In this document: positions 1 to 64,000 of the stretch, in pieces | Position numbering within the stretch: the stretch's first letter is position 1 | How the letters are laid out: every line of letters begins with the position of its first letter | Assembly: GCA_016209525.1 (NCBI GenBank) | Contig: JACQWK010000220.1 | Span: forward strand, 32,842-96,841 | DNA: 64,000 nucleotides | Reading direction: 5' to 3' | Origin: Verrucomicrobiota bacterium | GTDB lineage: Bacteria; Verrucomicrobiota; Verrucomicrobiia; Limisphaerales; SIBE01 | Translations under genes and position numbers: made by a program | The notes under the pieces: generated by a model | Database searches by the model: none | Seen by the model: only the letters and a program-made list of their open reading frames with translations | Told to the model about the DNA's origin: nothing

Positions 1-1635
1 TTTGTGGACTGATGGTCGCCGCAAGTCCGCGTCGATCAGCAGCGTCTTCAACCCGGTCTGGGCCGTCACGATCGCGAGGTTGGAGGCAACCAAAGACTTG
101 CCTTCGGACGGAATGGTGCTGGTGATCGCCAAAGTGCGAAAAGTTTCCGGCTTTTGGCTGAGGGAAATCGTCGCCCGAATGGTACGAAATCCCTCCGCTG
201 CGTTCGATTGCGGATGCAGGTGCGCCTGTAAATCGCGTTCGACGACGCTGTTGGTCTTGATGTTCGGGACGTAGCCCAAAAACGGCAATCGGAGATACGT
301 TTCCACGTCGTCCTGGCTCTTGATCGAGTCATCCAGGTAATTGACGAAGAACGCCAAACCTAAGGCCACGCCCAAACCGCCGATCACGCCAAGAAAGATG
401 GTCAGCATGACACGCGGCTTGACTGGTCTCAGCGGCACGTCTGCAGGATAGACCACACTAATATTGTTGATTTTGTTGCGAGCGGTCAGCTCCATCTCGT
501 TGATCTTGGCCAAAACAGCTTTGTAAAGCTGTTCCTTTTCTTGGGACTCGCGCTTTAGTATGTCGTACCCAACGCGCAATTCTCTCAAATCGAGTTGCGC
601 CCGTTCTTGGTCTTGCTTCAGCTTCCACAAAGTTTCCTCCTCCGTTCTCGTCATCTGCGCTTTGAGACGAAGGGCTTCCAGGAGTATCTTCGCTTGATTG
701 GTCAGGGAGTTTTGCAGGGACAAGACTTCTTTTTCGGCCTCCAGATAAGTGGGATGCTTATGCAGGTATCGCGTTTTGATCGCCGCAAACTTTGACTCCG
801 CCGTGGCTAGGTCCTTCTTCAATTGTTGAATGGCCACGTTTTCGGCGACTTGAGGCAAGGTATCAAGCGGGACGCCGGCGACCAAAAACCGATCGACCTG
901 CTGAACCACGTTCGAAGCGGCCTCAGCCTCTGCTTTGGCTCTGGCATAGTGCTCCTGGAATTGCTTCAACCCTTGGAGCACGATGTTCTCGCCCTCTTCG
1001 AAGGAAACCGTCTTGTTCGTCTGGGCATACCCTTGGAGCTTTTGCTCCGCCTTCTGCAGGTCCTCCCGCTGCTTCACGATTTCGTCCTCCAGGCGCCGAA
1101 CGACATCCAACGCATTCGTCATCTTCTGGTCGAGGTTGCGTTGCATGAAATTCGTCGCCCAACTATTGGCGATTCTGGCAGCTTGGATTTTGTCCGGATG
1201 CTCCGCGCTGATATCGACCAGGCGGCTCAACCGAATCGGCGCCACCTGAAGATCGCCGACGAGCGCGGATACTTGGTCTAAGCTTCTCCTGTAGCGGTCA
1301 TCATCATTCAATCCAAGTTGGTTGAAAACGGAGCGAATGAGCGTCCGGCTCAGGAGGTTCTTGTATTGCGTCTGGAGATAATCTTGCTCCTGCCGCGCCA
1401 GCGTAATCCCCTCAACCCGCAGAATGTTCTCGCTTTCCGGATCAATCTGCAGCCGAGCCGTCGCGCGATGAATCGGCGTGGCCTTGAACAGGTAGATGAG
1501 GCTCAGCACGAACACGGAAATGAACGCCGTCAAGATCAACCAGCGTCGCTCCAAGATGACGTGCCAATAATGGCGCAGATTGATCGTATCTTCCTGTCCG
1601 GTCGGGTTCAGCGGGTTTAAGTTTTCGCTATCCAT
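1..1635 (-). CDS. Exopolysaccharide co-polymerase / tyrosine autokinase (Wzc/GumC/EpsG-type), 3' end runs off the window
   Basis: Not in the ORF track because there is no stop in the window. Manual minus-strand translation from ATG 1635..1633 stays open for all 545 codons to nt 1. It begins MDSENLNPLNPTGQEDTINLRHYWHVILERRWLILTAFISVFVLSLIYLF (Wzz-type TM), followed by a long coiled-coil and a second TM (VMLTIFLGVIGGLGVALGLAFFV). It then shows Walker-A-like ITSTIPSEGKS and DADLRRPSVHK, typical of BY-kinases. It starts 12 nt downstream of the Wza-like gene. Confidence 0.85.
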   Translation of the reverse strand, partial: MDSENLNPLNPTGQEDTINLRHYWHVILERRWLILTAFISVFVLSLIYLFKATPIHRATARLQIDPESENILRVEGITLARQEQDYLQTQYKNLLSRTLIRSVFNQLGLNDDDRYRRSLDQVSALVGDLQVAPIRLSRLVDISAEHPDKIQAARIANSWATNFMQRNLDQKMTNALDVVRRLEDEIVKQREDLQKAEQKLQGYAQTNKTVSFEEGENIVLQGLKQFQEHYARAKAEAEAASNVVQQVDRFLVAGVPLDTLPQVAENVAIQQLKKDLATAESKFAAIKTRYLHKHPTYLEAEKEVLSLQNSLTNQAKILLEALRLKAQMTRTEEETLWKLKQDQERAQLDLRELRVGYDILKRESQEKEQLYKAVLAKINEMELTARNKINNISVVYPADVPLRPVKPRVMLTIFLGVIGGLGVALGLAFFVNYLDDSIKSQDDVETYLRLPFLGYVPNIKTNSVVERDLQAHLHPQSNAAEGFRTIRATISLSQKPETFRTLAITSTIPSEGKSLVASNLAIVTAQTGLKTLLIDADLRRPSVHK

Positions 1636-1647
1636 ACAAACGGCGGG

Positions 1648-2223
1648 CTAAAAAATCCTCTCAGGAACGTAAACGATGTCGCCGGGTTCCAGCCAAACTT
1701 TTTTCCGTGGATCCGACACTTTTCGCAATTCATCGAATTTATAGGTCGTGGTTTGACCATTTCGAGTAAGTTGGATTTTGTTTTTGTTCGCGTTGGACGT
1801 GAAACCTCCCGCCTCGGCGATTGCCTCCACAATATCCATCTGCTTCTCGCCGGGCAACTTGATTGGGCCAACCCTTCCCGCGACCTCTCCCAACACGGCC
1901 ACCGTCCAGCGCGTGTATTCCTTGACGTTCACGCTCACCTGCGCGGTGACTAAGTAGTCTTTCTCGAGCTTTTCCTTGAGTTCAGTGACAACCTGAAGAG
2001 TGGTTTTGCCGGCCACCTCCACATTGCCAAGGAAAGGGTAAACAATCGTGCCACCGGCTTCCACTCGTCGCTCGACGGAAAAGTCTTTCTCGCCAAACAC
2101 CTCAACGATGATCGTATCCGCCGCGGCGATCTTACGATCGACTTCGTCCGCGCCTAGGGCGGGGCATGACCAAAGAACAAGCGATAGGAACATGAGTTTC
2201 TCTGCGTCGAATCCGGTCTTCAT
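1648..2223 (-). CDS. Polysaccharide export protein (Wza-like, Poly_export + SLBB)
   Basis: ORF 1648..2244; likely start is ATG 2223, giving signal peptide MKTGFDAEKLMFLSLVLWSCPALG. Motifs: IIVEVFGEKDFS..GGTIVYPFLGNVEVAGKT and SLBB-like VAVLGEVAGRVGPIKLPGEKQMDIVEAIAEAGGF. Confidence 0.85.
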   Translation of the reverse strand: MKTGFDAEKLMFLSLVLWSCPALGADEVDRKIAAADTIIVEVFGEKDFSVERRVEAGGTIVYPFLGNVEVAGKTTLQVVTELKEKLEKDYLVTAQVSVNVKEYTRWTVAVLGEVAGRVGPIKLPGEKQMDIVEAIAEAGGFTSNANKNKIQLTRNGQTTTYKFDELRKVSDPRKKVWLEPGDIVYVPERIF

Positions 2224-2233
2224 AATTCTGATC

Positions 2234-3547
2234 CTAGTAACCAATCGCCACGCTCACGGTGACCCGGTTTATGTCATAATCAGCTCCGCCACCCGCTCCC
2301 GAGCGAATGCTGTCCCAGGCATAACCCAAGTTCGCACTCAACCACAGTTGAATCCGATACGCCAGCCTAAAATAGGCCGAATATTGGTCATACCCGCGTT
2401 GAGAGCCAGCGTCCGTCGACAGATAGTCGAACATGCCGAAGCGACCGCCCACAGTGGTCCTCCATTTGTGCGAGGAACCGAGGACTTGATCCCACTGGGT
2501 CGAAACCACGTTCGCTGTGTACGATTGTCTCCCGTATTGAATGGAGACATCGTGAAGCCTTGCAAACGAGAGCGAAACCAGGCCCTTTTCCGTCGATCGG
2601 TAGCTCAGTGCCACATCCGCAACCGGTGAACTCGGCGCTGTAGTATTGTCGCTAAACTTACGAGTTTCGTAACCTACTTTCACCGTGCCCGATAGTCTCG
2701 GTGTGAAACTCCCTCGGGCGCCCAAGGCTCCCCCAATGATTTCAACGTGGGGATTCTTTCGTTCGGGGAAGTTCGGCGTCGTCGCAGTCTGCCCGTAGGA
2801 AACATCGCCGAAGAACGCGACTTTAGGAAATGCCTGGAAGGCGAACCCTCCCGTGGCCCGCAGCGTGTTGATGTCATAGAGTCCGATCCCTTGCTCGTAA
2901 TCAGTCGTCGCGTGCTGTCCTTGAAGGTAAACGCCAGTCTTCTCGCTCAGGCCATAGCCCAGGCTGTAGTTGTCAGAAAAACTGTTCCGATCAACATTCC
3001 GGTCAGCGATTGCCGAAATGACTTCCGGCCCTCGAACTGAACCGGGAAGCTCGCTTCCGACCGGCGGGGTTGTCCCACCCCCCGGAGCGGGCACGGATTC
3101 GACCGGTTCGAACACGGTTACATATTCTGTAACCAGGCCCACCGGACTCGAAAGCAGTTGCACGTTGTCATATCCACTCAATACCAGCCGTTCGCCTTGG
3201 ATCCTGCTCCTCAGTCCGAAGCTATGCTCGCCCGCGTTTAAATCACCGCGATCAAGATAGAAGTGTTGACCAAAACTGTAATCCAGCGCTATGAAGTTGT
3301 TCGCCGCTCTGCCGAACTGGATATTCAATCCCGGGCTGATCGTTGTGATCAGATCTCCCTCGCCCTCCTCCTGGGAGAAGATGTTGTTGTTGTACTCCTC
3401 TGAGACCGAAAGCCTGGGGCGCAGGAGCAAGGGACCTTTACTGAACAGCAAATAGTCGGCCGCCTCGGCCGCCGCCAGCCCAACCGGACAGGCTAAGAAA
3501 CCAACGGCCAGGACGGACAGGAGTTTCCGCGGACGGCGATCCAACAT
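2234..3547 (-). CDS. Outer-membrane beta-barrel protein of the EPS export locus
   Basis: ORF 2234..3637; signal peptide from ATG 3547 (MLDRRPRKLLSVLAVGFLACPVGLAAAEA). Amphipathic beta-strand pattern throughout and an aromatic C-terminus (..VTVSVAIGY). Confidence 0.7.
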   Translation of the reverse strand: MLDRRPRKLLSVLAVGFLACPVGLAAAEAADYLLFSKGPLLLRPRLSVSEEYNNNIFSQEEGEGDLITTISPGLNIQFGRAANNFIALDYSFGQHFYLDRGDLNAGEHSFGLRSRIQGERLVLSGYDNVQLLSSPVGLVTEYVTVFEPVESVPAPGGGTTPPVGSELPGSVRGPEVISAIADRNVDRNSFSDNYSLGYGLSEKTGVYLQGQHATTDYEQGIGLYDINTLRATGGFAFQAFPKVAFFGDVSYGQTATTPNFPERKNPHVEIIGGALGARGSFTPRLSGTVKVGYETRKFSDNTTAPSSPVADVALSYRSTEKGLVSLSFARLHDVSIQYGRQSYTANVVSTQWDQVLGSSHKWRTTVGGRFGMFDYLSTDAGSQRGYDQYSAYFRLAYRIQLWLSANLGYAWDSIRSGAGGGADYDINRVTVSVAIGY

Positions 3548-3786
3548 GCGGGGGTGCGTTGGAAGTGCTCTAGAGGCCGCGCCATCGGCTCTCCTGAGGA
3601 TTTCCAGGGTGCCCTTGGCCGTATTCAGTTCCTTCAAGTCTCATCCTCACGACTGAATACCGTTTTTCTGAACCGTCTGTCGAGCAGACTTTTCAGCCAC
3701 AGAATTTTCTCGCCTAGGCGAGCCGCGAACTTTAGATTGCTTTGAGCTACAAGCAAGGCGCTCTGCCTTGTGTGGAAAGGTTGACG

Positions 3787-4671
3787 ATGAACACGATGCC
3801 ATGCTCTTCACTCGGCTCTCCTCGCGAAGGCAACGCAGCAAAATCGCCATTAACGATCCCCTCGGAGCACTTGACGCCCAACCTTGTTCCTGCCTTCACG
3901 CTGATTGAGCTGTTGGTCGTGATCGCTATCATAGCGATTCTCGCTAGCATGCTCCTGCCTGCCCTCGCCAAGGCGAAGTCCAAAGCCCAGCAAACGGCCT
4001 GCCTCAACAACATGCGCCAACTCGGCATCGCGACTGTGAGCTATGTGCATGACAACGGCAAGTACCCCGGCACTCTCTTCGCCCAAGGAGGCTTCAGATA
4101 TGTCTGGCCTCCCAGGCTCTTCACCCAAATGGGCACGAACCGGACGGTGTTTTCCTGCCCGGCCGCCAGGCCTGAAAGCCGGTGGGACACGAATGTCAAC
4201 AAGACCCTTGGCGCGCCTAATCTTTATGGCGGCGGCAGAGATCCATGGGGGATCAGCGAAACCGCTCTCTTTTCCATCGGCTACAACGATTGGGGGGCTT
4301 TCCCTGCGTTCTCCGACAAAGGTCTGGGCGGCGACGTGGACACCCTTACTTATGAGGTCAAAGAGGCGGCCGTTAGAATGCCTTCCGAAATGATCATGCT
4401 GGCCGACAGCATGCCTGGCGACGGCAGCGCCAAACCCACCCGAGGAGCCTTCGACGGAAATGTTGATCCTACGACGCGTTCCGAGTGGCCCTCCAGCCGC
4501 CATAATCGCCGCACGGTCCTCATGTTCTGTGATGGCCACGCCGAAGCCGCCTTCCGCAGAGACGTGATCGATCCCAGAAATGAAAAATGGCACCGCCGCT
4601 GGAATAATGACAATTCAACGGCAGGCACTTGGTCGGTTAATGCCGCGGACGCCAACAAGCTGGATCCGTAG
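3787..4671 (+). CDS. Prepilin-type N-terminal cleavage/methylation domain protein with H-X9-DG C-terminal motif (DUF1559-like)
   Basis: N-terminal [44 protein letters not shown] and C-terminal [13 protein letters not shown] (H-X9-DG). Start is uncertain (TTG 3742 or ATG 3787). Confidence 0.85.
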
Positions 4672-4780
4672 CAGCCGACATGAGGAGGCTCTGACTTCCT
4701 GATGCTTTGGAAAACGACAGAGCCGGAGTAATGGAGCAGCGAAGTGCCGGAGTGTTGAAAAGCCCAACAGTCCGCACTCC
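4668..4780. repeat. REP-like elements between convergent prepilin genes
   Basis: Half-copy GTAGCAGCCGACATGAGGAGGC (4668-4689, includes the stop codon of the 3787..4671 gene). GGAGT-type hairpin cluster GGAGTAATGGAGCAGCGAAGTGCCGGAGTGTTGAAAAGCCCAACAGTCCGCACTCC (4725-4780). Confidence 0.6.
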
Positions 4781-4901
4781 ACGAGATCTCATGCTGTTTT
4801 CGCCAATGAGGGAGCTCTGCCACTGGGATGGGAACTTCTGAGGCCCCCGATCTCCCCGGCGTAATTGCTTTCCTTTGCGATTCTCGACTCGCGAGACCCG
4901 T

Positions 4902-5861
4902 TTACTTTCCCGGGATTTTGCTCGTCGCACGCTGTTGAAGCCAGACCACGTCTTTATTATTCGGAGAAGCGACGTTCAAGGGAATGGTTTGACCTTTCCT
5001 CAGCTTCGGAGTCGTGCGTGGATCAAGCCACTTCTTGATCTCCGCGTGACCATCGGCGAAGGAAAATCCAGCCGCCCCATTGTGGTAGCTCGCTGGATAA
5101 TCGACAATCTGGGTCACGGCCGGATTGGGATACCCACTCATCTGCGTGACCCAGAATCCATCGTTTATGCTGTCCTCGCGTTCATCCATCAGCACCCAGG
5201 TTTGAGAGGGCCCAGGATCCGTCATGTGGCTGAGCTTCCTAAACACGGTCCAAATCCCGGCAGGCCACCCGTCCTGTGTGGGTCCGGGCAAGAAAGCCAG
5301 CTCTCCATTCCCTCCGACAAAGTTGTTCATCGACATACTCCTCACTCGAGGCACCATCCGGCCTTGGAAAGGGCCCGAAGTCGGTTTTACCATGCTCTGG
5401 TCCGCCGGGCATTTGAAAATCCCGGCCGATCCACCGCAATAGGGCCAGAGAGGACCTTTTTGAATGTCGCGACTGACGTCCCGGTTCGAGGCATTGCCGC
5501 CATCGAAGTTCAGCGAACTGGTTCCCACAAAACCATGCCTAGACCCGTAACCATGGACAACTTCCTCGTCGTCGTCCTCGGCGTACATTCTCCAAGCCAG
5601 CATCATCTGCTTGTTGTTATTCATGCACATGATGCCTTGCCCTTTGGCTTTCGACTTCGCCAAGGCAGGCAGAAGCATGCCCGCAAGAATCGCGATGATG
5701 GCGATCACCACTAGCAATTCAATCAAAGTGAAGGCTTCACGCCCAACGGGGAGGAAATTGCTCCGGGTCGTCGGTAATGGCAGTGGCGGGCATCCCCGCC
5801 TTCCGTAGAGCCGGGGCGTCTCGCGCGGAGCAGGCGGGTCGGAAGAATTCAGGTTGTTCAT
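4902..5861 (-). CDS. Prepilin-type N-terminal cleavage/methylation domain protein with H-X9-DG motif
   Basis: [42 protein letters not shown] and HNGAAGFSFADGHAEIKKW. ORF runs 4902..5948; likely start is ATG 5861. Confidence 0.85.
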   Translation of the reverse strand: MNNLNSSDPPAPRETPRLYGRRGCPPLPLPTTRSNFLPVGREAFTLIELLVVIAIIAILAGMLLPALAKSKAKGQGIMCMNNNKQMMLAWRMYAEDDDEEVVHGYGSRHGFVGTSSLNFDGGNASNRDVSRDIQKGPLWPYCGGSAGIFKCPADQSMVKPTSGPFQGRMVPRVRSMSMNNFVGGNGELAFLPGPTQDGWPAGIWTVFRKLSHMTDPGPSQTWVLMDEREDSINDGFWVTQMSGYPNPAVTQIVDYPASYHNGAAGFSFADGHAEIKKWLDPRTTPKLRKGQTIPLNVASPNNKDVVWLQQRATSKIPGK

Positions 5862-5951
5862 ACCACTTGTCCGGTGCGTCTGCCGGTTTCCCTGATTGCC
5901 CCTGGCGTGTGCTACAGTTCGCGCGTCAGGGATTGGTCGCAGGCTCAACCG

Positions 5952-6845
5952 TCATGACTTGTACTTTCGAGTCGTTCGCTCGTAAAGCCACAGGACATCT
6001 GGATTCGGTGGATTGCCTTGGTTGACACCGCTTGGCAGCCCACGCTTAGTCACGGGCGGCATGGTGCGTTTATCCTTCCAGCGCTTGATTTCCGAGTGGC
6101 CATCAGCGAAGGCAAAGCCGCAGGCGTTGTTATGGTAGCTTGCTGGGACATCAGGCAGTTTGGCCTGCGCGGGATTCGGGTACCCGTTCATGTCCACACA
6201 GAAGAAGCCGTCATTCATGCTGTCCGGATGCTCATCTACCAAGACCCAAGTCATGCTCGGCCCTGGATCGACCACGTCGGACATTTTGGTGTACTTCCGG
6301 AACTCCGGACCGCCAAACCAAGTCCATTCACCCTGGTTCATGCCCATCCAGGAGTTCATGGAATTGCTTCGGCAGCGCGAGATTGCCTGTCCTTTGAAAG
6401 CCCCGGCGGTCGGGGTCACCGTGTATTTGTCAGCCGGGCACTTGTAGATGGACAACGCCGCCCCGGTGTAGGGCCAGATTGCGCCGTTCTTGATTGTGTT
6501 ATCCACGTCCCAGTTCTGTGAGTTGCCATTCGACCAGTCGAGAATGCCGTGCGTCCAAGCAAACGGATAATTGGGGTTGCTCTTGTCCTCGGGAGCGTAG
6601 GCGAACGGTAGCCTATCGTTGTTGTCGTCCACGTACATCTTCCAAGCCGTCATCAGTTGCTTGGTGTTGTTCATGCACGCGATACCCTGGCCTTTGGCTT
6701 TCGCCTTGCTCATGGCGGGCAGCAACATCCCCGCCAAAATCGCGATGATGGCGATCACCACCAAGAGTTCGATCAGAGTGAAACCGCCGATGAGATGTGC
6801 TTTACAGGATCCGCCTTGCCACGAGTTGGGTTTGTTGAGCCGCAT
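5952..6845 (-). CDS. Prepilin-type N-terminal cleavage/methylation domain protein with H-X9-DG motif
   Basis: [43 protein letters not shown] and [19 protein letters not shown]. Tandem paralogue of 4902..5861. Confidence 0.9.
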
Positions 6846-6924
6846 ATGAGTCGCCTTTCGGAAAATGGTTTGGTGAATAGACTACGCGTTTCATACCCCA
6901 AAGCCGCGGACACCGCAAGCGTGC

Positions 6925-7125
6925 GTTTGCCCGCACACCGGCCATCGGCGCAGCCGGGGGTAGTTGGCGCGAAGTGGTGTCAGGCGTCCCGCCTGACGTA
7001 GAGGGCGCGCGTCTCGTCGCCCGGCCGTAGCCTCAGACCTAAACGGATGCTTCATTTCTCGCTTCAGCTCCGCCGGGCGAGACGCCCCGGCTCTACGGCG
7101 GGCGGAGACGCCCACCGCTACCCCA
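6925..7125. repeat. REP-rich intergenic block
   Basis: Hairpin GTCAGGCGTCCCGCCTGAC (6979-6997) and paired GAGACGCC motifs (7076-7121). Confidence 0.5.
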
Positions 7126-7152
7126 GACTCGCAGGTGCCATCCGTCTCGTCA

Positions 7153-7722
7153 TTACCCTTTGGTCGATGCAAATCCCAGCCGGTCCCCAATTGTCTGCAT
7201 GGCAGTGATGACGTGGTTGATGTGGTCATCCAGCGGAAGACCGAGAAGTTCCGCCCCCTTCTCGATGTCTTCCCGCTTTACAGCCGCTGCGAAAGATTTT
7301 TGCTTCATTTTCTTCCGCACGCTGCTGGCGGTCATCCCTGTTAGTTTTTCTGGCCGGACGTAGGCGACGGCTGTGACGAAGCCGCAGAGTTCGTCCACGC
7401 CAAATAGAGCCTTCCGAAGCGGCCGATCGCACGGATACTCAGTCTGATTCCAATCGGCGTGGGAAAGGATGGCGCCGATGACTTCCTCGTCCACCCCTTG
7501 CTCACGCAAAATCTTCGCGCCTTCGCGCGTGTGGTCCGGCGGGTTCGGCCAGCGCTCGTAGTCAAAATCGTGGATCAAACCCGTGAGGCTCCACACTTTC
7601 GGATCCTCGCCAAAGTGCGCCGCGTAATGGCGCATGGCCGCCTCCACCGCCAGGGCATGTTTGAGGAGGGATTCGGATTTCGTGTACTCGGTCAATAGGC
7701 TCCATGCTTGGTCGCGTGTCAT
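7153..7722 (-). CDS. HD-domain metal-dependent phosphohydrolase
   Basis: LKHALAVEAAMRHYA .. LTGLIHDFDYERW (H...HD signature); 189 aa. Confidence 0.8.
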   Translation of the reverse strand: MTRDQAWSLLTEYTKSESLLKHALAVEAAMRHYAAHFGEDPKVWSLTGLIHDFDYERWPNPPDHTREGAKILREQGVDEEVIGAILSHADWNQTEYPCDRPLRKALFGVDELCGFVTAVAYVRPEKLTGMTASSVRKKMKQKSFAAAVKREDIEKGAELLGLPLDDHINHVITAMQTIGDRLGFASTKG

Positions 7723-7922
7723 CGGCGTGCCATGGTTGAGTCAATTGGCAGTATGAGTGAGCAGGCAGGGAATTGTCGAGTCCCGCTTTAGTCCCGGTTT
7801 TCGCACTCCGGCCAGCTAAAGCCGGAACGCCGCACCAGCCAAAATGAGAATTGCTGAGTTCTTCAGCCGGCGTGCGGATTTGATGTTGTCTTCCAGTTCC
7901 TCATCGCTTTTCATTCGGCGCA

Positions 7923-8489
7923 ATGACGACGGCGGAAGCTCTCCAACTGTTTCGCGAAACCGGCGCGTTGCTCGAAGGCCATTTCATTCTGCGGAGCGGC
8001 CTTCGCAGCCGCCAGTATTTCCAATGTGCGCTGGCCTTGCAACAGATGCCCATCGTGGAAAAGTTCGGACGCGCCCTGGCGGAGAAGGTCCGCTCGCTGC
8101 AAGCGGCCACGGTGATCTCTCCCGCGATGGGAGGCCTGGTGATTGGGCAGGAAGTCGCGCGGCAACTTGGCCTTCGATTTATCTTCGTCGAAAAAGAAGA
8201 AGGCAAACTCGCGTTACGGCGCGGCTTTCAAATCTCCATCGGCGAAAAGATCCTTGTCGTGGAAGATGTCATCACCAAAGGAGGCCGTGTGCAGGAGACG
8301 ATCAATATCGTCCGCGCTCGTCACGGCAACGTCCTGGCCGTGGCGATGATGGTGGACCGCTCGGACGGCACGGTCGATTTGGGAGTGCCGGTGTTCAGCT
8401 TGATCAAAATGAACGTAGAAACCTTCGAGCCCGATAAATTGCCGCCCGATCTCGCCAAGGTTCCTGCGATCAAACCGGGGAGCAAATGA
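7923..8489 (+). CDS. pyrE: Orotate phosphoribosyltransferase
   Basis: LLEGHFILRSGLRSRQYFQCA .. PRPP-binding loop ILVVEDVITKGGRVQE; 188 aa. Confidence 0.92.
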   Translation: MTTAEALQLFRETGALLEGHFILRSGLRSRQYFQCALALQQMPIVEKFGRALAEKVRSLQAATVISPAMGGLVIGQEVARQLGLRFIFVEKEEGKLALRRGFQISIGEKILVVEDVITKGGRVQETINIVRARHGNVLAVAMMVDRSDGTVDLGVPVFSLIKMNVETFEPDKLPPDLAKVPAIKPGSK

Positions 8490-9876
8490 TGTTTCGACGC
8501 CGCATGAAAGCCTCCGAATCCTTTTCAGTGGCATCCTTTCGTGGCTTCAATGTCAGTTTTATTTTGGGAATTTTTTTCGTCGTTGGCTCCGCAACCGTTC
8601 CCGCCGCCGAACCTTCCACTGGCGCCTCGGCAATGCCTCCCGCCCGCGAGCAATTGCTCGGTCAAGCGCGGCGTTGCCGCGAAATCCTTCGCGAGAGCCT
8701 CGTCGATTTTTACCTGCCCGCTTGCGTCGATAAAACCAACGGCGGTTACCTGGAATCGCTGCGCGACGGCCAATTCACGTTGACCGGCGAAAAATTTCTC
8801 ACGCTGCAAGCCCGCCAGCTTTGGTTCTTCAGCACGCTGGCTATCGAAGGCATCGACAGAGAACGCGCTCAGGCGGCGGCGCGAAGCGGATTCGGCTTTC
8901 TCCAATCCAAAATGCGCGATTCGCAGCACGGCGGATACTTCTCCAAGGATTCAGACGCCGGAGCGCCCGTGGACACACGCAAGCATGCCTATCTGAACTC
9001 ATTTGCCCTCTATGGGCTCACCGCCTATTACCAAGCCACGCGCGACGCGGCTGCGCTCGCGGCGGCCCAGCAGTTGTTTCGCTTGCTCGACTCCAAGGCG
9101 CACGACGACGCGAACGGCGGCTATCTTGAGTTTTTCTATGCGGATTGGCGCCCGGTCACTGATCCGAAGGAACCCGGCTACGTGGGCGCGATCGGCACCA
9201 AGACCTATAACACCCACCTGCACTTGCTCGAATCGTTCGCGGAGTGTATCGCGCCTGGCCCGATCCTCAGGTGCGCCGGCGCGTCGAGGAGCTCATTCAA
9301 ATCAACACCACCACGGTCCGGCATCCTGATTTCAACTGTAACATCGACGGATGGCATCCGGATTGGCGCATGGTGGAAAGCCCGCGCAACCTCCGCGCCA
9401 GCTACGGCCACGACGTCGAGTGCGTATGGCTCGCGCTGGACGCGGCGCGCACGATTGGGTTTTCGCCGCGGCTCTTTCGAAGTTGGGCCGAGTCGCTTTG
9501 GGCGACGAGCCTCAAATTCGGTTACGACCGGCCGCACGGCGGTTTTTATTACACCGGTCCGTTGGGCCAACCCTCTGACGATACGAAGAAGGAATGGTGG
9601 GTCCAAGCCGAGGCGTTGGTCTCGATGCTGGAAATGTATCGTTTGAACGGGAAGCGCGAGTTTTACGATCTGTTCGCTCAAACGCTGGGGTTCGTCGAGA
9701 AATATCAAGTGGCCAAGGAAGGCAGTTGGTGGGCGAGCCGGCAGGCCGACGGTTCTGCGTCCAAGAACACCCAACGCAGTTCGATGTGGCAAGGCGCCTA
9801 TCACAACGGCCGTGCGATGATTCTTTGCGCCAAGTTGCTGGAGGACTTGGCCGCCAACCCTCGTGGGAGCCCCTGA
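8486..9876 (+). pseudogene. N-acylglucosamine 2-epimerase (AGE) family protein with signal peptide, interrupted by a 1-nt frameshift near 9244
   Basis: ORF 8486..9646 reads as AGE-family only up to ..YNTHLHLLESFAE, then turns into Arg/Ala/Ser junk. ORF 9244..9876 in a different frame continues with (V)YRAWPDPQVRRRVEELI..ASYGHDVECVWL..WWVQAEALV..GAYHNGRAMI. Its ATG overlaps the pyrE stop (ATGA). Confidence 0.75.
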
Positions 9877-10166
9877 GCGAGCCCGCAGTACTCTGCGTCC
9901 GGGCCATGGTTTCGGAGCCGAAAGAGGCTCCTCATGAACCTCCAGGTGGGGCGAGACTCCGGTCGAGCCCTGACCACTTTGGAGATTACACGGCTGCCAC
10001 TGTCGTTTAAAACGAAATGTGCCGCCGCTCGCTCGCCAAAGTGTGGCGGGCTTCCAGCCTGCCTCGTTTGGTCAGTTACGCAGCGAAGTTCGCGAACCCG
10101 TGAGCGACTCGCCTGTTGTTGAACCACCGTCTGAATGCCAGCAGGGAAATGGACAAGCCGGGCGTC

Positions 10167-10194
10167 ACTCTCACACTTTGCAAAGTGTGAGAGT
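10167..10194. promoter_or_regulatory. Perfect 28-bp palindrome 58 nt upstream of the UbiD-family start codon
   Basis: ACTCTCACACTTTGCAAAGTGTGAGAGT equals its own reverse complement. Confidence 0.4.
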
Positions 10195-10251
10195 CGTTGC
10201 CAGTGCGCCCGACGTTGCTTGGCCGGCGCGTCCTGCTAATCTTGCCGCGCT

Positions 10252-11820
10252 ATGGCATTCGACTCCTTCCGGGAATTCGTCAACCAAGTGGACCGCGCGG
10301 GCGAACTCATCCGCATTTCCCAACCGGTCGCCACCGAGCTTGAGATCACCGAACTGGCCGACCGCCAGATGAAATCGTCCGGCGGCGGCAAAGCGTTGCT
10401 GGTCGAGAAGCCCACGCTGAACGGACAGATTAGCCCATTTCCCGTGGCCATCAACACGCTCGGCTCCTGGAAACGCATGGCCATGAGCATGGGCGCCAAT
10501 TCCGTGGATGAGGTCGCGGCCGAGCTCGGTTCGCTCATGAAAGCCAAACCGCCCACATCTTTCAAGGAAGCCATCAAGCTCCTTTCGACCGCCCTCGATC
10601 TCCGCCACGCCAAGCCCAAGCTCGTGAAAGACGGTCCCTGCAAAGAAGTGATCCACAAATTCGACGCCCCGGTTACACGCACCGATCCGTGGCCGAGCGC
10701 TCCACCGATTACTGATCCACTGATTACTGATCACTCGGCCGTGCGAAGTAATCAGTATTCAGTAATCAGTAACCAGTGCCCGACCCTGCTCAACCTGCCG
10801 ATCCAAAAATGCTGGCCCCTCGACGGCGGACGCTTCATCACCTTGCCTTGCGTCGTCACCCAAGATCCCGATACCGGCGAGCGCAACGTCGGCATGTATC
10901 GGATTCAAATCTACGACGACCGCACCACCGGCATGCACTGGCAACTCCAGAAAGTCGGTGCCCGACATGGCCGCCGTTACTACGAAACGGGCACCCGCAT
11001 GCCCGTTGCCATTTTCCTCGGTGGCGACCCCGTCTTTACTTTCGCCGCGACCGCGCCACTGCCCGACGGCCTCGATGAATTCCTCCTCGCCGGCTACCTG
11101 CGAAAAAAATCAGTGGAACTAGTCCGATGCGCCACCTGTGATTTGGAAGTGCCCGCGAACGCCGATTTCGTCATTGAAGGCTACGTTGATCCGCGCGAGC
11201 CGCTGCGCGAGGAAGGCCCGTTCGGCGACCACACCGGCTACTACACGCTGCCCGAGCCGTATCCCGTCTTCCACGTCACCGCGATCACGCATCGGAAGGA
11301 TGCGGTCTATCCGGCGACCATCGTGGGGATTCCGCCCATGGAAGACTTTTACATTGGAAGCGCCTCGGTGAAGCTCTTCCTGCCGATCTTTAGGATGAAC
11401 TTCCCGGAGGTCGTCGATATGGCGCTGCCTGCGGAAGGCGTGTTCCACAACCTCGTCTTTGTGAGCATCAAGAAGACCTACCCGATGCAAGCCTACAAAA
11501 TCATGTACGGCCTCTGGGGCATGGGCCAAATGATGTTCACCAAATACATCGTGGTGGTGGACGACGACGTGGATGTTCACAATACAAGTGAAGTGCTGTT
11601 CCGGCTGTGTGCGAACACAGACCCCCAGCGTGATTCCATTTTCACCAAAGGGCCAGCCGACGTTTTGGACCATGCTACCTCTGAAATCGCCATCGGGACA
11701 AAGCTGGGAATAGATGCTACGCGCAAACTCGCCGGTGAAGGATTCCAAAGACCGTGGCCGCCGTTAATCAAAATGGATGAAACCGTCAAACAAAAAATTG
11801 ACCACCTCTCCAATCGCTGA
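10252..11820 (+). CDS. UbiD-family (prenyl-FMN dependent) decarboxylase, menaquinone/ubiquinone biosynthesis type
   Basis: MAFDSFREFVNQVDRAGELIRISQPV.., CWPLDGGRFITLPCVVTQDPDTGERNVGMYRIQIYD..TGMHWQ, GPFGDHTGYY. Carries an atypical insert (see the repeat at 10707). Confidence 0.9.
   Translation: MAFDSFREFVNQVDRAGELIRISQPVATELEITELADRQMKSSGGGKALLVEKPTLNGQISPFPVAINTLGSWKRMAMSMGANSVDEVAAELGSLMKAKPPTSFKEAIKLLSTALDLRHAKPKLVKDGPCKEVIHKFDAPVTRTDPWPSAPPITDPLITDHSAVRSNQYSVISNQCPTLLNLPIQKCWPLDGGRFITLPCVVTQDPDTGERNVGMYRIQIYDDRTTGMHWQLQKVGARHGRRYYETGTRMPVAIFLGGDPVFTFAATAPLPDGLDEFLLAGYLRKKSVELVRCATCDLEVPANADFVIEGYVDPREPLREEGPFGDHTGYYTLPEPYPVFHVTAITHRKDAVYPATIVGIPPMEDFYIGSASVKLFLPIFRMNFPEVVDMALPAEGVFHNLVFVSIKKTYPMQAYKIMYGLWGMGQMMFTKYIVVVDDDVDVHNTSEVLFRLCANTDPQRDSIFTKGPADVLDHATSEIAIGTKLGIDATRKLAGEGFQRPWPPLIKMDETVKQKIDHLSNR
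10707..10774. repeat. Palindromic ACTGAT-unit element embedded in-frame in the UbiD-family CDS
   Basis: Left arm GATTACTGATCCACTGATTACTGATCACT. Right arm AGTAATCAGTATTCAGTAATCAGTAACC (imperfect inverted repeat). Translated as PITDPLITDHSAVRSNQYSVISNQ. Confidence 0.7.
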
Positions 11821-11996
11821 TGAACGGCACAGAACCAATCCTCTCCGTCGCCTTCTTCCGCATCGCTTCCGGCAACGAACCTGTGCGCGAATGGCTCAAA
11901 TCCCTGCCGCGCGAAGAACCCCGCATCATCGGCGAAGACATCAAGACCGTGGCCTCCGATAATTCAATCGAGCGAAGAAGTCCGTCGAAAAATTGA
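11820..11996 (+). pseudogene. Truncated RelE/HigB-type (phage Gp49-like) toxin fragment
   Basis: 58-codon ORF, below the ORF-track cutoff; its ATG overlaps the ubiD stop. It reads MNGTEPILSVAFFRIASGNEPVREWLKSLPREEPRIIGEDIKTV and then diverges (ASDNSIERRSPSKN*). The N-terminal pattern matches killer-protein toxins, but only about 45 aa remain. Confidence 0.4.
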
Positions 11997-12017
11997 CGCG
12001 CTGTTCAAAACCAACCC

Positions 12018-12039
12018 GCAGCAGCCGACGTGAGGAGGC
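12018..12039. repeat. Half-copy of the GCCGCCGA-GGAGGCGG hairpin family
   Basis: GCAGCAGCCGACGTGAGGAGGC, near-identical to 4668-4689. Confidence 0.5.
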
Positions 12040-12316
12040 TCAACTGGCCGTGAATCCCAACGGGATTCCGTCCCAAAGCCCAAGGTAGCTCGCTCCTCGC
12101 AACCTTGGGCTAGAGGCCACAATCCCTTTGGGATTTCCCGGACACGTTTCCCGCCAGACCAACTTCATGTTGCATATGCAACAATAGTTTGTCCTGTGTC
12201 ACGCGCGGATGAACGTGCGCAATTGCCGGCCGGCTCCACGCTTCGCTGGTTAGCAAAGGCGGATTTCAGATGCGCCGGCCTCCTTCGGGGCTGATTCAGG
12301 ATTCGCATGAACGGCC

Positions 12317-12386
12317 GTAGCCGCCGAGGTGACCAGGCGGACATTGTTGCCAGCGCGGAAATCCGCCTCCTCACGGCGGCGGCTAC
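12317..12386. repeat. 70-bp hairpin element, family 1 copy a
   Basis: GTAGCCGCCGAGGTGACCAGGCGGACATTGTTGCCAGCGCGGAAATCCGCCTCCTCACGGCGGCGGCTAC; the two arms are complementary. Confidence 0.8.
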
Positions 12387-12499
12387 GGATTCTTGAATCC
12401 GCCCTCCAGTCTCCTCCCAGCGACGATTCCAAAGCTCGACAGGGCAAAGCCTAGTTGTCACACTGGCCGTCGTTAGCACGGAAGCGCAGCCAGACCCAA

Positions 12500-15400
12500 A
12501 TGTCATTCGCCGTGAAGGCCGAGAACGTTATGCACCATCTCGTTCGATCCACTCTTGCCTCGTTGATCCGCGGAAATCGCAGCTCCTGGATCCGCGCCGC
12601 GATTCTCCTGGCCGCGATCACCTGGTTAAATCCCGCCGTTCGCGCGGACGCCTCGACCGCAACGCCCGATACGAGCCCGCCCACTGTGGCCGCCGTTGTT
12701 CCGGCCGCCGGCGAGATTCTCTTCGAATTGACGCAGGTCGAGGTCATTTTCAGTGAAAGCGTCGTCGGTGTGGATGCGGCCGACCTGTTGGTCAACGGCG
12801 TGGGCGCGACCAACGTAACGGCGCCTTCGCCTCGCGACTACATCTTCTACTTCCCGCAGCCGGCGTTCGGCGAAGTGAAGTTGTCTTGGGCCGGCCACCA
12901 CGGGATCACCGATCTGGCCACTCCCGCCAATGCCTTCACGGGGACCCCATGGGGCTTCACTTTGAGCTCGAATCGCCCGAAGCCCAATCTGATCATTTCC
13001 GAGTTTCTGACCGACAACACCGCCGGGATTAAAGACGAGAACGGCACGCGATCCGATTGGATCGAGCTCCTGAATCTCGGCTCCGACGCCGTCAACCTGG
13101 AGGGTTGGTATTTGACCGATGATCCCGCCCTGTTGACGAAATGGCGTTTTCCAGAAGTCCCATTGGCCCCCAACTCATATCTACGGGTTTGGGCATCGGC
13201 GAAGGATAGAGCCGATGCCGCCACGCCATTGCACACAAACTTCAAATTGGCCAGTGAAGGGGGTTATCTCGCCTTGGTGGATCCGGCTAAGGAGGTTGTT
13301 TCTTCCTTTGGGCCGTCCTACCCGCCGCAAAGGCCGAACATTTCGTATGGCCGCGACCGAGTAGATCCTTCGCTGACGGGCTACTTTCAAAGCTCGACTC
13401 CCGGGACGACCAATTTGGTAAGCGGATCGGGCTTTGCGCCGGACCCGGTGTTCTCCGTCAAAGGCGGGGTCTTTACGAACGAGAGTCTGACGGTCGAAAT
13501 CATCGCGCCGGCCGGCGAAATCCGATACACGTTGGATGGCACCATGCCGGCGCTCACTTCGACGAATTACACGCAGCCGCTGCGGCTGACGAACAACACC
13601 GTGATCAATGCCCGAGTTTTCAGAGACGGCTTGCTCCCGAGCCAAATTGTAGTCCAGACCTACAGCTTCCTCTCGCCGAGCATGACCAACTTCAGTTCGA
13701 ATCTGCCGATCCTGATCATCAACACCGCCGGGAAGCCGCTGACGCAGGACCGCCGCCAACGCGCCGTCCTGGCAGGCTTCCACGTCAAAGATGGACGGGC
13801 ACGATTGCTCGATCAGCCGTATTTTCAAACGGTGGCGCAGATCGAAGTGCGCGGCCAAACCTCGGCAGGATTTCCGAAGGTTCCGTACAACGTGGAAATC
13901 AACGATCCCTACGGCAACGACGTGGAAGTTCCGCTCTTGGGTCTGCCGGCGGAGTCGGACTGGGTATTAAACAATCCGTATTCAGACAAGCCCTTCATGA
14001 ATAACGCGCTGATCTTCGAGCTCCATCGGCAGATGGGGCATTACGCGCCGCGAACGGCGTGGGTCGAAGTGTTCTTAAAATCGAGCCAAGGCCGTTTGAA
14101 CTATCCGTCCGATTACAAGGGCCTCTACATGCTCTCGGAGAAAATCAAGGTCGATAACAACCGCGTGGACCTCGCACGAATGACGCCCGCGGACATCGCA
14201 GAGCCCGGCGTCTCCGGCGGTTATATCATCAAGAAAGACAAGGACAGCCCCGGCGACGCGAACTTTTCCACCGCCGGTGGAAGAGGCTTCGCCGGGCAGG
14301 CGCTCAAATACCACGAACCCAAGCCGCGCGAAATCACGACGACCCAAAAAAACTGGATTCGCAACTACCTCAATCAATTTGAGCGGAGTCTGTATGCCAC
14401 CAACTGGCTCAGCCTCACCGGGACCAACCATTATTCCTCCTACATCGACCAGGATTCGTTCGTGGATTACCACTGGATCGTCGAATTCAGCAAACAGATT
14501 GACGGCTACCGACTCAGCAACTACATGCGGAAAGAACGGGGCGGCAAGCTCAAGATGGAGCCAATCTGGGACTGGAACCTGGCCTGGGGCAATGCGGACT
14601 ACCTCGAAGGAGAACGAACCAACGGCTGGTACTATTCCCTCTTGGGTGACTCCGAGCATATCTGGCTCCGCCGGATGATCAGCGGAACGACTGCCGCCAG
14701 CGGCAAGACCGGCGATCCGGATTTCAACCAAAAGATCACCGACCGCTGGAGTGAATTGCGGACGAATATTCTGAATGCAACGTCCGTGGTCGCTCGCGTC
14801 AACGAAATCGCCTCCTACCTCAGAGAAGCCGCGGAGCGTGATTTTGCCCGGTGGCCACGCCTCGGCGTGTACGTTTGGCCGAACCCGCAGATTTACGTCA
14901 GGCCGCGTAATTACGCCGGCATCATTTCCAACATGAACAATTGGATTCAAGGACGCTACGCCTGGATTGACCGCCAGTTTCCGCGAGTGCCTCAACTCAG
15001 CCGTCCTGGAGGACGAATTGCGGAAGGTTCCAGCCTCACTCTGTTCGCACCCACAGGGACGGTCTTTTACACCGCCAATGGGACCGATCCTCGGCTGCCC
15101 GGCGGCCGAATCAGTCCGGAGGCCAAACCATTCGCCGGCCAGCCTGTCCTTCTCACCGCAAATGCCCGGATCATGGCGCGGACTCTGCAAGGCACAAACA
15201 CGTGGAGCGGCCCCGTTGCTGCGACCTACGTCGTCCAGCCTCCGCCTTTGGTGGTGAGCGAAATTATGTATCATGCCGCCCGGCCTGCGTCGGGGAGCAC
15301 GAATTCGACTGAGGACTTCTCATTCCTCGAGTTGCGGAACATTGGGAGCCGCCCGCTCGACCTGGTCGGTTTCCGCATTTCGCGAGGAATTGACTACACC

Positions 15401-17110
15401 TTCACTGCGGCCAGCGGCGTCACGGTCTTGCAGCCAGGAGCTTATGTGGTACTCGTTGAAAACCAGGCCGCCTTCACGTCGCGCTATCCCAGCGCCGTCA
15501 ACATCGCCGGGAAATACTCCGGCAGCCTCAACAACGGAGGTGAACGCATCTTGATTGAAGGCCCTCTCCTGGAACCAGTCGCCGATTTCTCCTACGACAA
15601 TCGCTGGCATCCCGCCACGGATGGGCACGGTTTTTCGTTGGTCCTCGTGAACGAGAATGCGGCCCCGGATAATGCCTCGGTTCGCTCGACGTGGCGTCCG
15701 AGCAGCCGCGCCGGCGGCTCACCAGGCCAGGCTGATCCGGCGCCGCCAGCTCTGCCGGCGGTATTGGTCAACGAAACTCTTCCGAATTCCGTGCCGCCGC
15801 AGGTCGATGGCGTGGAACTCTTCAACCCCGGCACCACGCCTGCCGACATCAGCGGGTGGTTCCTCACGGACGACCTGCGCGATCCGAAGAAATACCGCAT
15901 CGCCAGTCCCACGGTTATCCCCGCCCAGGGGTATCTGCTTCTCGATGAGAAAAGGTTCAACGCCGGCAGCTCCGGCGGCTTTGCTTTCAATGACGCAGGT
16001 GAAGAGGTGTATCTCTTGTCCGGAGACGGCGCCAGCTTGACGGGCTACGGCCACGGATTTCAGTTTGGCGCATCTGCGGGCGGCGTGAGCTTCGGACGCC
16101 TCGTTACGAGCACGGGCGATGAACGCTTCGTCGCCCAACGCCAGACGACCTTAGGCGCGGCCAATGCGGGTCCGATGATTGGTCCCATCGTCATCAGCGA
16201 AATCATGTACCAACCTCCGCCCGTCGGCTCGACGAACAACATCCTTCACGAATTCGTCGAGATCCGAAACGTCGCTGACCAACCTGTTGGCCTCTTCGAT
16301 GCGGCCGCGCCAACCAACACATGGCGATTGAAAGGTGGAGCAGTGTTCCAATTCCCCGAGAATGTCACGCTCCCACCGAACGGCTCGGCACTTGTCGTCA
16401 ACTTCAACCCTGCCGCTGAACCCAACACGTTGGCCAATTTCCGGGCCAAGTATGGAATCGACCCGAGTGTTGCCCTCTTTGGTCCGTACAAAGGCAATCT
16501 GAGCAACGAAGGCGAACGCATCGGTTTGTACCGCCCGGCGCCGGCGGGTTCGATCCCGGTCCCGTTCGTGCTTGTGGATGAAGTCGATTACTCCAGCGAA
16601 GCTCCCTGGCCGGCCAATGCCGCCGGCACCGGCTTCTCGCTGCAGCGTCGCTCGCAAGATCAGTATGGCAATGATCCCGTGAATTGGCTTGCCGCTGCGC
16701 CGAGTCCAGGTCGAGTGGCGGTCTTGAGCGGCGGCGACAGCGACGGCGATGGTCTGCTTGACGATTGGGAATTGGCCAACTTCGGCAACCTGTTCTCAGG
16801 CCCAGTGGAGGATCCTGATCACGATGGGCTATCGAACAAGGATGAGTCCATCGCCGGCACCTATCCCAAGGATCCAGCGAGTTATCTCCGTGTGGAGAAC
16901 TTGCAGGTGACCGCTGGTTCGGCGCGCCTTGCCTTTAGGGCGGTCGCCGGAAAAACCTACACGGTGCTCTACCGGGACGACCTCGCCAAAGGAACGTGGC
17001 TCAAGCTCACTGATGTGCCGGCGCGGACATCGACCGGCGATGCTCAAGTGACCGATTTATCCAGCCGACCTTCGCGTTTCTACCGGCTGGTGACTCCACA
17101 GAGTCCATGA
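12500..17110 (+). CDS. Giant secreted lamin-tail-domain (LTD) / CotH kinase-family protein
   Basis: ORF 12455..17110 with signal-like AAILLAAITWLNPAVRADA. Four LTD cores (ISEFLTDN..DWIELLNLG..GWYLTDD; VSEIMYH; VNETLPN..VELFNPG..GWFLTDD; ISEIMYQ). CotH core is NLPILIINTAG..IEVRGQTSAGFPKVPYNVEI..YKGLYMLSEKIKVD. Also chitobiase-C-like IRYTLDGTMP, TSP3-like DSDGDGLLDDWE/DPDHDGLSNKDE, and a terminal ..SRFYRLVTP. Confidence 0.85.
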   Translation: MSFAVKAENVMHHLVRSTLASLIRGNRSSWIRAAILLAAITWLNPAVRADASTATPDTSPPTVAAVVPAAGEILFELTQVEVIFSESVVGVDAADLLVNGVGATNVTAPSPRDYIFYFPQPAFGEVKLSWAGHHGITDLATPANAFTGTPWGFTLSSNRPKPNLIISEFLTDNTAGIKDENGTRSDWIELLNLGSDAVNLEGWYLTDDPALLTKWRFPEVPLAPNSYLRVWASAKDRADAATPLHTNFKLASEGGYLALVDPAKEVVSSFGPSYPPQRPNISYGRDRVDPSLTGYFQSSTPGTTNLVSGSGFAPDPVFSVKGGVFTNESLTVEIIAPAGEIRYTLDGTMPALTSTNYTQPLRLTNNTVINARVFRDGLLPSQIVVQTYSFLSPSMTNFSSNLPILIINTAGKPLTQDRRQRAVLAGFHVKDGRARLLDQPYFQTVAQIEVRGQTSAGFPKVPYNVEINDPYGNDVEVPLLGLPAESDWVLNNPYSDKPFMNNALIFELHRQMGHYAPRTAWVEVFLKSSQGRLNYPSDYKGLYMLSEKIKVDNNRVDLARMTPADIAEPGVSGGYIIKKDKDSPGDANFSTAGGRGFAGQALKYHEPKPREITTTQKNWIRNYLNQFERSLYATNWLSLTGTNHYSSYIDQDSFVDYHWIVEFSKQIDGYRLSNYMRKERGGKLKMEPIWDWNLAWGNADYLEGERTNGWYYSLLGDSEHIWLRRMISGTTAASGKTGDPDFNQKITDRWSELRTNILNATSVVARVNEIASYLREAAERDFARWPRLGVYVWPNPQIYVRPRNYAGIISNMNNWIQGRYAWIDRQFPRVPQLSRPGGRIAEGSSLTLFAPTGTVFYTANGTDPRLPGGRISPEAKPFAGQPVLLTANARIMARTLQGTNTWSGPVAATYVVQPPPLVVSEIMYHAARPASGSTNSTEDFSFLELRNIGSRPLDLVGFRISRGIDYTFTAASGVTVLQPGAYVVLVENQAAFTSRYPSAVNIAGKYSGSLNNGGERILIEGPLLEPVADFSYDNRWHPATDGHGFSLVLVNENAAPDNASVRSTWRPSSRAGGSPGQADPAPPALPAVLVNETLPNSVPPQVDGVELFNPGTTPADISGWFLTDDLRDPKKYRIASPTVIPAQGYLLLDEKRFNAGSSGGFAFNDAGEEVYLLSGDGASLTGYGHGFQFGASAGGVSFGRLVTSTGDERFVAQRQTTLGAANAGPMIGPIVISEIMYQPPPVGSTNNILHEFVEIRNVADQPVGLFDAAAPTNTWRLKGGAVFQFPENVTLPPNGSALVVNFNPAAEPNTLANFRAKYGIDPSVALFGPYKGNLSNEGERIGLYRPAPAGSIPVPFVLVDEVDYSSEAPWPANAAGTGFSLQRRSQDQYGNDPVNWLAAAPSPGRVAVLSGGDSDGDGLLDDWELANFGNLFSGPVEDPDHDGLSNKDESIAGTYPKDPASYLRVENLQVTAGSARLAFRAVAGKTYTVLYRDDLAKGTWLKLTDVPARTSTGDAQVTDLSSRPSRFYRLVTPQSP

Positions 17111-17171
17111 TACTCAAAGTGTATCAGTAAAATCCCTCCCCTTGCAGCAGCCGAGGTAACAAGGCCCTCTC

Positions 17172-17199
17172 GAAATTTCAGATTTCAAATTTGAAATTC
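17172..17199. repeat. AT-rich near-palindrome (EISNLK-type REP) between convergent genes
   Basis: GAAATTTCAGATTTCAAATTTGAAATTC. Confidence 0.55.
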
Positions 17200-17249
17200 T
17201 TGAGTCGGAGCATCCTTGCGTCGCCTGCTCCGATTCTGAAGGCGGACTC

Positions 17250-18272
17250 TCAATTAACTCCGGTCTCGAACCCGTGTTGCTTGCGGTGATGCGGGCCGTC
17301 GAACGCTTTGGAGCTCTTGAACAATTCGTGGCGGCCATCGCCCGCTTGGTCGCGCACGCGCTCGCGCAGCGCCAGTTGCTCAGTCTCCGGCATCGGCTTG
17401 AAGTGCCGGCCAACCGACACGTCTTGCCGAAGATCTTCCATCGACATGATCCCGACCACAAGCGAGGCGATGGGTTGGCTGAGAGCATAGCGGATACAAT
17501 CCTGGGCTGATACTCCGGCTTGGGTGGGGATTCTGCCCCGAGGCGCGCCGCCTCCCAGACTCTTCATTCCCAAAGCCGCGACTCCTTTGCTCAGGCACAC
17601 GGGCACGACTTCCTTCTGGAAGCTGCGGTAATGGGCATCCAGCACGTTGATCGGCATTTGCGCGGTCGCCCAGGCGTAGGGTTTATCCAGCATCTTGAGA
17701 TGGATGCGAGGATCTTTGTGTCCCGTGAAACCGATGAAGCGAACTTTGCCGGCCTTTTGTGCCTCGAGCGCGGCCTTGATCCCGCCCTTCTCGAAGACCC
17801 AATCCGGATCATTGTCATACACCATCTCATGAAACTGCCAGAGGTCCAGATGATCGGTCTTGAGCCGGCGCAAGCTCTCTTCGAGATTCCGCATCGAGCC
17901 GGCGTGATCGCGCTCGCAGTTTTTGGTCATCAGAAACACCCGGCCCCGTTTTCCGCCCTGCGCCAACGCCTCGCCCATCCATTCCTCGCTGCGTCCGTCG
18001 TGGTAATCCCAGGCATTGTCGAAAAACGTGATCCCCTCATCGATGGCTGCATGCATGATTCGGATGGCTTCGCTCTTCTCACCGACGGCTCCGATGTGCC
18101 AGCCGCCCAGGCAAAGGATCGGCACGCGGATGCCGGTCCTTCCCAATTCGCGCGTGGGGATGCCTGCTCCGGCATCACGGGTTTGGGCCAACACCCGTTG
18201 GCCGAGCACCGCGGCGGAAGTGACCGCGGCGGCGGTCTCCAGAAACTGACGTCGTGTTTGGCGAGTATTCAT
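17250..18272 (-). CDS. Aldo/keto reductase with twin-arginine (Tat) signal
   Basis: MNTRQTRRQFLETAAAVTSAAVLG, then ITFFDNAWDYHDGRSEE..FLMTK..IGFTGH. ORF runs 17250..18311. Confidence 0.85.
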   Translation of the reverse strand: MNTRQTRRQFLETAAAVTSAAVLGQRVLAQTRDAGAGIPTRELGRTGIRVPILCLGGWHIGAVGEKSEAIRIMHAAIDEGITFFDNAWDYHDGRSEEWMGEALAQGGKRGRVFLMTKNCERDHAGSMRNLEESLRRLKTDHLDLWQFHEMVYDNDPDWVFEKGGIKAALEAQKAGKVRFIGFTGHKDPRIHLKMLDKPYAWATAQMPINVLDAHYRSFQKEVVPVCLSKGVAALGMKSLGGGAPRGRIPTQAGVSAQDCIRYALSQPIASLVVGIMSMEDLRQDVSVGRHFKPMPETEQLALRERVRDQAGDGRHELFKSSKAFDGPHHRKQHGFETGVN

Positions 18273-18397
18273 ACGGGATTCTCCTGATTGAGTTTTGGTC
18301 GTTTCCAACACGTATCCATACGCCGAATCTTAACCGGAGTCACTTGAACGTGCACCGCAATTTTCTAGTCGGCCGTAAGGCCTCAGTTTTGCCCGGC

Positions 18398-18531
18398 GTA
18401 GCGCAGATTTTCAATCTGCTGTATCGCCGAGTTGCACTCGGCTGGCCGTTCGAGACCGCGGGCGTGCTTGGCCATTCGAGGCGTCCGCAGAATGCAATTC
18501 TGCGAAACGGCAGATTGGAAATCTGCGCTAC
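18398..18531. repeat. 134-bp MITE-like element, family 2 copy 1
   Basis: Three GCAGA-N7-TCTGC hairpins (GCAGATTTTCAATCTGC, GCAGAATGCAATTCTGC, GCAGATTGGAAATCTGC). Terminal inverted repeats are GTAGCGCAGATTTTCAATCTGC and GCAGATTGGAAATCTGCGCTAC. Confidence 0.8.
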
Positions 18532-18598
18532 AAACTGCTGGTCTGTGACTGAGCAAGAGTGCCCGGTTACACTCGGCCGGGGGGGTCTCGCCTGTAAC

Positions 18599-18650
18599 GC
18601 GGACACTCCTGTCCGCGCGTTTTCTGGCCCTCGCGGACAGGAGTGTCCGC
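18599..18650. repeat. Pair of GCGGACA..TGTCCGC hairpins
   Basis: GCGGACACTCCTGTCCGC (18599-18616) and its complement GCGGACAGGAGTGTCCGC (18633-18650). The same core occurs at 28013-28034. Confidence 0.7.
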
Positions 18651-18729
18651 ATTACGACTAATTCCTATGCATTCGGCAGCCGCTTTGAGGTTGGAATTCT
18701 TGGTTCGAGCAGTATGCTGGCCGCGTTCG

Positions 18730-18933
18730 ATGCACATCGACCCGATCAGTTCTTACAACGCCTACGTTGCGAAGAACGCTCTGGACCGGCTGAGAGAGTA
18801 TGCTGAACTGGCGGAGCGGCGGATACTGCTCCACGCCAACTATCTTCGCGAGCTGGGGCAAGGCATCAAAAAGATGGAGATGGAGCGCGCCAAAAACGCG
18901 GAGCTTTTCGAGAAGTTCAGAAGAGAGCCTTAG
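18730..18933 (+). CDS. Hypothetical small helical protein
   Basis: MHIDPISSYNAYVAKNALDRLREYAELAERRILLHANYLRELGQGIKKMEMERAKNAELFEKFRREP. Charged helical sequence with no recognisable family; an antisense ORF of equal length also exists. Confidence 0.3.
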   Translation: MHIDPISSYNAYVAKNALDRLREYAELAERRILLHANYLRELGQGIKKMEMERAKNAELFEKFRREP

Positions 18934-19074
18934 CGTCTGACCCGTCACGCTTTGCTCCCAGAGCCGACGCTGGAAGAAGAAACCACGAATGAACGCGAAG
19001 CGACACGAATCAGACAGGTCGATGATCGCTTCGGGCCATTGCGACCGCGCTCATCGTTTGGCGAGCCTGTCTCG

Positions 19075-19856
19075 ATGCTGCAGAGACCAAAAGAAGGCCG
19101 GGTTTCATCCCTGCACGTGAAGCTACTTGCCGCGCAAGTCATCGGCGTCATCCCTGCGCGCTACGCATCCACCCGTTTTCCGGGCAAACCCCTCGCGCTC
19201 ATCGCCGGTAAGCCGCTCATTCAACACGTCGTTGAGCGCTGCCAACAAGCCAGTTCCCTCTCCGAGGTCATCGTCGCGACCGATGACCCTCGAATCCGGG
19301 AGGTCGCCCGACGATTTTGCCGGGTCGAAATGACCTCGCCGAATCACCCCAGCGGATCGGACCGGGTGGCGGAAGTCGCGAATCGTCGCGCATGCAATGC
19401 GGTGGTCAACATCCAAGGTGACGAGCCGTTGATCGAACCAGCCGTGATTGACGCGGTCGTGGCCGCGCTCAACCAAGCTGAGATGTCCACCGCAGCGACT
19501 CAGATCCGTGATCGGAAAGAGTTGGACAATTCCAACGTCGTAAAAGTCATTGTCAATTCTTCCGGGCGGGCTCTATATTTCTCCCGTCGCACCATTCCGT
19601 ATGTGCGAGATGCCGCCAGTCGTTCGCTCGAAGAGCAGTTGGCGGCGTTTCCATTTTTGAAGCATTTGGGCATTTACGGATACCGGCGGGAAACTTTGTT
19701 GAGGCTGGTCCAATGGCCGGTCTCACCGCTGGAACAAGCGGAAAAATTGGAGCAATTGCGGGCTCTGGAAAACGGGATTGCCATTGCGGTGGCGCAGGTG
19801 GATTACGACGGCGTCGGCGTGGACGTGCCGGATGATGTGGAACGGGTGGAAGCACT

Positions 19857-19869
<13 letters not shown>
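19075..19869 (+). CDS. kdsB: 3-deoxy-manno-octulosonate cytidylyltransferase (CMP-KDO synthetase)
   Basis: VIGVIPARYASTRFPGKPLALIAGKPLIQHV .. NIQGDEPLIEP. ORF runs 18952..19869; ATG 19075 gives the canonical length. Confidence 0.9.
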
Positions 19870-21573
<1,704 letters not shown>

Positions 21574-21602
21574 CGGGGCGGTCGCTTGTGTCGGCGGCAC
21601 CC

Positions 21603-22139
21603 ATGCACTTTATCGGCACGCTCAACTCGCTCGCCCGAAGCCGGGGGCTTGAGTTTCTGGTTATCGGCGCCCACGCAGTGTTCCACCACGGCTGCCCCAG
21701 AGAGTCCGCAGATCTCGACCTGTTGGTGAGAAAAAATGCTCGGGGAGAATGGCTCGATCTGCTCGCGTCGCTTGGCTACCGTGTGTTTCAAGAGCGGGAA
21801 GTTTTTCTCCAATTGAACGCCTCCGAAAGGGAAGCCTGGCCGGTCGATCTGATGTTGGTGAACGATGAAACGTTTGCGAAGATGCGTGAGGCGGCTGTGG
21901 AGGTTGAGTTCGCAGACGCGAAAGGTCTAATCCCTTGCGTGGAACACTTGATTGCCTTGAAACTCCACGCGTTGAAGCACGGACGAATCCACCGCTTCCT
22001 CAAAGACTTCCAGGATGTGGAGGGTATCGTTCGAAAAAATGAGTTGGACCTGAAGTCGGAAAGCATTCGCCAACTCTTCCTCAAGCATGGCACAATGGAT
22101 CTATATGAAAAATTCGTCCATGCCTGTTCGGACCGTTGA
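21603..22139 (+). CDS. Nucleotidyltransferase-fold protein (minimal NTase-like)
   Basis: MHFIGTLNSLARSRGLEFLVIGAHAVFHHGCPRESADLDLLV (G..A..h.G..R.T.DlDl pattern). The ORF-track extension 21270..21602 overlaps pyrG and is discounted. Confidence 0.6.
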   Translation: MHFIGTLNSLARSRGLEFLVIGAHAVFHHGCPRESADLDLLVRKNARGEWLDLLASLGYRVFQEREVFLQLNASEREAWPVDLMLVNDETFAKMREAAVEVEFADAKGLIPCVEHLIALKLHALKHGRIHRFLKDFQDVEGIVRKNELDLKSESIRQLFLKHGTMDLYEKFVHACSDR

Positions 22140-22335
22140 CGATAGGATTGCGGGCAATCCGCCAGCACTCGATTTCGCACTGCCCGTTGACCAAGAATTC
22201 GATTCACGGCCGCCCTTCATCGACCCCCAGGCCATGGTGCGACGGTGCGAGGAAATGATGCCGTTTCGGAACGCACGAGCGGGGGAGCAGGAACGGCGGT
22301 CGCTGGAAAAGATCGATGCTGAATTCGTGCTCTAG
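22120..22335 (+). CDS. Hypothetical small protein, overlaps the 3' end of the NTase-fold gene
   Basis: MPVRTVDDRIAGNPPALDFALPVDQEFDSRPPFIDPQAMVRRCEEMMPFRNARAGEQERRSLEKIDAEFVL. Has a 20-nt overlap with the upstream gene; no recognisable family. Confidence 0.3.
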   Translation: MPVRTVDDRIAGNPPALDFALPVDQEFDSRPPFIDPQAMVRRCEEMMPFRNARAGEQERRSLEKIDAEFVL

Positions 22336-22418
22336 ACCGCCCACGACGGCTGCCTCCGCTGGGCTAGCGGCCAAGCTTTCTTGAGGACTCCTCCAAGGCA
22401 GGGACTTTCTAACCGTTC

Positions 22419-23702
22419 ATGACCTACCGCGAAGCCATCGAATTTCTCTACAACCTGCGCCTGTTCGGCGTGAAGTTCGGCTTGGAAAACACCCTCAAGC
22501 TCGCCGCGCTGGCGGGAAATCCCCACCAGAACTTGCGCTTCATCCACGTCGCCGGAACCAACGGCAAAGGCTCCACCTGCGCGATGCTGGAAAACATCTA
22601 CAGAACGGCCGGACTGCGAGTCGGATTATTTACCTCCCCGCATCTCGTCGCTTTTGGCGAGCGCATCCAGGTGAACCGGCATCCCATCACCGAAGCCGAT
22701 GCCGTGCGCCTGGCTGAAGGAATTCAGCCGCTCTTGAAAGAGTTTCCCTCCTCGGCCCATCCGACATTCTTCGAAGTCGTGACTCTCATGGCGCTGCGCT
22801 ACTTCGCCGAACAGAAAGTGGATCTGGTGCTCTGGGAAACCGGGCTGGGCGGGCGATTGGACGCGACGAACATCGTCAACCCGCTGGCCAGCGTCATCAC
22901 CAACATCCAGCTCGATCACGAAAAATGGCTGGGCTATACCTTGTCCGCCATCGCCGCTGAAAAAGCCGGGATCATCAAACCGGGAATTCCGGTCATCACA
23001 TCGGAGGAAAACTACGAAAGCCTCTGCGTCATTGCCGACACCGCGAATCGCCATCGAAGCCCGTTGACCAAAGTCACCCGCGCCGACATCAAGCGTCCGC
23101 CTCTGGACAAGCTCCGCCTGCCGCTCTTAGGGGATCATCAACAAATCAATGCGACACTGGCGCTGGCGACGGTTAGAGTCCTCAATTCACAAATCCCCGT
23201 GAGCGAAGAAGCCGCGAAAGCGGGACTGGCCGGCGTCCAATGGCCCGGGCGGCTCCAGATCGCGCGGCCCGCGTTGGGCCGGACGATTCTCTTGGACGGC
23301 GCGCACAACCCGGCTGGCGCCAAAGCGCTCCGCGCCGCCCTGCAGAAGCTTTATCCGAACATGCTTCTGACTTTGGTTTTTGGAGTCATGCAGGACAAAG
23401 ACTGGCACACCATGTGTCAAATCCTCGCGCCGCTCGCCGGCCGTATCGCGCTTGCGCCCGTCAGCAGTGACCGCAGCGCCAGCCCGCAATCGATGCGAGA
23501 GTTCTGCCAGCAACTCAACCCTTACGCCGAGGTCCTGGCGTGCCCCTCCCTGAAAGAAGCATTGAACCGGACGGCATCCGACCCGGTCGTTTTGGTGACC
23601 GGCTCGCTTCATTTCGTTGGCGAAGCCATGGAACACCTGAAACTCACTGCCCGTCCCGAGCAGGATGAGCGCGGTCTGAACGACTGGCCGGCAACAAGGT
23701 GA
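22419..23702 (+). CDS. folC: Bifunctional folylpolyglutamate synthase / dihydrofolate synthase
   Basis: FIHVAGTNGKGSTCAML (Mur-ligase P-loop), WETGLGGRLDATN, ILLDGAHNPAGA. Confidence 0.93.
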   Translation: MTYREAIEFLYNLRLFGVKFGLENTLKLAALAGNPHQNLRFIHVAGTNGKGSTCAMLENIYRTAGLRVGLFTSPHLVAFGERIQVNRHPITEADAVRLAEGIQPLLKEFPSSAHPTFFEVVTLMALRYFAEQKVDLVLWETGLGGRLDATNIVNPLASVITNIQLDHEKWLGYTLSAIAAEKAGIIKPGIPVITSEENYESLCVIADTANRHRSPLTKVTRADIKRPPLDKLRLPLLGDHQQINATLALATVRVLNSQIPVSEEAAKAGLAGVQWPGRLQIARPALGRTILLDGAHNPAGAKALRAALQKLYPNMLLTLVFGVMQDKDWHTMCQILAPLAGRIALAPVSSDRSASPQSMREFCQQLNPYAEVLACPSLKEALNRTASDPVVLVTGSLHFVGEAMEHLKLTARPEQDERGLNDWPATR

Positions 23703-23860
23703 ATTATCCTCAGACCGACTAGCAGAGTGTTTCAAAATCCGGTCTCCCCAACGTAGGGCGGACTTCCAGCCTGCTTGCTTCGGGCAAACTCAACGACAAA
23801 TGGGAGGCAGGCAAGATGCCTGCCCTACATTTAGAACACGCTAAGAACATTCGCAGAAGC

Positions 23861-24535
23861 ATGAGAGGGATCTCCGGTATTCGAGCCGTGACTTTCGACG
23901 TGGGAGGCACGTTGATCGACCCGTGGCCATCTGTCGGACACGTGTACGCCGAAGTCGCGGCGCAACATGGGCTCCGCGACCTCGAGCCGGAGACGCTCAC
24001 TCGCCGGTTCGCCGAAGCCTGGCGCGCCAAATCGGATTTTGATTACTCAAGAGCGGCTTGGTCCGAGATCGTGGCCCGAACGTTTCGGACGCCGGGTCAG
24101 CCTTTGACGGAGGTGAGCTTCTTCGGCGACCTTTATGAGCGGTTTGCGCAACCCGGCGGCTGGCGGATCTACGACGATGTGCTCCCGGCTCTCCATCAAT
24201 TGCGTGCTCGAAATATCAGGCTTGGCGTCGTTTCGAATTGGGATGAACGACTCAGACCGTTGTTGGGCAAACTTAAGTTGCAGGATCTATTCGAAGTCAT
24301 CGTGGTCTCCGGAGAAGTCGGCCTCCACAAACCCCATCCCGCAGTCTTTCGGTCGGCGCTGGAGCAGCTCGGTTGGCCCGGGCACGCGGTGTTGCATGTG
24401 GGTGACAGAGTGATCGAGGACGTCCAAGGCGCCGAGCAGGCTGGTTTGCGAGCGGTTCGACTCAATCGCCACGCCATCATTTCCGACGAAAAGGAAATCC
24501 ATTCTCTCCTCAGCTTGACGGAATTCATCAGGTAG
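23861..24535 (+). CDS. HAD-superfamily hydrolase (subfamily IA, REG-2/HDHD3-like)
   Basis: AVTFDVGGTLI, LGVVSNWDERL, HKPHPAVF, LHVGDRVIEDVQGA. ORF runs 23816..24535, but its first 15 codons lie in a REP hairpin. Confidence 0.8.
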   Translation: MRGISGIRAVTFDVGGTLIDPWPSVGHVYAEVAAQHGLRDLEPETLTRRFAEAWRAKSDFDYSRAAWSEIVARTFRTPGQPLTEVSFFGDLYERFAQPGGWRIYDDVLPALHQLRARNIRLGVVSNWDERLRPLLGKLKLQDLFEVIVVSGEVGLHKPHPAVFRSALEQLGWPGHAVLHVGDRVIEDVQGAEQAGLRAVRLNRHAIISDEKEIHSLLSLTEFIR

Positions 24536-24640
24536 GAACCACAGCAATTAGGCCCGATAACCGCCGGGGAAGAGCCGCTTATACTTGCCACTGGCGCATT
24601 GACGTTCGAGCGCCTTCGCGATTACATACCACGGCATTCA

Positions 24641-25326
24641 ATGTTGCGGCTTTTTCAGTCTTCCCTTGGGAAAAAGTACATCATGGCCGTCAGCGGCTTT
24701 GTGCTGTTCGGTTTCGTGATCGTCCATATGCTGGGGAACCTGCAGATTTTCTTGGGGCCGGAGCCCCTCAACCGGTATGCGCACTTTCTGCAGTCGATGC
24801 CGGAGCTGCTTTGGCTGGCGCGGATCGTCCTCCTGACCATGGTGGCGCTGCATGTGTGGTCCGCGATCAAACTCTCGCTCGAGAACAAGGCGGCGCGTCC
24901 GGCTGGTTATGAAGGCAACCCAACGCCAGTCGCAGCGAGCTACGCTTCCCGAACGATGCTCATGAGCGGGCTGATCGTGGCCGTGTTTATCATTTATCAC
25001 CTCCTGCATTTCACCGTCCAGACTCCCGCCGTGAATTTGACCGGGCAGGATTTCAAAACTTTTCTCGACCCCCAGACCAAGCATCACGATGTGTTTCGTA
25101 TGATGGTCGTCGGCTATTCGAAATTCTGGGTGTCCGGATTTTACATCCTCGGGATGGCGTTGCTGTGTCTTCACCTCAGCCACGGCGTGACCGGAATGTT
25201 TCAATCGCTGGGATTAAAAAACGAGCACACGGGCAAATGGATCGATCGCTTCGCCCTCGCTGTCGCCGCGGTGATTTTCCTGGGCAACTGCTCGATTCCG
25301 ATGGCGGTATTGCTGGGCTACGTAAG

Positions 25327-25330
<4 letters not shown>
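24641..25330 (+). CDS. sdhC: Succinate dehydrogenase / fumarate reductase cytochrome b subunit (b558 type)
   Basis: Five-TM profile with [20 protein letters not shown] and conserved His residues; directly precedes sdhA with an ATGA overlap. Confidence 0.85.
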
Positions 25331-27240
<1,910 letters not shown>

Positions 27241-27253
27241 AGCGATAAGTGGG

Positions 27254-28000
27254 ATGAACCTTACCTTAAAAGTCTGGCGGCAAAAGAGTCCAAACGCTCC
27301 CGGCCGCTTCATCACCTTCCAAGCCGACGGGGTCATCCCGGACATGTCGTTCCTGGAAATGTTGGACGTTGTCAATGAAGGATTGATTGAGAAAGGCGAA
27401 GACCCGATTGCGTTCGATTCGGATTGCCGCGAAGGCATCTGCGGCATGTGTTCGCTCGTGATCAATGGCGTTCCTCACGGCGGGCACAAAGGCACCGCCA
27501 CCTGCCAGTTGCACATGCGGCACTTCAAGGACGGCGATACGATCACCATTGAGCCCTGGCGCGCTCGCGCTTTTCCGATCATCAAAGACCTGGTGGTCAA
27601 CCGTTGGGCCTTCGACCGGATCATTCAGGCGGGCGGATTCATTTCCGTTTCCACCGGCGGCGCCCCGGATGCCAATGCCATTCCAATTCCTAAAGCGGAT
27701 CAGGACCAATCGATGGACGCCGCCGCTTGCATCGGCTGCGGCGCCTGTGTGGCGGCCTGCAAAAACGCATCGGCCATGCTTTTCGTGGCGGCCAAGGTTT
27801 CCCATTTGAGCCTCCTGCCCCAAGGCAAAGTGGAGCGGCACCGCCGCGTCACGAACATGGTCAAAGCGATGGATGCGGAAGGTTTTGGCGCCTGCACCGT
27901 GACGGGCTCGTGCGAGGCGGTTTGCCCCAAGGAAATCAACCTGACGTTCATCGCCCGGATGAACCGCGAGTACCTCGCCGCTTGGTTCAAGGGCAAATAG
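27254..28000 (+). CDS. sdhB: Succinate dehydrogenase / fumarate reductase iron-sulfur subunit
   Basis: [10 protein letters not shown] and [11 protein letters not shown] .. [12 protein letters not shown] cysteine clusters. Confidence 0.95.
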
Positions 28001-28012
28001 CAAACCCAAGGA

Positions 28013-28034
28013 GCGCGGACAGCCATGTCCGCGC
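28013..28034. repeat. GC-rich hairpin 13 nt after the sdhB stop (REP or terminator-like)
   Basis: GCGCGGACAGCCATGTCCGCGC; no T-run follows. Confidence 0.55.
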
Positions 28035-28210
28035 GAAGGAAGCGTGGCTCGCCGCGAAGCCGACGAAAGGAGGCAAGCGTCCGGTTCTATGGGAGTTGAG
28101 CGCTTGCCGCGGCGTCAGGAGTCTCGAGGCTGGAATCCTGTCCTGCGATGACGAACCGACTTCTTGGCGGACTCTCTGAGATCAAGGCGCTGACTCCGGG
28201 CGGATGCAGC

Positions 28211-28636
28211 TCAACGTTGGGGGTAGATTTGGTAAAGGAGTAGGTAGATCACGACACCCGTGACCGAGACGTACATCCAGATCGGCCACGTCCAGCGGGC
28301 GATCTTTTTGTGCGTTTCGAAACGCCGCCGGATGGCCAGATAGAGCGTCACGAGAACCAGCGGAACGATGGCTGCAGCCAGCAAAGTGTGAGTGGCCAAA
28401 AGTGTCAGGTAAATTGGACGGAACCACGCGGGTTCCCTAAACACGGTGCGGCCAGCGTTGAAATGATAAATCAAATAGCAGATGAGGAAGAGCGCGGAAG
28501 TCACCACGGCGCTCACCATGCAATTTCTGTGCGCTGTTTGATTCTTGGTCCGGATAAAATAGTAACCCGCGGTCAAGAAGATCGCGCTCAGGGAATTGAG
28601 GCAGGCGTTGACCGCCGGTAAATCCGCCAGGCTCAT
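28211..28636 (-). CDS. DUF420 membrane protein (oxidase-cluster associated)
   Basis: LPAVNACLNSLSAIFLTAGYYFIRTKNQTAHRNCMVSAVVTSALFLICYLIYHF; four TM segments; ATGA overlap with the SCO gene. Confidence 0.8.
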   Translation of the reverse strand: MSLADLPAVNACLNSLSAIFLTAGYYFIRTKNQTAHRNCMVSAVVTSALFLICYLIYHFNAGRTVFREPAWFRPIYLTLLATHTLLAAAIVPLVLVTLYLAIRRRFETHKKIARWTWPIWMYVSVTGVVIYLLLYQIYPQR

Positions 28637-29271
28637 GGCGCAGCCTCGCGCAGCAACCGATTGATGTCATCCAGGATGCGGTCCTTCCACCCCGGCTGCA
28701 AGGATTCCACCGCCGTCCGCAAGCGGGCCTGTTGATCGACGACCACGAAAAGGGTGCTGTGAGTAAATAAGTCGAACTGGTTCGTCCTCCGCTCCGGAGC
28801 CGTTTCCATGGCGCTCAGCTTGAGATTGTTGGTCAACACGTTTCCCACTTGTTCTTTCGAGCCCGTGAGGAACCACCAGCGATCCGGATGTGCCTCGTAT
28901 TTCTCCGAGTACCGCTTCAGGACTGGCACCGTGTCATACTCGGGATCCATCGTCAGCGAGACGAGTTTGACGGGCGACTTGGCGGGCAAAGCCGCTTGCA
29001 GTTCGCTCATGCGCTTGCTCATTTCTCCGCATTGCAGCGGGCAGCGCGTGAATATGACATCGGCCACCCACACGTGGCCCCGCAGTCGATCGAGCGACAC
29101 CGGAGCTCCCGTCTGGTTGGTGAGCGCGAAGTCGGCGACTTGGCCAAACACCGGCAACGGGGGGCGCAAGTCCTTGAGGCGGGTCCAGACCAGAAGCACC
29201 GCCAGCGTGAGAACGGCGAGGCCCAAGCCGACCCAGAAACCAGAGCCGATTCTTCGAGGAGCAGCGTTCAT
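28633..29271 (-). CDS. SCO1/SenC copper chaperone
   Basis: VADVIFTRCPLQCGEMS (CxxxC) on a thioredoxin-like fold, with an N-terminal TM anchor. ORF runs 28633..29373, but its first 34 codons are REP sequence. Confidence 0.85.
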   Translation of the reverse strand: MNAAPRRIGSGFWVGLGLAVLTLAVLLVWTRLKDLRPPLPVFGQVADFALTNQTGAPVSLDRLRGHVWVADVIFTRCPLQCGEMSKRMSELQAALPAKSPVKLVSLTMDPEYDTVPVLKRYSEKYEAHPDRWWFLTGSKEQVGNVLTNNLKLSAMETAPERRTNQFDLFTHSTLFVVVDQQARLRTAVESLQPGWKDRILDDINRLLREAAP

Positions 29272-29325
29272 TCGATACGGTGCGTTGTGAAACCACCTAA
29301 TACCTGGCAAACCGGAGCCGCAATC

Positions 29326-29470
29326 AAAATCCGAAATCCGAAGCTCGGAATCCGAAACAATTCCCAACCTCAAACGGGGTTGCGGTTAAGTCGCTGGGGT
29401 AGAGAACACCAGCAGGTGATCCAACGTCGCGTTTCCTTTCACTGGCCCTCTCCCCAGGGGGAAGGGGGAA
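29326..29470. repeat. REP elements between ctaC and the SCO gene
   Basis: AAAATCCGAAATCCGAAGCTCGGAATCCGAAAC (29326-29358) and a CCCTCTCCCC..GGGGGAAGGGGG hairpin (29444-29470). Confidence 0.55.
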
Positions 29471-29512
29471 GGAATTGCAGTCTATCCTCCGGCCTCCTGG
29501 CCAACGGGCGCA

Positions 29513-30280
29513 CTATTCAAACGTGGTCGCGGTGGCGCCGCCGCCTTTGCTCTGCTGAGCGTACCATTTGTCGAACTCCTCCTGGCTATCGATCGTGATG
29601 AATCCTTGCGCCATTTGAGCGTGGCCATTCCCGCAGAGTTGGGCGCAGTTGATTTGGTACCGGCCCGGGGTCTTGGCCTTGAACCAAACCGGAATGCTCA
29701 GACCGGGAATCGCGTCTTGGCAGACGCGCAGCGCAATCACTTTGAATGAATGGATGACGTCCATGGACGTAAGATGAATGATGACCGGTTTGTTGACGGG
29801 CACGCGAATGCTGTTGAAATCGCCAAAGTCGTCTTTTCCGGGCGCGTCGCTCGCGACCACACCAAACTTGTTCGTGGAGTTGACGAGCTTGATGTCTTGT
29901 TTTGCGAACACGCGATCCAAACCAGGGTAGCGGACATTCCAGCCGAACTGCTGCGCCACGACCCGCAACACGAGCGACTCGTTTTCCGACGGCGGCTTGT
30001 CCACCAATTGCGCCCACCAAGGAATAGCCAGTCCGAACAGCAGCACCATTTCAACGAGCGCCACGAGCCCTTCGATCCAGGTTGAAGTATGGCCTCGCGC
30101 GCCGGTGTGGTCCGCTTTCGGGTGCCGCGATTTGCGGAAGCGCCAGATAACATAAAGAAAGTAAGCCACCCAGCCCACGAACAGCACGATCATGAGCCAG
30201 TGCATGTAGATAATGAGATTATCCACTTTCTCGCCGTGCTCGGAAGCCAGCACGGGCAGTCCTAAAAGGTCGCGAATCAT
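29513..30280 (-). CDS. ctaC: Cytochrome c oxidase subunit II (CuA)
   Basis: Two N-terminal TM segments, DVIHSF, and CuA motif CAQLCGNGHAQM. No fused cytochrome c domain. Confidence 0.9.
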   Translation of the reverse strand: MIRDLLGLPVLASEHGEKVDNLIIYMHWLMIVLFVGWVAYFLYVIWRFRKSRHPKADHTGARGHTSTWIEGLVALVEMVLLFGLAIPWWAQLVDKPPSENESLVLRVVAQQFGWNVRYPGLDRVFAKQDIKLVNSTNKFGVVASDAPGKDDFGDFNSIRVPVNKPVIIHLTSMDVIHSFKVIALRVCQDAIPGLSIPVWFKAKTPGRYQINCAQLCGNGHAQMAQGFITIDSQEEFDKWYAQQSKGGGATATTFE

Positions 30281-30558
30281 CAGAGTCTATGGGTTGTTTC
30301 AGCGGCCGGTTGGGAAACCGAAAGGGGGTTGGGCGCGTTCGAAGCCGAGCGTTTTGCCAAATAGATGAAAAAACTGGCGATGCCGGCCAGGACACAAAAG
30401 ACGATCGCGAGCAAGCTGAGCACTCCCCAGTGCAATCCTTTCGCCAGAGCACTGTCGGACTTGCCAAAGCAGACCGCGCAGGCGAGCGCCGAATTTGCGC
30501 TCGTAAGCATCGCAGCGGCGATGACGGCAAAAAATAGGCGGGCAATGCGGAGCCTCAT
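30280..30558 (-). CDS. Small membrane protein with N-terminal CxxC, translationally coupled inside the oxidase operon
   Basis: MRLRIARLFFAVIAAAMLTSANSALACAVCFGKSDSALAKGLHWGVLSLLAIVFCVLAGIASFFIYL. Its stop overlaps the ctaC ATG by 1 nt, and its start overlaps the upstream ORF (ATGA). Confidence 0.6.
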   Translation of the reverse strand: MRLRIARLFFAVIAAAMLTSANSALACAVCFGKSDSALAKGLHWGVLSLLAIVFCVLAGIASFFIYLAKRSASNAPNPLSVSQPAAETTHRL

Positions 30559-30764
30559 AGGTAGCCGATGTTCTTAAGTTTTTTCAGAAAATATCTGCCG
30601 TAGCAGATCAGCCCTGCCGCGACGGCGATCGATCCGAGGCCAAGGAGAAGATCCGACGTTGAGCCCAACCCTTGGAAGTAATTCTTCAAGCACCAAACGC
30701 CAAAGCCGATCGACAGCAATGTCGAAGCCGCGATGAACACGAGATGGATCGCCTTGAGGGACAT
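30555..30764 (-). CDS. Small two-TM membrane protein inside the oxidase operon
   Basis: MSLKAIHLVFIAASTLLSIGFGVWCLKNYF..LGSIAVAAGLICYGRYFLKKL. Starts 3 nt after the coxIV stop and has a 4-nt overlap with the next ORF. Confidence 0.55.
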   Translation of the reverse strand: MSLKAIHLVFIAASTLLSIGFGVWCLKNYFQGLGSTSDLLLGLGSIAVAAGLICYGRYFLKKLKNIGYL

Positions 30765-30767
30765 CTT

Positions 30768-31127
30768 TCAGTGCGCGGCGCTTTTTTCGGCGGGGTGGAA
30801 GGCTTCGCCGCTGCCGGTGTGGAGGGTTCCCAGCGGCGTGTCGTCCCTCGCGAAAATCGTGAGGTACATCATCCCGGCGAAGAAGAACGCGGTCGCGCCC
30901 AGGATGGAGTAAATCATCTTCTTTTCGGACATCAGGTGCATGAAATAACCGGCCACCAGGAAGCCCTTCACGCAGGCGATGAACAGCGCGATGGCGATCG
31001 TGACCGCCATGCTGTCAAAATGGACCGAATTCATCGCCACCGTCAGCACCGTGCCGATGAGAAGGGCGATGCCAACGATGAAGTAGATTCTGACGTGTTT
31101 CGAGATTTCGTGTGAATGGTCGCTCAT
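30768..31127 (-). CDS. Cytochrome c oxidase subunit IV (prokaryotic COX4 family)
   Basis: MSDHSHEISKHVRIYFIVGIALLIGTVLTV..IACVKGFLVAGYFMHL. ORF runs 30768..31184; ATG 31127 avoids overlap with subunit III. Confidence 0.8.
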   Translation of the reverse strand: MSDHSHEISKHVRIYFIVGIALLIGTVLTVAMNSVHFDSMAVTIAIALFIACVKGFLVAGYFMHLMSEKKMIYSILGATAFFFAGMMYLTIFARDDTPLGTLHTGSGEAFHPAEKSAAH

Positions 31128-31134
31128 AGATTTC

Positions 31135-31965
31135 TCACAGCAAATAAAGCACCGGGAACAAGAAGATCCAAACCAGGTCCACAAAATGCCAGAATAATCC
31201 CGAGACTTCGACGCGGTTGATGTATCGATCCGGATCGGTCTTCCAAAGCTTGGCGCCGGGTCCCCAGATGAAGGCGATCACGATGGCCCCGCCCAGCACG
31301 TGCAAGGCGTGCAGCGCGGTCAGCGTGAAATAGATTCCGAAGTAGGTGCTGTGGGCCGGAACGAAGGAGGAAAGCCGGGTGATCTCGGACGTCTTGATCG
31401 TGACAGGCTCGTGCTCCTTTCCATGCCCGCCTTTCCTGGCGTGCGCCATTTCCTTCGCGGTCATCGTGTAATGGTAGGGATCGGGAACAAACTTGATGGA
31501 ATCGAGTTTCTGCTGCGCGAGGGTCTCCGTTTTCCAGAACAGAGGATGGGTTCCATTGTAGTCGATGTGGCCGAGAAGCCGCGTGCCGTCAGTCTTCCAG
31601 ACTTCGTAGTGCAGGAATTTCTCCCGATACTCGAAGGACTTAATTCCCAGGAAGCCGAGCGCGCACAAGATCGTGATCGCTTGCAGAACTCGATACTTGG
31701 CGAAGTTCCCCGCTTTCAACGCCGACCACGAAAGCACCACGGTCACGCTGGAGGTGATGAGCACGGCGGTGTTGAACGTCCCAATCGGGATGTTCAGCAA
31801 GCCGTGCACCCAGCTTCCCGGCGCAGCCCCGACTCGCAAAATGATGTAGGAGGAGAACAAGGCGCCGAAGAGCATGACTTCGGACGCCAAAAAAAGCCAG
31901 ATGCCGACCTTCGCGTTGTAAAGGCCGGTGTCCTGACGAGGCTGAGCGACGTAGGGAATGTCCAT
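31135..31965 (-). CDS. ctaE: Cytochrome c oxidase subunit III
   Basis: GIWLFLASEVMLFGALFSSY .. FGIYFTLTALHALHVLGG .. YWHFVDLVWIFLF. Confidence 0.92.
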   Translation of the reverse strand: MDIPYVAQPRQDTGLYNAKVGIWLFLASEVMLFGALFSSYIILRVGAAPGSWVHGLLNIPIGTFNTAVLITSSVTVVLSWSALKAGNFAKYRVLQAITILCALGFLGIKSFEYREKFLHYEVWKTDGTRLLGHIDYNGTHPLFWKTETLAQQKLDSIKFVPDPYHYTMTAKEMAHARKGGHGKEHEPVTIKTSEITRLSSFVPAHSTYFGIYFTLTALHALHVLGGAIVIAFIWGPGAKLWKTDPDRYINRVEVSGLFWHFVDLVWIFLFPVLYLL

Positions 31966-31973
31966 GATAAGAT

Positions 31974-33812
31974 TTATGCGGGCTGATTCTGCGGCGTGAA
32001 GTCCTTCGGCTCCCCGGGCAGGCTATAATCATAAGGCCCGCGATAGGCGTGGGGAGCAGCCGCAAAATTCCCGTGCGGGGGAGGAGTCGGCGTTTGCCAA
32101 TCCAAGGTGGTGGCTTCCCAAGGATTATCCGAAGTCACTATCTTCCCGTGCTTCATGCTCCAGAAAAAGTTGATGATAAATGGAATCTGCGCCAGGCCCA
32201 GGGCCGCCGCGGCGTGCGAGATCGTGATGTTCCAGTGCATGATGCTATCGGTCAACCCGCCGATGGCATCCTGGCCGACTTTGGCCAGGGAGTAATTGGC
32301 GCCGCCATCGGACATTCTTCGGAGCATGCCCGCCATTCCCTGAGCGAACATTGGTTGGAAGACAAGGTTCATGAAAATCAAGGAAAGCCAGAAGTGAACC
32401 TTGCCCCAGAACTCGTTCATAAGCCGGCCGGTGATTTTCGGATACCAGAAGTAGATCCCCGCCATGAGGCCGAAGATTGTCCCCGGCGCCACGACGTAAT
32501 GGAAGTGGGCAATTACGTAGTACGTGTCGTGCAGATGAATGTCACTGTAATTCAGGCCCAGCGGAAGTCCCGTCAATCCTCCGATCCCGAACATCGGAAG
32601 GAAGCCCAGCGCAAACAACATCGGCGTGTTGAACCGAATCGAGCCGCCCCACAGCGAGATGAACAGACACGACAGAATGATCACCGATGGGATCGAGATA
32701 ATCATTGTCGTGGTCTGGAAAAACGTGCTGATCTTCGTTCCCATCCCGGTCAAATACATGTGGTGCGCCCAGACGATGAACGAGAGGAACCCGATCGCTA
32801 GCACCGAATAGACCAGGGACTTGTAGCCCCAGAGCGGCTTCCGAGTGTTGTTGGCGATGACTTCCGCGACGATGCCCATCGCGGGGAGAATCAACACATA
32901 AACTTCGGGGTGCCCCAAGAACCAGAACAGATGCTGCCACAACAAAGGGCTGCCTCCACCGCTGACATTGGCAATCGCCCCTCCGGCCGCCAGACCCGTC
33001 GGCAAAAAGAAACTGGTGTGCGCCAGCTTGTCCATGAGCTGCATGACCGCCGCGGCTTCCAGGGGAGGGAAAGCCAGCAAAAGGAGAAACGCCGTGACGA
33101 ATTGCGCCCAGACGAAAAACGGCAAACGCATCCAGGTCATCCCGGGCGCGCGCAATTGGATGATCGTGGCGATGAAATTGACCGCGCCCAGCAAGGACGA
33201 GGTGATCAGGAACACCATTCCAATGATCCAAAAGGTCTGGCCGTTCGTCGGAATTTGGGTCGCCAGCGGCGAATAGGATGTCCATCCCGCCTGAGCGGCG
33301 CCGCCCGGAATGAAGAAACTCGTGAACATGATCACGCCTCCGATCACGTACGCGTGATAGCTGGCCATGTTCACCCGAGGAAACGCCATGTCCGGCGCCC
33401 CGATTTGGAGCGGCACCACGAAATTGCCGAAGGCCGCAAACGCGAGTGGTACGATCGCCAGAAACACCATGATGGTCCCGTGCATCGCCCCCAACGCGTT
33501 ATACAGGTCCGCCGTGATGGAGTAGCCGCGCAGAGCGCCGTTCGCGTCCAAGACCGGCGATGCTGCGTCCCCAAGGATGGAGTGCAGGAGAGGTCCGATC
33601 ACAGGAAGGGGCTGGCCTGGGTAAGCGATCTGCCACCGCATCATCAGCATCAACCCGAAACCGACCAGCAGAAAGAGCAGTGCGGTGAAGCCGTACTGCA
33701 TTCCGATAACCTTGTGATCGGTGGAGAAAACATATTTGCGCCAGAATCCGAGCTCCTCATGATGAGGTTCATGAACTCCAGCATGGTGCGTTTCTCGAGT
33801 TGTTGGCTGCAT
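31974..33812 (-). CDS. ctaD: Cytochrome c oxidase subunit I
   Basis: DHKVIGMQY, GAPDMAFPRVN, WFLGHPEVYVLILPAMG, VWAHHMY, HDTYYVIAHFHYV; 612 aa. Confidence 0.97.
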   Translation of the reverse strand: MQPTTRETHHAGVHEPHHEELGFWRKYVFSTDHKVIGMQYGFTALLFLLVGFGLMLMMRWQIAYPGQPLPVIGPLLHSILGDAASPVLDANGALRGYSITADLYNALGAMHGTIMVFLAIVPLAFAAFGNFVVPLQIGAPDMAFPRVNMASYHAYVIGGVIMFTSFFIPGGAAQAGWTSYSPLATQIPTNGQTFWIIGMVFLITSSLLGAVNFIATIIQLRAPGMTWMRLPFFVWAQFVTAFLLLLAFPPLEAAAVMQLMDKLAHTSFFLPTGLAAGGAIANVSGGGSPLLWQHLFWFLGHPEVYVLILPAMGIVAEVIANNTRKPLWGYKSLVYSVLAIGFLSFIVWAHHMYLTGMGTKISTFFQTTTMIISIPSVIILSCLFISLWGGSIRFNTPMLFALGFLPMFGIGGLTGLPLGLNYSDIHLHDTYYVIAHFHYVVAPGTIFGLMAGIYFWYPKITGRLMNEFWGKVHFWLSLIFMNLVFQPMFAQGMAGMLRRMSDGGANYSLAKVGQDAIGGLTDSIMHWNITISHAAAALGLAQIPFIINFFWSMKHGKIVTSDNPWEATTLDWQTPTPPPHGNFAAAPHAYRGPYDYSLPGEPKDFTPQNQPA

Positions 33813-33969
33813 CGGCGAACTGGTTTTTGGTGTTTGAAACTACAAACTACGTTCTAAGCCAAACTTTTAAGGGGCGCAAGTTACATTCGCCCCAGGTTCA
33901 CTGTCAACGGCAGAATGGCGCTCTGCGTCATCGGCTCAGCTTCGAACGGACACCGGCCCCGGTGAACTC

Positions 33970-34103
33970 GTGGCGCAGATTTTTAATCTGCCGCATTGCA
34001 GAATTGCATTCTGCGGGCGCCGCGAATCGCCAGGCACTCCCTCAGTATCGAACGCCCAGCCGACGGCCAGTCGGCGATACAGCAGACTCCAAGTCTGCGC
34101 TAC
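33970..34103. repeat. 134-bp MITE-like element, family 2 copy 2 (inverted relative to copy 1)
   Basis: Hairpins GCAGATTTTTAATCTGC, GCAGAATTGCATTCTGC and GCAGACTCCAAGTCTGC. The reverse complement of its internal spacer (TGTATCGCCGACTGGCCGTCGGCTGGGCGTTCGA..) matches the copy 1 spacer (TGTATCGCCGAGTTGCACTCGGCTGGCCGTTCGA..). It lies between ctaB and ctaD. Confidence 0.8.
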
Positions 34104-34122
34104 GGGCGGCTCGGCTGAAGCC

Positions 34123-35025
34123 TCACTGCGTTTTATCCAGCACAGTCAAAGTGAGCAGCATCGGCAAAAAGATGATCGACGCGAAAAAGAGTTGCCGCGC
34201 ATGCGTCCTCGTCAACTGCCGGCAAAAGCGAACCGAGAGCGCGAGGAACGCGAAATTCAAAACTAAAATCCCGGCCAGATAGACGTTGCCGGTCAGGCTC
34301 AAGAAGAACGGACAAAGACTCGTTCCGAGAAGTCCGACCGCGGAAAGACAAACGTGGAAACAGGTCCGTTTTCCGGTTTCATCAAGCACCGGGAGCATGG
34401 CATATCCAGCCTGTGCGTACTCGTCCTTGTACAGCCACGCGATCGCCAGGAAGTGCGGGATTTGCCACATGAAAAGGATCGCGAACAGCGACCACCCTTC
34501 GAGGCTCGCTTGACCATGGCTCGCTGTCCAGCCCATCACCGGAGGAAGCGCGCCGGGGACAGCGCCGATCAGCGTGTTGAGCGAGGTGACGCGCTTGAGC
34601 GGCGTATAAACGAAAAGATAGGTCACCAACGTCACCGCGCCGAGCAAACAGGTCAGCCCGTTCACCGCCCAAGCCAAGTACATGAGACCAGAAATCGCGC
34701 AAACCACGCCAAAAATCAGCACTGTTTCCGGTTGAACCCTTCCCGAAGGCAACGGGCGGCCGGAAGTCCTCGGCATCTTCGCATCGTGCTCTCTTTCGAT
34801 CAACTGGTTGAGCGCCGCCGCGCCGCTGGCAACCAATCCTGTCGCCAACAAGGCGTGAAACATTAGTCCGTAGTCCGGGACACCGCGGCTGCCGAGGTAG
34901 AAGCCGACCAAGGTGGTCAAGAGCACCAGCGATGTCAGCCGCACTTTGATCAACTCGAGAACCACTCCGACACCGGCTTTCTCGCTCGAAGGCGAGGCGG
35001 AGAGGGACGATGCGAAAGCTTTCAT
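34123..35025 (-). CDS. ctaB: Protoheme IX farnesyltransferase (heme O synthase)
   Basis: UbiA-type motifs NQLIEREHDAKMPRTSGRPLPSGR and LFMWQIPHFLAIAW. Confidence 0.92.
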   Translation of the reverse strand: MKAFASSLSASPSSEKAGVGVVLELIKVRLTSLVLLTTLVGFYLGSRGVPDYGLMFHALLATGLVASGAAALNQLIEREHDAKMPRTSGRPLPSGRVQPETVLIFGVVCAISGLMYLAWAVNGLTCLLGAVTLVTYLFVYTPLKRVTSLNTLIGAVPGALPPVMGWTASHGQASLEGWSLFAILFMWQIPHFLAIAWLYKDEYAQAGYAMLPVLDETGKRTCFHVCLSAVGLLGTSLCPFFLSLTGNVYLAGILVLNFAFLALSVRFCRQLTRTHARQLFFASIIFLPMLLTLTVLDKTQ

Positions 35026-35034
35026 CGGCGCATG

Positions 35035-36114
35035 TTAATTTGGGCTCAACGCGGCTTTGGGCTCGCCGGACGAGATGGCCGGAATTCCATCGGCCCGCGC
35101 TCGGCATTCGGTTTCTTGAGTGGCTGGGGCCGCAACCGGAAGCCCCATGGCCCAAAGTATCGCGCCCATCACCAAACTTGCCGCGCCCAGGACGACGTGA
35201 GCCGTGGCGATATCGGCGGCTTTGTTGCTCAACACCGTCGCAGCCCCCAACCCGGCCTGCGCGACAACGAGAACGAACCACAGCATGCAGAGTTTCGCCT
35301 GAGTGGACTGAGATCCAAGCCGAGCGCGGCTGAACCATGCGGCGAGCCCCACCAAAACCAGGCAGGCGAAAGCGCCCAAGCGATGAATCATGTGCAATCC
35401 AATTTGAAATGCGGTGATCGGGTTCGGATCGAACACGTCGAGACGGTTCCTGTTGTAGGCCTCGATCGACGCGGGGTCCATCGCAGGCCAGAGTTTGCCG
35501 TAAGCCAAAGGGAAGTCGGGCACGGCCAAGCCCGCGTGCTGATGCCGCATCGTTGCTCCCAGAATCAATTGCAGAAAAATGAGCAGCGTGCCGAACACCA
35601 TCAGACGAAGAAGTCCCTTCGAAACTACAACGCCTTCGCCCCGGCTTGCTCCCGCTAGCGCGCGCCCACGCGAGGTCCACAACGCGATGAGGCTGACCAG
35701 CACGACGAACAATTGAGCAATGGCGGCATGCACGATTCCAAGGGAATTTTCAAGCAGCGTCACTCTCAAACCGCCCAGGACTCCTTGGAACACGACTCCG
35801 AAAAACGCGAACACTCCTGCCCACCGCAGCCATCGCCGCGGTTCCTTGATCCACAGCCAAACCGCCAGGACCGTGGTCAGCAATCCGACGAACGAGGCGA
35901 AGAGCCGATGGGTGTGTTCGTAAAGAATTCCGCCGACCCAGTAGGACGGCGGAAAGAGAAACATATTGTAACCATAGCTCGTCGGCCAGTCAGGCACGGC
36001 CAGACCCGCGCCGTGGCTGGTGACCAGTCCCCCAATCCCAATCAACGCCAGCGTGGACACCGCCGTCAGGACGGCGAAACGATGGAGCCAAGGATTGTCG
36101 GGAGACCGGGTCAT
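35035..36114 (-). CDS. ctaA: Heme A synthase (COX15/CtaA)
   Basis: Eight-TM profile with LYEHTHRLFASFVG, GATMRHQHAGLAVPDFP and HMIHRLGAF. Confidence 0.88.
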   Translation of the reverse strand: MTRSPDNPWLHRFAVLTAVSTLALIGIGGLVTSHGAGLAVPDWPTSYGYNMFLFPPSYWVGGILYEHTHRLFASFVGLLTTVLAVWLWIKEPRRWLRWAGVFAFFGVVFQGVLGGLRVTLLENSLGIVHAAIAQLFVVLVSLIALWTSRGRALAGASRGEGVVVSKGLLRLMVFGTLLIFLQLILGATMRHQHAGLAVPDFPLAYGKLWPAMDPASIEAYNRNRLDVFDPNPITAFQIGLHMIHRLGAFACLVLVGLAAWFSRARLGSQSTQAKLCMLWFVLVVAQAGLGAATVLSNKAADIATAHVVLGAASLVMGAILWAMGLPVAAPATQETECRARADGIPAISSGEPKAALSPN

Positions 36115-36129
36115 GCGGCGCGTTGAACT

Positions 36130-36160
36130 GAAAAGCCGCTGCGGCTGATCCCCGCAGCGG
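36130..36160 (-). terminator. Rho-independent terminator after the cupredoxin-like gene
   Basis: Minus strand reads GCCGCTGCGG-GGATCAG-CCGCAGCGGC followed by TTTTCAGTT. It begins about 33 nt after the stop codon and ends 16 nt before the ctaA ATG. Confidence 0.6.
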
Positions 36161-36192
36161 CGGCAACAAGCGACGAAGAAGCGCGCGATGGA

Positions 36193-36918
36193 TTATTGGG
36201 CTGCGGCTTCAATGGTAAAGTCGGCCTTCGCTCCGTCGGGCCCAACCTTCATCTTTTGGGTGGTTCCCTTCCCACTCGGATGCGTCTTTCGATGCACCAT
36301 TTCGATCACATAATCTCCCGGCGGCACGTTGGCGATCTTGTAAGTCCCGTCTTTGCCGGAGACCGCGAAATAGGGATGATCCACCACGCCGACATACGCA
36401 AACATCCACGGATGCACATCGCACTTGAAGCGGAGAAAGACTTCCGGGTTGTCGAACATGTATTCCAGAGGGGCTTGGTTGGCGGCTTGGGCTCTGTTGG
36501 ACTCCTTGTTTCCGGCCACCGTCGGGGTCGGATGCACGTTGTGGAGGAGTGGATCGGAATTGCTGACCAACAGTTTTTGTTTGGTTTGAAGCCCCAGAAC
36601 ATAGGGCAGATACTCGCAGCCCTTCTGGTCCAGCTTCACCGGTTCAGCCGGCGGCGCCGGTTTTGAAGTCACTCCTTCTTTGAGGTAAACAAACACATCG
36701 GCGAGTCCGCCGTTCGCGTCCACCACATAAAATCGCGTGGTCGGGATCGGTTTTCCGGCAAACAGTTTGCCGCAGAACGGATCGTTCGCCACCGGCAATT
36801 GCTTCTCGGGCGCAGGCTTGCCCTTCAACGTTATCTTCCCCGTGATATCCCCCGCGGTCGCCATTGGAACAGTTCCCACGCAGAATGCCGCTGCCCAAAA
36901 CCAAATTAATCTCTTCAT
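36193..36918 (-). CDS. Secreted cupredoxin-like (type-1 copper motif) protein
   Basis: Signal peptide MKRLIWFWAAAFCVGTVPMATA. Candidate ligands are LLHNVHP (His) and FKCDVHPWM (C-x2-H-x2-M), followed by a C-terminal beta-sandwich (GTYKIANVPPGDYVI). ORF runs 36193..36969. Confidence 0.65.
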   Translation of the reverse strand: MKRLIWFWAAAFCVGTVPMATAGDITGKITLKGKPAPEKQLPVANDPFCGKLFAGKPIPTTRFYVVDANGGLADVFVYLKEGVTSKPAPPAEPVKLDQKGCEYLPYVLGLQTKQKLLVSNSDPLLHNVHPTPTVAGNKESNRAQAANQAPLEYMFDNPEVFLRFKCDVHPWMFAYVGVVDHPYFAVSGKDGTYKIANVPPGDYVIEMVHRKTHPSGKGTTQKMKVGPDGAKADFTIEAAAQ

Positions 36919-36994
36919 AAACTTTCTTCTTGATTGTTGCTGCTCTGAATTTCGCGCGCACCTTAACACTGCGGTTTTGGACGGGCAAGTGATT

Positions 36995-37010
36995 TGTGAA
37001 ACTTTTCACA
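36995..37010. promoter_or_regulatory. CRP/FNR-family-type site TGTGA-N6-TCACA upstream of the cupredoxin-like gene
   Basis: TGTGAAACTTTTCACA within the extended palindrome TTTGTGAAACTTTTCACAAA. Lies 77-92 nt upstream of ATG 36918. Confidence 0.45.
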
Positions 37011-37090
37011 AAGTCGCATCCTTTCGCTCCTCCTCCGCTCTGGTTCAGCCTTGTTTCCAGTCGCCAGTGCGTCGAAAAGTCCAGCGCGAT

Positions 37091-37591
37091 TCACGCGGTC
37101 TGATTGGCCGCCAACCGCTCAATCCGCTTCATCGTCTGTGCCATGTCAATCGCGGTGTTGGCGGCTTCGAGACCACGATTGTGCGTCCGGCTCAAACAAC
37201 GAACTCGCGCTTGCTCTTCGTTTTCCAAGAGCAACACCTCATGGATGACCGGGACGCGATAGGCGACTTGGATTTCCGCGAACGCGTGGCTGACGGCCTG
37301 GCCGATGTGCTCGGCGTGAGTCGTTTCACCCCGCAAGATCACTCCCAAACAGATGATCGCCGAAAAAGGGCGCTTCGACTCCGCCGCCAATTTTGCCGCG
37401 ACCGCGGGAATCTCGAATGCTCCCGGCACTCGCACGACCTCCACTTGCGCCGCGCCCGCTTGGACGAGCGCGGCCTTCGCCGGGCGCAGCATGCCATCGA
37501 CAAATTTCGTGTTGTACTTTGACGCGACGATGGCGAAGCGCGCGCCGCGCGCAAGACTGCTTTTCCCTTTCGTGAATGCCTGTTTCAACAT
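37091..37591 (-). CDS. ribH: 6,7-dimethyl-8-ribityllumazine synthase
   Basis: RFAIVASKYN, VPGAFEIP, ICLGVILRGETTHAEH. Confidence 0.93.
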   Translation of the reverse strand: MLKQAFTKGKSSLARGARFAIVASKYNTKFVDGMLRPAKAALVQAGAAQVEVVRVPGAFEIPAVAAKLAAESKRPFSAIICLGVILRGETTHAEHIGQAVSHAFAEIQVAYRVPVIHEVLLLENEEQARVRCLSRTHNRGLEAANTAIDMAQTMKRIERLAANQTA

Positions 37592-37672
37592 GGGTGATGA
37601 AGGAGCCGAGGATTATTAGTCAGTTCATGAGTAGGATCTAGACGTCTCGAAGCAGCGCCGCCGGCCCGACGT

Positions 37673-38872
37673 TCAAATCAAGTGCCCTAGCTTTTCCCGT
37701 TTAGTCTGAAGATATCTTCGATTGTGTGGATTGGGCCGCACCCGGATGGGTACCTGTTCGACAATCTCCAGCCCGTACCCTTCCAATCCTACAACCTTTT
37801 TCGGATTATTGGTCAGGAGCCTGATCGTCTTGATCCCCAAATCGACCAGGATTTGCGCACCCAAACCGTATTCCCGAAGGTCCATCGGATAACCGAGTTT
37901 GAGATTTGCTTGCACGGTGTCGTAGCCTCGCTCTTGAAGCTTGTAGGCCTTGATTTTCGAGACCAGCCCGATCCCACGGCCTTCCTGCCGCATATAGATA
38001 ATGGCCCCGCACCCAGCCGCCGCCACGTGCTGCATCGCTTGATGCAGTTGCGGGCCGCAATCGCACCGCTGCGAGCCGAACACATCGCCGGTCAGGCATT
38101 CGCTGTGGACGCGCACGAGCACATCTTTCTGTTCCGCGACGTCGCCCTTGACCAGCGCCAAGTGGTGCTGCCCGTCCACGCAGGATCGATAGAGATACAG
38201 TTCGAAATCGCCGTAATCGGTGGGCATCCGCACGACTTCCACGCGCTCGACCAATTTTTCGCGGGTCCGGCGGTAGCGAATCAGCGCTTCGATCGTGGCC
38301 AGTCTCAATTTGTGGCGGCGCGCGAGCTTGATCAATTCCGGCAAGCGCGCCATCGAGCCATCCTCGCTCATGATCTCGCAAATCACCGCGATGGGACGCA
38401 GGCCGGCCAATTTGACCAAATCCACGGCGGCTTCTGTGTGGCCGGCCCGTTGGAGCACCCCGCCGGGTTTGGCGCGGAGCGGAAACACGTGGCCCGGTTG
38501 CACCAAATCATTCGGCACGGCGGTGGGATCCGCCATGACTCGGATCGTGTGCGCCCGGTCCGCGGCGCTGATGCCGGTGGTGATTCCATTGGCCGCATCG
38601 ACGCTGACTTGGAAATCCGTTTTGAAAGTGTCGCGGTTCTGCACCACCATCTGCTCGATCCCAAGCTGCTTCAGCCGTTCCGAAGTTGTCGGGACGCAGA
38701 TCAAACCGCGGCCAAATTTGGCCATGAAATTGACGGCCTCCGGAGTCGCGCATTCGGCGGCGATGATCAAATCACCCTCGTTCTCGCGGTCCGCGTCATC
38801 GACGACGATGACCATCTTTCCCGCCCGCAGATCAGCGACGACCGCTTCGATGGTATCAAACGGATCCTTCAT
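37673..38872 (-). CDS. ribBA: Bifunctional 3,4-dihydroxy-2-butanone-4-phosphate synthase / GTP cyclohydrolase II
   Basis: VVDDADRENEGDLI, RAGHTEA, VRVHSECLTGDVFGSQRCDCGPQL, EGRGIGL. ORF runs 37673..38935; ATG 38872 gives the canonical N-terminus MKDPFDTIE. Confidence 0.95.
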   Translation of the reverse strand: MKDPFDTIEAVVADLRAGKMVIVVDDADRENEGDLIIAAECATPEAVNFMAKFGRGLICVPTTSERLKQLGIEQMVVQNRDTFKTDFQVSVDAANGITTGISAADRAHTIRVMADPTAVPNDLVQPGHVFPLRAKPGGVLQRAGHTEAAVDLVKLAGLRPIAVICEIMSEDGSMARLPELIKLARRHKLRLATIEALIRYRRTREKLVERVEVVRMPTDYGDFELYLYRSCVDGQHHLALVKGDVAEQKDVLVRVHSECLTGDVFGSQRCDCGPQLHQAMQHVAAAGCGAIIYMRQEGRGIGLVSKIKAYKLQERGYDTVQANLKLGYPMDLREYGLGAQILVDLGIKTIRLLTNNPKKVVGLEGYGLEIVEQVPIRVRPNPHNRRYLQTKREKLGHLI

Positions 38873-38929
38873 ACAGTCCGAGGCGAGCCTATTGTGCAGT
38901 TCATAACTATCCCGACCTTGCAGCATGCC

Positions 38930-39204
38930 CCTCACCCCAGCCCTCTCCCCATCGGATGGGGAGAGGGTGGCCGAAGGCCGAGTGAGCGGTATCGTCTTAC
39001 TTTTGAACTCATTAATAGGTTTTTTCGTTCTCTTCGTCGCGAAAAAAATTCTTCAGACAGAATCTCAGCAGGGATGCATCAAGCTCACCGAATCCTCCCT
39101 CTCCTCCATCGGATGGAGGAGAGGGTCGGGGAGAGGAGGCGCCTTTTTGTTGGTTTCCCCTCTCCTTGTTCCTCTCCCCACTCGTTCCTCGCGGGGAGAG
39201 GATG
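38930..39204. repeat. Cluster of CCCTCTCC..GGAGAGGG hairpins (LTPALSP..GER-type REP)
   Basis: CTCACCCCAGCCCTCTCCCCATCGGATGGGGAGAGGGTGG (38930-38969); CTCCCTCTCCTCCATCGGATGGAGGAGAGGGTCGGGGAGAGG (39084-39136); CCCCTCTCC..CGCGGGGAGAGGATG (39157-39204). Confidence 0.75.
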
Positions 39205-39265
39205 AAGAGCTTGATGCAGCCCTGGAATCTCAGCCAGGGCTGAATCAAAAATCGCACCTGAGGGC

Positions 39266-39335
39266 GTAGCCGCCGAGGTGACGAGGCGGAAATTGTTGAC
39301 AACGCCGACATCCGCCTCCTGACGTCGGCGGCTAC
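39266..39335. repeat. 70-bp hairpin element, family 1 copy b
   Basis: GTAGCCGCCGAGGTGACGAGGCGGAAATTGTTGACAACGCCGACATCCGCCTCCTGACGTCGGCGGCTAC. Confidence 0.8.
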
Positions 39336-39388
39336 AGATGCTCAAATCCACCCCGGATTCTCTCAGATCGCGCGAGCCGCGGCTCGTG

Positions 39389-42300
39389 TTACGGCAAGAC
39401 CACAATGCGGTAGAAACGCGCAGGCCGCTGATTGATCGGGACGGCATCCCGGACGACCGCCTCGCGCGCCTCACTGCTGCCAGTAACGCTTTCCAGGAGC
39501 CTCCAAGCCGGCGGCGCGATCTCGTCCGAGAATTCCACGCGGTAGGCCCGGCCAGGCTGCGCCGAAAAGCGGATCGATAGACTCCCGCCATTCACCATCA
39601 TTGCCTCCACGCGGAAGCGGCTGGAGGCATCACGCGGATTCGTGCCGCTCACAAACTCGGCAAGATTGGACATCCCGTCCTGATCGGCATCGCCTGCGGC
39701 GTCCGCCGGCGAGGTCGGGTCAAAGCCGTGCCGCGTTTCCCAAGCGTTGTCGATGCCGTCCTGATCGGCGTCGCCAGGGGCAATGAGGTTCGGCGCCGCA
39801 GGAGTGGGCGTGCCCGGAAAGCGCACGATCTGCGGCGCGCCGTCGGGATAACGGCCTTCGGAGACGCCATCGAGTTGCACGATGAAATCCACGGCGTCGA
39901 TGATCTGCGAACTTGGATTGAGCAGGCGAATCGTTTCGCCGAACCGATCGAGCTGAAAGGGCGTGTGCTGCGGGCCTCGGGTTGGCGCGCCGTCGGTGTG
40001 GAACCGCACGAACGCCCCCGCATCGATAAACGTCAACGCGGGAATTCGATTGTTGGTAGCGCCGCGAATCGAGGGATCGTCCGTCAGCACCCAGCGTTCG
40101 AGACTGACCGGCAGCGCCGCCGGATTGTAGAGCTCCACAAAATCATTGGTTCCGCCGCCGGCGGCCATCCATTCGTTTAGACGGAGTCCATTCCCCGGAT
40201 CGAGCGCTGCTAGCGGCCCGTTAGCTTGGCCGGGCGTAGGCGCGGACAGCAAAACCCATTGCAGATTCACGCGGCCAAGCGAACGATTGGCAACCTGCAA
40301 ACCGTATTCGACGCGATCAATGATTCGGTCGCGCGAATCGCGGAGGGTTAGCACCGAAGCGTCATCGTGGAGGGAGGTGGGAAACGCGTGGGAGTACGGC
40401 TGCGGCGCGAAGTCCATCGGCATCGATCCAAAATAAACCAGAGTCCGCTCGCTCGCGCCAAGCTGGGCGTCGAGGCGAAAGGGCCATCGGAGAAGCGGCG
40501 CGCCCGGCGCGTCCACACCCACAGAGTATCCAGCCAGCGAAATCGCTGCGCCGGAGACGTTCTCGATCTCCACCCAATCGGGCCCTGGGGCTGAGCGCGC
40601 GAGAAATTCTGAAATCCGCAGGCGCGTGCCCAACTCCGCGAGGTAATTGCTCGCGCCGCGCGTCGCGCTGAACAGGAGCGGTTGAAACGCGCCGCTGCCG
40701 TCGGGAATTCGGCCGAACGTGATGTCCGTCGCTTGCGGTCCGTACGTGACGCGGTCCAGTTCCTCGCCGTTTGGAGCCAGCAAGGCGATCATTCCACTGG
40801 ACGCGGGCAATTTGAGATCGACGTGATCAGGTCCGGGATTCTCATCCGCGCGGAGAACGATGAATCCTCCGGCACCGATGAAGGCGGGAGACGCGATGCG
40901 CGCCAGAGCATTGCTGGTGGCGACGGCGCAGCCTTGAAGCGCGACGGCGAGTGAACCTGAGTTGTGCAGTTCGATCCAATCGTCGCCGCCGTCCGGGTTC
41001 GCCAAGAACTCATTGATCTTCACACCCGTGAGCGGACCGAGCGTTGCCGCCTCGTTCGGCCCCTCGGGCGTTGGATCGCAAAGCGCCCATCGACCCTCGA
41101 CGCGGCCGGCGGTGTAGCCATCCGCCACGGGGCCGTACCAAGCGACATCGGCCCGATTGGTGAGGGGATCGAAGAGCGCGATGGTTTCGCCGTCGCGATT
41201 CAGATTGAACGAGGCTTTGAGGCGGCCTGATTCTGAACCTCCGCCGCAGTCAATCCGCAGGAAGCCTTCCGCCGGAATCCATGTCCCGGACGGCACGACG
41301 AATTGCCGCGGATCGGAGTTATCGCTGAGGGACCAGCCGCTCAATTGAACGGCGCTCGCGCCGGCGTTGTAGAGTTCGAGCCAGTCGCGATCCGTGCCCG
41401 GCTGCAACTCGTTGATTCGAATTAAGGGCGGTGCTGGGGAACTGTTTGGGGCACTCGGTGAACCGCCCGGCAAGCTGGCCTTCCAGTTGGAGGGATCATC
41501 CGGTTCGCGCTGGGCATCGACCACTTCGAGTGACGCGCCAGTCCCATCGGCCGCGGTTGGCCAGAAGCCAGAGGCTCGATAATCGGCCGAAGTGATGACG
41601 CGTCCGGAGGAGTCCAACAACTCGATTCGTTCCCCGTTATTGTCGAGTGATCCGGAAAACCAACCCGCGGCGGAGACGTTGGGATAGCGCCGCTGAAAGT
41701 CGGCAGGCCGGGCATCATTCGCGACGACGATTTTTGCACCCGGCGCAAGCTCCGGAAACGGCGCCGGAAACCGAAAGGCAATTCCGGCAAAACTGCATCC
41801 GCTCAAGTCCACCGGAAGGCCGCCGGTATTCTCCAGCTCGACATACTCGTAGGCCTCGCCGCCGGGAGGATGGTACATGATCTCCGTGATCCGAACCGGA
41901 TTGCCGGGTTGAGTGGTCTCAAAGTCGAGATCGATGACCGCGCTCCAGTTGGTTCCGGCGAGCGAACGCGCCGTGAGATGCAGAGGGCCGCTCACGGTGA
42001 GAGGCGCTCGGTAGGCCAAGGCGGCAGTGCTTCTCGCCCAGGTGAAAGCGACTCGCGGATCAGTCCCATTCGTCGTGTGGAGGATTTCGCCCGTGAGATT
42101 CTGGAGACTCAGTTGGTAGCCGGCTGGAACGTGCCCGCCAAACTGACTCGCGACCGGCGCATTCGACGAAGCGAGGAATCCCGCCTTTTGAAACGCGTTC
42201 GTGACATACCGCCTTCGGCCCGTGATCCAGCTCCCGATGACATCATTGAAGCCGGAAATAGACGGGGCAACTTGGGCCTTCATCACGTTGTATCGCGCCC

Positions 42301-45241
42301 GAATCCGCGCATCGGTCAACGGACCGTCATTGAAAAAAGCCCGGTGCACGCGGTCGGCGAAAAGCAGTTTGAACTCCGGCGATTTCTTCAGTGAATTGAA
42401 CATCGCCTGGTAATCCGTTGTGCCCCACGGCGGGCTCAAACTCGAAAGGGTCGTGGCGATGGTGTCGTAGCTCACCGAGTGCGCGGTGAAGGCGAACTCG
42501 GCGTCCCAAGGATAAAAGCGGAATTTCGCGCCGAGTTTCCTTTCACGCGCGGCCCGCGTGTTGTTGTGCGGCCAATCATCGTCGTCCGCCCAGATCAGCG
42601 GCAGCAGGTAATCGACGAAATTGGCGAGGTCCATCCGGGCGGCGACCTCGAGGTAGTTCGTGCGAATGGTCAGATCCTTGCGGACGGCCGTGCGCAGTTG
42701 GCTCCACGCCGTGGCGTCGCCTCGGATGGCCTGATTGCCCGGCCCGATCACATCCCAAAGCTTTCCGCCGCCGTGGTACGCCTGGAGAAAATCGTCATCG
42801 ACCCGTTCGGTCGGATTGTACAACCCTTTATAGACGCCGTTGAGGAAAAGATAAACGAACGTGCCGTGGCAGGCGGCGAGGCCCACGTCCAAGCTCAGGG
42901 CGCGAACGAACTCGTCTTTGATGAACGGATTGGTGTGATCGTTCATGCCGGCGCGGAGGTGCAGCGTGTTGTAGGAATCCAGCGTCGATTCGGGGAAGAT
43001 CGGATAGTTCAGGCGACCCGGTCCGTACTCGCCCCGGAAATAAAGGCGGAAGGAGTATTTGTTCTGAGGCGGGCTGCCGCCGCGGTAAGTGTAGAGCCCG
43101 CGGATGTAATCGCCGCCGGCCACGCGGATTCCGGCGTCGAGCTGGAAGCCGCCGTTGTCCTCAGGCCGAATCCACTCGACCGAGACAGGCCTTTCCCAGG
43201 CGGCGCCGTGTTTGGTCGTGTTGCGCGGGCTGTACTCCATGATCCCGGTGCGGCCATACAGATTGTTGGTGGCCGTGACGAGCGAGAGAACGGGCAACAG
43301 ACGGCGGTTGTTCGCGAGGTTCATCAAGTAGGAATGCGTTCGTACGCCGGAAGGGAGTTTTTGAGAAGCGAATGCGGCGGCACGAACAATCCGTGTCGTC
43401 GCGATCGGAATCGGGGACACATACGCAACACCATTGGTTGGCGTGGGAGGACTGCCATCCAACGTGTAGCGAATTTCCGATCCGGGAGTGCGGCAGGCCA
43501 GGCTGAGGTTGAATGGGGCATTGAAGAATCCCCGCTCCACGCTGAAATGAACTTCATCGACTTTGCTGGTAATGGAACTGACGCTGTTCGCCGCGCCGGG
43601 CGTAGCTTCCGCAAAAGAACCCCAGACAGCCGGCGCATTCCCAGTTTGCCGGCCATACGAGTGATTGGGCGACTGTTCCGGATAAGCGAGCACGTCAACG
43701 AGAACTCTAGGCAACTCCGGGCCGAAGAGTTGCAGGGTGTCGCCGTTCGGGTTCAACTTGAAATTGGTGTGCAACCGCTGGCCAGGCGCCGGCTCGCGCC
43801 GGTCCTTGCCCGAAGCCCAGATCACGAGGTACCCCCCGGCCGGGATGCTCGCAGGCGGGAAAACCCATTGGCCTTCTTCCTCGCGATCCACACTGAGCGA
43901 CCAGCCTCCGAGATCAACCGGCTGCGAACCTCGGTTGTGCAATTCGATCCAGTCTTCGGGGTCTCGCTCTTCATCCGTGATTCCGGTCTGGTTCTCCGCC
44001 AGGATCTCATTGATGACGACGCTCGGGGCGGGTTGGCCGGGATCGACGCGATATTTCCACGGAAAGCCGGCGAACGCGACCGGTACCGCTTCGTCGGTCA
44101 CGATCCCGTGCCCCGGAGTCCACGACACGGTAACCTCAGCGGAAGGCGCTGAGGGAAACGCAAATCGGTACGGCCCCGCGCCCACACCGACGACCTGCGT
44201 GGCCGCAACGCTGTTCAGGCGAAGATCCGCGGCATCGACCCCATCGACAGGCCGGCTGAAACTGACCTCGACCTCCGCCAATCGCCGCAAGGTAGTGCCA
44301 GGGACAGGAAGGACGTTGGTGACGTTCGGCCCGGCGAGGTTGATCAACTGGTAAGCCCAAGTCGATCCGGGCACGCCGGCGTCGAAGCGCAAAGGCGGAT
44401 TGCCCAAATCCACAACGGTATGAAGCGGGCCCCAGGAAACATCCACCGGGCCAAACGGTGGTTGCGGGAAGGTGAACGTGTAACTGGCGCTCGCGCCGAC
44501 GACATTTTCCGCCGGGACGCCGTTGAGCAGGAAATCTCCTGGGCGAACGCCCGTCACCGATTCGTTGAAGGTCACGGAAATCGCCTTGAGTTCGCTGACG
44601 AAGCCCGGCGCCGGAGACACGCCAGTAATGAACGGCGGGGCGGGCATGTTTTCGGTCGAGGTCAACTCCAAATCGAAAACCAGGTCCGGACTGGCCGGCG
44701 TCACGTTGAGAACGAGCACCGCAATTGTGTTCTCACCCGCGACGAGATTTTTGGACGAGTCGGGCAAATCAAAGATCGCTTCGAACGGTTCGGTCGCCAC
44801 CGTGGCCACGCTGGTTCGTGTCAAACCCGAGTCACTGGCCGGCGCATTGGTGGCCGCCACGCGAACGCCGTTGATCCAAGCGATGAAGCCGTCATCGACC
44901 ACTGCCCGGAGCTGCAACGTGGCGATGGCCGTGGGATCCGGGATGCTCACGGTCTGCCTCAGATAGAGCGTCGTGTAACTGCCCTGCATGCCCGTCAAGT
45001 CCGTGCCGCGAAAGCTAGGTTCCCCGTAAGCGAACGGGGCGTTGCCGCGTTCCCACGAAGCATCGTTAAAACCGCGTTGGCGCCAAGCGGTAGCATCGGT
45101 CGGCGATGGATCAGCCGTTCCCTTGAAAAACTTCCACGACGCGCCGAGCGAAACGAGCGTGCCGGCATCCGCGGTCGAAAGCGGGCTGAAGAGAAACACC
45201 ACCGGGGCGAGGCATCGAAGAGCAGCAAGAATTGAGCACAT
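39389..45241 (-). CDS. Giant secreted LTD / CotH kinase-family protein (1950 aa), paralogue of 12500..17110
   Basis: Signal peptide MCSILAALRCLAPVVFLFSPLSTADA. N-terminal jelly-roll-like module (GASWKFFKG..FNDASWERGNAPFAYG..DDGFIAWINGV). Ig-like repeats, six LTD cores (INEILAEN, ITEIMYH, INELQPG, INEFLAN, ISEFLAR, LNEWMAA) and CotH core (LPVLSLVTATNN..NKYSFRLYFRGEYG..VYKGLYNPTERVDD). TSP3-like DADQDGIDNAWE/DADQDGMSNLAE and a terminal ..ARFYRIVVLP. Confidence 0.88.
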   Translation of the reverse strand: MCSILAALRCLAPVVFLFSPLSTADAGTLVSLGASWKFFKGTADPSPTDATAWRQRGFNDASWERGNAPFAYGEPSFRGTDLTGMQGSYTTLYLRQTVSIPDPTAIATLQLRAVVDDGFIAWINGVRVAATNAPASDSGLTRTSVATVATEPFEAIFDLPDSSKNLVAGENTIAVLVLNVTPASPDLVFDLELTSTENMPAPPFITGVSPAPGFVSELKAISVTFNESVTGVRPGDFLLNGVPAENVVGASASYTFTFPQPPFGPVDVSWGPLHTVVDLGNPPLRFDAGVPGSTWAYQLINLAGPNVTNVLPVPGTTLRRLAEVEVSFSRPVDGVDAADLRLNSVAATQVVGVGAGPYRFAFPSAPSAEVTVSWTPGHGIVTDEAVPVAFAGFPWKYRVDPGQPAPSVVINEILAENQTGITDEERDPEDWIELHNRGSQPVDLGGWSLSVDREEEGQWVFPPASIPAGGYLVIWASGKDRREPAPGQRLHTNFKLNPNGDTLQLFGPELPRVLVDVLAYPEQSPNHSYGRQTGNAPAVWGSFAEATPGAANSVSSITSKVDEVHFSVERGFFNAPFNLSLACRTPGSEIRYTLDGSPPTPTNGVAYVSPIPIATTRIVRAAAFASQKLPSGVRTHSYLMNLANNRRLLPVLSLVTATNNLYGRTGIMEYSPRNTTKHGAAWERPVSVEWIRPEDNGGFQLDAGIRVAGGDYIRGLYTYRGGSPPQNKYSFRLYFRGEYGPGRLNYPIFPESTLDSYNTLHLRAGMNDHTNPFIKDEFVRALSLDVGLAACHGTFVYLFLNGVYKGLYNPTERVDDDFLQAYHGGGKLWDVIGPGNQAIRGDATAWSQLRTAVRKDLTIRTNYLEVAARMDLANFVDYLLPLIWADDDDWPHNNTRAARERKLGAKFRFYPWDAEFAFTAHSVSYDTIATTLSSLSPPWGTTDYQAMFNSLKKSPEFKLLFADRVHRAFFNDGPLTDARIRARYNVMKAQVAPSISGFNDVIGSWITGRRRYVTNAFQKAGFLASSNAPVASQFGGHVPAGYQLSLQNLTGEILHTTNGTDPRVAFTWARSTAALAYRAPLTVSGPLHLTARSLAGTNWSAVIDLDFETTQPGNPVRITEIMYHPPGGEAYEYVELENTGGLPVDLSGCSFAGIAFRFPAPFPELAPGAKIVVANDARPADFQRRYPNVSAAGWFSGSLDNNGERIELLDSSGRVITSADYRASGFWPTAADGTGASLEVVDAQREPDDPSNWKASLPGGSPSAPNSSPAPPLIRINELQPGTDRDWLELYNAGASAVQLSGWSLSDNSDPRQFVVPSGTWIPAEGFLRIDCGGGSESGRLKASFNLNRDGETIALFDPLTNRADVAWYGPVADGYTAGRVEGRWALCDPTPEGPNEAATLGPLTGVKINEFLANPDGGDDWIELHNSGSLAVALQGCAVATSNALARIASPAFIGAGGFIVLRADENPGPDHVDLKLPASSGMIALLAPNGEELDRVTYGPQATDITFGRIPDGSGAFQPLLFSATRGASNYLAELGTRLRISEFLARSAPGPDWVEIENVSGAAISLAGYSVGVDAPGAPLLRWPFRLDAQLGASERTLVYFGSMPMDFAPQPYSHAFPTSLHDDASVLTLRDSRDRIIDRVEYGLQVANRSLGRVNLQWVLLSAPTPGQANGPLAALDPGNGLRLNEWMAAGGGTNDFVELYNPAALPVSLERWVLTDDPSIRGATNNRIPALTFIDAGAFVRFHTDGAPTRGPQHTPFQLDRFGETIRLLNPSSQIIDAVDFIVQLDGVSEGRYPDGAPQIVRFPGTPTPAAPNLIAPGDADQDGIDNAWETRHGFDPTSPADAAGDADQDGMSNLAEFVSGTNPRDASSRFRVEAMMVNGGSLSIRFSAQPGRAYRVEFSDEIAPPAWRLLESVTGSSEAREAVVRDAVPINQRPARFYRIVVLP

Positions 45242-45587
45242 GTGTTGCCCGGAAGTTGAGCAGGATTCAAGTCGCGGTGGAAGCTCGCAGTGGGCAATGG
45301 GGTCGGTTCTTGACTTTTAATCCGGTCGCCTTCAGAGCCTGGTCCGAATCCACGAACCGAGAGGCTTGGCTCTGCGCGCTCGGCGCGACTCCAAGGACGA
45401 ACGGTGTCAGGATCAAAAGTCAAGGACTGACCCCTAGGCGGATTGTCAACAACCTGCCAACACTCGGTCGATAACTTCCAACAACTCTGACTTTCTTGAG
45501 CCGGTCCGTCGCGGGATAAAAGGGCCATGAATGACCTATTCTCTGAGGAACGATTCAAGGCCCTCCTTGCGACGGCGGAGGTCTGAC

Positions 45588-46730
45588 ATGAGCGAATACC
45601 AATACTACGAATTCCAGGCCATCGACCGCCGCCTTGGCGAAAAAGAAATGCAGGAGTTGCGTGGCTATTCCTCGCGGGCCCGCATCACAGCAACCAGTTT
45701 CGTCAACGAATACTCCTTCGGCAGCTTCAAAGGAAACGCCGACGTCTGGATGGAGAAGTATTTCGACGGCTACCTCTACAGCGCGAACTGGGGGACTCAC
45801 GTCCTCCAGCTTCGTCTGCCCGCCAAGTTGCTGTCCGCAGAAACAGCGCAACTCTATTGCCAGGACGATCCGGCTTCCGTCCGAGAGAAGTCCGGCAATG
45901 TCATCTTGACGTTTAGGTCCGAGGAAGAAGGCGGAGGCGAATGGGTCGATGCCGACGGCCTTCTCTCGTCGATCCTTCCCATCCGCGACGATCTCGCCCG
46001 GGGCGATCTCCGAAGCCTGTATCTGGCCTGGTTGTTGTGCGTCCAGGAAGGCGATCTGGACGACGACCACCTGGAACCGCCTGTGCCCGCCAACCTGGGC
46101 GAATTGTCCGGCCCGCTCTCAAGCCTCGCCGAATTCCTCCGAATCGATTCAGACCTGCTGGACGTCGCCGAGGAGGCAAGTCCCAGGATAAGATCGGATT
46201 CGTCCGATCGAAGGGAGATGTCGGATTGGGTGGCGTCGCTTCCCGCGAAAGAAAAGGATGAGCTGCTTCTCCGGCTCATGGACGGCGGGGACGCACACCT
46301 CGGAACGGAGCTTTGTTCTCGCTTTCGCCGAACTCGGTCGGGGCGCTCGCCTGTTGCCGAATCTCCGCGCCGCACGGTGGCGGCGCTTCGGTCCGCCGCC
46401 GAGGATCGGGAGTTGACTCGACGGGACGAAGCAGCCCGGAAAGTGGCCGAAGAATTCGCCAGCCGCAAACGGGAAGCGGCTCTCGTCCGCGAGAGGCATT
46501 TAGACGCCGTCGCGGGTCGGGTGCCGGAACTATGGAAGACCGTGGACGACCTCATCGCGACCAAGCTGCCGAAAAACTATGATGCGGCGGTCCTGCATCT
46601 CGTGGACCTGCGCGATCTGGCCACTCGACACGGGACGCAAGCTGATTTTGCTGAGAGGATCGCCGCCGTTCGCGACGCTCAGAGCCGCAAACCATCATTC
46701 ATTGACCGGCTCAACCGGATCGGATTGTGA
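45588..46730 (+). CDS. Uncharacterised protein A (conserved YQYYEF N-terminal module plus helical C-terminal domain)
   Basis: ATG 45588 is preceded by GGCGGAGG. Reads MSEYQYYEFQAIDRRLGEKEMQELRGYSSRARITATSFVNEYSFGSFKGNADVWMEKYFDGYLYSANWGTH.., then ..LRSLYLAWLL..EPPVPANLGELSGPLSSLAEFLRID.., and a C-terminal ..YDAAVLHLVDLRDLATRHGTQADFAERIAAVRDAQSRKPSFIDRL. No catalytic motif seen. Confidence 0.75.
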   Translation: MSEYQYYEFQAIDRRLGEKEMQELRGYSSRARITATSFVNEYSFGSFKGNADVWMEKYFDGYLYSANWGTHVLQLRLPAKLLSAETAQLYCQDDPASVREKSGNVILTFRSEEEGGGEWVDADGLLSSILPIRDDLARGDLRSLYLAWLLCVQEGDLDDDHLEPPVPANLGELSGPLSSLAEFLRIDSDLLDVAEEASPRIRSDSSDRREMSDWVASLPAKEKDELLLRLMDGGDAHLGTELCSRFRRTRSGRSPVAESPRRTVAALRSAAEDRELTRRDEAARKVAEEFASRKREAALVRERHLDAVAGRVPELWKTVDDLIATKLPKNYDAAVLHLVDLRDLATRHGTQADFAERIAAVRDAQSRKPSFIDRLNRIGL

Positions 46731-46957
46731 CTCCTGATGTTGCATAGGCCGCCAACATCCCCTGCCCATGAACCGCGGAGCGCCGGTCCCCGATCCGGCG
46801 TGATTCTCTGCCTCATGTCAGACCTCAGAAAAATAAAAGATTCAGGCCGGGGAAGGTGGTCGATTCCGTTCCCCAATTTCTCTGTTCTCTCCGTTGCCTC
46901 ATGTTCGGAAAACAGGAGCAAACGGAGGAAGCGGAGAGGGCTAATTGTGCGCTTGTC

Positions 46958-48367
46958 ATGACGAAGCAAGAAATGCTCAACACGATGTGCCTGGTTGAAT
47001 TGAGTCAGGCTGACGTCAAAGCGATTGGCCGATGCCGTGGATTCGAGGCCGAGGTCGTCGCATCCCGCGCTTTGCTGCAACACGTCTTTCTCTCAGAACA
47101 AGGAGTGCGCGAAGCGCTGGCGTCGCTTACCGAAATGGAGATTCTCGGTCTGCACCTGTTGAATCACCGTGCCGAGGCCGTCGGAGTGGAATTCTTCAAG
47201 CGCGTTTATCCCGGTTCAGTGACCCACGACCTTTATCTCAGCCACACGGCGCGCTACAAAGGCCTTCTCCAACTGGTCAAAACAAACCTGGTCCGGCGCG
47301 GCGTGCTCGTGTTCTGCGCCCTGCCGCAGAGGCTGGACAAGACGTCGGCATCGGAGCGGCTGCGATTTTGCTTCCCCGACGAATTCAGCCCGTTCTTGCC
47401 CACGCCGTTTCAGCCGCGCCGCTTGGCCGCGGCTGTGTCGAGGCAATATCGGAAGACCGTGGTGCCAGAGAAGCTGGCCGAGATTCTCGAACTGGAGCGT
47501 GCGCCGGTGGGCAAACCGTCCGGGCGGGAAGAGGCCCGCTGGCGGCTGGCCAACGGGGAATTGCTGTTCGGCGGGAAACCCTTCGCCGTCGAACGATTCA
47601 AAGCCTGGCCAGCAACTCAGCTTGCAGAAAGCTATCCCGGCGCCGGCAAAGAACAGGCCGAGGGGTTTCGGCCCGTCTCCCTGCTCCTCTACGCGCTGTT
47701 CCGTCTTGGGGAAAACGAATGGTTGGCGCCCGGCGATCTGTTGCCGATCTGGAAATTGGGATTGCCGGGCGGCAAAGCACCGGAGCCGCGAACGGTCTGC
47801 GAAGCGGGTTTCGATTGCGGGTTGCTGGAAAAAGTCGAAGAGGACGGGACGAGTCTTTACCGCTGGCGCGGGCTGGTCGAAACCGCGCCGGACGCGCCTC
47901 CGGATGATTTTCTGGAGGTTCAGAATCCGGACGAAATTCGAATCGATTTGGCGCGCGTTCCCTTGGAGGGTTTGGAGCGGCTGAACGAGGTTGCACGGCT
48001 TCGAGTTGCGGAGGGCAGTCTGTGGGCCGCTCCGAGTCTCCTGAAAATCAGCCATGCGCCGGCTGCGACGCTGCAGGCCCCGATCTTTCGCTGGTTGCAG
48101 GAGAATCATGCGGCTTTCAGAGCCGTGGTGGACAAGATCGAACAGAAGCGCGGTCACCTGATCGTTCACGAGAACCTCGCCGTGGCGAAGGTGAACGATC
48201 CGGCACTGCGAGTCATGCTGGAAAAGGAATTCGGGACGCCCGGCCAACTGGTGGCGCTCTCGAGTGGCTATATTGCGTTTCCTAGCGGACTCCTGCCGCA
48301 GGTTCAGTCCTGGATGAAAAAGTCCGGCCACGTCATCAAGACCGTTTCCGCCCATGACACCGATTAA
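46958..48367 (+). CDS. Uncharacterised protein B with helicase-associated-like C-terminal module
   Basis: ORF 46856..48367; candidate starts are ATG 46901 and 46958. C-terminus reads ..FLEVQNPDEIRIDLARVP..GHLIVHENLAVAKVNDPALRVMLEKEF..FPSGLLPQVQSWMKKSGHVIKTV. Paralogous to C/D. Confidence 0.7.
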   Translation: MTKQEMLNTMCLVELSQADVKAIGRCRGFEAEVVASRALLQHVFLSEQGVREALASLTEMEILGLHLLNHRAEAVGVEFFKRVYPGSVTHDLYLSHTARYKGLLQLVKTNLVRRGVLVFCALPQRLDKTSASERLRFCFPDEFSPFLPTPFQPRRLAAAVSRQYRKTVVPEKLAEILELERAPVGKPSGREEARWRLANGELLFGGKPFAVERFKAWPATQLAESYPGAGKEQAEGFRPVSLLLYALFRLGENEWLAPGDLLPIWKLGLPGGKAPEPRTVCEAGFDCGLLEKVEEDGTSLYRWRGLVETAPDAPPDDFLEVQNPDEIRIDLARVPLEGLERLNEVARLRVAEGSLWAAPSLLKISHAPAATLQAPIFRWLQENHAAFRAVVDKIEQKRGHLIVHENLAVAKVNDPALRVMLEKEFGTPGQLVALSSGYIAFPSGLLPQVQSWMKKSGHVIKTVSAHDTD

Positions 48368-49622
48368 CCTCGCAGAAGCCGAAATAACGGACCTGGAAGT
48401 CGTCGCCAATGCTGCCGACTTGCGGCAAGACATCCATGTTTTCGTGGATTACGCGCGAAGCCATGAAATCAAGCGCGGGCATCGCGACAACCAAATCCCG
48501 CTCGCGCACCGGCAACGCCTCGCCAAGCTCATGAGCGATCCGAACTCGGCGGCGCACTCCGATGAAGACGGCTTTTCACCCTGGATCGAACACGTGGACT
48601 CGGTGTGCTTGGCGCTTGGACTCGTCCGCTATGAGACCGAGGGAATTTATGTCGGATACACCAGTTCGAGTCCTTCGTTCCCGGATAATTACGTCAAGTG
48701 CAGCGGGGACGTGCACGAAGAATTTCTCGGCCTTTCGCTTCAAGAACAAGAGGAACGCATTCTGAACGTTCACCTCAAGGACGGCAACGCCGGGGCCAGC
48801 GAGTTCTTCAGCCGGAGCCCTTTGAGCCAACTGGACCGTTTTGACGCGTGGGGTTCCGCCACCGGCGTGGTCCCTACCATTCAGTTTCTCAAGGTCCGGC
48901 GGCACCTGTTGGATTTGCTGGCGCAGTGCCCGATCGGAGTCTGGTTTAGCACGAAGTCGCTGATCGAGCATCTCCGGCGGCACGACCCGTGGTTTCTGAT
49001 CCCGGAACGGGTCCCCGCCGCCGTGCAAGCACGGGGGATGCACGCGGACCGCTACGCCAATTTCATCGAGCGAAAACGCGGCGACTGGGGAAATCGCAAT
49101 CCGATTTCCGACCGCGACCCGGAAGGATTCGTGAAGGTGGAAGGGCGGTATGTCGAACGTTTCTTGGAGGGAATCCCACTGGTCCTCGGCTACACCGAGG
49201 TGGCCTACGCCAGGCGGAAGATCGAAAGCGAGATCGAGCCGTCCCGAGGCTTGCTCCGCGCTTTCCGAATCACGGAACGATTGCAACCCGCGATGCGGCA
49301 GCGGATCGCGGCCCCCAAAGTCACCGTGCTGCCCAATTTCGAGGTCCACGTCGAATCGCCGTTCTTCCCGGCGAAAACCGAAGCGCAATTGCTTCCGTTG
49401 GGCGAGTTGGCGCAACGCGGCATCGTCACCGTTTTCAGATTGACCAAGCCGAAGGTGGCGGCGTTCATGGCGGCCAATCCTAAGGTGAGCGCCATTGGCA
49501 CCCTCCAGGAACTCTCCGGACGCCATCTCCCCTCCAATGTGGAGCAGGAGTTGACCGACTGGGCTGGGCATTCGGAAAAATTCATCCTGTATGAAGGGTT
49601 TGGTCTGCTTGAGGGGCTATAG
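48354..49622 (+). CDS. Uncharacterised protein C (paralogue of B), ends at an in-frame TAG inside the shared C-terminal module
   Basis: ATG 48354 overlaps the 3' end of gene B by 14 nt. C-terminus reads ..VTVLPNFEVHVESPFFP..VFRLTKPKVAAFMAAN..LPSNVEQELTDWAGHSEKFILYEGFGLLEGL*. Confidence 0.7.
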   Translation: MTPINLAEAEITDLEVVANAADLRQDIHVFVDYARSHEIKRGHRDNQIPLAHRQRLAKLMSDPNSAAHSDEDGFSPWIEHVDSVCLALGLVRYETEGIYVGYTSSSPSFPDNYVKCSGDVHEEFLGLSLQEQEERILNVHLKDGNAGASEFFSRSPLSQLDRFDAWGSATGVVPTIQFLKVRRHLLDLLAQCPIGVWFSTKSLIEHLRRHDPWFLIPERVPAAVQARGMHADRYANFIERKRGDWGNRNPISDRDPEGFVKVEGRYVERFLEGIPLVLGYTEVAYARRKIESEIEPSRGLLRAFRITERLQPAMRQRIAAPKVTVLPNFEVHVESPFFPAKTEAQLLPLGELAQRGIVTVFRLTKPKVAAFMAANPKVSAIGTLQELSGRHLPSNVEQELTDWAGHSEKFILYEGFGLLEGL

Positions 49623-49646
49623 GAGGAATCCGGCGCGAACCGCATC

Positions 49647-50054
49647 GTGGTCGAGACGATTTCCCCAGAGTTCGCTCTCGTGCGTACACCGGAGAAGCTT
49701 TACCAACAACTGGAAGCAGCCGAGCAGGTGCCGCTCAGGATTCGTCACTCGGAAAACGCCTTGGCAGCGCCGCCAGATGTGCGGAGCCGTGTGGCGCCCA
49801 GCGCTACGCCGCCTCGCGCTGCCGCCAAAAAGCCGGCCAAAGTCCGGCGAAGCGTTGAGACCACGCTCTGGTTCTCCGACGCAGAAGCCCACGCCGCATT
49901 CAGCAAGCTGCTGCTCGATGCCAAATGCGTGGTTCCAACCGATTCGCACGCCCTCACCGTCAGCTACCCAAGGAAAGCGGAACCGCTAGTCAAAGAGTGT
50001 CTGAAAGAACTCAACGAACAGTTTGCGGTGGCAGTGGAAGATATCGAGAAATGA
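49647..50054 (+). CDS. Uncharacterised protein D; same frame as C and probably its severed C-terminus
   Basis: GTG 49647 is in frame with C, separated only by TAG plus 8 sense codons. It continues the module (VETISPEFALVRTPEKLYQQLEAAEQVPLRI), followed by a basic linker (AAKKPAKVRR) and a small terminal domain. Confidence 0.5.
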   Translation: MVETISPEFALVRTPEKLYQQLEAAEQVPLRIRHSENALAAPPDVRSRVAPSATPPRAAAKKPAKVRRSVETTLWFSDAEAHAAFSKLLLDAKCVVPTDSHALTVSYPRKAEPLVKECLKELNEQFAVAVEDIEK

Positions 50055-50132
50055 CCTCAGCAAATCTTCGCCGCCGCTTCCCTGCGTGAGCGGAACGAGC
50101 TAATGAGATCTCGTCTGTCCCTAGACTCGTGG

Positions 50133-50560
50133 CAGTCGTTCATGAAGGCCGCCGAGCAGTTCCCGCGTGCCTTGGGACCATGAACCGGGTTGGAGCGCCG
50201 GCCTCCGGCCCGGCCCGTTGCGATCCAGTGCCGGTTTCGCGCCGGGCCGGAGGGCGGCGCCCCGGTTCATCGAGATCCTCCAAGCCCTCGGGGCGTGCCT
50301 GGGGACCGTGAACCGAGAATGGGCCCGGAGCGCGGGCGGCTCGCCCGCACCTTCGGACCAGGGCGAGAAACTCGCGGGCGAGCCGCCCGCGCTCCAATCA
50401 GGCGGTTCATGGAGAGCCTCCAAGCCCAAGAGGCGTGCATTGGGACCATGAACCGAAGCCGCCGACGTGAGGAGGCGGATATTGGTTTCACCCACGTCTT
50501 CCGCTTCGTTACCTCGGCGGCTGCGAACCGTCGGTTCAAGGAGAGCGCCCACGCAACAGC
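50133..50560. repeat. Array of stacked REP hairpins
   Basis: Three to four units of CGGTTCAT..N..GGGACCATGAACCG (50133-50186, 50263-50315, 50403-50455, partial from 50532). They are interleaved with a perfect 22-bp inverted repeat (GGAGCGCGGGCGGCTCGCCCGC 50327-50348 / 50374-50395) and family 1 copy c (50455-50524). Confidence 0.8.
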
Positions 50561-50898
50561 ACGGTAGTAAGGGGCCAGTATCAACCGGGCGACGACGGCC
50601 AGCGCTTTCTCGTGAACATTCTGAGTGAGCAAACGGCCGCACCGCGAACGCTCACCGTCGTGCTGAACTGGGCGTCGCTCGTGGAGAAGAAATGATCGGC
50701 GCCCGTCTGAAGAATCATAGCCGTCGACGTGCGGAGGCTCTGGACGATCTGCAATTCTAAATTGGAGATTTCACATTCTCGGTAAGGCGAAGCGTCCCTG
50801 CTGAGCCGGTCACGCAACATGGCTTCAAAAACTTGTCGGCTCGCCGGGACGGACTCGCCCTACCGCTTAGAATGCTGAATTTAACAGTAGTGTACACG

Positions 50899-51068
50899 GG
50901 CCCTCTCCCTTGGGGAGAGGGAGGAGTGTTCACTGCGGCTCGACCAGGCGGACCTGGGCAGTTTTTCCATACGCGAGCGGTGCTGTTTCCCTCTCCCTGG
51001 GGAGAGATCGCAGGATAGATTGCATTTCCTTCCCCCTCACCCCGGCCCTCTCCCCCGGGGAGAGGGAG
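50899..51068. repeat. Three CCCTCTCCC..GGGGAGAGGG hairpins
   Basis: 50899-50924, 50989-51006 and 51036-51068 (CTCACCCCGGCCCTCTCCCCCGGGGAGAGGGAG). Confidence 0.7.
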
Positions 51069-51297
51069 AAACGTTCGCCGCAGCTTGGCTGTGCGTGGCT
51101 CAACGATTAACCAACTGCGCGAGGAGGGCGACGGATTCGTCGTAGGCGGCTTTGTAGGTGTAGTCGGGCGGGCCGTCGCAGGTGGCAAGGCGCTTGGCTT
51201 CGGCGGCGTGGTGCAGGGCGGTCTCGCGTTGGGCGGGAGTGGCGCGCTTGATGGCCTCGCTCAAGGTTTCCGGTAGGGGCGCGTTGCCGCGCGTCCC

Positions 51298-53064
51298 TTA
51301 TATTTGGGCCGAACGGCAGCTTGGCCCTACCGAGTAGAAGTCCAGGGCGAGCTTGGAGAGTTCGAGGTGAGCGTCCGCGCCTTGCAGGACGTAGCCGCTG
51401 CGCTCAGTGATGAGCAGCGCCTCCTCGGCCAAGCGCCGGGCCTCGTCCGGCGCGCCGGTGACGGCGCGCAGCCGCGCCAGGTCAATGAGGATGTTGGCTT
51501 CGTGGTCCACCATGTTGATGCGGCGGCAGCGTTCCAGCGCTTCGTGCAGGTGGCGCTCGGCTTCGTCGTGCTGTCCGGCGACGCGATGGGCCGCGCCCAG
51601 CAGCCAGTGGGAGCGGATGTAATCGCGCGCGTTTGGACGGTCGGTGCGTGCGTCCTCATCCGCCAGTTCCAGTGCGCGGCGAGCCAGCGGGATTGCCAAT
51701 TTGCGATTTGCGATTTGCGATTGCCGAAGCTCCATCTCGCGCAGCGTGAGTAGTTCGCGAAGGGCGCGGTGGGCAGAGTTTACACCATGCCCTTGCAGAT
51801 TCTCGCGCCAGACCTTGATCTTCAGCGCCGTCGCCAGTTCCATTTCCGATTTATGGTATACCCCGCGGTAGGCCAGAAGCCTGCCCAATTCCTGGTGCCC
51901 AATCGCCTCATGCCACTCGTCCTTGATCTCCCGGCTAAGCGCGAAGCGGCGGCGCAGGTTGGCCTCGGCGTCCCGCAGCGCGCCAATGGGCATGCATGCG
52001 GCGTAAGCAACGGCCCCCAAGCCGATGGCGAGGTTGCGCTTGTCGCCGTGTCGCTCGCGGATGGCGTTCGACTGCTCGTACAGCGGCACGGCGCGGCGGG
52101 GCTGGCCACTGAGGCTGTAGGCGTTCGCAAGTTCGTTCAAGGCGTGAGCTTGATCGCTTTCGTCTTCCAGGCGTGGCAGGGGTTGTTCGCCTCCAGGGAA
52201 GAGCGCACGCAGCAGGTCAATTTGAACGAGGTAGCCGCCAAGTTGGTAGTAAAGCGTTTGCCAGATTCTGTCGCGAAAAAGCGTCCACGCCTCGTCAAAC
52301 TGTCCGGCGCGGACGGTGTGGTGATAGAGTTCGATCACCGGGGCCAGGTCTTCCAGGCTCTTTACCTTGTCCGGCCGGGGCACGGCGGCGAAGTAATCGC
52401 GCAGGCGGACGTGGGCGGCGGCGCGATCGGGCGCGGCCAGCCGGTCGTAGGCATAGCGGCGCACGATGGGGTGCAGGTCGAACCGGGCCTCTTTGGTGTC
52501 GTGGTGCAGCAGCCCGCGCGCGACGAGATCGCGGAGGTCGGTGTCGAGGTTCGCCGCATCGGAGCGCCGGTCTCCGACCCGGCCCGCTGCCGGACTGGAA
52601 TCTCGCCGGGCCGGAGGCCGGCGCTCCGACTCCGGCGGCTTGCCCACCGCGGTGAGGAGCTGGCGCCAGGCGATATCAAAGTCCGCGCCCTCGGTGAAGT
52701 CGATGTGAGTGAGCGCCGCAATGAAGTCCGCATCCTCGGGGAAATCGCATGGCCGAAAGAGTAGAGGGATGGTGCGCGACTCACGTCCGGAAGGCTTTCC
52801 TTGCCGGCCAAGCAGGCCTTCGAACATCGTCCATTCGCTGGCGAACCAGTCCTTCGAAATGACCAGCAGGCTGCGGCGGCTGCGGCGGACGGCGTCCTGC
52901 ATGTTGAGCAAGGCATTTCGACCAGCCTGGAAGTCACGGAAATCAATGCATACCTTCAATCCCGCTGTTTCGAGGCGCGGCAGCAGCTTCCCCCTCACCC
53001 ACGCCTTGTCGCGGCTGCTGTACGAGATGAAGACATCGAACTCGTATTCCGGTTGGTCTGGCAC
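51298..53064 (-). CDS. TIR domain - winged-helix - TPR protein (no NTPase domain)
   Basis: ORF 51298..53094; GTG 53064 has a GGAGG 7 nt upstream. TIR region: EYEFDVFISYSSRDKAWVRGKLLPRLETAGLKVCIDFRDFQAGRN..RRSLLVISKDWFASEWTMFE. STAND-type WH: LRDLVARGLLHHDTKEARFDLHPIVRRYAYDRL. About 380 aa of TPR-like helices follow. No GxxxxGK[ST] anywhere. Confidence 0.85.
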   Translation of the reverse strand: MPDQPEYEFDVFISYSSRDKAWVRGKLLPRLETAGLKVCIDFRDFQAGRNALLNMQDAVRRSRRSLLVISKDWFASEWTMFEGLLGRQGKPSGRESRTIPLLFRPCDFPEDADFIAALTHIDFTEGADFDIAWRQLLTAVGKPPESERRPPARRDSSPAAGRVGDRRSDAANLDTDLRDLVARGLLHHDTKEARFDLHPIVRRYAYDRLAAPDRAAAHVRLRDYFAAVPRPDKVKSLEDLAPVIELYHHTVRAGQFDEAWTLFRDRIWQTLYYQLGGYLVQIDLLRALFPGGEQPLPRLEDESDQAHALNELANAYSLSGQPRRAVPLYEQSNAIRERHGDKRNLAIGLGAVAYAACMPIGALRDAEANLRRRFALSREIKDEWHEAIGHQELGRLLAYRGVYHKSEMELATALKIKVWRENLQGHGVNSAHRALRELLTLREMELRQSQIANRKLAIPLARRALELADEDARTDRPNARDYIRSHWLLGAAHRVAGQHDEAERHLHEALERCRRINMVDHEANILIDLARLRAVTGAPDEARRLAEEALLITERSGYVLQGADAHLELSKLALDFYSVGPSCRSAQI

Positions 53065-53139
53065 GAATTTACCTCCGACCTGATGGGCTCCCAAGGCTCA
53101 TTGGAATTGTATGATAAACATCCCTGCGGGCGCCGCCGA

Positions 53140-53727
53140 TCACAAAGAGCGAACGTCGCGCAAAATGAAGATGACGTAGCTTTGGAGGCCTTCGCGCTCG
53201 GCCGTGAGTTTGCCCAGGTAAACACCGCTCAGCCAGTCGCGCGGAATCTTCAGCGACGCGCACGGCTCCCATTGGCAATCACGCACCCGCTTTGGGCCGA
53301 TGGGCGGATCGGCTTGTGTCGTCCCGTGGAACGGCCCCACCGTGAGCAGATGCCGTCCGCCTATGCCGCCGTAGTATCCCATGCGATAGAGATCGATGGT
53401 GAACGCCGACGCCGGATTCGCGCTGACGAAGAACCGGATCGTTTCGCCCGCGCGAAGGCTCGTGTCCGAGCAGAAGCCTTCAATCCAAGGGCATCGATAT
53501 TTGGTGGCGAGATCAATCCTCGTATTCTTCAACATCCAGTCGCGCGTGCCGGGCTTTTGGTTTTCGCGCTGGACTCGGTCGCTTCGCGACGATGTCTCGA
53601 GGGACGCGCAACCTGGCCACATGGCAGCCGCGCCCAATCCCATGGCGCCCTTGAGCAAATTGCGACGAGCGATGCCGTTTGAGTCCTGCGATCCGGGCGA
53701 AGTCGTGGGAGTGTGTTTGTGTTGCAT
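53140..53727 (-). pseudogene. N-terminal fragment (Tat signal plus first domain) of an N,N-dimethylformamidase-beta-subunit-like family protein
   Basis: RRNLLKGAMGLGAAAMWPGCA, then IEGFCSDTSLRAGETIRFFVSANP..IDLYRMGYYGGIGGRH..IPRDWLSGVYLGKLTAE..SYVIFILRD. It stops after 195 aa, whereas from memory family members continue for several hundred residues. Confidence 0.55.
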
Positions 53728-54123
53728 AAGCGAAGTGGTCTAGGCATTCGGCCAGCACGCGAGCAGATTGGCAATCCTCCGTAGCAGGAGAGTCACCCCT
53801 GATTCATGGCTGCGCCGCAGCGCAGCCCTGCCGAGCACTGATTATTCATGGCTGAATCGGCCATTTTCGAGGCCCAAGGCGTTCGCATAGCTAATCTCCA
53901 GTCCATGCTTTCGAGTTTCTGTAGGACGAGCTGGTGTTCGTAATGTCGCAGCATATCGCGGAGAACCGGTAGGTTGCTTCGTGGTTTTGAAGTTGTCGGT
54001 TGAACAAATACCAGGTAGAAGGAATCGCAATGGTGATGCCATGACTGTAGCGCTAATCACGGTTAAAGCTCGGCATGGCTTCTTAAGGACAGCGAAACCG
54101 AGCCTGCTAGAAAGAGGACGGCC

Positions 54124-54864
54124 ATGTTCGATGCCGAGAAATATACCGATGTCCAAAAAACAATTGGCTGCGCCAACGGCGCTTTGATCGTCGCGTTGCT
54201 GGTCGTCTGCTACATGTTTGTACTTTCACCTGGGGACAAGGCGGCGATCGAGGGAGTCCTAGGCAAGCTTAAGAGTGCCTTGGTCGGTTCAATAGTTTCT
54301 CTCGCACTGGTAGGCGCGGTTTGGGCTTACCTGACCAGCGCCTTGATCAGACTCCACGACGGTGTATACGAACCCCACCTCGTAAAATGGCGTGCCAGCT
54401 ATGATTCAGATTTCATACTGCGAAGCCTTTGTGCCGATTATTCCCATCTGATCGACCGGGCCGCGTTTGAAAAGGCCTACCGCGACCGTGTCCTTCGCGA
54501 CAAGATGATGTCACGACTCTTTTACAGTTTTGTCGGTGATTTCGAGAAGAATCATGCTGGGTTGCTGAGCCACTTTTATACGAACATTCGAGACTATTGG
54601 ATCATTGTGACCGCTGAGCTCTATTGCCTCGCAGGGTTGATCGCGTTTTCAGCTTACGGTGCTTTTAGAGACTATCGGAAAAGCACCTTGGTCAGCTTGT
54701 TGGTTCTCGTCCTGCTCGCGGTTGGCCTAAGATTGTGGTCGAAGCGGTATCTCGACACAGCCAGACAGTTTACGAGCGAGCAGGTATCCGTGATTCTTAC
54801 GGAACACAAGAAGGACTTCGAACAAAGACTCGAGAAGCTGGCCAATGAGGAGAGGCTGAAGTAG
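54124..54864 (+). CDS. Uncharacterised four-TM membrane protein
   Basis: ATG is preceded by GAGGACGG. TM pairs: ALIVALLVVCYMFVL / LVGSIVSLALVGAVWAYL and YWIIVTAELYCLAGLIAFSAY / LVSLLVLVLLAVGLRLW. A soluble loop lies between them. Codon usage is visibly AT-richer. Confidence 0.7.
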   Translation: MFDAEKYTDVQKTIGCANGALIVALLVVCYMFVLSPGDKAAIEGVLGKLKSALVGSIVSLALVGAVWAYLTSALIRLHDGVYEPHLVKWRASYDSDFILRSLCADYSHLIDRAAFEKAYRDRVLRDKMMSRLFYSFVGDFEKNHAGLLSHFYTNIRDYWIIVTAELYCLAGLIAFSAYGAFRDYRKSTLVSLLVLVLLAVGLRLWSKRYLDTARQFTSEQVSVILTEHKKDFEQRLEKLANEERLK

Positions 54865-54873
54865 AGGACGGGT

Positions 54874-55539
54874 TTGAAGCGAATAATCCAGACAGAACTC
54901 TCGGCACTGGGAATTCGAAAAGCATCAAGTCCCCGACTGAAACCTTTAATCGCAAGATTAGCCGAATTACAGGATGCAGGGCTTCTCTCGCATGACCCTT
55001 TGATCGTAGATCAAGGTTGTGGGCAACTCCGGATAACGAAAGAACTTCTCAAGCATTATCATCGCATCGTTGTCGTCGAGACAGACTTCCAGCTCTCGCG
55101 TAAGCACAAGTTCTTTGACGAGAAGTTGACAATCCCCGAGTTCCTCAAGTTGAGATGGTCGAACCACCGTATCGAAGTAATGTCGTCGACACGCTTTGCG
55201 AAATCACAGCTCCGGGCCGACGTCGTGTTTTCAGTCAATGTGCTCGACGTCACACCTCCGCACACCAGAGGCTCGATATTGAGGGCCGCTAGGCAAAACA
55301 TTTCGCAAAATGGCGTTTTTGCAGTTATCGTTCCGAAGAACGAAAGTTGGACACTTCGGCTATGCACGAAGGAGCGTAAACACGCGGATGGTTTCGTTTT
55401 CTCAAATCATCGGGCTCACACTTTCTACAAGAACTGGCAAGCCGCGCCTTTGAGAAAGTTGCTCAAGAGGTATGGTTTTCTGGTTTGGGAGGATCTTTCA
55501 CGCTTTCGCATCGCGTGTTTGATCTGCAAGCCGTGCTGA
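54874..55539 (+). CDS. Class-I SAM-dependent methyltransferase-like protein
   Basis: TTG start with GAGGA 5-9 nt upstream and no upstream ATG. Motif I-like LIVDQGCGQLR, acidic post-I IVVVETD, ADVVFSVNVLDV and ISQNGVFAVIVP. Confidence 0.6.
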   Translation: MKRIIQTELSALGIRKASSPRLKPLIARLAELQDAGLLSHDPLIVDQGCGQLRITKELLKHYHRIVVVETDFQLSRKHKFFDEKLTIPEFLKLRWSNHRIEVMSSTRFAKSQLRADVVFSVNVLDVTPPHTRGSILRAARQNISQNGVFAVIVPKNESWTLRLCTKERKHADGFVFSNHRAHTFYKNWQAAPLRKLLKRYGFLVWEDLSRFRIACLICKPC

Positions 55540-55746
55540 TCTCGGCCTGCCTTTTTCTTGGCCCTACGCCTTCGCACCGTTATTCTCAAGTCCGTGCTGG
55601 GAGAACGAATAGCTTTCAGGCGTCTCCAGAAGCCGTACGGGTCCCGGTTAGTGTCGGTAACTGTCGCTTGGCTGGCCGTCACGCAGCTCGCGCAGGGGAC
55701 GAATGGCGATCGAGTCGGCGAAGGGACAACCACCCGTCGAGACAGG

Positions 55747-56730
55747 ATGCTTTCTTCGGCGTTGGCGACAGGAACAGCTCAACTCTTCCTTCGTGCCAGT
55801 CAACTTGGTTACTGCCCCGCTGATCCGAAGAACGCAATGGCGTTCGGCGACGGTCCCCTTCCCGAGCATTTCGCCGTCGTGGACGCCGCGTCTGGCAAGG
55901 AAGTGTTCCGCGGCGTGCCAAAACCATTACCCGGCGAGCACTGGGGCCGATTCCAGAATCACGCCGAATTGGACTTCACAGCGCTCCGCAGCCCTGGCCG
56001 GTTTCGCGTCGCGATGGGCGGATTTAGTTCGCACCCCTTCGTCATCGCCGCCGACGCGTTCGCAACGCTCCCCGATGCCTGCCTTGAGTTCATGCGCCAG
56101 CAACGCTGCGGCAACAATCCGTGGCTCGGCACAAATTGCCATCAACTTGACGGGCGCACTGCCTATGGCCCCGTGCCCGCCGGTACACCAATCGACGCCC
56201 GCGGGGGCTGGCATGATGCGGGCGACCTGTTAAAATATCTGCTCACCTCCGGCAACGCGACCGCCCAGATGCTCCTGGCGTGGCAACTCACCAACTCCGC
56301 CTCTGGTGACCGAGTTGACGCCCTGGGCAATCCCCGCACAAACGGCATCCCGGACATCCTCGACGAAGCACGCTGGGGACTCGACTGGATGCTCAAGCTT
56401 CATCCGGCGCCGGACCAACTCTATCACCAAGTCGCCGACGACCGCGATCACATCGGCTTCCGCTTGCCCCAAAACGAAACCGCAGATTACGGCTGGGGCA
56501 AAGGCGGGCCGCGCGTTGTGTATGCCGCGGATGGCCAAGCCCAGGGTCTTTCTCAGTTCAAGAGCGCATCGACCGGCCTGGCCAATCTCGCGGGCCGTCA
56601 CGCCGCGGCGCTCGCGCTTGCTTGGCAAGTCTGGCAGAACGACTTCCACGATTACTCCACTAACGAGCCCACGATGGACGGCACGGCTTCGGCATTGCTG
56701 CTTTGGTCGCTCTGCAATTACGCACGCTAA
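55747..56730 (+). pseudogene. Glycoside hydrolase family 9 gene with large internal in-frame deletion and no signal peptide
   Basis: Ig-like N-domain (QLGYCPADPK..FAVVDAASGKEVF..PGRFRVAMGG..SHPFVI). GH9 motifs GGWHDAGDLLKY and DILDEARWGLDWMLK. AAALALAWQVWQN is then joined directly to the family C-terminus DYSTNEPTMDGTASALLLW. Confidence 0.6.
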
Positions 56731-56759
56731 CGATCGCGTGATTATTCAAAGGTGATGGT

Positions 56760-56903
56760 GAGCGCACGCGCCCTCGCGTGCACTGGCCGGCGCATACGCC
56801 GACCACACTCGCATGTTGGAACGAGTCACGCTTTCGTGCCCCAATCACGCACCCGTTCCGACTGGCGGGGCGCCGGTCGGAACACGCGAGGGCGCGTGCG
56901 CTC
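56760..56903. repeat. MITE-like element bounded by perfect 21-bp inverted repeats
   Basis: GAGCGCACGCGCCCTCGCGTG (56760-56780) and CACGCGAGGGCGCGTGCGCTC (56883-56903), 102 nt apart. Inner hairpin GTTCCGAC..GTCGGAAC lies at 56855-56883. Confidence 0.75.
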
Positions 56904-56957
56904 CCTGATCCTCACTGCAAAGCCACCGCCGAAAACAGCTTCCCGGATTTGCCTCGA

Positions 56958-57806
56958 CTACTTCAAATCCCCTTGCCGGTCTTTCACCCAATCGATGTCG
57001 TTCTTGTCCGGCTGGGTGTCGCACTTGAAGACGCCGGCATGGCGGTCTTTAAAAAGCGCCTTTTGCCATTCGGCGCTGCGGAGTTTGCCGATCCAGCGCT
57101 TGATCTCCGAATGGCCATCCAGGAACGCGAAGCCGCAAGCGCCGTTGTGATAAGTGGCCGGAATGTCGCACCAACCGTAGAGCCCGCCGTATCCGTTGAG
57201 CGTGGCAATGTAATAACCGTCGTTGATGGAATCCGGGTGCTCATCCAACAACACAATGAGCTGCGACGGACCGCGTTTCTTCGGATCCGTGCTCTTCTTC
57301 CATCCCACCCAAGTGTTGAAACCGGACCGATCATCGTCAACACCGGAAAACGCGTTCATAGCGACGCTGCGCGCGCGCGCGGTCCATCCCTTTGCGCGTT
57401 GAGCCGGGCTGACCTGGTTGTCGGCCGGACAGCGATAAACATTCTGGGACTTGCCGATGTAATCCGCCAAGACCGCTTTCTTCGGGTCGATGAGGGCCGC
57501 GAAATTCGTGTTGATCGGAGTCGTCCCCCAATCGAGCCACGTGTTGTCGATCCAGGTTTGCGCGCTCGGCACCACGTCCGAGTAATCGTTGGCATACATC
57601 AGATACCCGTGCAGGAGCTGGCGGGTGTTATTCATGCACGCGATTCCCGTCGCTTTGGCTTTGGCCTTGGCGAGCGCGGGCAACAGCATGCTCGCCAGGA
57701 CCGCGATGATGGCGATGACGACGAGCAGCTCGATTAAGGTGAAAGCGCCGCGAGAAAGTGAGCGCCGATTGATTCCATCCGAAGGGCAAGTGATCCGCGA
57801 ATTCAT
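56958..57806 (-). CDS. Prepilin-type N-terminal cleavage/methylation domain protein with H-X9-DG motif
   Basis: [44 protein letters not shown] and [19 protein letters not shown]. Confidence 0.9.
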
Positions 57807-57968
57807 AAATTAGTGCTGTGTTAGCTTCTACCCTAGCAGGGTTCTTTACTCCGGTCCAAGGGAATTCAAAGACGCTGGTTTCATCGCGGCACTCGCGGCC
57901 ATTCCGGCCGGCAGGTTGCCGACCGGGGCGGACAGGTTGCCCGCGCCGCCCATTTTTGAAACAGGCTC

Positions 57969-58850
57969 TTAACGCGCGGGACAGGGAGACCTGACAGCGA
58001 GGATTTGGCTGTGCGGCTCGCCTTCGCTGGCGCCGCTGTAGAAACCGACCAGGGTGCTGGGTGGAAAATAGAAGACATCGCCTTCCGTGCATTTATATCG
58101 TGCCTCTTTCCCGTCCGGCGTCTGTCCGGCGACCATTTCGCCCCGGCCTCTTAACACGTAGTAAATCTCCTCTTCACGCGTGTGGCGATGCGGGATGTTG
58201 GTTCCGCCGGCGGCGAAATCCATGAGGAAGAGGCTCGTGATCTGGGTTCCGGCCGCAATTTTGTCCCGAGTGCTGCGGCTGTTCCCGAGGAGCAATTTGA
58301 ACTGGGTTGTCGGCCCGTGTTGTCCCAGCACTTGCTGCGGCACGTCATCGGCATTGGCGATCATGAGCTTGGGCGGCACAGACGCCCGCGCGCCTTCAGG
58401 AATCCAGTAGCCCATGATCAAGACACGCAGAGGCCGGTCGGATGAGTTGGAAAGCTGGCGCTTGATCCCAACGGGCAGGTACATGAAATCGTTCTGCTCA
58501 AGGGAGGCTGTTTCATCGCCGTAATGCAGAACGCCGTTGCCGTTGAGCACGAAGCAAGCTTGTTCCTCTTTCTCGCAACTGACCATCTTCGTGTCTCCGC
58601 CGGGGTCCACGGTCAGTTCGCCGTACCGGGCGATTCCTTTGAGGATGCCAGTTTGTTCATCGCCGAGGCCGAAGATGGGCCGGTAGTGCGCCTTATCAGT
58701 CGTCAAGTCGTCGGGCTTTTCCTGGACTTGGGAGACCGTCCGCTTCAGATACACGGGTTCGGCTGCCTGTGCGGGCAAAACCAAGCTCGCCATGATCAGG
58801 AGGACAAGACCGTGGAATGGGGGTCGATGAGAAATATCATTCATGTGCAC
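57969..58850 (-). CDS. Secreted bicupin protein
   Basis: Signal peptide LVLLIMASLVLPAQA. Two cupin cores: ACFVLNGNGVLHYGDE..DFMYLPVG and IPHRHTREEEIYYVLRGRGEMV..GDVFYFPP. Confidence 0.75.
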   Translation of the reverse strand: MHMNDISHRPPFHGLVLLIMASLVLPAQAAEPVYLKRTVSQVQEKPDDLTTDKAHYRPIFGLGDEQTGILKGIARYGELTVDPGGDTKMVSCEKEEQACFVLNGNGVLHYGDETASLEQNDFMYLPVGIKRQLSNSSDRPLRVLIMGYWIPEGARASVPPKLMIANADDVPQQVLGQHGPTTQFKLLLGNSRSTRDKIAAGTQITSLFLMDFAAGGTNIPHRHTREEEIYYVLRGRGEMVAGQTPDGKEARYKCTEGDVFYFPPSTLVGFYSGASEGEPHSQILAVRSPCPAR

Positions 58851-58863
58851 AGTTGAGTATTTC

Positions 58864-60258
58864 TCACCTTGAACCAGCCTCGTTCACAAGTTCGCCGTGC
58901 TCGTTGAGGTGCACCCAAGGTCCGCCGTGATTGTACCAACTGCCGTTGCGAGCGATGATGCGCTTCTTGACGGCTTCCTCTTTGGTCATGGGCTGATCGA
59001 ACTCCGGCGTGGGCTCGAAGTAACCCGCCTTGTAGATATAGCGCGGCTCGCGCAGATACTTCCGGACGGCCTCGTCATTTAGTTCGATGCCGAGCCCCGG
59101 TTTCTCCGGCACGCTGTAGCAGCCATCCCGAATGAGCGGCTTCTCAATTCCGGTGACCAGGTTTTCCCACCAGGGAATGTCCATCGCGTGATTTTCGATG
59201 CTCACGAAATCGCGAAGGGTGCAGGCGCAATGGACGCTCGCCATCGCTCCCACGGGCGACCCCGCATGATGGAACATCGTCTTGATCCCATACCGGTGCG
59301 CGTAATCGGCGATCCGCTTCGTCTCCAGCAACCCGCCGGAGGTTTCCATGTCGCAGTGGATCATGTCCACGGCGTTCTGATTGATGAAGGGGCGGAAACC
59401 GTCGAAACCGAAGATGTCCTCGTAGCCAAGCGTTGGCGTGGGTGAGCCGTCGGTGATTTTCTTCATATTCTCGACGGCGTTGGCGGAGAGGAACGGGATC
59501 ACGTCTTCAATGTAGGCCAAGTTTCGCGACGGTTTGGCCATGGCCACGCCCAGAAGAATCCCCGATTCAACCGTCATGCGCCCGAAGTGATCGGCGCCGA
59601 GAGTGATGCCAGGTCCGATGGCGGCTCGGATCGTCTCGACATATTCGCCCCAATAATCCATGCCGCGCGCGGTGGGAATGCCATTCTCGAGAGCTCCGGC
59701 CTTCCCGCGGAGCAGCACCGGGCGAAGGTCCATCTTCAGGTTCTTGAGCTTCCACGTTTCGACGCGAATCTTGGCGCGGCGGGCATAGATCGCCTTGTCT
59801 TCGTTGGCGTCGGTGTCGCCATAAACGGGAATTTTGTCCGTCAACTTGGTTCCGAGAAGTTTGTAAGCCGGGACTCCCAACGCCTTCCCGGCGATATCAA
59901 ACAAGGCCATATCTACCGCGCTAAATCCGCCGCCGGAGCGCCCGTGCCCGGCCCAAGGCCGGATGGTCTCGAGGATACCTTCGATATCGAGCGGATCTTT
60001 GCCCACGAGCAGGGGCTTCAGGACCAGCGCCTCGCCCAAGTAGCCCGCGTCGCGGACCTCCCCAAGGCCGTAGATGTCCTGGTTCGTGTAAATCTTGATG
60101 ATCGGGTAATCGTAGTTGGCGGCGACGGTGCAGCCGCGGATGTCGGTAATCCGGAGGTTGGTTGGTCTCGAATAAGCCGTGAGGGGATTGATGGCCAGGC
60201 CGGTCCACATCATTCCTGCAAAGCCCGCGTTGGTCCTGAGAAACTCGCGTCGATTCAT
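58864..60258 (-). CDS. Enolase-superfamily (mandelate racemase / muconate lactonizing enzyme-like) protein with Tat signal
   Basis: MNRREFLRTNAGFAGMMWTGLA, then ITDIRGCTV..IKIYTNQDIYGLGEVRD..GKDPLDIE..ALFDIAGK. ORF runs 58864..60357; ATG 60258 gives the RR leader. Confidence 0.8.
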   Translation of the reverse strand: MNRREFLRTNAGFAGMMWTGLAINPLTAYSRPTNLRITDIRGCTVAANYDYPIIKIYTNQDIYGLGEVRDAGYLGEALVLKPLLVGKDPLDIEGILETIRPWAGHGRSGGGFSAVDMALFDIAGKALGVPAYKLLGTKLTDKIPVYGDTDANEDKAIYARRAKIRVETWKLKNLKMDLRPVLLRGKAGALENGIPTARGMDYWGEYVETIRAAIGPGITLGADHFGRMTVESGILLGVAMAKPSRNLAYIEDVIPFLSANAVENMKKITDGSPTPTLGYEDIFGFDGFRPFINQNAVDMIHCDMETSGGLLETKRIADYAHRYGIKTMFHHAGSPVGAMASVHCACTLRDFVSIENHAMDIPWWENLVTGIEKPLIRDGCYSVPEKPGLGIELNDEAVRKYLREPRYIYKAGYFEPTPEFDQPMTKEEAVKKRIIARNGSWYNHGGPWVHLNEHGELVNEAGSR

Positions 60259-60307
60259 GTGCCCGCTCCTTCCTGCCGGTGAATGTTTTTTCGCCGTGTG
60301 TCTTGAC

Positions 60308-60340
60308 TGAAATCTCAAATTTGAAATCTCAAATTTCAGA
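60308..60340. repeat. Tandem/palindromic GAAATCTCAAATTT element overlapping the sensor-kinase stop codon
   Basis: TGAAATCTCAAATTTGAAATCTCAAATTTCAGA. The last residues of the kinase (..SEI*) are encoded by it. Confidence 0.6.
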
Positions 60341-63300
60341 GGGCCGGCCCGATTCACGTTCTGCGCAGGCGCTTTTGACTCGCCCCTGATCCAGGCATTC
60401 GCGAATCGTGTCGAGCAAGGTTTGGGGGAGGTATGGCTTCGGCAAGTAACTAACGCCTTCTCTAAAATGGAACCGCCCGCTGGACAGCTCCTGACTGTAG
60501 CCGCTGGTAAAAATCACTTTCAGATGCGGCGCTTCGCGTTGGAGGATTTCGGCCAGTTCAAACCCGGAAATCCCTCCGGGCATCACCACGTCCGTCAGCA
60601 ACAAATCGATCTGACCTGCTTGGTTGCGCCAGATTTGTTCCGCTTCAACGGCGGTTTGGGCGGCAAAGACTCTGTACCCGCTGCTGGTCAGGAAATCCTG
60701 AAGCAGGGCGCGGACCGATGCTTCGTCTTCAACCAACAGAATTCTCCCGTTGCCGAGCCGCATCGACCGAGCCGCCGCGAGGGGAGGCTCCGCCGCTTGC
60801 TGCTCGGAACACGGCGGCAAAAAGATTTGGAAAGCCGTTCCTTGGCCGATGGCGCTCTTCACTTGAACCCAGCCCGAATGCTGTTTGACGATCCCATAAA
60901 CCGTGGCCAATCCCAGACCCGTGCCCTTGCCAATCTCCTTGGTCGTGAAGAAAGGCTCGAAAATGCGGGGGAGCATCTCGGGCGGAATGCCGCAGCCGGT
61001 ATCCGACACTTCGAGCACAACCGCCAACCCCTGCCGTGCCTCCGGATTCTGTTGGGCCGCCGCTTCGCTGATTTCCACGCGGCCGGTGGCGAGGCGGAGA
61101 CGGCCTCCGTGCGGCATGGCATCGCGCGCGTTGACCGTCAAATTTAACAGGACTTGTTCGAGCATGGTTCGGTCGCCTCGCACCGGCGGCAAATCGCGCT
61201 CGCCACTGAACTCCAGCTCAATCTGTTCACCGAGGACGCGCCCCAGCATCTTCATCAACTCGCGCGTCACTTCGTTCAGATCCAGAACCCGAAGTTGCAT
61301 CCGCTGTTTGCGGCTGAAGAACACCAACTGGCGCGTCAGGGTCGCCGCGCGATCGCTGGCTTCAAGAATCGCCGTCGCCAGGTTGGCCTGCGCCGGGCTG
61401 GTCTGCTCGTCCGAGACGAGGAGCGATGCGTTGCCTTGGATGATGGTCAGGATGTTGTTGAAATCATGAGCCACACCTGCGGCGAGTTGGCCTACCGATT
61501 CCATCTTTCGCGCCTGCTGGAGTTGATCGAGTTGTTGCCGGATCACTTCGGTTTGCTTCCGGACGCGCCGACGCAAGGCCATCGCCCACCCCAGCGCGAG
61601 CGCCAAAACTCCGGTCATTCCTCCCACCACCGCGAAGACACGCTGCAAGGACCACCAGGACGGCGCGCGCAGCAGTCCAAGATCAGCCAAGGAAGGGACC
61701 AACAGCCGGAACGACCGGACCTCGCGCCACTCATCCACTTGGAGTTGGCAAATGCCGGTCACTTGCAGAAGGCTGCCGGCGCGGAATGGCTTCAGTTCGG
61801 CTGTGGTCTGCGGCGTCTCGGCCATCGCCTTGAAGATAATGCCCGCGTCTTCCAAAACCAATTCCAGCGTGTTCGGTCCGGAGAGACTTTCGATCAGCCG
61901 GGCCTGGAGGCGCACACGCTGGGCATCATTGGTGCCTTTGAGCAAGACACTCGCGGCCGCCTCGACGGGAGCCGGCAGCGTTCCCGGGCCCAGATGTTTG
62001 AATTGCACTTTGTCAAGCATCGGTGTGTATCCGCCCACCACCGGAAATCCCAATGCGTCCACGAGTTCGCCAACTTGGACCTCATTTGTCCGTCCAGCCT
62101 GGATGCGGGTGCCGCCGCTGTCGTCCTGAAGATAAACGGAGCCGTCGGGCCGGACCAAGGTGACGACGCCCCGAACGCGCACGCGGTGTTCGAAGATATC
62201 CTGCGGCGTGAAACGAAGCAGGTCCCGGATCGGAATAGCACCGGCCGCGAAGGGATCTTCCGGGCTCGTGCGCAGAAACTCTGCCTGAGACCAATCCGGC
62301 ACATGAAGGTTGATCCCGGTCAGTTGCCGGTAAACGTTCGCCAAGACGCCGCAGGCGCCTCGCACCTTCAGTTTGGAATCAACCAGCCGAGGCTGCAGTG
62401 CGCCCGGCGGCGGCACGGGCACGGTCACCTGAAACGGCCCGGTCGGCGCCTTGAGTTGCAGGATCCAATGCCGGCCATTGACCTCGACCGAGCGCACGAC
62501 GCCGATCTGCTCGATCCATTGGCTGTCTTCGCGTCCGGTGGTCAGATTCTCCAGAGAGATTCGCTTCGCCTCGGGCCATTGACCCGGCCCGAGCACGCGC
62601 AGTTTCACTCGGGTAACCATGGGCGCATAGCCGCCGGGATCGCTCGCGCCGGAGACTTCGATCTGCTGGCCGGTTTCCAGCAAGAATTCCTGGTCCGCCG
62701 AATCGACGTAAATCCCGCCGGTCTGGTCGTGCATGAACAGCACGCGCCACTCGCGGTCGTAGTAGGTCGCGACGCCGTTCAAGTGAACCGGATAGCCGCG
62801 GCGGGCCTCCTCCGGCGAAAGATTCCGCAGCTCCTGCACCGTGCGCAAAACCGGCAATTCAGATTGGGGCATCGACGGCGTCGAGGAAGAGGTGTCGCCC
62901 AGGACTCGAAAGACGCCGGCCTGCAAAAACGGCTGGCCGTCTTCGCCCAGGCGCGGAAAGCCGGCAATGTCGAGCAAGTCCCCCGGCCGCGTCTGCGTGC
63001 GCAATTCCGATCGTACGAGAATCGATCCCGAATCATCCTGAACTCGAAGCCATTCGCCGAGTTGTTGCTCAAGCAACCGGCCTCGAACATGCAGACGCCG
63101 GAGGTCCGGCCCGCCGAAATTGGGAGCTTTGACTCGCTCCTTCACCTCGGCAACCCGCGTGACGGGCAGTTGCAGCGGATCCCCCCGTTCGCGCTCCAAC
63201 ACGACCAGATCCTCCAAGGACGGGACAAAGAATTTCAGCGGCCGCGGCTTGGTTGGGTCCGGCTGCCAGGAGGCATTGACGCCATGGACGATCACGACAG

Positions 63301-63886
63301 CGTTGTCGAGATCCGAGAGATTCTCCATGCGGAATTCGCGCACAATCACTTCGGCGGTATGGCGGGCATCGAGTTGGATTTGCAGGCGCAGCCGGTTGTC
63401 CACGTTGTCCCTCGCTTGGATCAAGCCGCGGATGGCGACGCGACGGTTCATGGCCACCCCATTCGTCAGAGAGTCAATTCCCAAAAAGACGGGCTCCGGC
63501 AGCGCGGCTTGTCCAACCACCTTGAAGCGCACATTGGCAAAATCCGGACCGTTGTTCTTCACACCGCTCACGGCCTCCAAATCCACCAGATCACCCGGCC
63601 GAGCTTCAGGCTGGGCCTCGGCCAGATAAAAGTACATCGCATCGCTCGCGTCCTGCAGATACAGGATGCGCCAGCGTGGATCACAGTAGAGCACGGTCCC
63701 GCGCAACCGAATGGGATATCCCCGCGCGGCCTCATGCGGCTTCAAGGAATAGAGCTGTCGGATGCTGGTGATGACAGGAAAGGCCGGCGCTTTTGATTCG
63801 CTGGCCGAAGGCACGGTTGGGACCGCAAAGGCACACGCCAGCCCTACCCACCAAAAACGCTCGCGCCACGGGGCGATGCTATTCAC
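60329..63886 (-). CDS. Hybrid sensor histidine kinase / response regulator with about 700-aa repetitive periplasmic domain
   Basis: HisKA region [17 protein letters not shown]. HATPase_c motifs [11 protein letters not shown] and [20 protein letters not shown]-terminal REC domain [26 protein letters not shown] segment [22 protein letters not shown]. Confidence 0.92.
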
Positions 63887-64000
63887 CGAAGAAGAGATGC
63901 TTCAACGTTGTGTCCGTGCGATGGCCGTCTTCTGCACGGCCGAACCGGACTTATTCAAGTTTCTACCGGAACTGGCTGCGATTGGCCAGAACTTTGCAGC

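Follow-up and report, generated by a model that had tools for sequence, protein, structure and literature searches.

An imperfect hairpin built from two inverted arrays of a heptameric repeat is translated in frame inside the gene for a UbiD-family decarboxylase, in the 64-kb stretch of DNA analysed here (the window), at a position whose content varies greatly among orthologues. The account that we favour, with about an even chance of being right, is that the element is a vertically inherited palindromic heptamer microsatellite, driven by replication slippage and housed in a permissive linker of the protein. Three competing accounts, of an inserted mobile hairpin, of a cis-acting structure under selection and of an artefact, are weighed below with the evidence that bears on them, as is a wider reading of the site itself.

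The hairpin and its host gene

By score and by predicted fold, the host protein is a UbiD-family decarboxylase of the menaquinone/futalosine type (TIGR03701). Its coding sequence (10252–11820, plus strand; 522 amino acids) matches all three of the Pfam domains UbiD_N, UbiD, and UbiD_C, and scores 582.5 bits against the NCBIfam model TIGR03701 (menaquinone biosynthesis decarboxylase), the cut-off being 495.9; the alignment to that model is full-length and is broken into two stretches at a linker insertion. An AF2 model built from a diverse alignment, not from close relatives alone, has a pLDDT of 91.5, and the top Foldseek matches to this predicted structure are E. coli UbiD (5m1d, 5m1c, and 2idb), with target-normalised TM values of 0.84–0.92.

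The linker insertion is specific to the lineage and covers approximately residues 135–176 (10654–10779, plus strand). Comparison with E. coli UbiD by phmmer left query residues 136–169 unaligned, a MAFFT alignment with 14 diverse homologues opened a gap of 37 columns at the same place, and about 37 residues are missing from homologues of 61% identity or less, while the first part of the insertion, KFDAPxTRTxPWPxAP, is conserved inside the clade. In the predicted structure DSSP assigns residues 137–178 to coil except for one 3-residue helix call, the pLDDT block means across residues 151–180 fall to 58, 45, and 64, and the loop is the sole low-confidence, coil-only region of an otherwise confident UbiD-fold model. 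The earlier note had placed a structured repeat in a loop of the enzyme with the frame unbroken, and had expected homologues to lack some 25–38 amino acids and the repeat to fall on a loop once mapped onto a UbiD structure; the reading frame, the gap in the homologues and the predicted model bear this out. The best explanation of these features is that the ACTGAT peptide is a low-complexity segment without catalytic role, lying in a disordered inter-domain linker of which no particular function would be required.

The whole predicted hairpin, about 80 bases, occupies 10697–10779 on the plus strand, and its outer stem (GCGCU/AGUGC) would use conserved Ala-Pro codons. The RNA fold of a 91-nt stretch reaches −33.7 kcal/mol, against −15.8 ± 2.8 for shuffled sequences (z −6.3; 0 of 200 as good), and the DNA fold of the same stretch −15.8 kcal/mol (z −4.7). 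The arms consist of tandem 7/8-base units, CACTGAT and AGTAATC, with the in-frame reading ITDPLITDHSAVRSNQYSVISNQ, and the open reading frame continues across the element as ...WPSAPPITDPLITDHSAVRSNQYSVISNQCPTLLNLPIQKCWPLDGGRFITLP. The left arm (10703–10735, plus strand), ATTACTG followed by ATCCACTG, was resolved by TRF both as 4.6 copies of the period-7 unit CACTGAT and as 2.1 copies, 94%, of a 15-nt period that corresponds to the five codons ITDPL. An apical loop, CGGCCGTGCGA (10736–10746, plus strand), present in the RNA and DNA folds, separates it from the right arm (10747–10778, plus strand), a heptamer array of AGTAATC read as SNQYSVISNQ, for which TRF reported period 7, 4.4 copies, and 87% at 10747–10777; both arms have the three or more head-to-tail 7-nt copies of a heptameric SSR. 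A repeat search recovered inverted arms of 18 nt at 10718–10735 and 10761–10778, 89% complementary, together with several register-shifted inverted pairs, as expected with tandem units. The word ATTACTGAT has two occurrences in the window, against 0.18 expected, and both fall within the element. The imperfect ACTGAT inverted repeat that the earlier note had described at 10699–10780, translated within the coding sequence, is thus present as described in the TRF output, the inverted pairs and the reading frame.

Perfect arrays of these units could not be read through, since they would translate to ITDY*LL and SNQ*SVI, with stop codons in both arms. In the left arm the 7+8 period holds one frame and avoids the TGA of a pure ATTACTG array; in the right arm TAT stands in place of the in-frame TAA of the perfect array, and orthologues have at that position TAT or TCA, or use the stop-free unit GTCATCC. 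These sequences demonstrate a stop-codon constraint, in which the host gene appears to tolerate only frame-keeping, stop-free variants. Because the frame is strictly maintained and stop codons are avoided, the segment is taken to be translated, and removal as an intein or intron was rejected on the same ground. That the pattern is an artefact of assembly or annotation, or low-complexity sequence that arose by chance, we regard as vanishingly improbable: nothing was found in its favour beyond the general point that MAG assemblies can collapse or chimerise repeats, whereas several assemblies, made independently in different studies, have the same element at an identical codon position, the open reading frame is intact in every orthologue locus checked and the RNA fold departs strongly from that of shuffled sequence. 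The independent orthologous copies effectively refute this reading.

A hypervariable slot among orthologues

The segment between the WPxAP and PTLLN codons (10705–10779, plus strand), which the ACTGAT hairpin fills here, is hypervariable in alignments of 120 proteins and of 81 loci. Among about 200 Limisphaerales-type sequences, 72–89% identical, it shows great variation that is always in frame (a full-length tblastn match at every orthologue locus checked) and comprises at least 15 sequence types, including heptamer or octamer arrays, hairpins made of arrays, GTAG-tagged REPIN-like palindromes, and other GC-rich palindromes. Heptamer or octamer arrays were present in 28 of 81 loops, whereas 81 control segments taken from the same gene had none; the ubiD loop is about 85-fold denser in period-7/8 arrays than the remaining sampled DNA and accounts for 26 of 76 such arrays. 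Since many unrelated hairpins and arrays occupy the same spot in relatives, the linker is better seen as a hotspot for structured repeats than as the site of a one-off insertion.

Some of these fillings reveal their own origin. In sister loops, TCAACC[CT] arrays run directly into the conserved TLLNL codons (ACCCTGCTCAACCTG), with which they share ACCC, and they also match a downstream TCAACCT. In five loci (L014, L004, L044, L009, and L016) a left arm complementary to the right-arm array overwrites the conserved KFDAPPTRTEP codons, either at equal length (HLVESSKFQVES) or with one additional residue offset by the loss of one residue downstream (KFQDSSFRPGTV), so that the resulting hairpin straddles WPxAP (z down to −6.9). 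Sequence comparison of these sister loops demonstrates an origin in place, with arms that form while length is altered little or not at all. Quasipalindrome template-switch mutagenesis (Ripley; Lovett laboratory) uses one arm of an imperfect inverted repeat as the template for the other. It is known from laboratory reporters, where it makes point changes or short templated ones, and to our knowledge array arms of about 30 nt in natural genes have not been ascribed to it. The mechanism would fit both the overwriting of conserved codons at near-constant length in the sister loops and the pairs that have changed on both sides in the ACTGAT stem (see below).

Of the 120 closest proteins, 18 have the ACTGAT version at this site, and its DNA was read in eight further distinct orthologue sequences. 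The sharing by unrelated lineages that the earlier note had considered as the mark of an ancestral loop was not seen, the ACTGAT sequence being confined to a sub-clade. Copy number and unit differ between close relatives, as in slippage-type SSRs: L085 and L090 have a left arm enlarged by 15-nt ITGSL units, and L087 has a right arm homogenised to (GTCATCC)x4. Neighbour-joining trees of the core protein and core DNA are star-like, with DNA distances of about 18–21% between most pairs, and type-A sequences fall in three nearby groups of these trees, intermixed with other loop types. The best reading is that the ACTGAT version has been inherited vertically within a sub-clade of Limisphaerales-like Verrucomicrobia. 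Whereas the TCAACC arrays resemble the conserved codons beside them, the ACTGATT unit of this version does not; we nevertheless infer that this element, too, originated in place.

Under the favoured account, the element would be two inverted tandem arrays of a TTACTGA-type unit, in which replication slippage may gain, lose, or homogenise units and templated copying between the arms may keep them complementary. The host gene would act as a filter, the survivors being those that keep the frame and avoid stop codons, and the linker would be a hotspot at which arrays, array hairpins, and dispersed palindromes (GTAG REPIN-like and others) arise or land, replacing each other.

Inserted hairpin or selected stem

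That insertion does occur at this slot follows from the presence of true dispersed palindromes in other species (L013, L120, L121, L001, and L025). The L013 loop is a GTAG...CTAC REPIN-like element with 18 matches elsewhere, including 12315–12388 and about 50454–50525 of the window; the L120 loop is a GTAG-tagged double hairpin; and the L121 loop has a perfect 23-bp stem, one arm of which recurs at L009:20061–20086. It is therefore conceivable, if rather unlikely, that the ACTGAT element was likewise a pre-formed mobile hairpin of MITE or REP-like type, possibly mobilised in trans by a hairpin-targeting transposase of the Y1/RAYT kind, that inserted in frame in the ancestor of the sub-clade, and that the slot is a hotspot because an existing hairpin draws the next element. 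Dispersed palindromes lie at exactly this site in three other species (L013, L120, and L121), and RAYT-like Y1_Tnp genes exist in the lineage: L081–83, L001, and L022 have one about 2 kb downstream of ubiD, and the copy in L084 is degraded. There is also precedent in REPs that lie within genes, among them differing REPs at one recB site in two Xanthomonas species (PMC3733652).

Against insertion of the ACTGAT element stands, above all, the search for further copies. Neither the window nor 1.45 Mb of related DNA yielded a second copy outside the orthologous site, and none turned up when the loops and flanking DNA at 80 species loci were searched; in the sampled related DNA both the ACTGAT peptide and its DNA occur only at the orthologous ubiD site, which is not the pattern of a dispersed family. 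The evidence from the window and the 1.45 Mb leans toward an element without other genomic copies. Metagenomes searched for CTGATTACTGA-N10-40-TCAGTAATCAG gave 29 stretches, roughly a dozen of which lie in GC-rich contigs and have an array on each arm, and these hairpins with the same arms make a dispersed ACTGAT family possible. None of the 29 is in ubiD and most are seemingly intergenic; only L116 is clearly similar (55–61% at the amino acid level) to Limisphaerales loci, and one contig is probably verrucomicrobial. Their number, however, is close to that expected of many independent heptamer hairpins with arbitrary units, and none has flanks in common with the present locus.

The signatures of known mobile palindromes were also sought. 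Neither GTAG/CTAC nor CGTC/GACG is found at the ends of 10697–10779, whereas L013, L120, and the element at 12315–12388 of the window have GTAG...CTAC; lacking the GTAG tag, the ACTGAT version is not a classical REP. A tblastn search with the L081 RAYT-like protein found no RAYT gene in the window, its copies being those in L001, L022, L081–83, and L084. Of the marks of a MITE, the element has inverted arms, yet no direct target-site duplication is evident in its flanks (GCTCCACCG ... CAGTGCCCG), and no related transposase is known. A perfect copy would in addition bring stop codons in both arms, and the arms of the sister loops form in place. The suggestion of the earlier note that a REP-like mobile element had colonised the gene has therefore fared poorly, for want of another copy, a tag, or a RAYT gene in the window and given the stops of the perfect array. 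DGR-type diversification was rejected separately, because the variation consists of whole-segment replacement and unit slippage and not of A-specific mutation.

The earlier note had also likened the element to repeats near 17172, 29326, and 60308 of the window. The likeness holds for architecture, in that these are tandem 7/8-mers, sometimes inverted, and fails for sequence, and only some of them fold well. TRF identifies them as intergenic heptamer arrays of AAATTTC (17173–17198), AAATCCG (29327–29357), and AAATCTC (60308–60338), and the folds of 17150–17225, 29305–29375, and 60285–60355 reach −24.2, −10.0, and −14.6 kcal/mol, respectively. The nearest architectural match to the ACTGAT hairpin in the window, absent from the examples of the earlier note, is at 19857–19949, with octamer arrays on both arms; the fold of 19840–19965 reaches −51.4 kcal/mol. 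Hairpin-prone repeats are common in the sampled related genomes, and among arrays of at least three copies in 1.34 Mb heptamers were the commonest (59 of period 7, 47 of period 6, and 17 of period 8). In-frame heptamer arrays were also seen in a TIR-TPR gene of the window and, in L028, in the linker of a probable PriA-type helicase, named by its motifs; these two are the only convincing in-gene cases, since the longest-ORF test used for the coding status of the other arrays over-counts because GC-rich DNA yields long spurious ORFs.

A further explanation, which we judge unlikely on present sequence comparisons, is that the element is a selected cis-acting structure, for example an mRNA stem that slows ribosomes or alters decay, placed where the N-terminal segment meets the prFMN-binding barrel, the elements of the orthologues being interchangeable suppliers of a stem. 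The earlier note, too, had thought that an mRNA hairpin might modulate translation. Among seven orthologues, the paired columns of the hairpin are 79% identical (80, 81, and 77% by codon position), against 62% for its unpaired columns and 63% for the synonymous sites of the gene, so that the apical loop evolves at about the synonymous rate; only seven sequences enter this comparison, and the low-complexity arms inflate apparent identity. In the same orthologues pairing is retained in 82% of cells, with seven pairs changed on both sides (2 of 500 shuffles). The comparison demonstrates conservation that appears to lie at the level of the nucleic acid, regardless of codon position, and the excess of the stem over synonymous sites, which would not be predicted by neutral drift with unbiased arm-to-arm correction, is a hint of selection on structure. 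Consistent with selection, nearly every loop type of the closest relatives whose DNA was read (A, B, C, D, L, and O) is a strong hairpin, and hairpins of different units have formed independently around WPxAP. In the wider set of 81 species loci, on the other hand, hairpins with z of −3.5 or lower occur in only about 10 loops, most loops having no significant hairpin, and about 10 species have a short unstructured APDWQKGTSPNPPTLAN loop; the segment is wholly absent from homologues outside the clade, and hairpin-prone repeats are common in these genomes anyway. Nor was a regulatory signal detected at the element: Rfam gave two miRNA-precursor matches only, scoring 19.3 and 17.6 bits where the gathering thresholds are 95.5 and 197, and searches for intrinsic terminators and promoters found no site there.

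In a wider reading, which is doubtful, the linker of this essential-pathway enzyme would be a standing hairpin slot that is refilled time and again, always in frame, across an order of Verrucomicrobia by unrelated hairpin-forming DNA, whether because the hairpin is selected, at the mRNA or DNA level, at what is a domain boundary, or because it directs the next replacement in a way that keeps the frame. The sources of refilling would be palindromic heptamer and octamer arrays made in place by slippage and arm-to-arm templating, GTAG REPINs, and other palindromes.

Relation to known repeats and significance

The closest counterparts of the arms are the heptamer SSRs of bacteria (Mrazek, 2007; cyanobacterial STRR; MacGregor, 2015; Rehm, 2015), which share the head-to-tail 7-nt unit and fast variation in copy number and sequence. 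As cited in later work, such repeats are over-represented in bacteria and polymerase slippage has been proposed for them (Mrazek, 2007, cited in PMC4692102 and PMC4679880); over-representation relative to other periods is shared by the related DNA sampled here. The GGGAATC repeats of Xanthomonas sometimes occur in inverted pairs able to form stem-loops, as here (Rehm, 2015; PMC4692102), and the TAACTGA repeats of Beggiatoaceae, Cyanobacteria, and Bacteroidetes differ by one base from the TTACTGA of the present element, their reverse repeats translating as LSVISYQ, much like SNQYSVIS here (MacGregor, 2015; PMC4679880). Known heptamer SSRs are overwhelmingly intergenic or at the edges of open reading frames, whereas here both inverted arms are in frame in the middle of an enzyme with the stop codons engineered out, and the hotspot is the same codon position throughout an order. 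A literature search found no description of heptamer repeats for Verrucomicrobia.

With respect to its setting the element resembles the Rickettsia palindromic elements (Ogata, 2000, 2002, via PMC10969869), being palindromic DNA that lies in frame in a conserved housekeeping-type gene, is translated, and appears structurally tolerated, here in a predicted disordered linker; the Rickettsia elements are tolerated, according to the same source, because their positions are compatible with the protein fold. As characterised there, they are dispersed families of about 100–150 bp whose sequence is conserved and whose copies number in the tens per genome, and they do not consist of tandem heptamers; in the present case no second copy is known and it is the site that recurs, not the element. 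REPs and REPINs with their RAYTs are likewise short imperfect hairpin palindromes, some of them in open reading frames, and REPs are present in Verrucomicrobia, Opitutus terrae being rich in them (PMC3733652; PMC3116915). GTAG REPIN-like elements fill the ubiD loop in other species (L013 and L120), unlike the window element, which is about 80 nt long, consists of tandem units, and has no GTAG/CGTC tag, known extra copies, or RAYT nearby. The tandem repeats of Borgs also evolve fast and lie in frame in open reading frames, where they encode low-complexity disordered segments; their units are multiples of three and direct only (PMC9879509), whereas here the arrays are inverted into a hairpin and the 7-nt unit makes three reading phases alternate.

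In-frame palindromic DNA in housekeeping genes has been known chiefly from Rickettsia, and heptamer microsatellites chiefly as unexplained intergenic oddities. Here both meet, in a heptamer-array hairpin that is translated inside a conserved enzyme and copes through a 7+8 period and stop-removing point changes. For annotation there is a caution: translated repeat DNA, and not protein innovation, accounts for the “low-complexity loop” of these proteins. The orthologue series, with about 200 sequences and at least 15 fillings, is a natural experiment on the change from array to palindrome, in which arms overwrite conserved codons, and bears also on the speed at which repeat DNA turns over and on nucleic-acid structure that is conserved in coding regions independently of protein. 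Should the linker prove to be a hairpin slot, a segment of a conserved enzyme would owe its sequence, time after time, to structured repeat DNA.

The ACTGAT hairpin within its host gene

The host gene (10252-11820, plus strand) lies in a window of 58.9% G+C and encodes a 522-residue protein with three Pfam UbiD domains that scores above the cut-off of NCBIfam TIGR03701, menaquinone biosynthesis decarboxylase (582.5 bits; cut-off 495.9). Residues 1-135 and 170-518 align to Escherichia coli UbiD, leaving the stretch between them unaligned, and about 37 columns are missing at this linker in 14 of 14 homologues of 36-60% identity found by searching 1.84 billion cluster representatives. With a diverse alignment as input, AlphaFold2 gave a model of high overall confidence (mean pLDDT 91.5, pTM 0.88) that superposes on E. 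coli UbiD with a target-normalised TM of 0.84-0.92; the low-confidence exception is residues 151-180, where successive 10-residue blocks average 58, 45, and 64, and the model has coil at residues 137-178. By alignment and model, the segment carrying the ACTGAT element is an insertion relative to the UbiD family, located in a linker predicted to be disordered.

The element itself (type A; 10697-10779) consists of a left-arm tandem array of CACTGAT at 10703-10735, also described by a 15-nt period (2.1 copies, 94%), and a right-arm inverted array of AGTAATC at 10747-10777 (4.4 copies), both within the ORF at 10252-11820 (+). The 91 nt around the arrays fold into a single long hairpin, with an RNA free energy of -33.7 kcal/mol (z -6.3) matched by 0 of 200 dinucleotide shuffles and a DNA fold of -15.8 kcal/mol (z -4.7). 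Motif ATTACTGAT has two copies in the window, both in the element, against 0.18 expected. The earlier note's description of inverted-repeat arms in frame inside a UbiD-family gene is correct. No Rfam family matched the hairpin, a terminator or promoter was ruled out, and an assembly artefact was dismissed because the element is common to independent assemblies.

Translated in frame, the element reads ITDPLITDHSAVRSNQYSVISNQ. A perfect ATTACTG array would read ITDY*LL and a perfect AGTAATC array SNQ*SVI, so that stop codons would render both untranslatable. The actual left arm follows a 7 + 8 = 15-nt period that locks one stop-free frame, and the right arm has TAT at the would-be TAA codon (TCA in some orthologues). 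Avoidance of stop codons in both arms shows that the segment is translated and that the reading frame of the enzyme has shaped the repeat.

One linker, many fillings

In the 120 proteins nearest to this one (81-93% identical where aligned; every named one from Verrucomicrobia or Limisphaerales MAGs), both flanks are almost invariant while the stretch from WPxAP to PTLLN is entirely different in sequence and length, occupying 20 to 108 residues when counted from the first residue after WP through the last of PTLLN. The same pattern of invariant flanks and variable loop is seen in eighty loci from GTDB species representatives. Of the 120 proteins, 18 have type A, always at an identical codon position, and none of the 80 species-representative loci has it. 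The hairpin was also read in the DNA of eight further distinct orthologue sequences (L081 and L084-L090), where its arrays are actively changing: L085 and L090 have gained 15-nt (ITGSL) units in the left arm, L087 has a homogenised right arm of (GTCATCC)x4, and in L084 the hairpin has decayed.

Many of the loops are straight translations of heptamer arrays cycling through three reading phases, as in (TCAACCT)3, read STFNLQP; (CAATCCG)3, read QSAIRNP; (AATCTCA)3, read NLKSQIS; (TCAATTC)3, read SILNSQF; (TCATTCG)3, read SFVIRHS; and, in locus L067, about 19 units of CCGATCY. GC-rich palindromic fillings include a GTAG...CTAC REPIN-like element in L013, with 18 matches elsewhere (among them window 12315-12388 and about 50454-50525); a double hairpin with a GTAG tag in L120; in L121, a perfect stem of 23 bp with one arm recurring in L009; long elements in L001 and L025 with GGGGAGCGC-type terminal inverted repeats, matching window 50327-50395; and SPSPGGEGRGEG elements, with matches at window 38928-38967 and 51034-51078. 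About ten species have a short loop that lacks structure, APDWQKGTSPNPPTLAN. Every orthologue locus checked gave a full-length tblastn match, so each of the fillings preserves the reading frame. Period-7 arrays were present in 24 of 81 loops and period-8 arrays in 4, against 0 of 81 same-length control segments of the same gene, and hairpins with z <= -3.5 in about 10 of the 81 against one control. What recurs is the linker site and not the ACTGAT element, and this hotspot is the larger finding.

A hairpin-attracting hotspot of this kind might have received the ACTGAT hairpin as a mobile element inserted in frame, and palindromes with copies elsewhere do occupy the linker in other species. For type A, we consider this rather unlikely. 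Identity as a GTAG or CGTC REP was ruled out by the lack of either tag, no target-site duplication is evident around the element, no RAYT gene was found within the window, and the unit, searched as an 18-mer with a tolerance of three substitutions, had no other match in 1.45 Mb of related DNA; the earlier label of a mobile REP-like repeat is thus unsupported. When metagenomes were searched for the paired arms (CTGATTACTGA-N10-40-TCAGTAATCAG), 29 stretches matched. All lie outside ubiD; about a dozen are on GC-rich contigs with the same two-armed array architecture, and one is on a contig that is probably verrucomicrobial. These could be either independent heptamer hairpins sharing the unit by chance or members of a dispersed family. 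On L117, a metagenomic contig of 59% G+C, three tandem 84-nt units (5684-5898) each bear an ACTGAT-type array hairpin.

Downstream of ubiD in the window lie a palindrome with 37-nt arms (AATCCCAACGGGATT...; 12053-12135), resembling the flanks of a RAYT-like gene in L081, and a GTAG...CTAC REPIN-like element (12315-12388) of the family found in the L013 loop. Several relatives carry a Y1_Tnp (RAYT-like) gene for a 151-residue protein about 2 kb downstream of ubiD, 90-95% identical among them (L081 13430-13885; L001 4110-4562; L022 3680-4132; L084 11954-12260, frameshifted). Window 50054-51298 spans about 1.2 kb and has no credible gene, its two ORFs being without a Pfam match; it is densely filled with GC-rich palindromes at 50192-50263, 50327-50395 (perfect 22-bp stem), 50454-50525, and 50988-51067, of the same families as other species' ubiD loops. 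Just downstream of the intact gene, several species have partial ubiD 3' copies (about residues 452-521, 58-79% identity; L001 2485-2694; L009 11652-11807, with a GC-rich palindrome at the junction; L016 12230-12334; L019 11607-11711 and 16421-16537; L041 2837-2950), which suggests repeated rearrangement or integration at this end of the gene.

Heptamer arrays and the formation of hairpins

Heptamer arrays are characteristic of these genomes. Across 1.34 Mb (the window and 80 loci), period 7 was the commonest among TRF arrays of at least three copies (59), followed by periods 6 (47), 8 (17), 9 (16), and 5 (6). Of the 76 period-7/8 arrays, 26 fall inside ubiD loops totalling about 8 kb, a density some 85 times that elsewhere; every array has its own unit, and about a quarter of those outside ubiD have an inverted partner nearby.

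Several arrays elsewhere are of note. An intergenic hairpin at 19857-19949, one instance of such inverted pairing, comes closest to the ubiD element in architecture. It follows a cytidylyltransferase gene (18952-19869) and precedes the next ORF, with octamer arrays on both arms (GTTAAAGC and ACGCTTCA types; -51.4 kcal/mol for 19840-19965) and 88% similarity over 34 nt to the in-frame L002 ubiD loop. The window's second in-gene heptamer array, a perfect (ATTTGCG)x3.4 at 51699-51722, is read in frame as QSQIANRK between the TIR and TPR domains of a TIR-TPR protein (ORF 51298-53094, minus strand). In L028, two different in-frame arrays, AAGCTCC (20718-20749, KLQVPRTKLQA) and ACCCGAA (20795-20821, IPETRNPKSE), lie in an inter-domain linker ahead of the helicase domain of a probable PriA-type helicase, named from motifs and not by family search; the second matches the L015 ubiD loop array. 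AT-rich arrays of AAATTTC (17173-17198), AAATCCG (29327-29357), and AAATCTC (60308-60338) stand at gene ends in this 59% G+C genome, and the last two units are identical to, or one base off, units translated in other species' ubiD loops.

The sequences also bear on how such hairpins may form. TCAACC[CT] arrays continue directly into the conserved TLLNL codons (ACCCTGCTCAACCTG) in L003, L005, L014, and L048, having ACCC in common with them and a match to TCAACCT a few bases downstream; this overlap is as expected if slippage from the flank seeded the array. In seven loci (L014, L004, L024, L044, L009, L016, and L018), the otherwise conserved KFDAPPTRTEP codons are replaced by a left arm that complements the array on the right, with length little changed or unchanged: HLVESSKFQVES is of the same length, and KFQDSSFRPGTV adds one residue balanced by one fewer downstream, keeping the length of the whole region. 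The resulting hairpin spans the WPxAP codons (z -3.9 to -6.9 in L004, L009, L016, and L044). So small a change in length argues for templated conversion from arm to arm, not insertion. The mechanism proposed is quasipalindrome template switching, known from the literature, by which one arm would be re-copied from the other.

Conservation of the stem and the nature of the element

Seven collinear type-A orthologues allowed the stem to be compared. Standard pairs fill 82% of pair cells (17-46% in slid registers), and seven pairs are changed on both sides, a number reached by only 2 of 500 shuffles. Mean pairwise identity is 92.4% at codon positions 1 + 2 and 63.2% at position 3 of the core gene, 75.6% in the hairpin arms, and 62.1% in the apical loop, although the sample is small (seven sequences) and the low-complexity arms can inflate identity. 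Paired columns are 79% identical at any codon position (80, 81, and 77%) and unpaired columns 62%; the constraint therefore falls on the nucleic acid and not the peptide. Selection for a stem at the domain boundary, in the mRNA or the DNA, would account for this; given the small sample and the repetitive arms, we think it improbable as the explanation of the element.

Passages citing Mrazek (2007) describe heptamers as the most over-represented class of long SSR in bacteria and report polymerase slippage as a proposed explanation (PMC4692102; PMC4679880). Xanthomonas has inverted GGGAATC arrays (PMC4692102), and TAACTGA repeats, whose unit is one base from that of the ACTGAT element, translate in reverse to LSVISYQ (PMC4679880). 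The closest known things are such heptameric SSRs, Rickettsia palindromic elements, and intragenic REPs, features of which the ACTGAT element combines. The reading we favor, with about even confidence, is that it is a palindromic heptamer microsatellite passed on by vertical descent and housed in a permissive, disordered linker specific to the lineage; its arrays would change by replication slippage and arm-to-arm templating while the reading frame and avoidance of stop codons would decide which variants persist.

Follow-up and report, generated by a model that had tools for sequence, protein, structure and literature searches.

The open reading frame annotated as MBI4659657.1 probably derives from a widespread protein of about 910-1000 aa, encoded by a single gene, that combines a TIR domain, an NB-ARC-like STAND NTPase, a winged helix and TPRs, and was disabled recently. 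Most likely, then, it is a recently inactivated gene rather than a new type of sensor. About 1 kb has been deleted in frame, which took out the whole nucleotide-binding oligomerisation module (NBD and HD1) together with three helices at the start of the winged-helix domain (WHD), and a separate 102-nt insertion has added a TAA stop that cuts the ORF off from the C-terminal motif which the family conserves best. The gene lies in a window of 64,000 nucleotides, by which we mean the whole stretch of DNA that was analysed, and residues are numbered throughout on the 598-aa version of the ORF. The features are as follows.

51298..53064, minus strand: annotated CDS MBI4659657.1, NCBI GTG start at 53064, 588 aa
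51298..53094, minus strand: longer version of the ORF, TTG start 30 nt upstream at 53094, 598 aa
52648..53040, minus strand: TIR domain, residues 19-149 (Pfam TIR_2, PDB TIR matches, AlphaFold2 pLDDT of about 80-93, invariant columns)
52630..52644, minus strand: GKPPE, the first five residues of the constant 20-aa linker between TIR and NBD (alignment, DNA comparison)
52557..52629, minus strand: REP-like palindrome of 71-73 nt with its arms at 52559-52583 and 52605-52629; its in-frame translation is SERRPPARRDSSPAAGRVGDRRSD
52438..52548, minus strand: winged-helix remnant (LDTDLRDLVARGLLHHD...HPIVRRYAYDRL), comprising the recognition helix, the wing and the last helix only
51343..52434, minus strand: TPR-like solenoid, residues 221-584, sharing about 65-70% identity with the full-length homologues
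51241..51342, minus strand: 102-nt (34-codon) in-frame insertion relative to the homologues, encoding DFYSVGPSCRSAQI, a stop and GTRGNAPLPETLSEAIKRA
51100..51240, minus strand: orphaned 3′ end of the gene, encoding TPAQRETALHHAAEAKRLATCDGPPDYTYKAAYDESVALLAQLVNR in the same frame past the stop and ending with TGA at 51100-51102
50192..50263, no strand assigned: second full copy of the linker palindrome, in intergenic DNA rich in repeats (50055-51099) that lies downstream of the gene

NCBI treats MBI4659657.1 as an ordinary CDS. Its layout is a TIR domain, a short linker, a partial winged helix and about 370 aa of TPRs, with the P-loop absent. An earlier note, made from the DNA letters and their translations, had recognised the TIR domain and the TPR-like helices, and both are borne out. 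Pfam TIR_2 matches residues 21-147 (E = 3e-23) and Pfam TIR also matches (1.4e-11), the PDB matches include the TIR domains of TLR1 (1.6e-14) and AbTIR (4.7e-6), and the AlphaFold2 (AF2) model predicts alternating strands and helices in the manner of the TIR fold over residues 19-149. The TPRs are matched by Pfam TPR_12 and related families within residues 310-570, and in the AF2 model residues 221-598 form a helical solenoid whose pLDDT exceeds 90. By Pfam and alignment, the N-terminal TIR effector and the C-terminal TPR sensor are collinear and homologous with those of the family members. E92 of the TIR domain, in the motif SEW-TMF-E, is unchanged across 60 family members. In the sequence alignment, SEWTMFE of the window protein is paired with SEWCHYE of TLR1. 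By this motif, which has the catalytic glutamate at the W-x3-E position in the helix after strand C, E92 is the putative equivalent of SARM1 E642 and of the catalytic Glu of plant TIRs.

The NTPase that normally joins these two parts is missing, as had been claimed from the letters. A regular-expression search of the window protein found no Walker A ([AG]xxxxGK[ST]) or Walker B (hhhhD[DEG]) motif, and GK[ST] is absent from the entire protein. The alignment gap spans the family motifs GGFGKS/ALGGFGKS (Walker A), LLVLDGFE (Walker B), LLTTR and GYHPLSL, and neither the alignment nor the models place an HD1 (the GxP-like GYHPLSL motif) in the window protein. At the site of the gap the full-length homologues carry an NB-ARC-like STAND NTPase of about 330 aa, and it was correct that such a module usually lies between TIR and winged helix, as it does in all of the next 119 best homologues. 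Alignment to the full-length proteins, a check that had been proposed, thus maps the gap onto NBD, HD1 and half of the WHD: about 1 kb has been lost in frame, including the first three winged-helix helices. The class of the module was assigned from a PDB fold search in place of Pfam NB-ARC and the sequence profile; homologue models of the module match STAND NODs (PH0952, Apaf-1, NRC2, CED-4 and RPP1/Roq1, E from 1e-7 to 1e-4), while Pfam NB-ARC gives no match at an E of 0.1 or better on the full-length bacterial homologues and the sequence profile gives weak matches only against the PDB (6mfv at 0.061).

We also looked for the module in less obvious places. A cryptic P-loop fold between residues ~150 and 200, the outcome that the earlier note had named as fatal to its reading, was not found. 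The region amounts to 22-30 residues encoded by a hairpin, and the 22 residues 158-179 are disordered in the AF2 model (pLDDT below 50), therefore no NTPase fold is hidden there. A separate NTPase gene in the window was ruled out as well, since tblastn with three full-length homologues matched only the TIR block and the winged-helix-TPR block. As for the winged-helix motif described earlier, it is present, but only as its C-terminal half, the three preceding helices having been deleted. By alignment and a homologue model (H317-328, E333-342, H345-354) the last three of six elements are kept; the remnant can also be placed by alignment to the WHD of PH0952 and has a pLDDT of about 60 in the window model.

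Full length is the rule in this family. Each of the next 119 best homologues has a length of 907-1024 aa and the complete TIR-NTPase-WH-TPR architecture, with 57-69% overall identity to the window protein (58-70% in the TIR block, 65-70% from the winged-helix remnant through the TPRs), which at 588 aa is the only short protein among the best 120. Its cluster consists of one member from one contig, and no other NTPase-less form with TIR and TPR was found among the best 150 cluster representatives of 1.84 billion. Between the two origins that the earlier note had left open, these results do not support a natural, conserved NTPase-less lineage and do support a deletion of the switch domain, with full-length homologues, a singleton short form and a gap that falls cleanly between linker and hairpin. 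One candidate for a second NOD-less relative, P0125 (747 aa, starting LDADLRDL), proved to be a split full-length gene, with a stop in the winged-helix loop and the NTPase in the ORF immediately upstream. Other short matches are fragments at contig edges.

The ORF has a second lesion at its 3′ end. The coordinates first reported for the ORF are real, but the interruption of its C-terminus by an insertion with a stop had been overlooked. The TAA at 51298-51300 and the last 14 codons of the ORF come from the 102-nt insertion, and the tblastn match to the homologues continues through the stop as far as 51112. The near-invariant C-terminal motif of the family, CDGPPDYTYKAAYDE, is intact and in frame downstream of the TAA; the motif ..LATCDGPPDYTYKAAYDE.. 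likewise falls outside the window protein, within the orphaned segment. This untranslated C-terminus retains 16/16 near-invariant family residues. The insertion itself is tentatively a repeat element. Its core, at 51271-51332, is an imperfect palindrome with a weak, non-significant fold signal (z -0.8), and the insertion occurs only once in the window. An exact 26-mer of it does not occur in metagenome contigs, and partial matches to its arms number only two in 0.8 Mb of Verrucomicrobiota loci.

Both lesions appear to be recent, because the retained segments and the untranslated C-terminal remnant show no erosion. The window protein deviates from the family at 2 of the 132 columns conserved at 95% or more, against a family mean of 3.2, a comparison tilted slightly in its favour by homologues that were picked for similarity to the query. 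With no excess of substitutions at conserved columns, decay is not demonstrable by point mutations. These observations also count against a disabled allele: neither lesion shifts the reading frame, an ORF of 588 codons stays open, and E92 and the conserved TIR and TPR positions are intact, which is equally how a functional shortened protein still under selection would look. Such a protein might sense a trigger with its TPRs and activate or cluster its TIR domain without an NTPase, or might act on intact paralogues at other loci of the genome, as their decoy or modulator. TIR and TPR are both modelled with confidence, and in other systems NOD-less sensor-effector fusions are known to work. Reuse of a STAND sensor without the NTPase has a precedent in Dsr1, which shares the sensor of Avs7 (PMC13581612), and directly activated TIR proteins have one in SpbK, whose TIR is activated through direct binding to a phage protein (PMC12847820). 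Dsr1/DSR2 (SIR2 with a helical sensor) and SpbK resemble the window protein in having an NADase effector that is fused to a helical-repeat sensor free of an NTPase, or controlled directly by one (PMC13581612, PMC11850899, PMC12847820). However, these are conserved and experimentally active families with no sequence kinship to the window protein beyond the TIR and TPR folds, whereas the latter is a singleton, retains half of a winged-helix domain at low model confidence, and has lost its near-invariant C-terminal cap to the stop. Recency explains the lack of decay equally well, because the C-terminal remnant, which is not translated, is just as intact. We therefore regard a functional NOD-less sensor-effector as unlikely.

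The Pro/Arg/Ser-rich linker noticed earlier does exist, but its nature was missed: it is the in-frame translation of the REP-like palindrome. The arms of this palindrome are 25 nt long and 92% complementary, and its RNA fold has an MFE of -70.6 kcal/mol (z -5.8). The full-length homologue P0030 carries the same 71-nt element at the same site and in the same frame, in a loop of the winged helix, with arms that are 100% identical to those in the window while the flanking DNA is 75-82% identical. The 22-nt arm occurs at more than 120 loci, which is a lower bound, almost all in Verrucomicrobiota MAGs with several copies per MAG, and the window holds two full copies and one partial copy. Rfam gave only sub-threshold matches to generic hairpins (miRNA-precursor) on 49900-54200, and Tandem Repeats Finder reported nothing in the intergenic tract. 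We infer that the parent gene carried the palindrome in its winged-helix loop and that what remains of it now forms the linker of the window protein.

The position of the palindrome suggests where the deletion began and ended. In all 93 homologues whose TIR-NBD linker could be located by pattern, that linker is 20 aa long. At the junction in the window, the DNA comparison shows the codons of GKPPE running straight into the hairpin arm, so that the left breakpoint lies directly 3′ of GKPPE, between 52630 and 52629. Given the palindrome in the window linker and the same element in the winged-helix loop of P0030, the right end would be the left edge of the hairpin, and the deletion would span from the 20-aa linker to that edge. 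A target-site duplication is not evident at the junction in the DNA comparison. The cause may have been slippage or illegitimate recombination associated with the hairpin; a candidate for the short microhomology involved is CGGAG(C), which the linker (..CCGGAGCCGGAGCC..) shares with the arm of the hairpin (TCGGAGCGCC..). Both this microhomology and the exact breakpoints are only plausible, because the ancestral state is taken from homologues at most 75% identical and not from a sister allele.

A dispersed repeat at a breakpoint raises the question of assembly. The repeat at the right breakpoint occurs at least twice more within 6 kb and is very common in the phylum, the source is a MAG contig, and two neighbouring genes also seem truncated; the real gene could be full length, the metagenome assembler having skipped about 1 kb at the palindrome. 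We find this improbable. For a collapse, the repeat would have to be present at the left breakpoint too. The linker there is free of inserts in 93/93 homologues, which speaks against collapse between two repeat copies. The left flank passes from the GKPPE codons directly into the hairpin arm, and the junction is in frame. Very long ORFs elsewhere in the window (1950, 1551 and 1185 aa) speak against a generally poor assembly, and a collapse cannot make the 3′ insertion.

The consequences for the protein can be considered from the presumed workings of its parents. The parent family would be an NLR-like conflict sensor in which the TPRs bind a trigger, the NTPase drives oligomerisation, and the clustered TIRs hydrolyse NAD+. 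In STAND proteins it is the NOD that provides the scaffold for oligomerisation. Inactivation is a common fate of costly abortive-infection genes. The window product, if made, would consist of a TIR domain on a disordered peptide tether and an uncapped TPR array. Most likely this product is inert and the allele one that has lost its function, as opposed to a deregulated toxin, because the protein has no oligomerisation platform and its half winged helix would be unfoldable. The earlier note had expected the opposite, that loss of the switch would deregulate a NAD-degrading effector. The NOD and sensor do keep a STAND effector inactive, apo SeAvs7 being autoinhibited through contacts between NTPase and sensor (PMC13581612), and the TIR catalytic motif appears intact by sequence, so that losing the NTPase switch might lift autoinhibition and leave the TIR constitutively degrading NAD+. 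However, TIR catalysis requires oligomerisation (PMC10899771), and the part deleted here is the scaffold for it, which makes a constitutive NADase very doubtful. A constitutively toxic allele is not expected to last in an apparently viable genome whose abundance sufficed for assembly, and the further truncation by the insertion suggests that the gene has ceased to be maintained. Constitutive toxicity is, in our judgement, extremely unlikely.

The closest kin of the window protein are in the uncharacterised, single-gene bacterial family with TIR, NB-ARC-like STAND NTPase and TPR (e.g., P0005 and P0030). The window gene has the same N-terminal length, the GKPPE start of the linker and, past the stop, the C-terminal motif; it differs by the absence of the ~330-aa NBD-HD1 and half of the WHD, and by the cap detached through the stop-bearing insertion. 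Plant TNPs (TIR-NB-ARC-TPR; PMC9806590, PMC12856790) follow the same logic of TIR effector, STAND NOD and TPR sensor as the parent family. NLR/Avs/bNACHT-type STAND sensors also have this three-part logic in common with the parent family, the window protein being without the NOD. Apaf-1, plant NLRs and CED-4 match the module deleted from the window gene in fold. The PADLOC models of Avs and bNACHT did not match the window protein or its homologues. PADLOC and NCBIfam, run on the window protein, its homologues and its neighbours, identified TIR or TPR pieces only and no named defence system, and none of the neighbouring genes is recognisable as defence by these searches. Small ORFs upstream of P0030 in L001/L002 have no counterpart in the window. 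On either side the locus is flanked by a DMFA2-like fragment (53140-53727) and an operon (45531-50054).

The winged-helix loop that carries the palindrome in P0030 is a frequent site of insertion. More than half of the family members have in-frame insertions in this one loop, and four of the five checked as DNA are strong palindromes, from unrelated families. The same loop holds the deletion breakpoint in the window and a gene split in L124. The 71-nt palindrome of P0030 is translated in frame in a surface loop, like the Rickettsia palindromic elements among MITE/REP sequences (PMC10969869), and, again as with those elements, other family members have different palindromes at the same site. 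The elements here are shorter (~70-105 nt vs. ~150 bp), GC-rich and of several unrelated families, and their hosts are free-living Verrucomicrobiota, Planctomycetota and similar phyla. Unlike the Rickettsia elements, the one in the window marks a deletion breakpoint. There are thus hints that hairpins in the winged-helix loop act as hot spots where NLR-like genes are remodelled or killed. A bolder version, which we consider quite unlikely, is that such palindromes at the NOD-sensor boundary are fragile or recombinogenic joints that remodel architecture, and that the window allele is a newborn, naturally arisen and functional NOD-less TIR-TPR direct sensor-effector.

The window gene, most likely an NLR-like defence or conflict gene that was inactivated not long ago, is of little weight in itself. 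It is a natural "delta-NOD" allele with TIR and TPR intact, and as such a ready construct for the role of the NTPase in TIR activation vs. autoinhibition. It is also a caution for annotation: its low-complexity "linker" is translated repeat DNA, and the deposited CDS conceals two lesions. The loop palindromes are of interest for resembling the Rickettsia elements but in free-living phyla, and the parent family for being uncharacterised and unusually conserved. In NCBI its members are entered as "TIR domain-containing protein" from MAGs of Planctomycetota, Verrucomicrobiota, Acidobacteriota and Chloroflexota.

The TIR gene of the window is a deletion/insertion derivative of a known kind of protein, and probably a young pseudogene. 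Its open reading frame (51298..53094, minus strand) encodes 598 aa from a TTG codon, and residues are numbered here on that product. The NCBI product, MBI4659657.1, uses a GTG start at 53064 and has 588 aa (annotated as a 'toll/interleukin-1 receptor domain-containing protein' on a 96,936 bp Verrucomicrobia MAG contig). In Pfam, residues 21-147 match TIR_2 (E=3e-23) and matches to TPR families lie within 310-570; TIR or TPR pieces were also the sole PADLOC and NCBIfam matches. A pattern search of the whole protein found no Walker A or Walker B motif. An AlphaFold2 model was built with 59 homologues (mean pLDDT 85.5).

Regions of the AlphaFold2 model of the window protein
Residues 19-149, TIR fold
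Residues 158-179, disordered stretch (pLDDT <50)
Residues 180-217, helix-wing-helix, low confidence (pLDDT ~60)
Residues 221-598, helical solenoid, very confident

The Pfam matches, the missing Walker motifs and the modeled regions together indicate that no NTPase fold is hidden in the protein. The domain order in the earlier note (TIR, linker, TPR-like helices, no NTPase) is thus correct, and no cryptic P-loop fold appears at residues ~150-200, where the model has the disordered 158-179 and low-confidence 180-217 segments.

Full-length relatives contain the segment that the window protein lacks. Among the best matches in 5.8 billion proteins, the 119 next-best homologues are all 907-1024 aa (57-69% identity to the window protein), and the window protein is the sole 588-aa member. 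Aligned to them it has a single large gap, which in the homologues corresponds to a Walker A motif whose first position is Ala (ALGGFGKS), a Walker B motif (LLVLDGFE), LLTTR, GYHPLSLRLL, and the beginning of a winged-helix domain. Pfam NB-ARC did not match three homologues at an E-value of 0.1 or better, and a sequence profile against the PDB was weakly suggestive (PH0952 STAND-TPR, 0.061; an NLRP, 0.16). The modeled central module of a homologue (AlphaFold2, pLDDT 73.6) has its best PDB matches in PH0952 (STAND), Apaf-1, NRC2, CED-4, RPP1, and Roq1 (E-values 2.5e-7 to 1e-4, probability 1.0). By these fold matches, the absent segment is an NB-ARC-like STAND nucleotide-binding oligomerization module (NOD). 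Tblastn with full-length homologues found no NTPase segment elsewhere in the 64-kb window, and when 1.84 billion cluster representatives were searched exhaustively with HMMER, the top 150 included no other short TIR+TPR protein. Further short matches were rejected as NTPase-less relatives because they are contig-edge fragments. The homologue P0125, which has the same starting point as the window form, was also rejected; it is a full-length gene interrupted by a stop codon within the winged-helix loop, and the ORF directly upstream encodes the NTPase. For an NLR-like sensor the family shows unusual conservation, TPR 'sensor' included, and the 57-69% identity to the window protein spans MAGs labeled Planctomycetota, Verrucomicrobiota, Acidobacteriota, Chloroflexota, and Phycisphaerales. 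Either recent horizontal spread or a conserved ligand may explain this conservation.

The deletion removed ~320-350 codons, depending on the reference: the nucleotide-binding domain (NBD), helical domain 1, and winged-helix helices 1-3. The winged-helix motif described in the earlier note is present, but of the winged-helix domain only the recognition helix, wing, and last helix are left. At the junction, the GKPPE codons (GGC AAG CCG CCG GAG) are followed by the left arm of a hairpin (TCG GAG CGC CGG...). The TIR-NBD linker is exactly 20 aa in 93/93 homologues in which it is locatable by pattern, so none of these relatives has a second repeat copy at the left breakpoint. Homologue linker DNA reads CCG GAG CCG GAG CC and the hairpin arm begins (T)CGGAGCGCC; as the true ancestor is unavailable, we infer that the CGGAG(C) common to both is a plausible microhomology, at which slippage would have produced the deletion. 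A clean deletion, one of two options in the earlier note, is supported by the alignment to full-length homologues, which maps the gap to this REP-like hairpin. An assembly artifact is possible given the repeat at the breakpoint and the MAG source, but the junction is clean and in frame, the TIR-NBD linker is constant wherever locatable, and ORFs of 1185-1950 aa are intact elsewhere in the window.

The stretch between the TIR domain and the winged-helix remnant (52557..52629, minus strand), first described as a Pro/Arg/Ser-rich linker, is indeed present, though its sequence identifies it as an in-frame translated repetitive palindrome that marks the deletion breakpoint. Its 25-nt inverted arms (repeat I3, 52559-52583 and 52605-52629) are 92% complementary, and its RNA has a predicted folding energy of -70.6 kcal/mol (z=-5.8). 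Further copies of the arm lie at 50192-50263 (intergenic, downstream of the gene) and, in part, at 46776-46799. An exact 22-mer of the arm occurs in >120 GTDB-genome loci, a lower bound. Among the matches listed, nearly all come from Verrucomicrobiota, such as Limisphaerales and Pedosphaera, where single MAGs have several copies each, and most have the complementary arm beyond a variable loop. Contigs from MAGs labeled Bifidobacterium, Bifidobacteriaceae, Akkermansia muciniphila, and Klebsiella also contain exact arm copies (loci L015, L024, L025, L027, L029, L030, L032, L038, L056, L059, and L063); mis-binning of Verrucomicrobiota DNA probably accounts for at least the Bifidobacterium-type and Klebsiella cases. 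The same 71-nt element also occurs in frame, encoding ERRPPARRGASPPERRVGDRRSD, in the full-length homologue P0030 (968 aa). There it lies in the winged-helix loop, with ALKALTET before it and LDADLRDL after it, and the nucleotide distance from the element to the LD codons is equal in P0030 and the window. The two genes do not differ in the arms (24 and 26 nt), but their flanking coding DNA is 75-82% identical. By our own estimate, 50 consecutive identities at a ~80% background have a probability of order 1e-5, so the arms are either constrained or recently inserted.

Loop length at this site is bimodal in a protein-level survey of the family, 1-7 residues in ~40/99 and 15-52 residues in 55/99. 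At the DNA level, four of the five long loops examined are strong palindromes, from unrelated repeat families; the fifth, in P0056, has no palindrome (z=+0.9).

Palindromes in long winged-helix loops (homologue, locus, minimum free energy, z)
P0038, L126, -59.3 kcal/mol, z -10.4, 25-bp perfect stem
P0013, L128, -56.9 kcal/mol, z -6.1, two tandem hairpins
P0020, L125, -37.2 kcal/mol, z -5.7
P0030, L001, -61.7 kcal/mol, z -4.8

Both the deletion breakpoint of the window and the gene split at L124 fall within this loop. On sequence evidence, in-frame insertions in the TIR-STAND-TPR family have a hot spot in the winged-helix loop, and the palindromes there recall the in-frame Rickettsia palindromic elements (PMC10969869). 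At L124 (1-3302), a full-length family member has a stop in the loop (..ALKALAVEERRETRR, stop, then MKRSGES...LDADLRDL), and the downstream part has an extra C-terminal TIR-like domain beyond the normal C-terminal cap. A second loop, in the NBD, also has repeat-like inserts (GVPPA...GKDACRY; P0046 and P0030).

The gene has a second lesion at its 3' end. Tblastn alignments of full-length homologues cross the ORF stop in the same frame, to 51112, and 102 nt of the window (51241-51342) have no counterpart in P0030 or P0005. The insert translates as DFYSVGPSCRSAQI, a TAA stop (51298-51300), and GTRGNAPLPETLSEAIKRA; beyond it family sequence returns as TPAQRETALHHAAEAKRLATCDGPPDYTYKAAYDESVALLAQL, with a stop at 51100-51102. 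This orphaned C-terminal remnant retains 16/16 near-invariant C-terminal family residues. The core of the insert is an imperfect palindrome (CGGTAGGG...CCCTACCG, 51271-51332), and similar right arms occur at two other Verrucomicrobiota loci. Its identity as a repeat element is tentative, since its fold is not significant (z=-0.8), the window has no second copy, and its exact 26-mer was not found in metagenome contigs.

The window protein deviates at 2 of the 132 columns with >=95% agreement among the other sequences; family members deviate at 3.2 on average (sd 2.2). E92, part of the S-E-W-x3-E motif, does not vary across 60 family members. Neither the retained parts nor the untranslated C-terminal remnant is eroded. 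Recency explains both, and continued selection would account for the retained parts alone.

The parent family follows the plan of NLR-like sensors, with a TIR effector, a STAND NOD, and a TPR sensor. By analogy with that class, a trigger would induce NTP-dependent oligomerization and thereby activate the TIR NADase; no PADLOC system matches the family. The earlier note expected loss of the switch domain to yield a deregulated NADase. This reading is not supported and is the least likely, because TIR catalysis requires oligomerization (PMC10899771) and the scaffold for it is deleted. With that scaffold gone, half a winged-helix domain left, and the conserved cap lost to the insertion, the product is most likely inert, which fits the presence of the gene in a genome abundant enough to assemble. 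A natural NTPase-less fusion, working as a NOD-less TIR-TPR sensor, has precedents in Dsr1, which reuses the Avs7 sensor (PMC13581612), and SpbK, whose TIR is activated directly (PMC12847820), but it is not supported here: unlike either, the window protein is a singleton architecture with two lesions. The probable pseudogene is of interest chiefly for the hairpin hot spot and because the allele could serve as a natural delta-NOD construct.

The TIR gene (G+C 65% vs. 59% for the window) has no recognizable defense genes among its neighbors.

Features around the TIR gene
45531-50054, plus strand, four same-strand genes (399, 503, 422, and 135 aa)
50055-51099, repeat-packed intergenic tract flanking the TIR gene downstream
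53140-53727, minus strand, 195-aa DMFA2-like gene fragment flanking the TIR gene on the other side
54124-55539, plus strand, two-gene insert (G+C 0.50 vs. 0.59)
55558-56730, plus strand, GH9 endoglucanase-like ORF (390 aa)

With the repeat-packed tract, the DMFA2-like fragment, the low-GC insert, and the shortened GH9 gene, the neighborhood resembles a region of rearrangement and gene loss. The tract has dense palindromes and 23-54-nt direct repeats with a spacing of 128-145 nt (direct repeats D1, D3, and D4; inverted repeats I4, I5, I7, and I8), as well as the second linker hairpin (50192-50263); there, Rfam gave sub-threshold generic hairpin matches alone and Tandem Repeats Finder nothing. 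In the four-gene cluster, the third protein weakly matches Helicase_C_3 (5.7e-5), the only Pfam, NCBIfam, or PADLOC family there. The two-gene insert is probably foreign DNA; one product is a membrane protein and the other a class I methyltransferase with a weak match to PADLOC mad2 (6.8e-6). The GH9 ORF aligns only to residues ~19-251 of GH9 enzymes, which are 537-577 aa, yet ends with a GH9-like C-terminal motif (DYSTNEPTMDGTASALLL); it has probably lost an internal segment in frame, much as the TIR gene did. Of the 374 positions in Pfam DMFA2_C, the 195-aa ORF matches only the first 83, and the PDB relative has 775 aa. The ORF appears to be the 5' piece of a gene that was much larger. It has a Tat-like signal (RRNLLKG) and ends 46 nt before the TIR gene.
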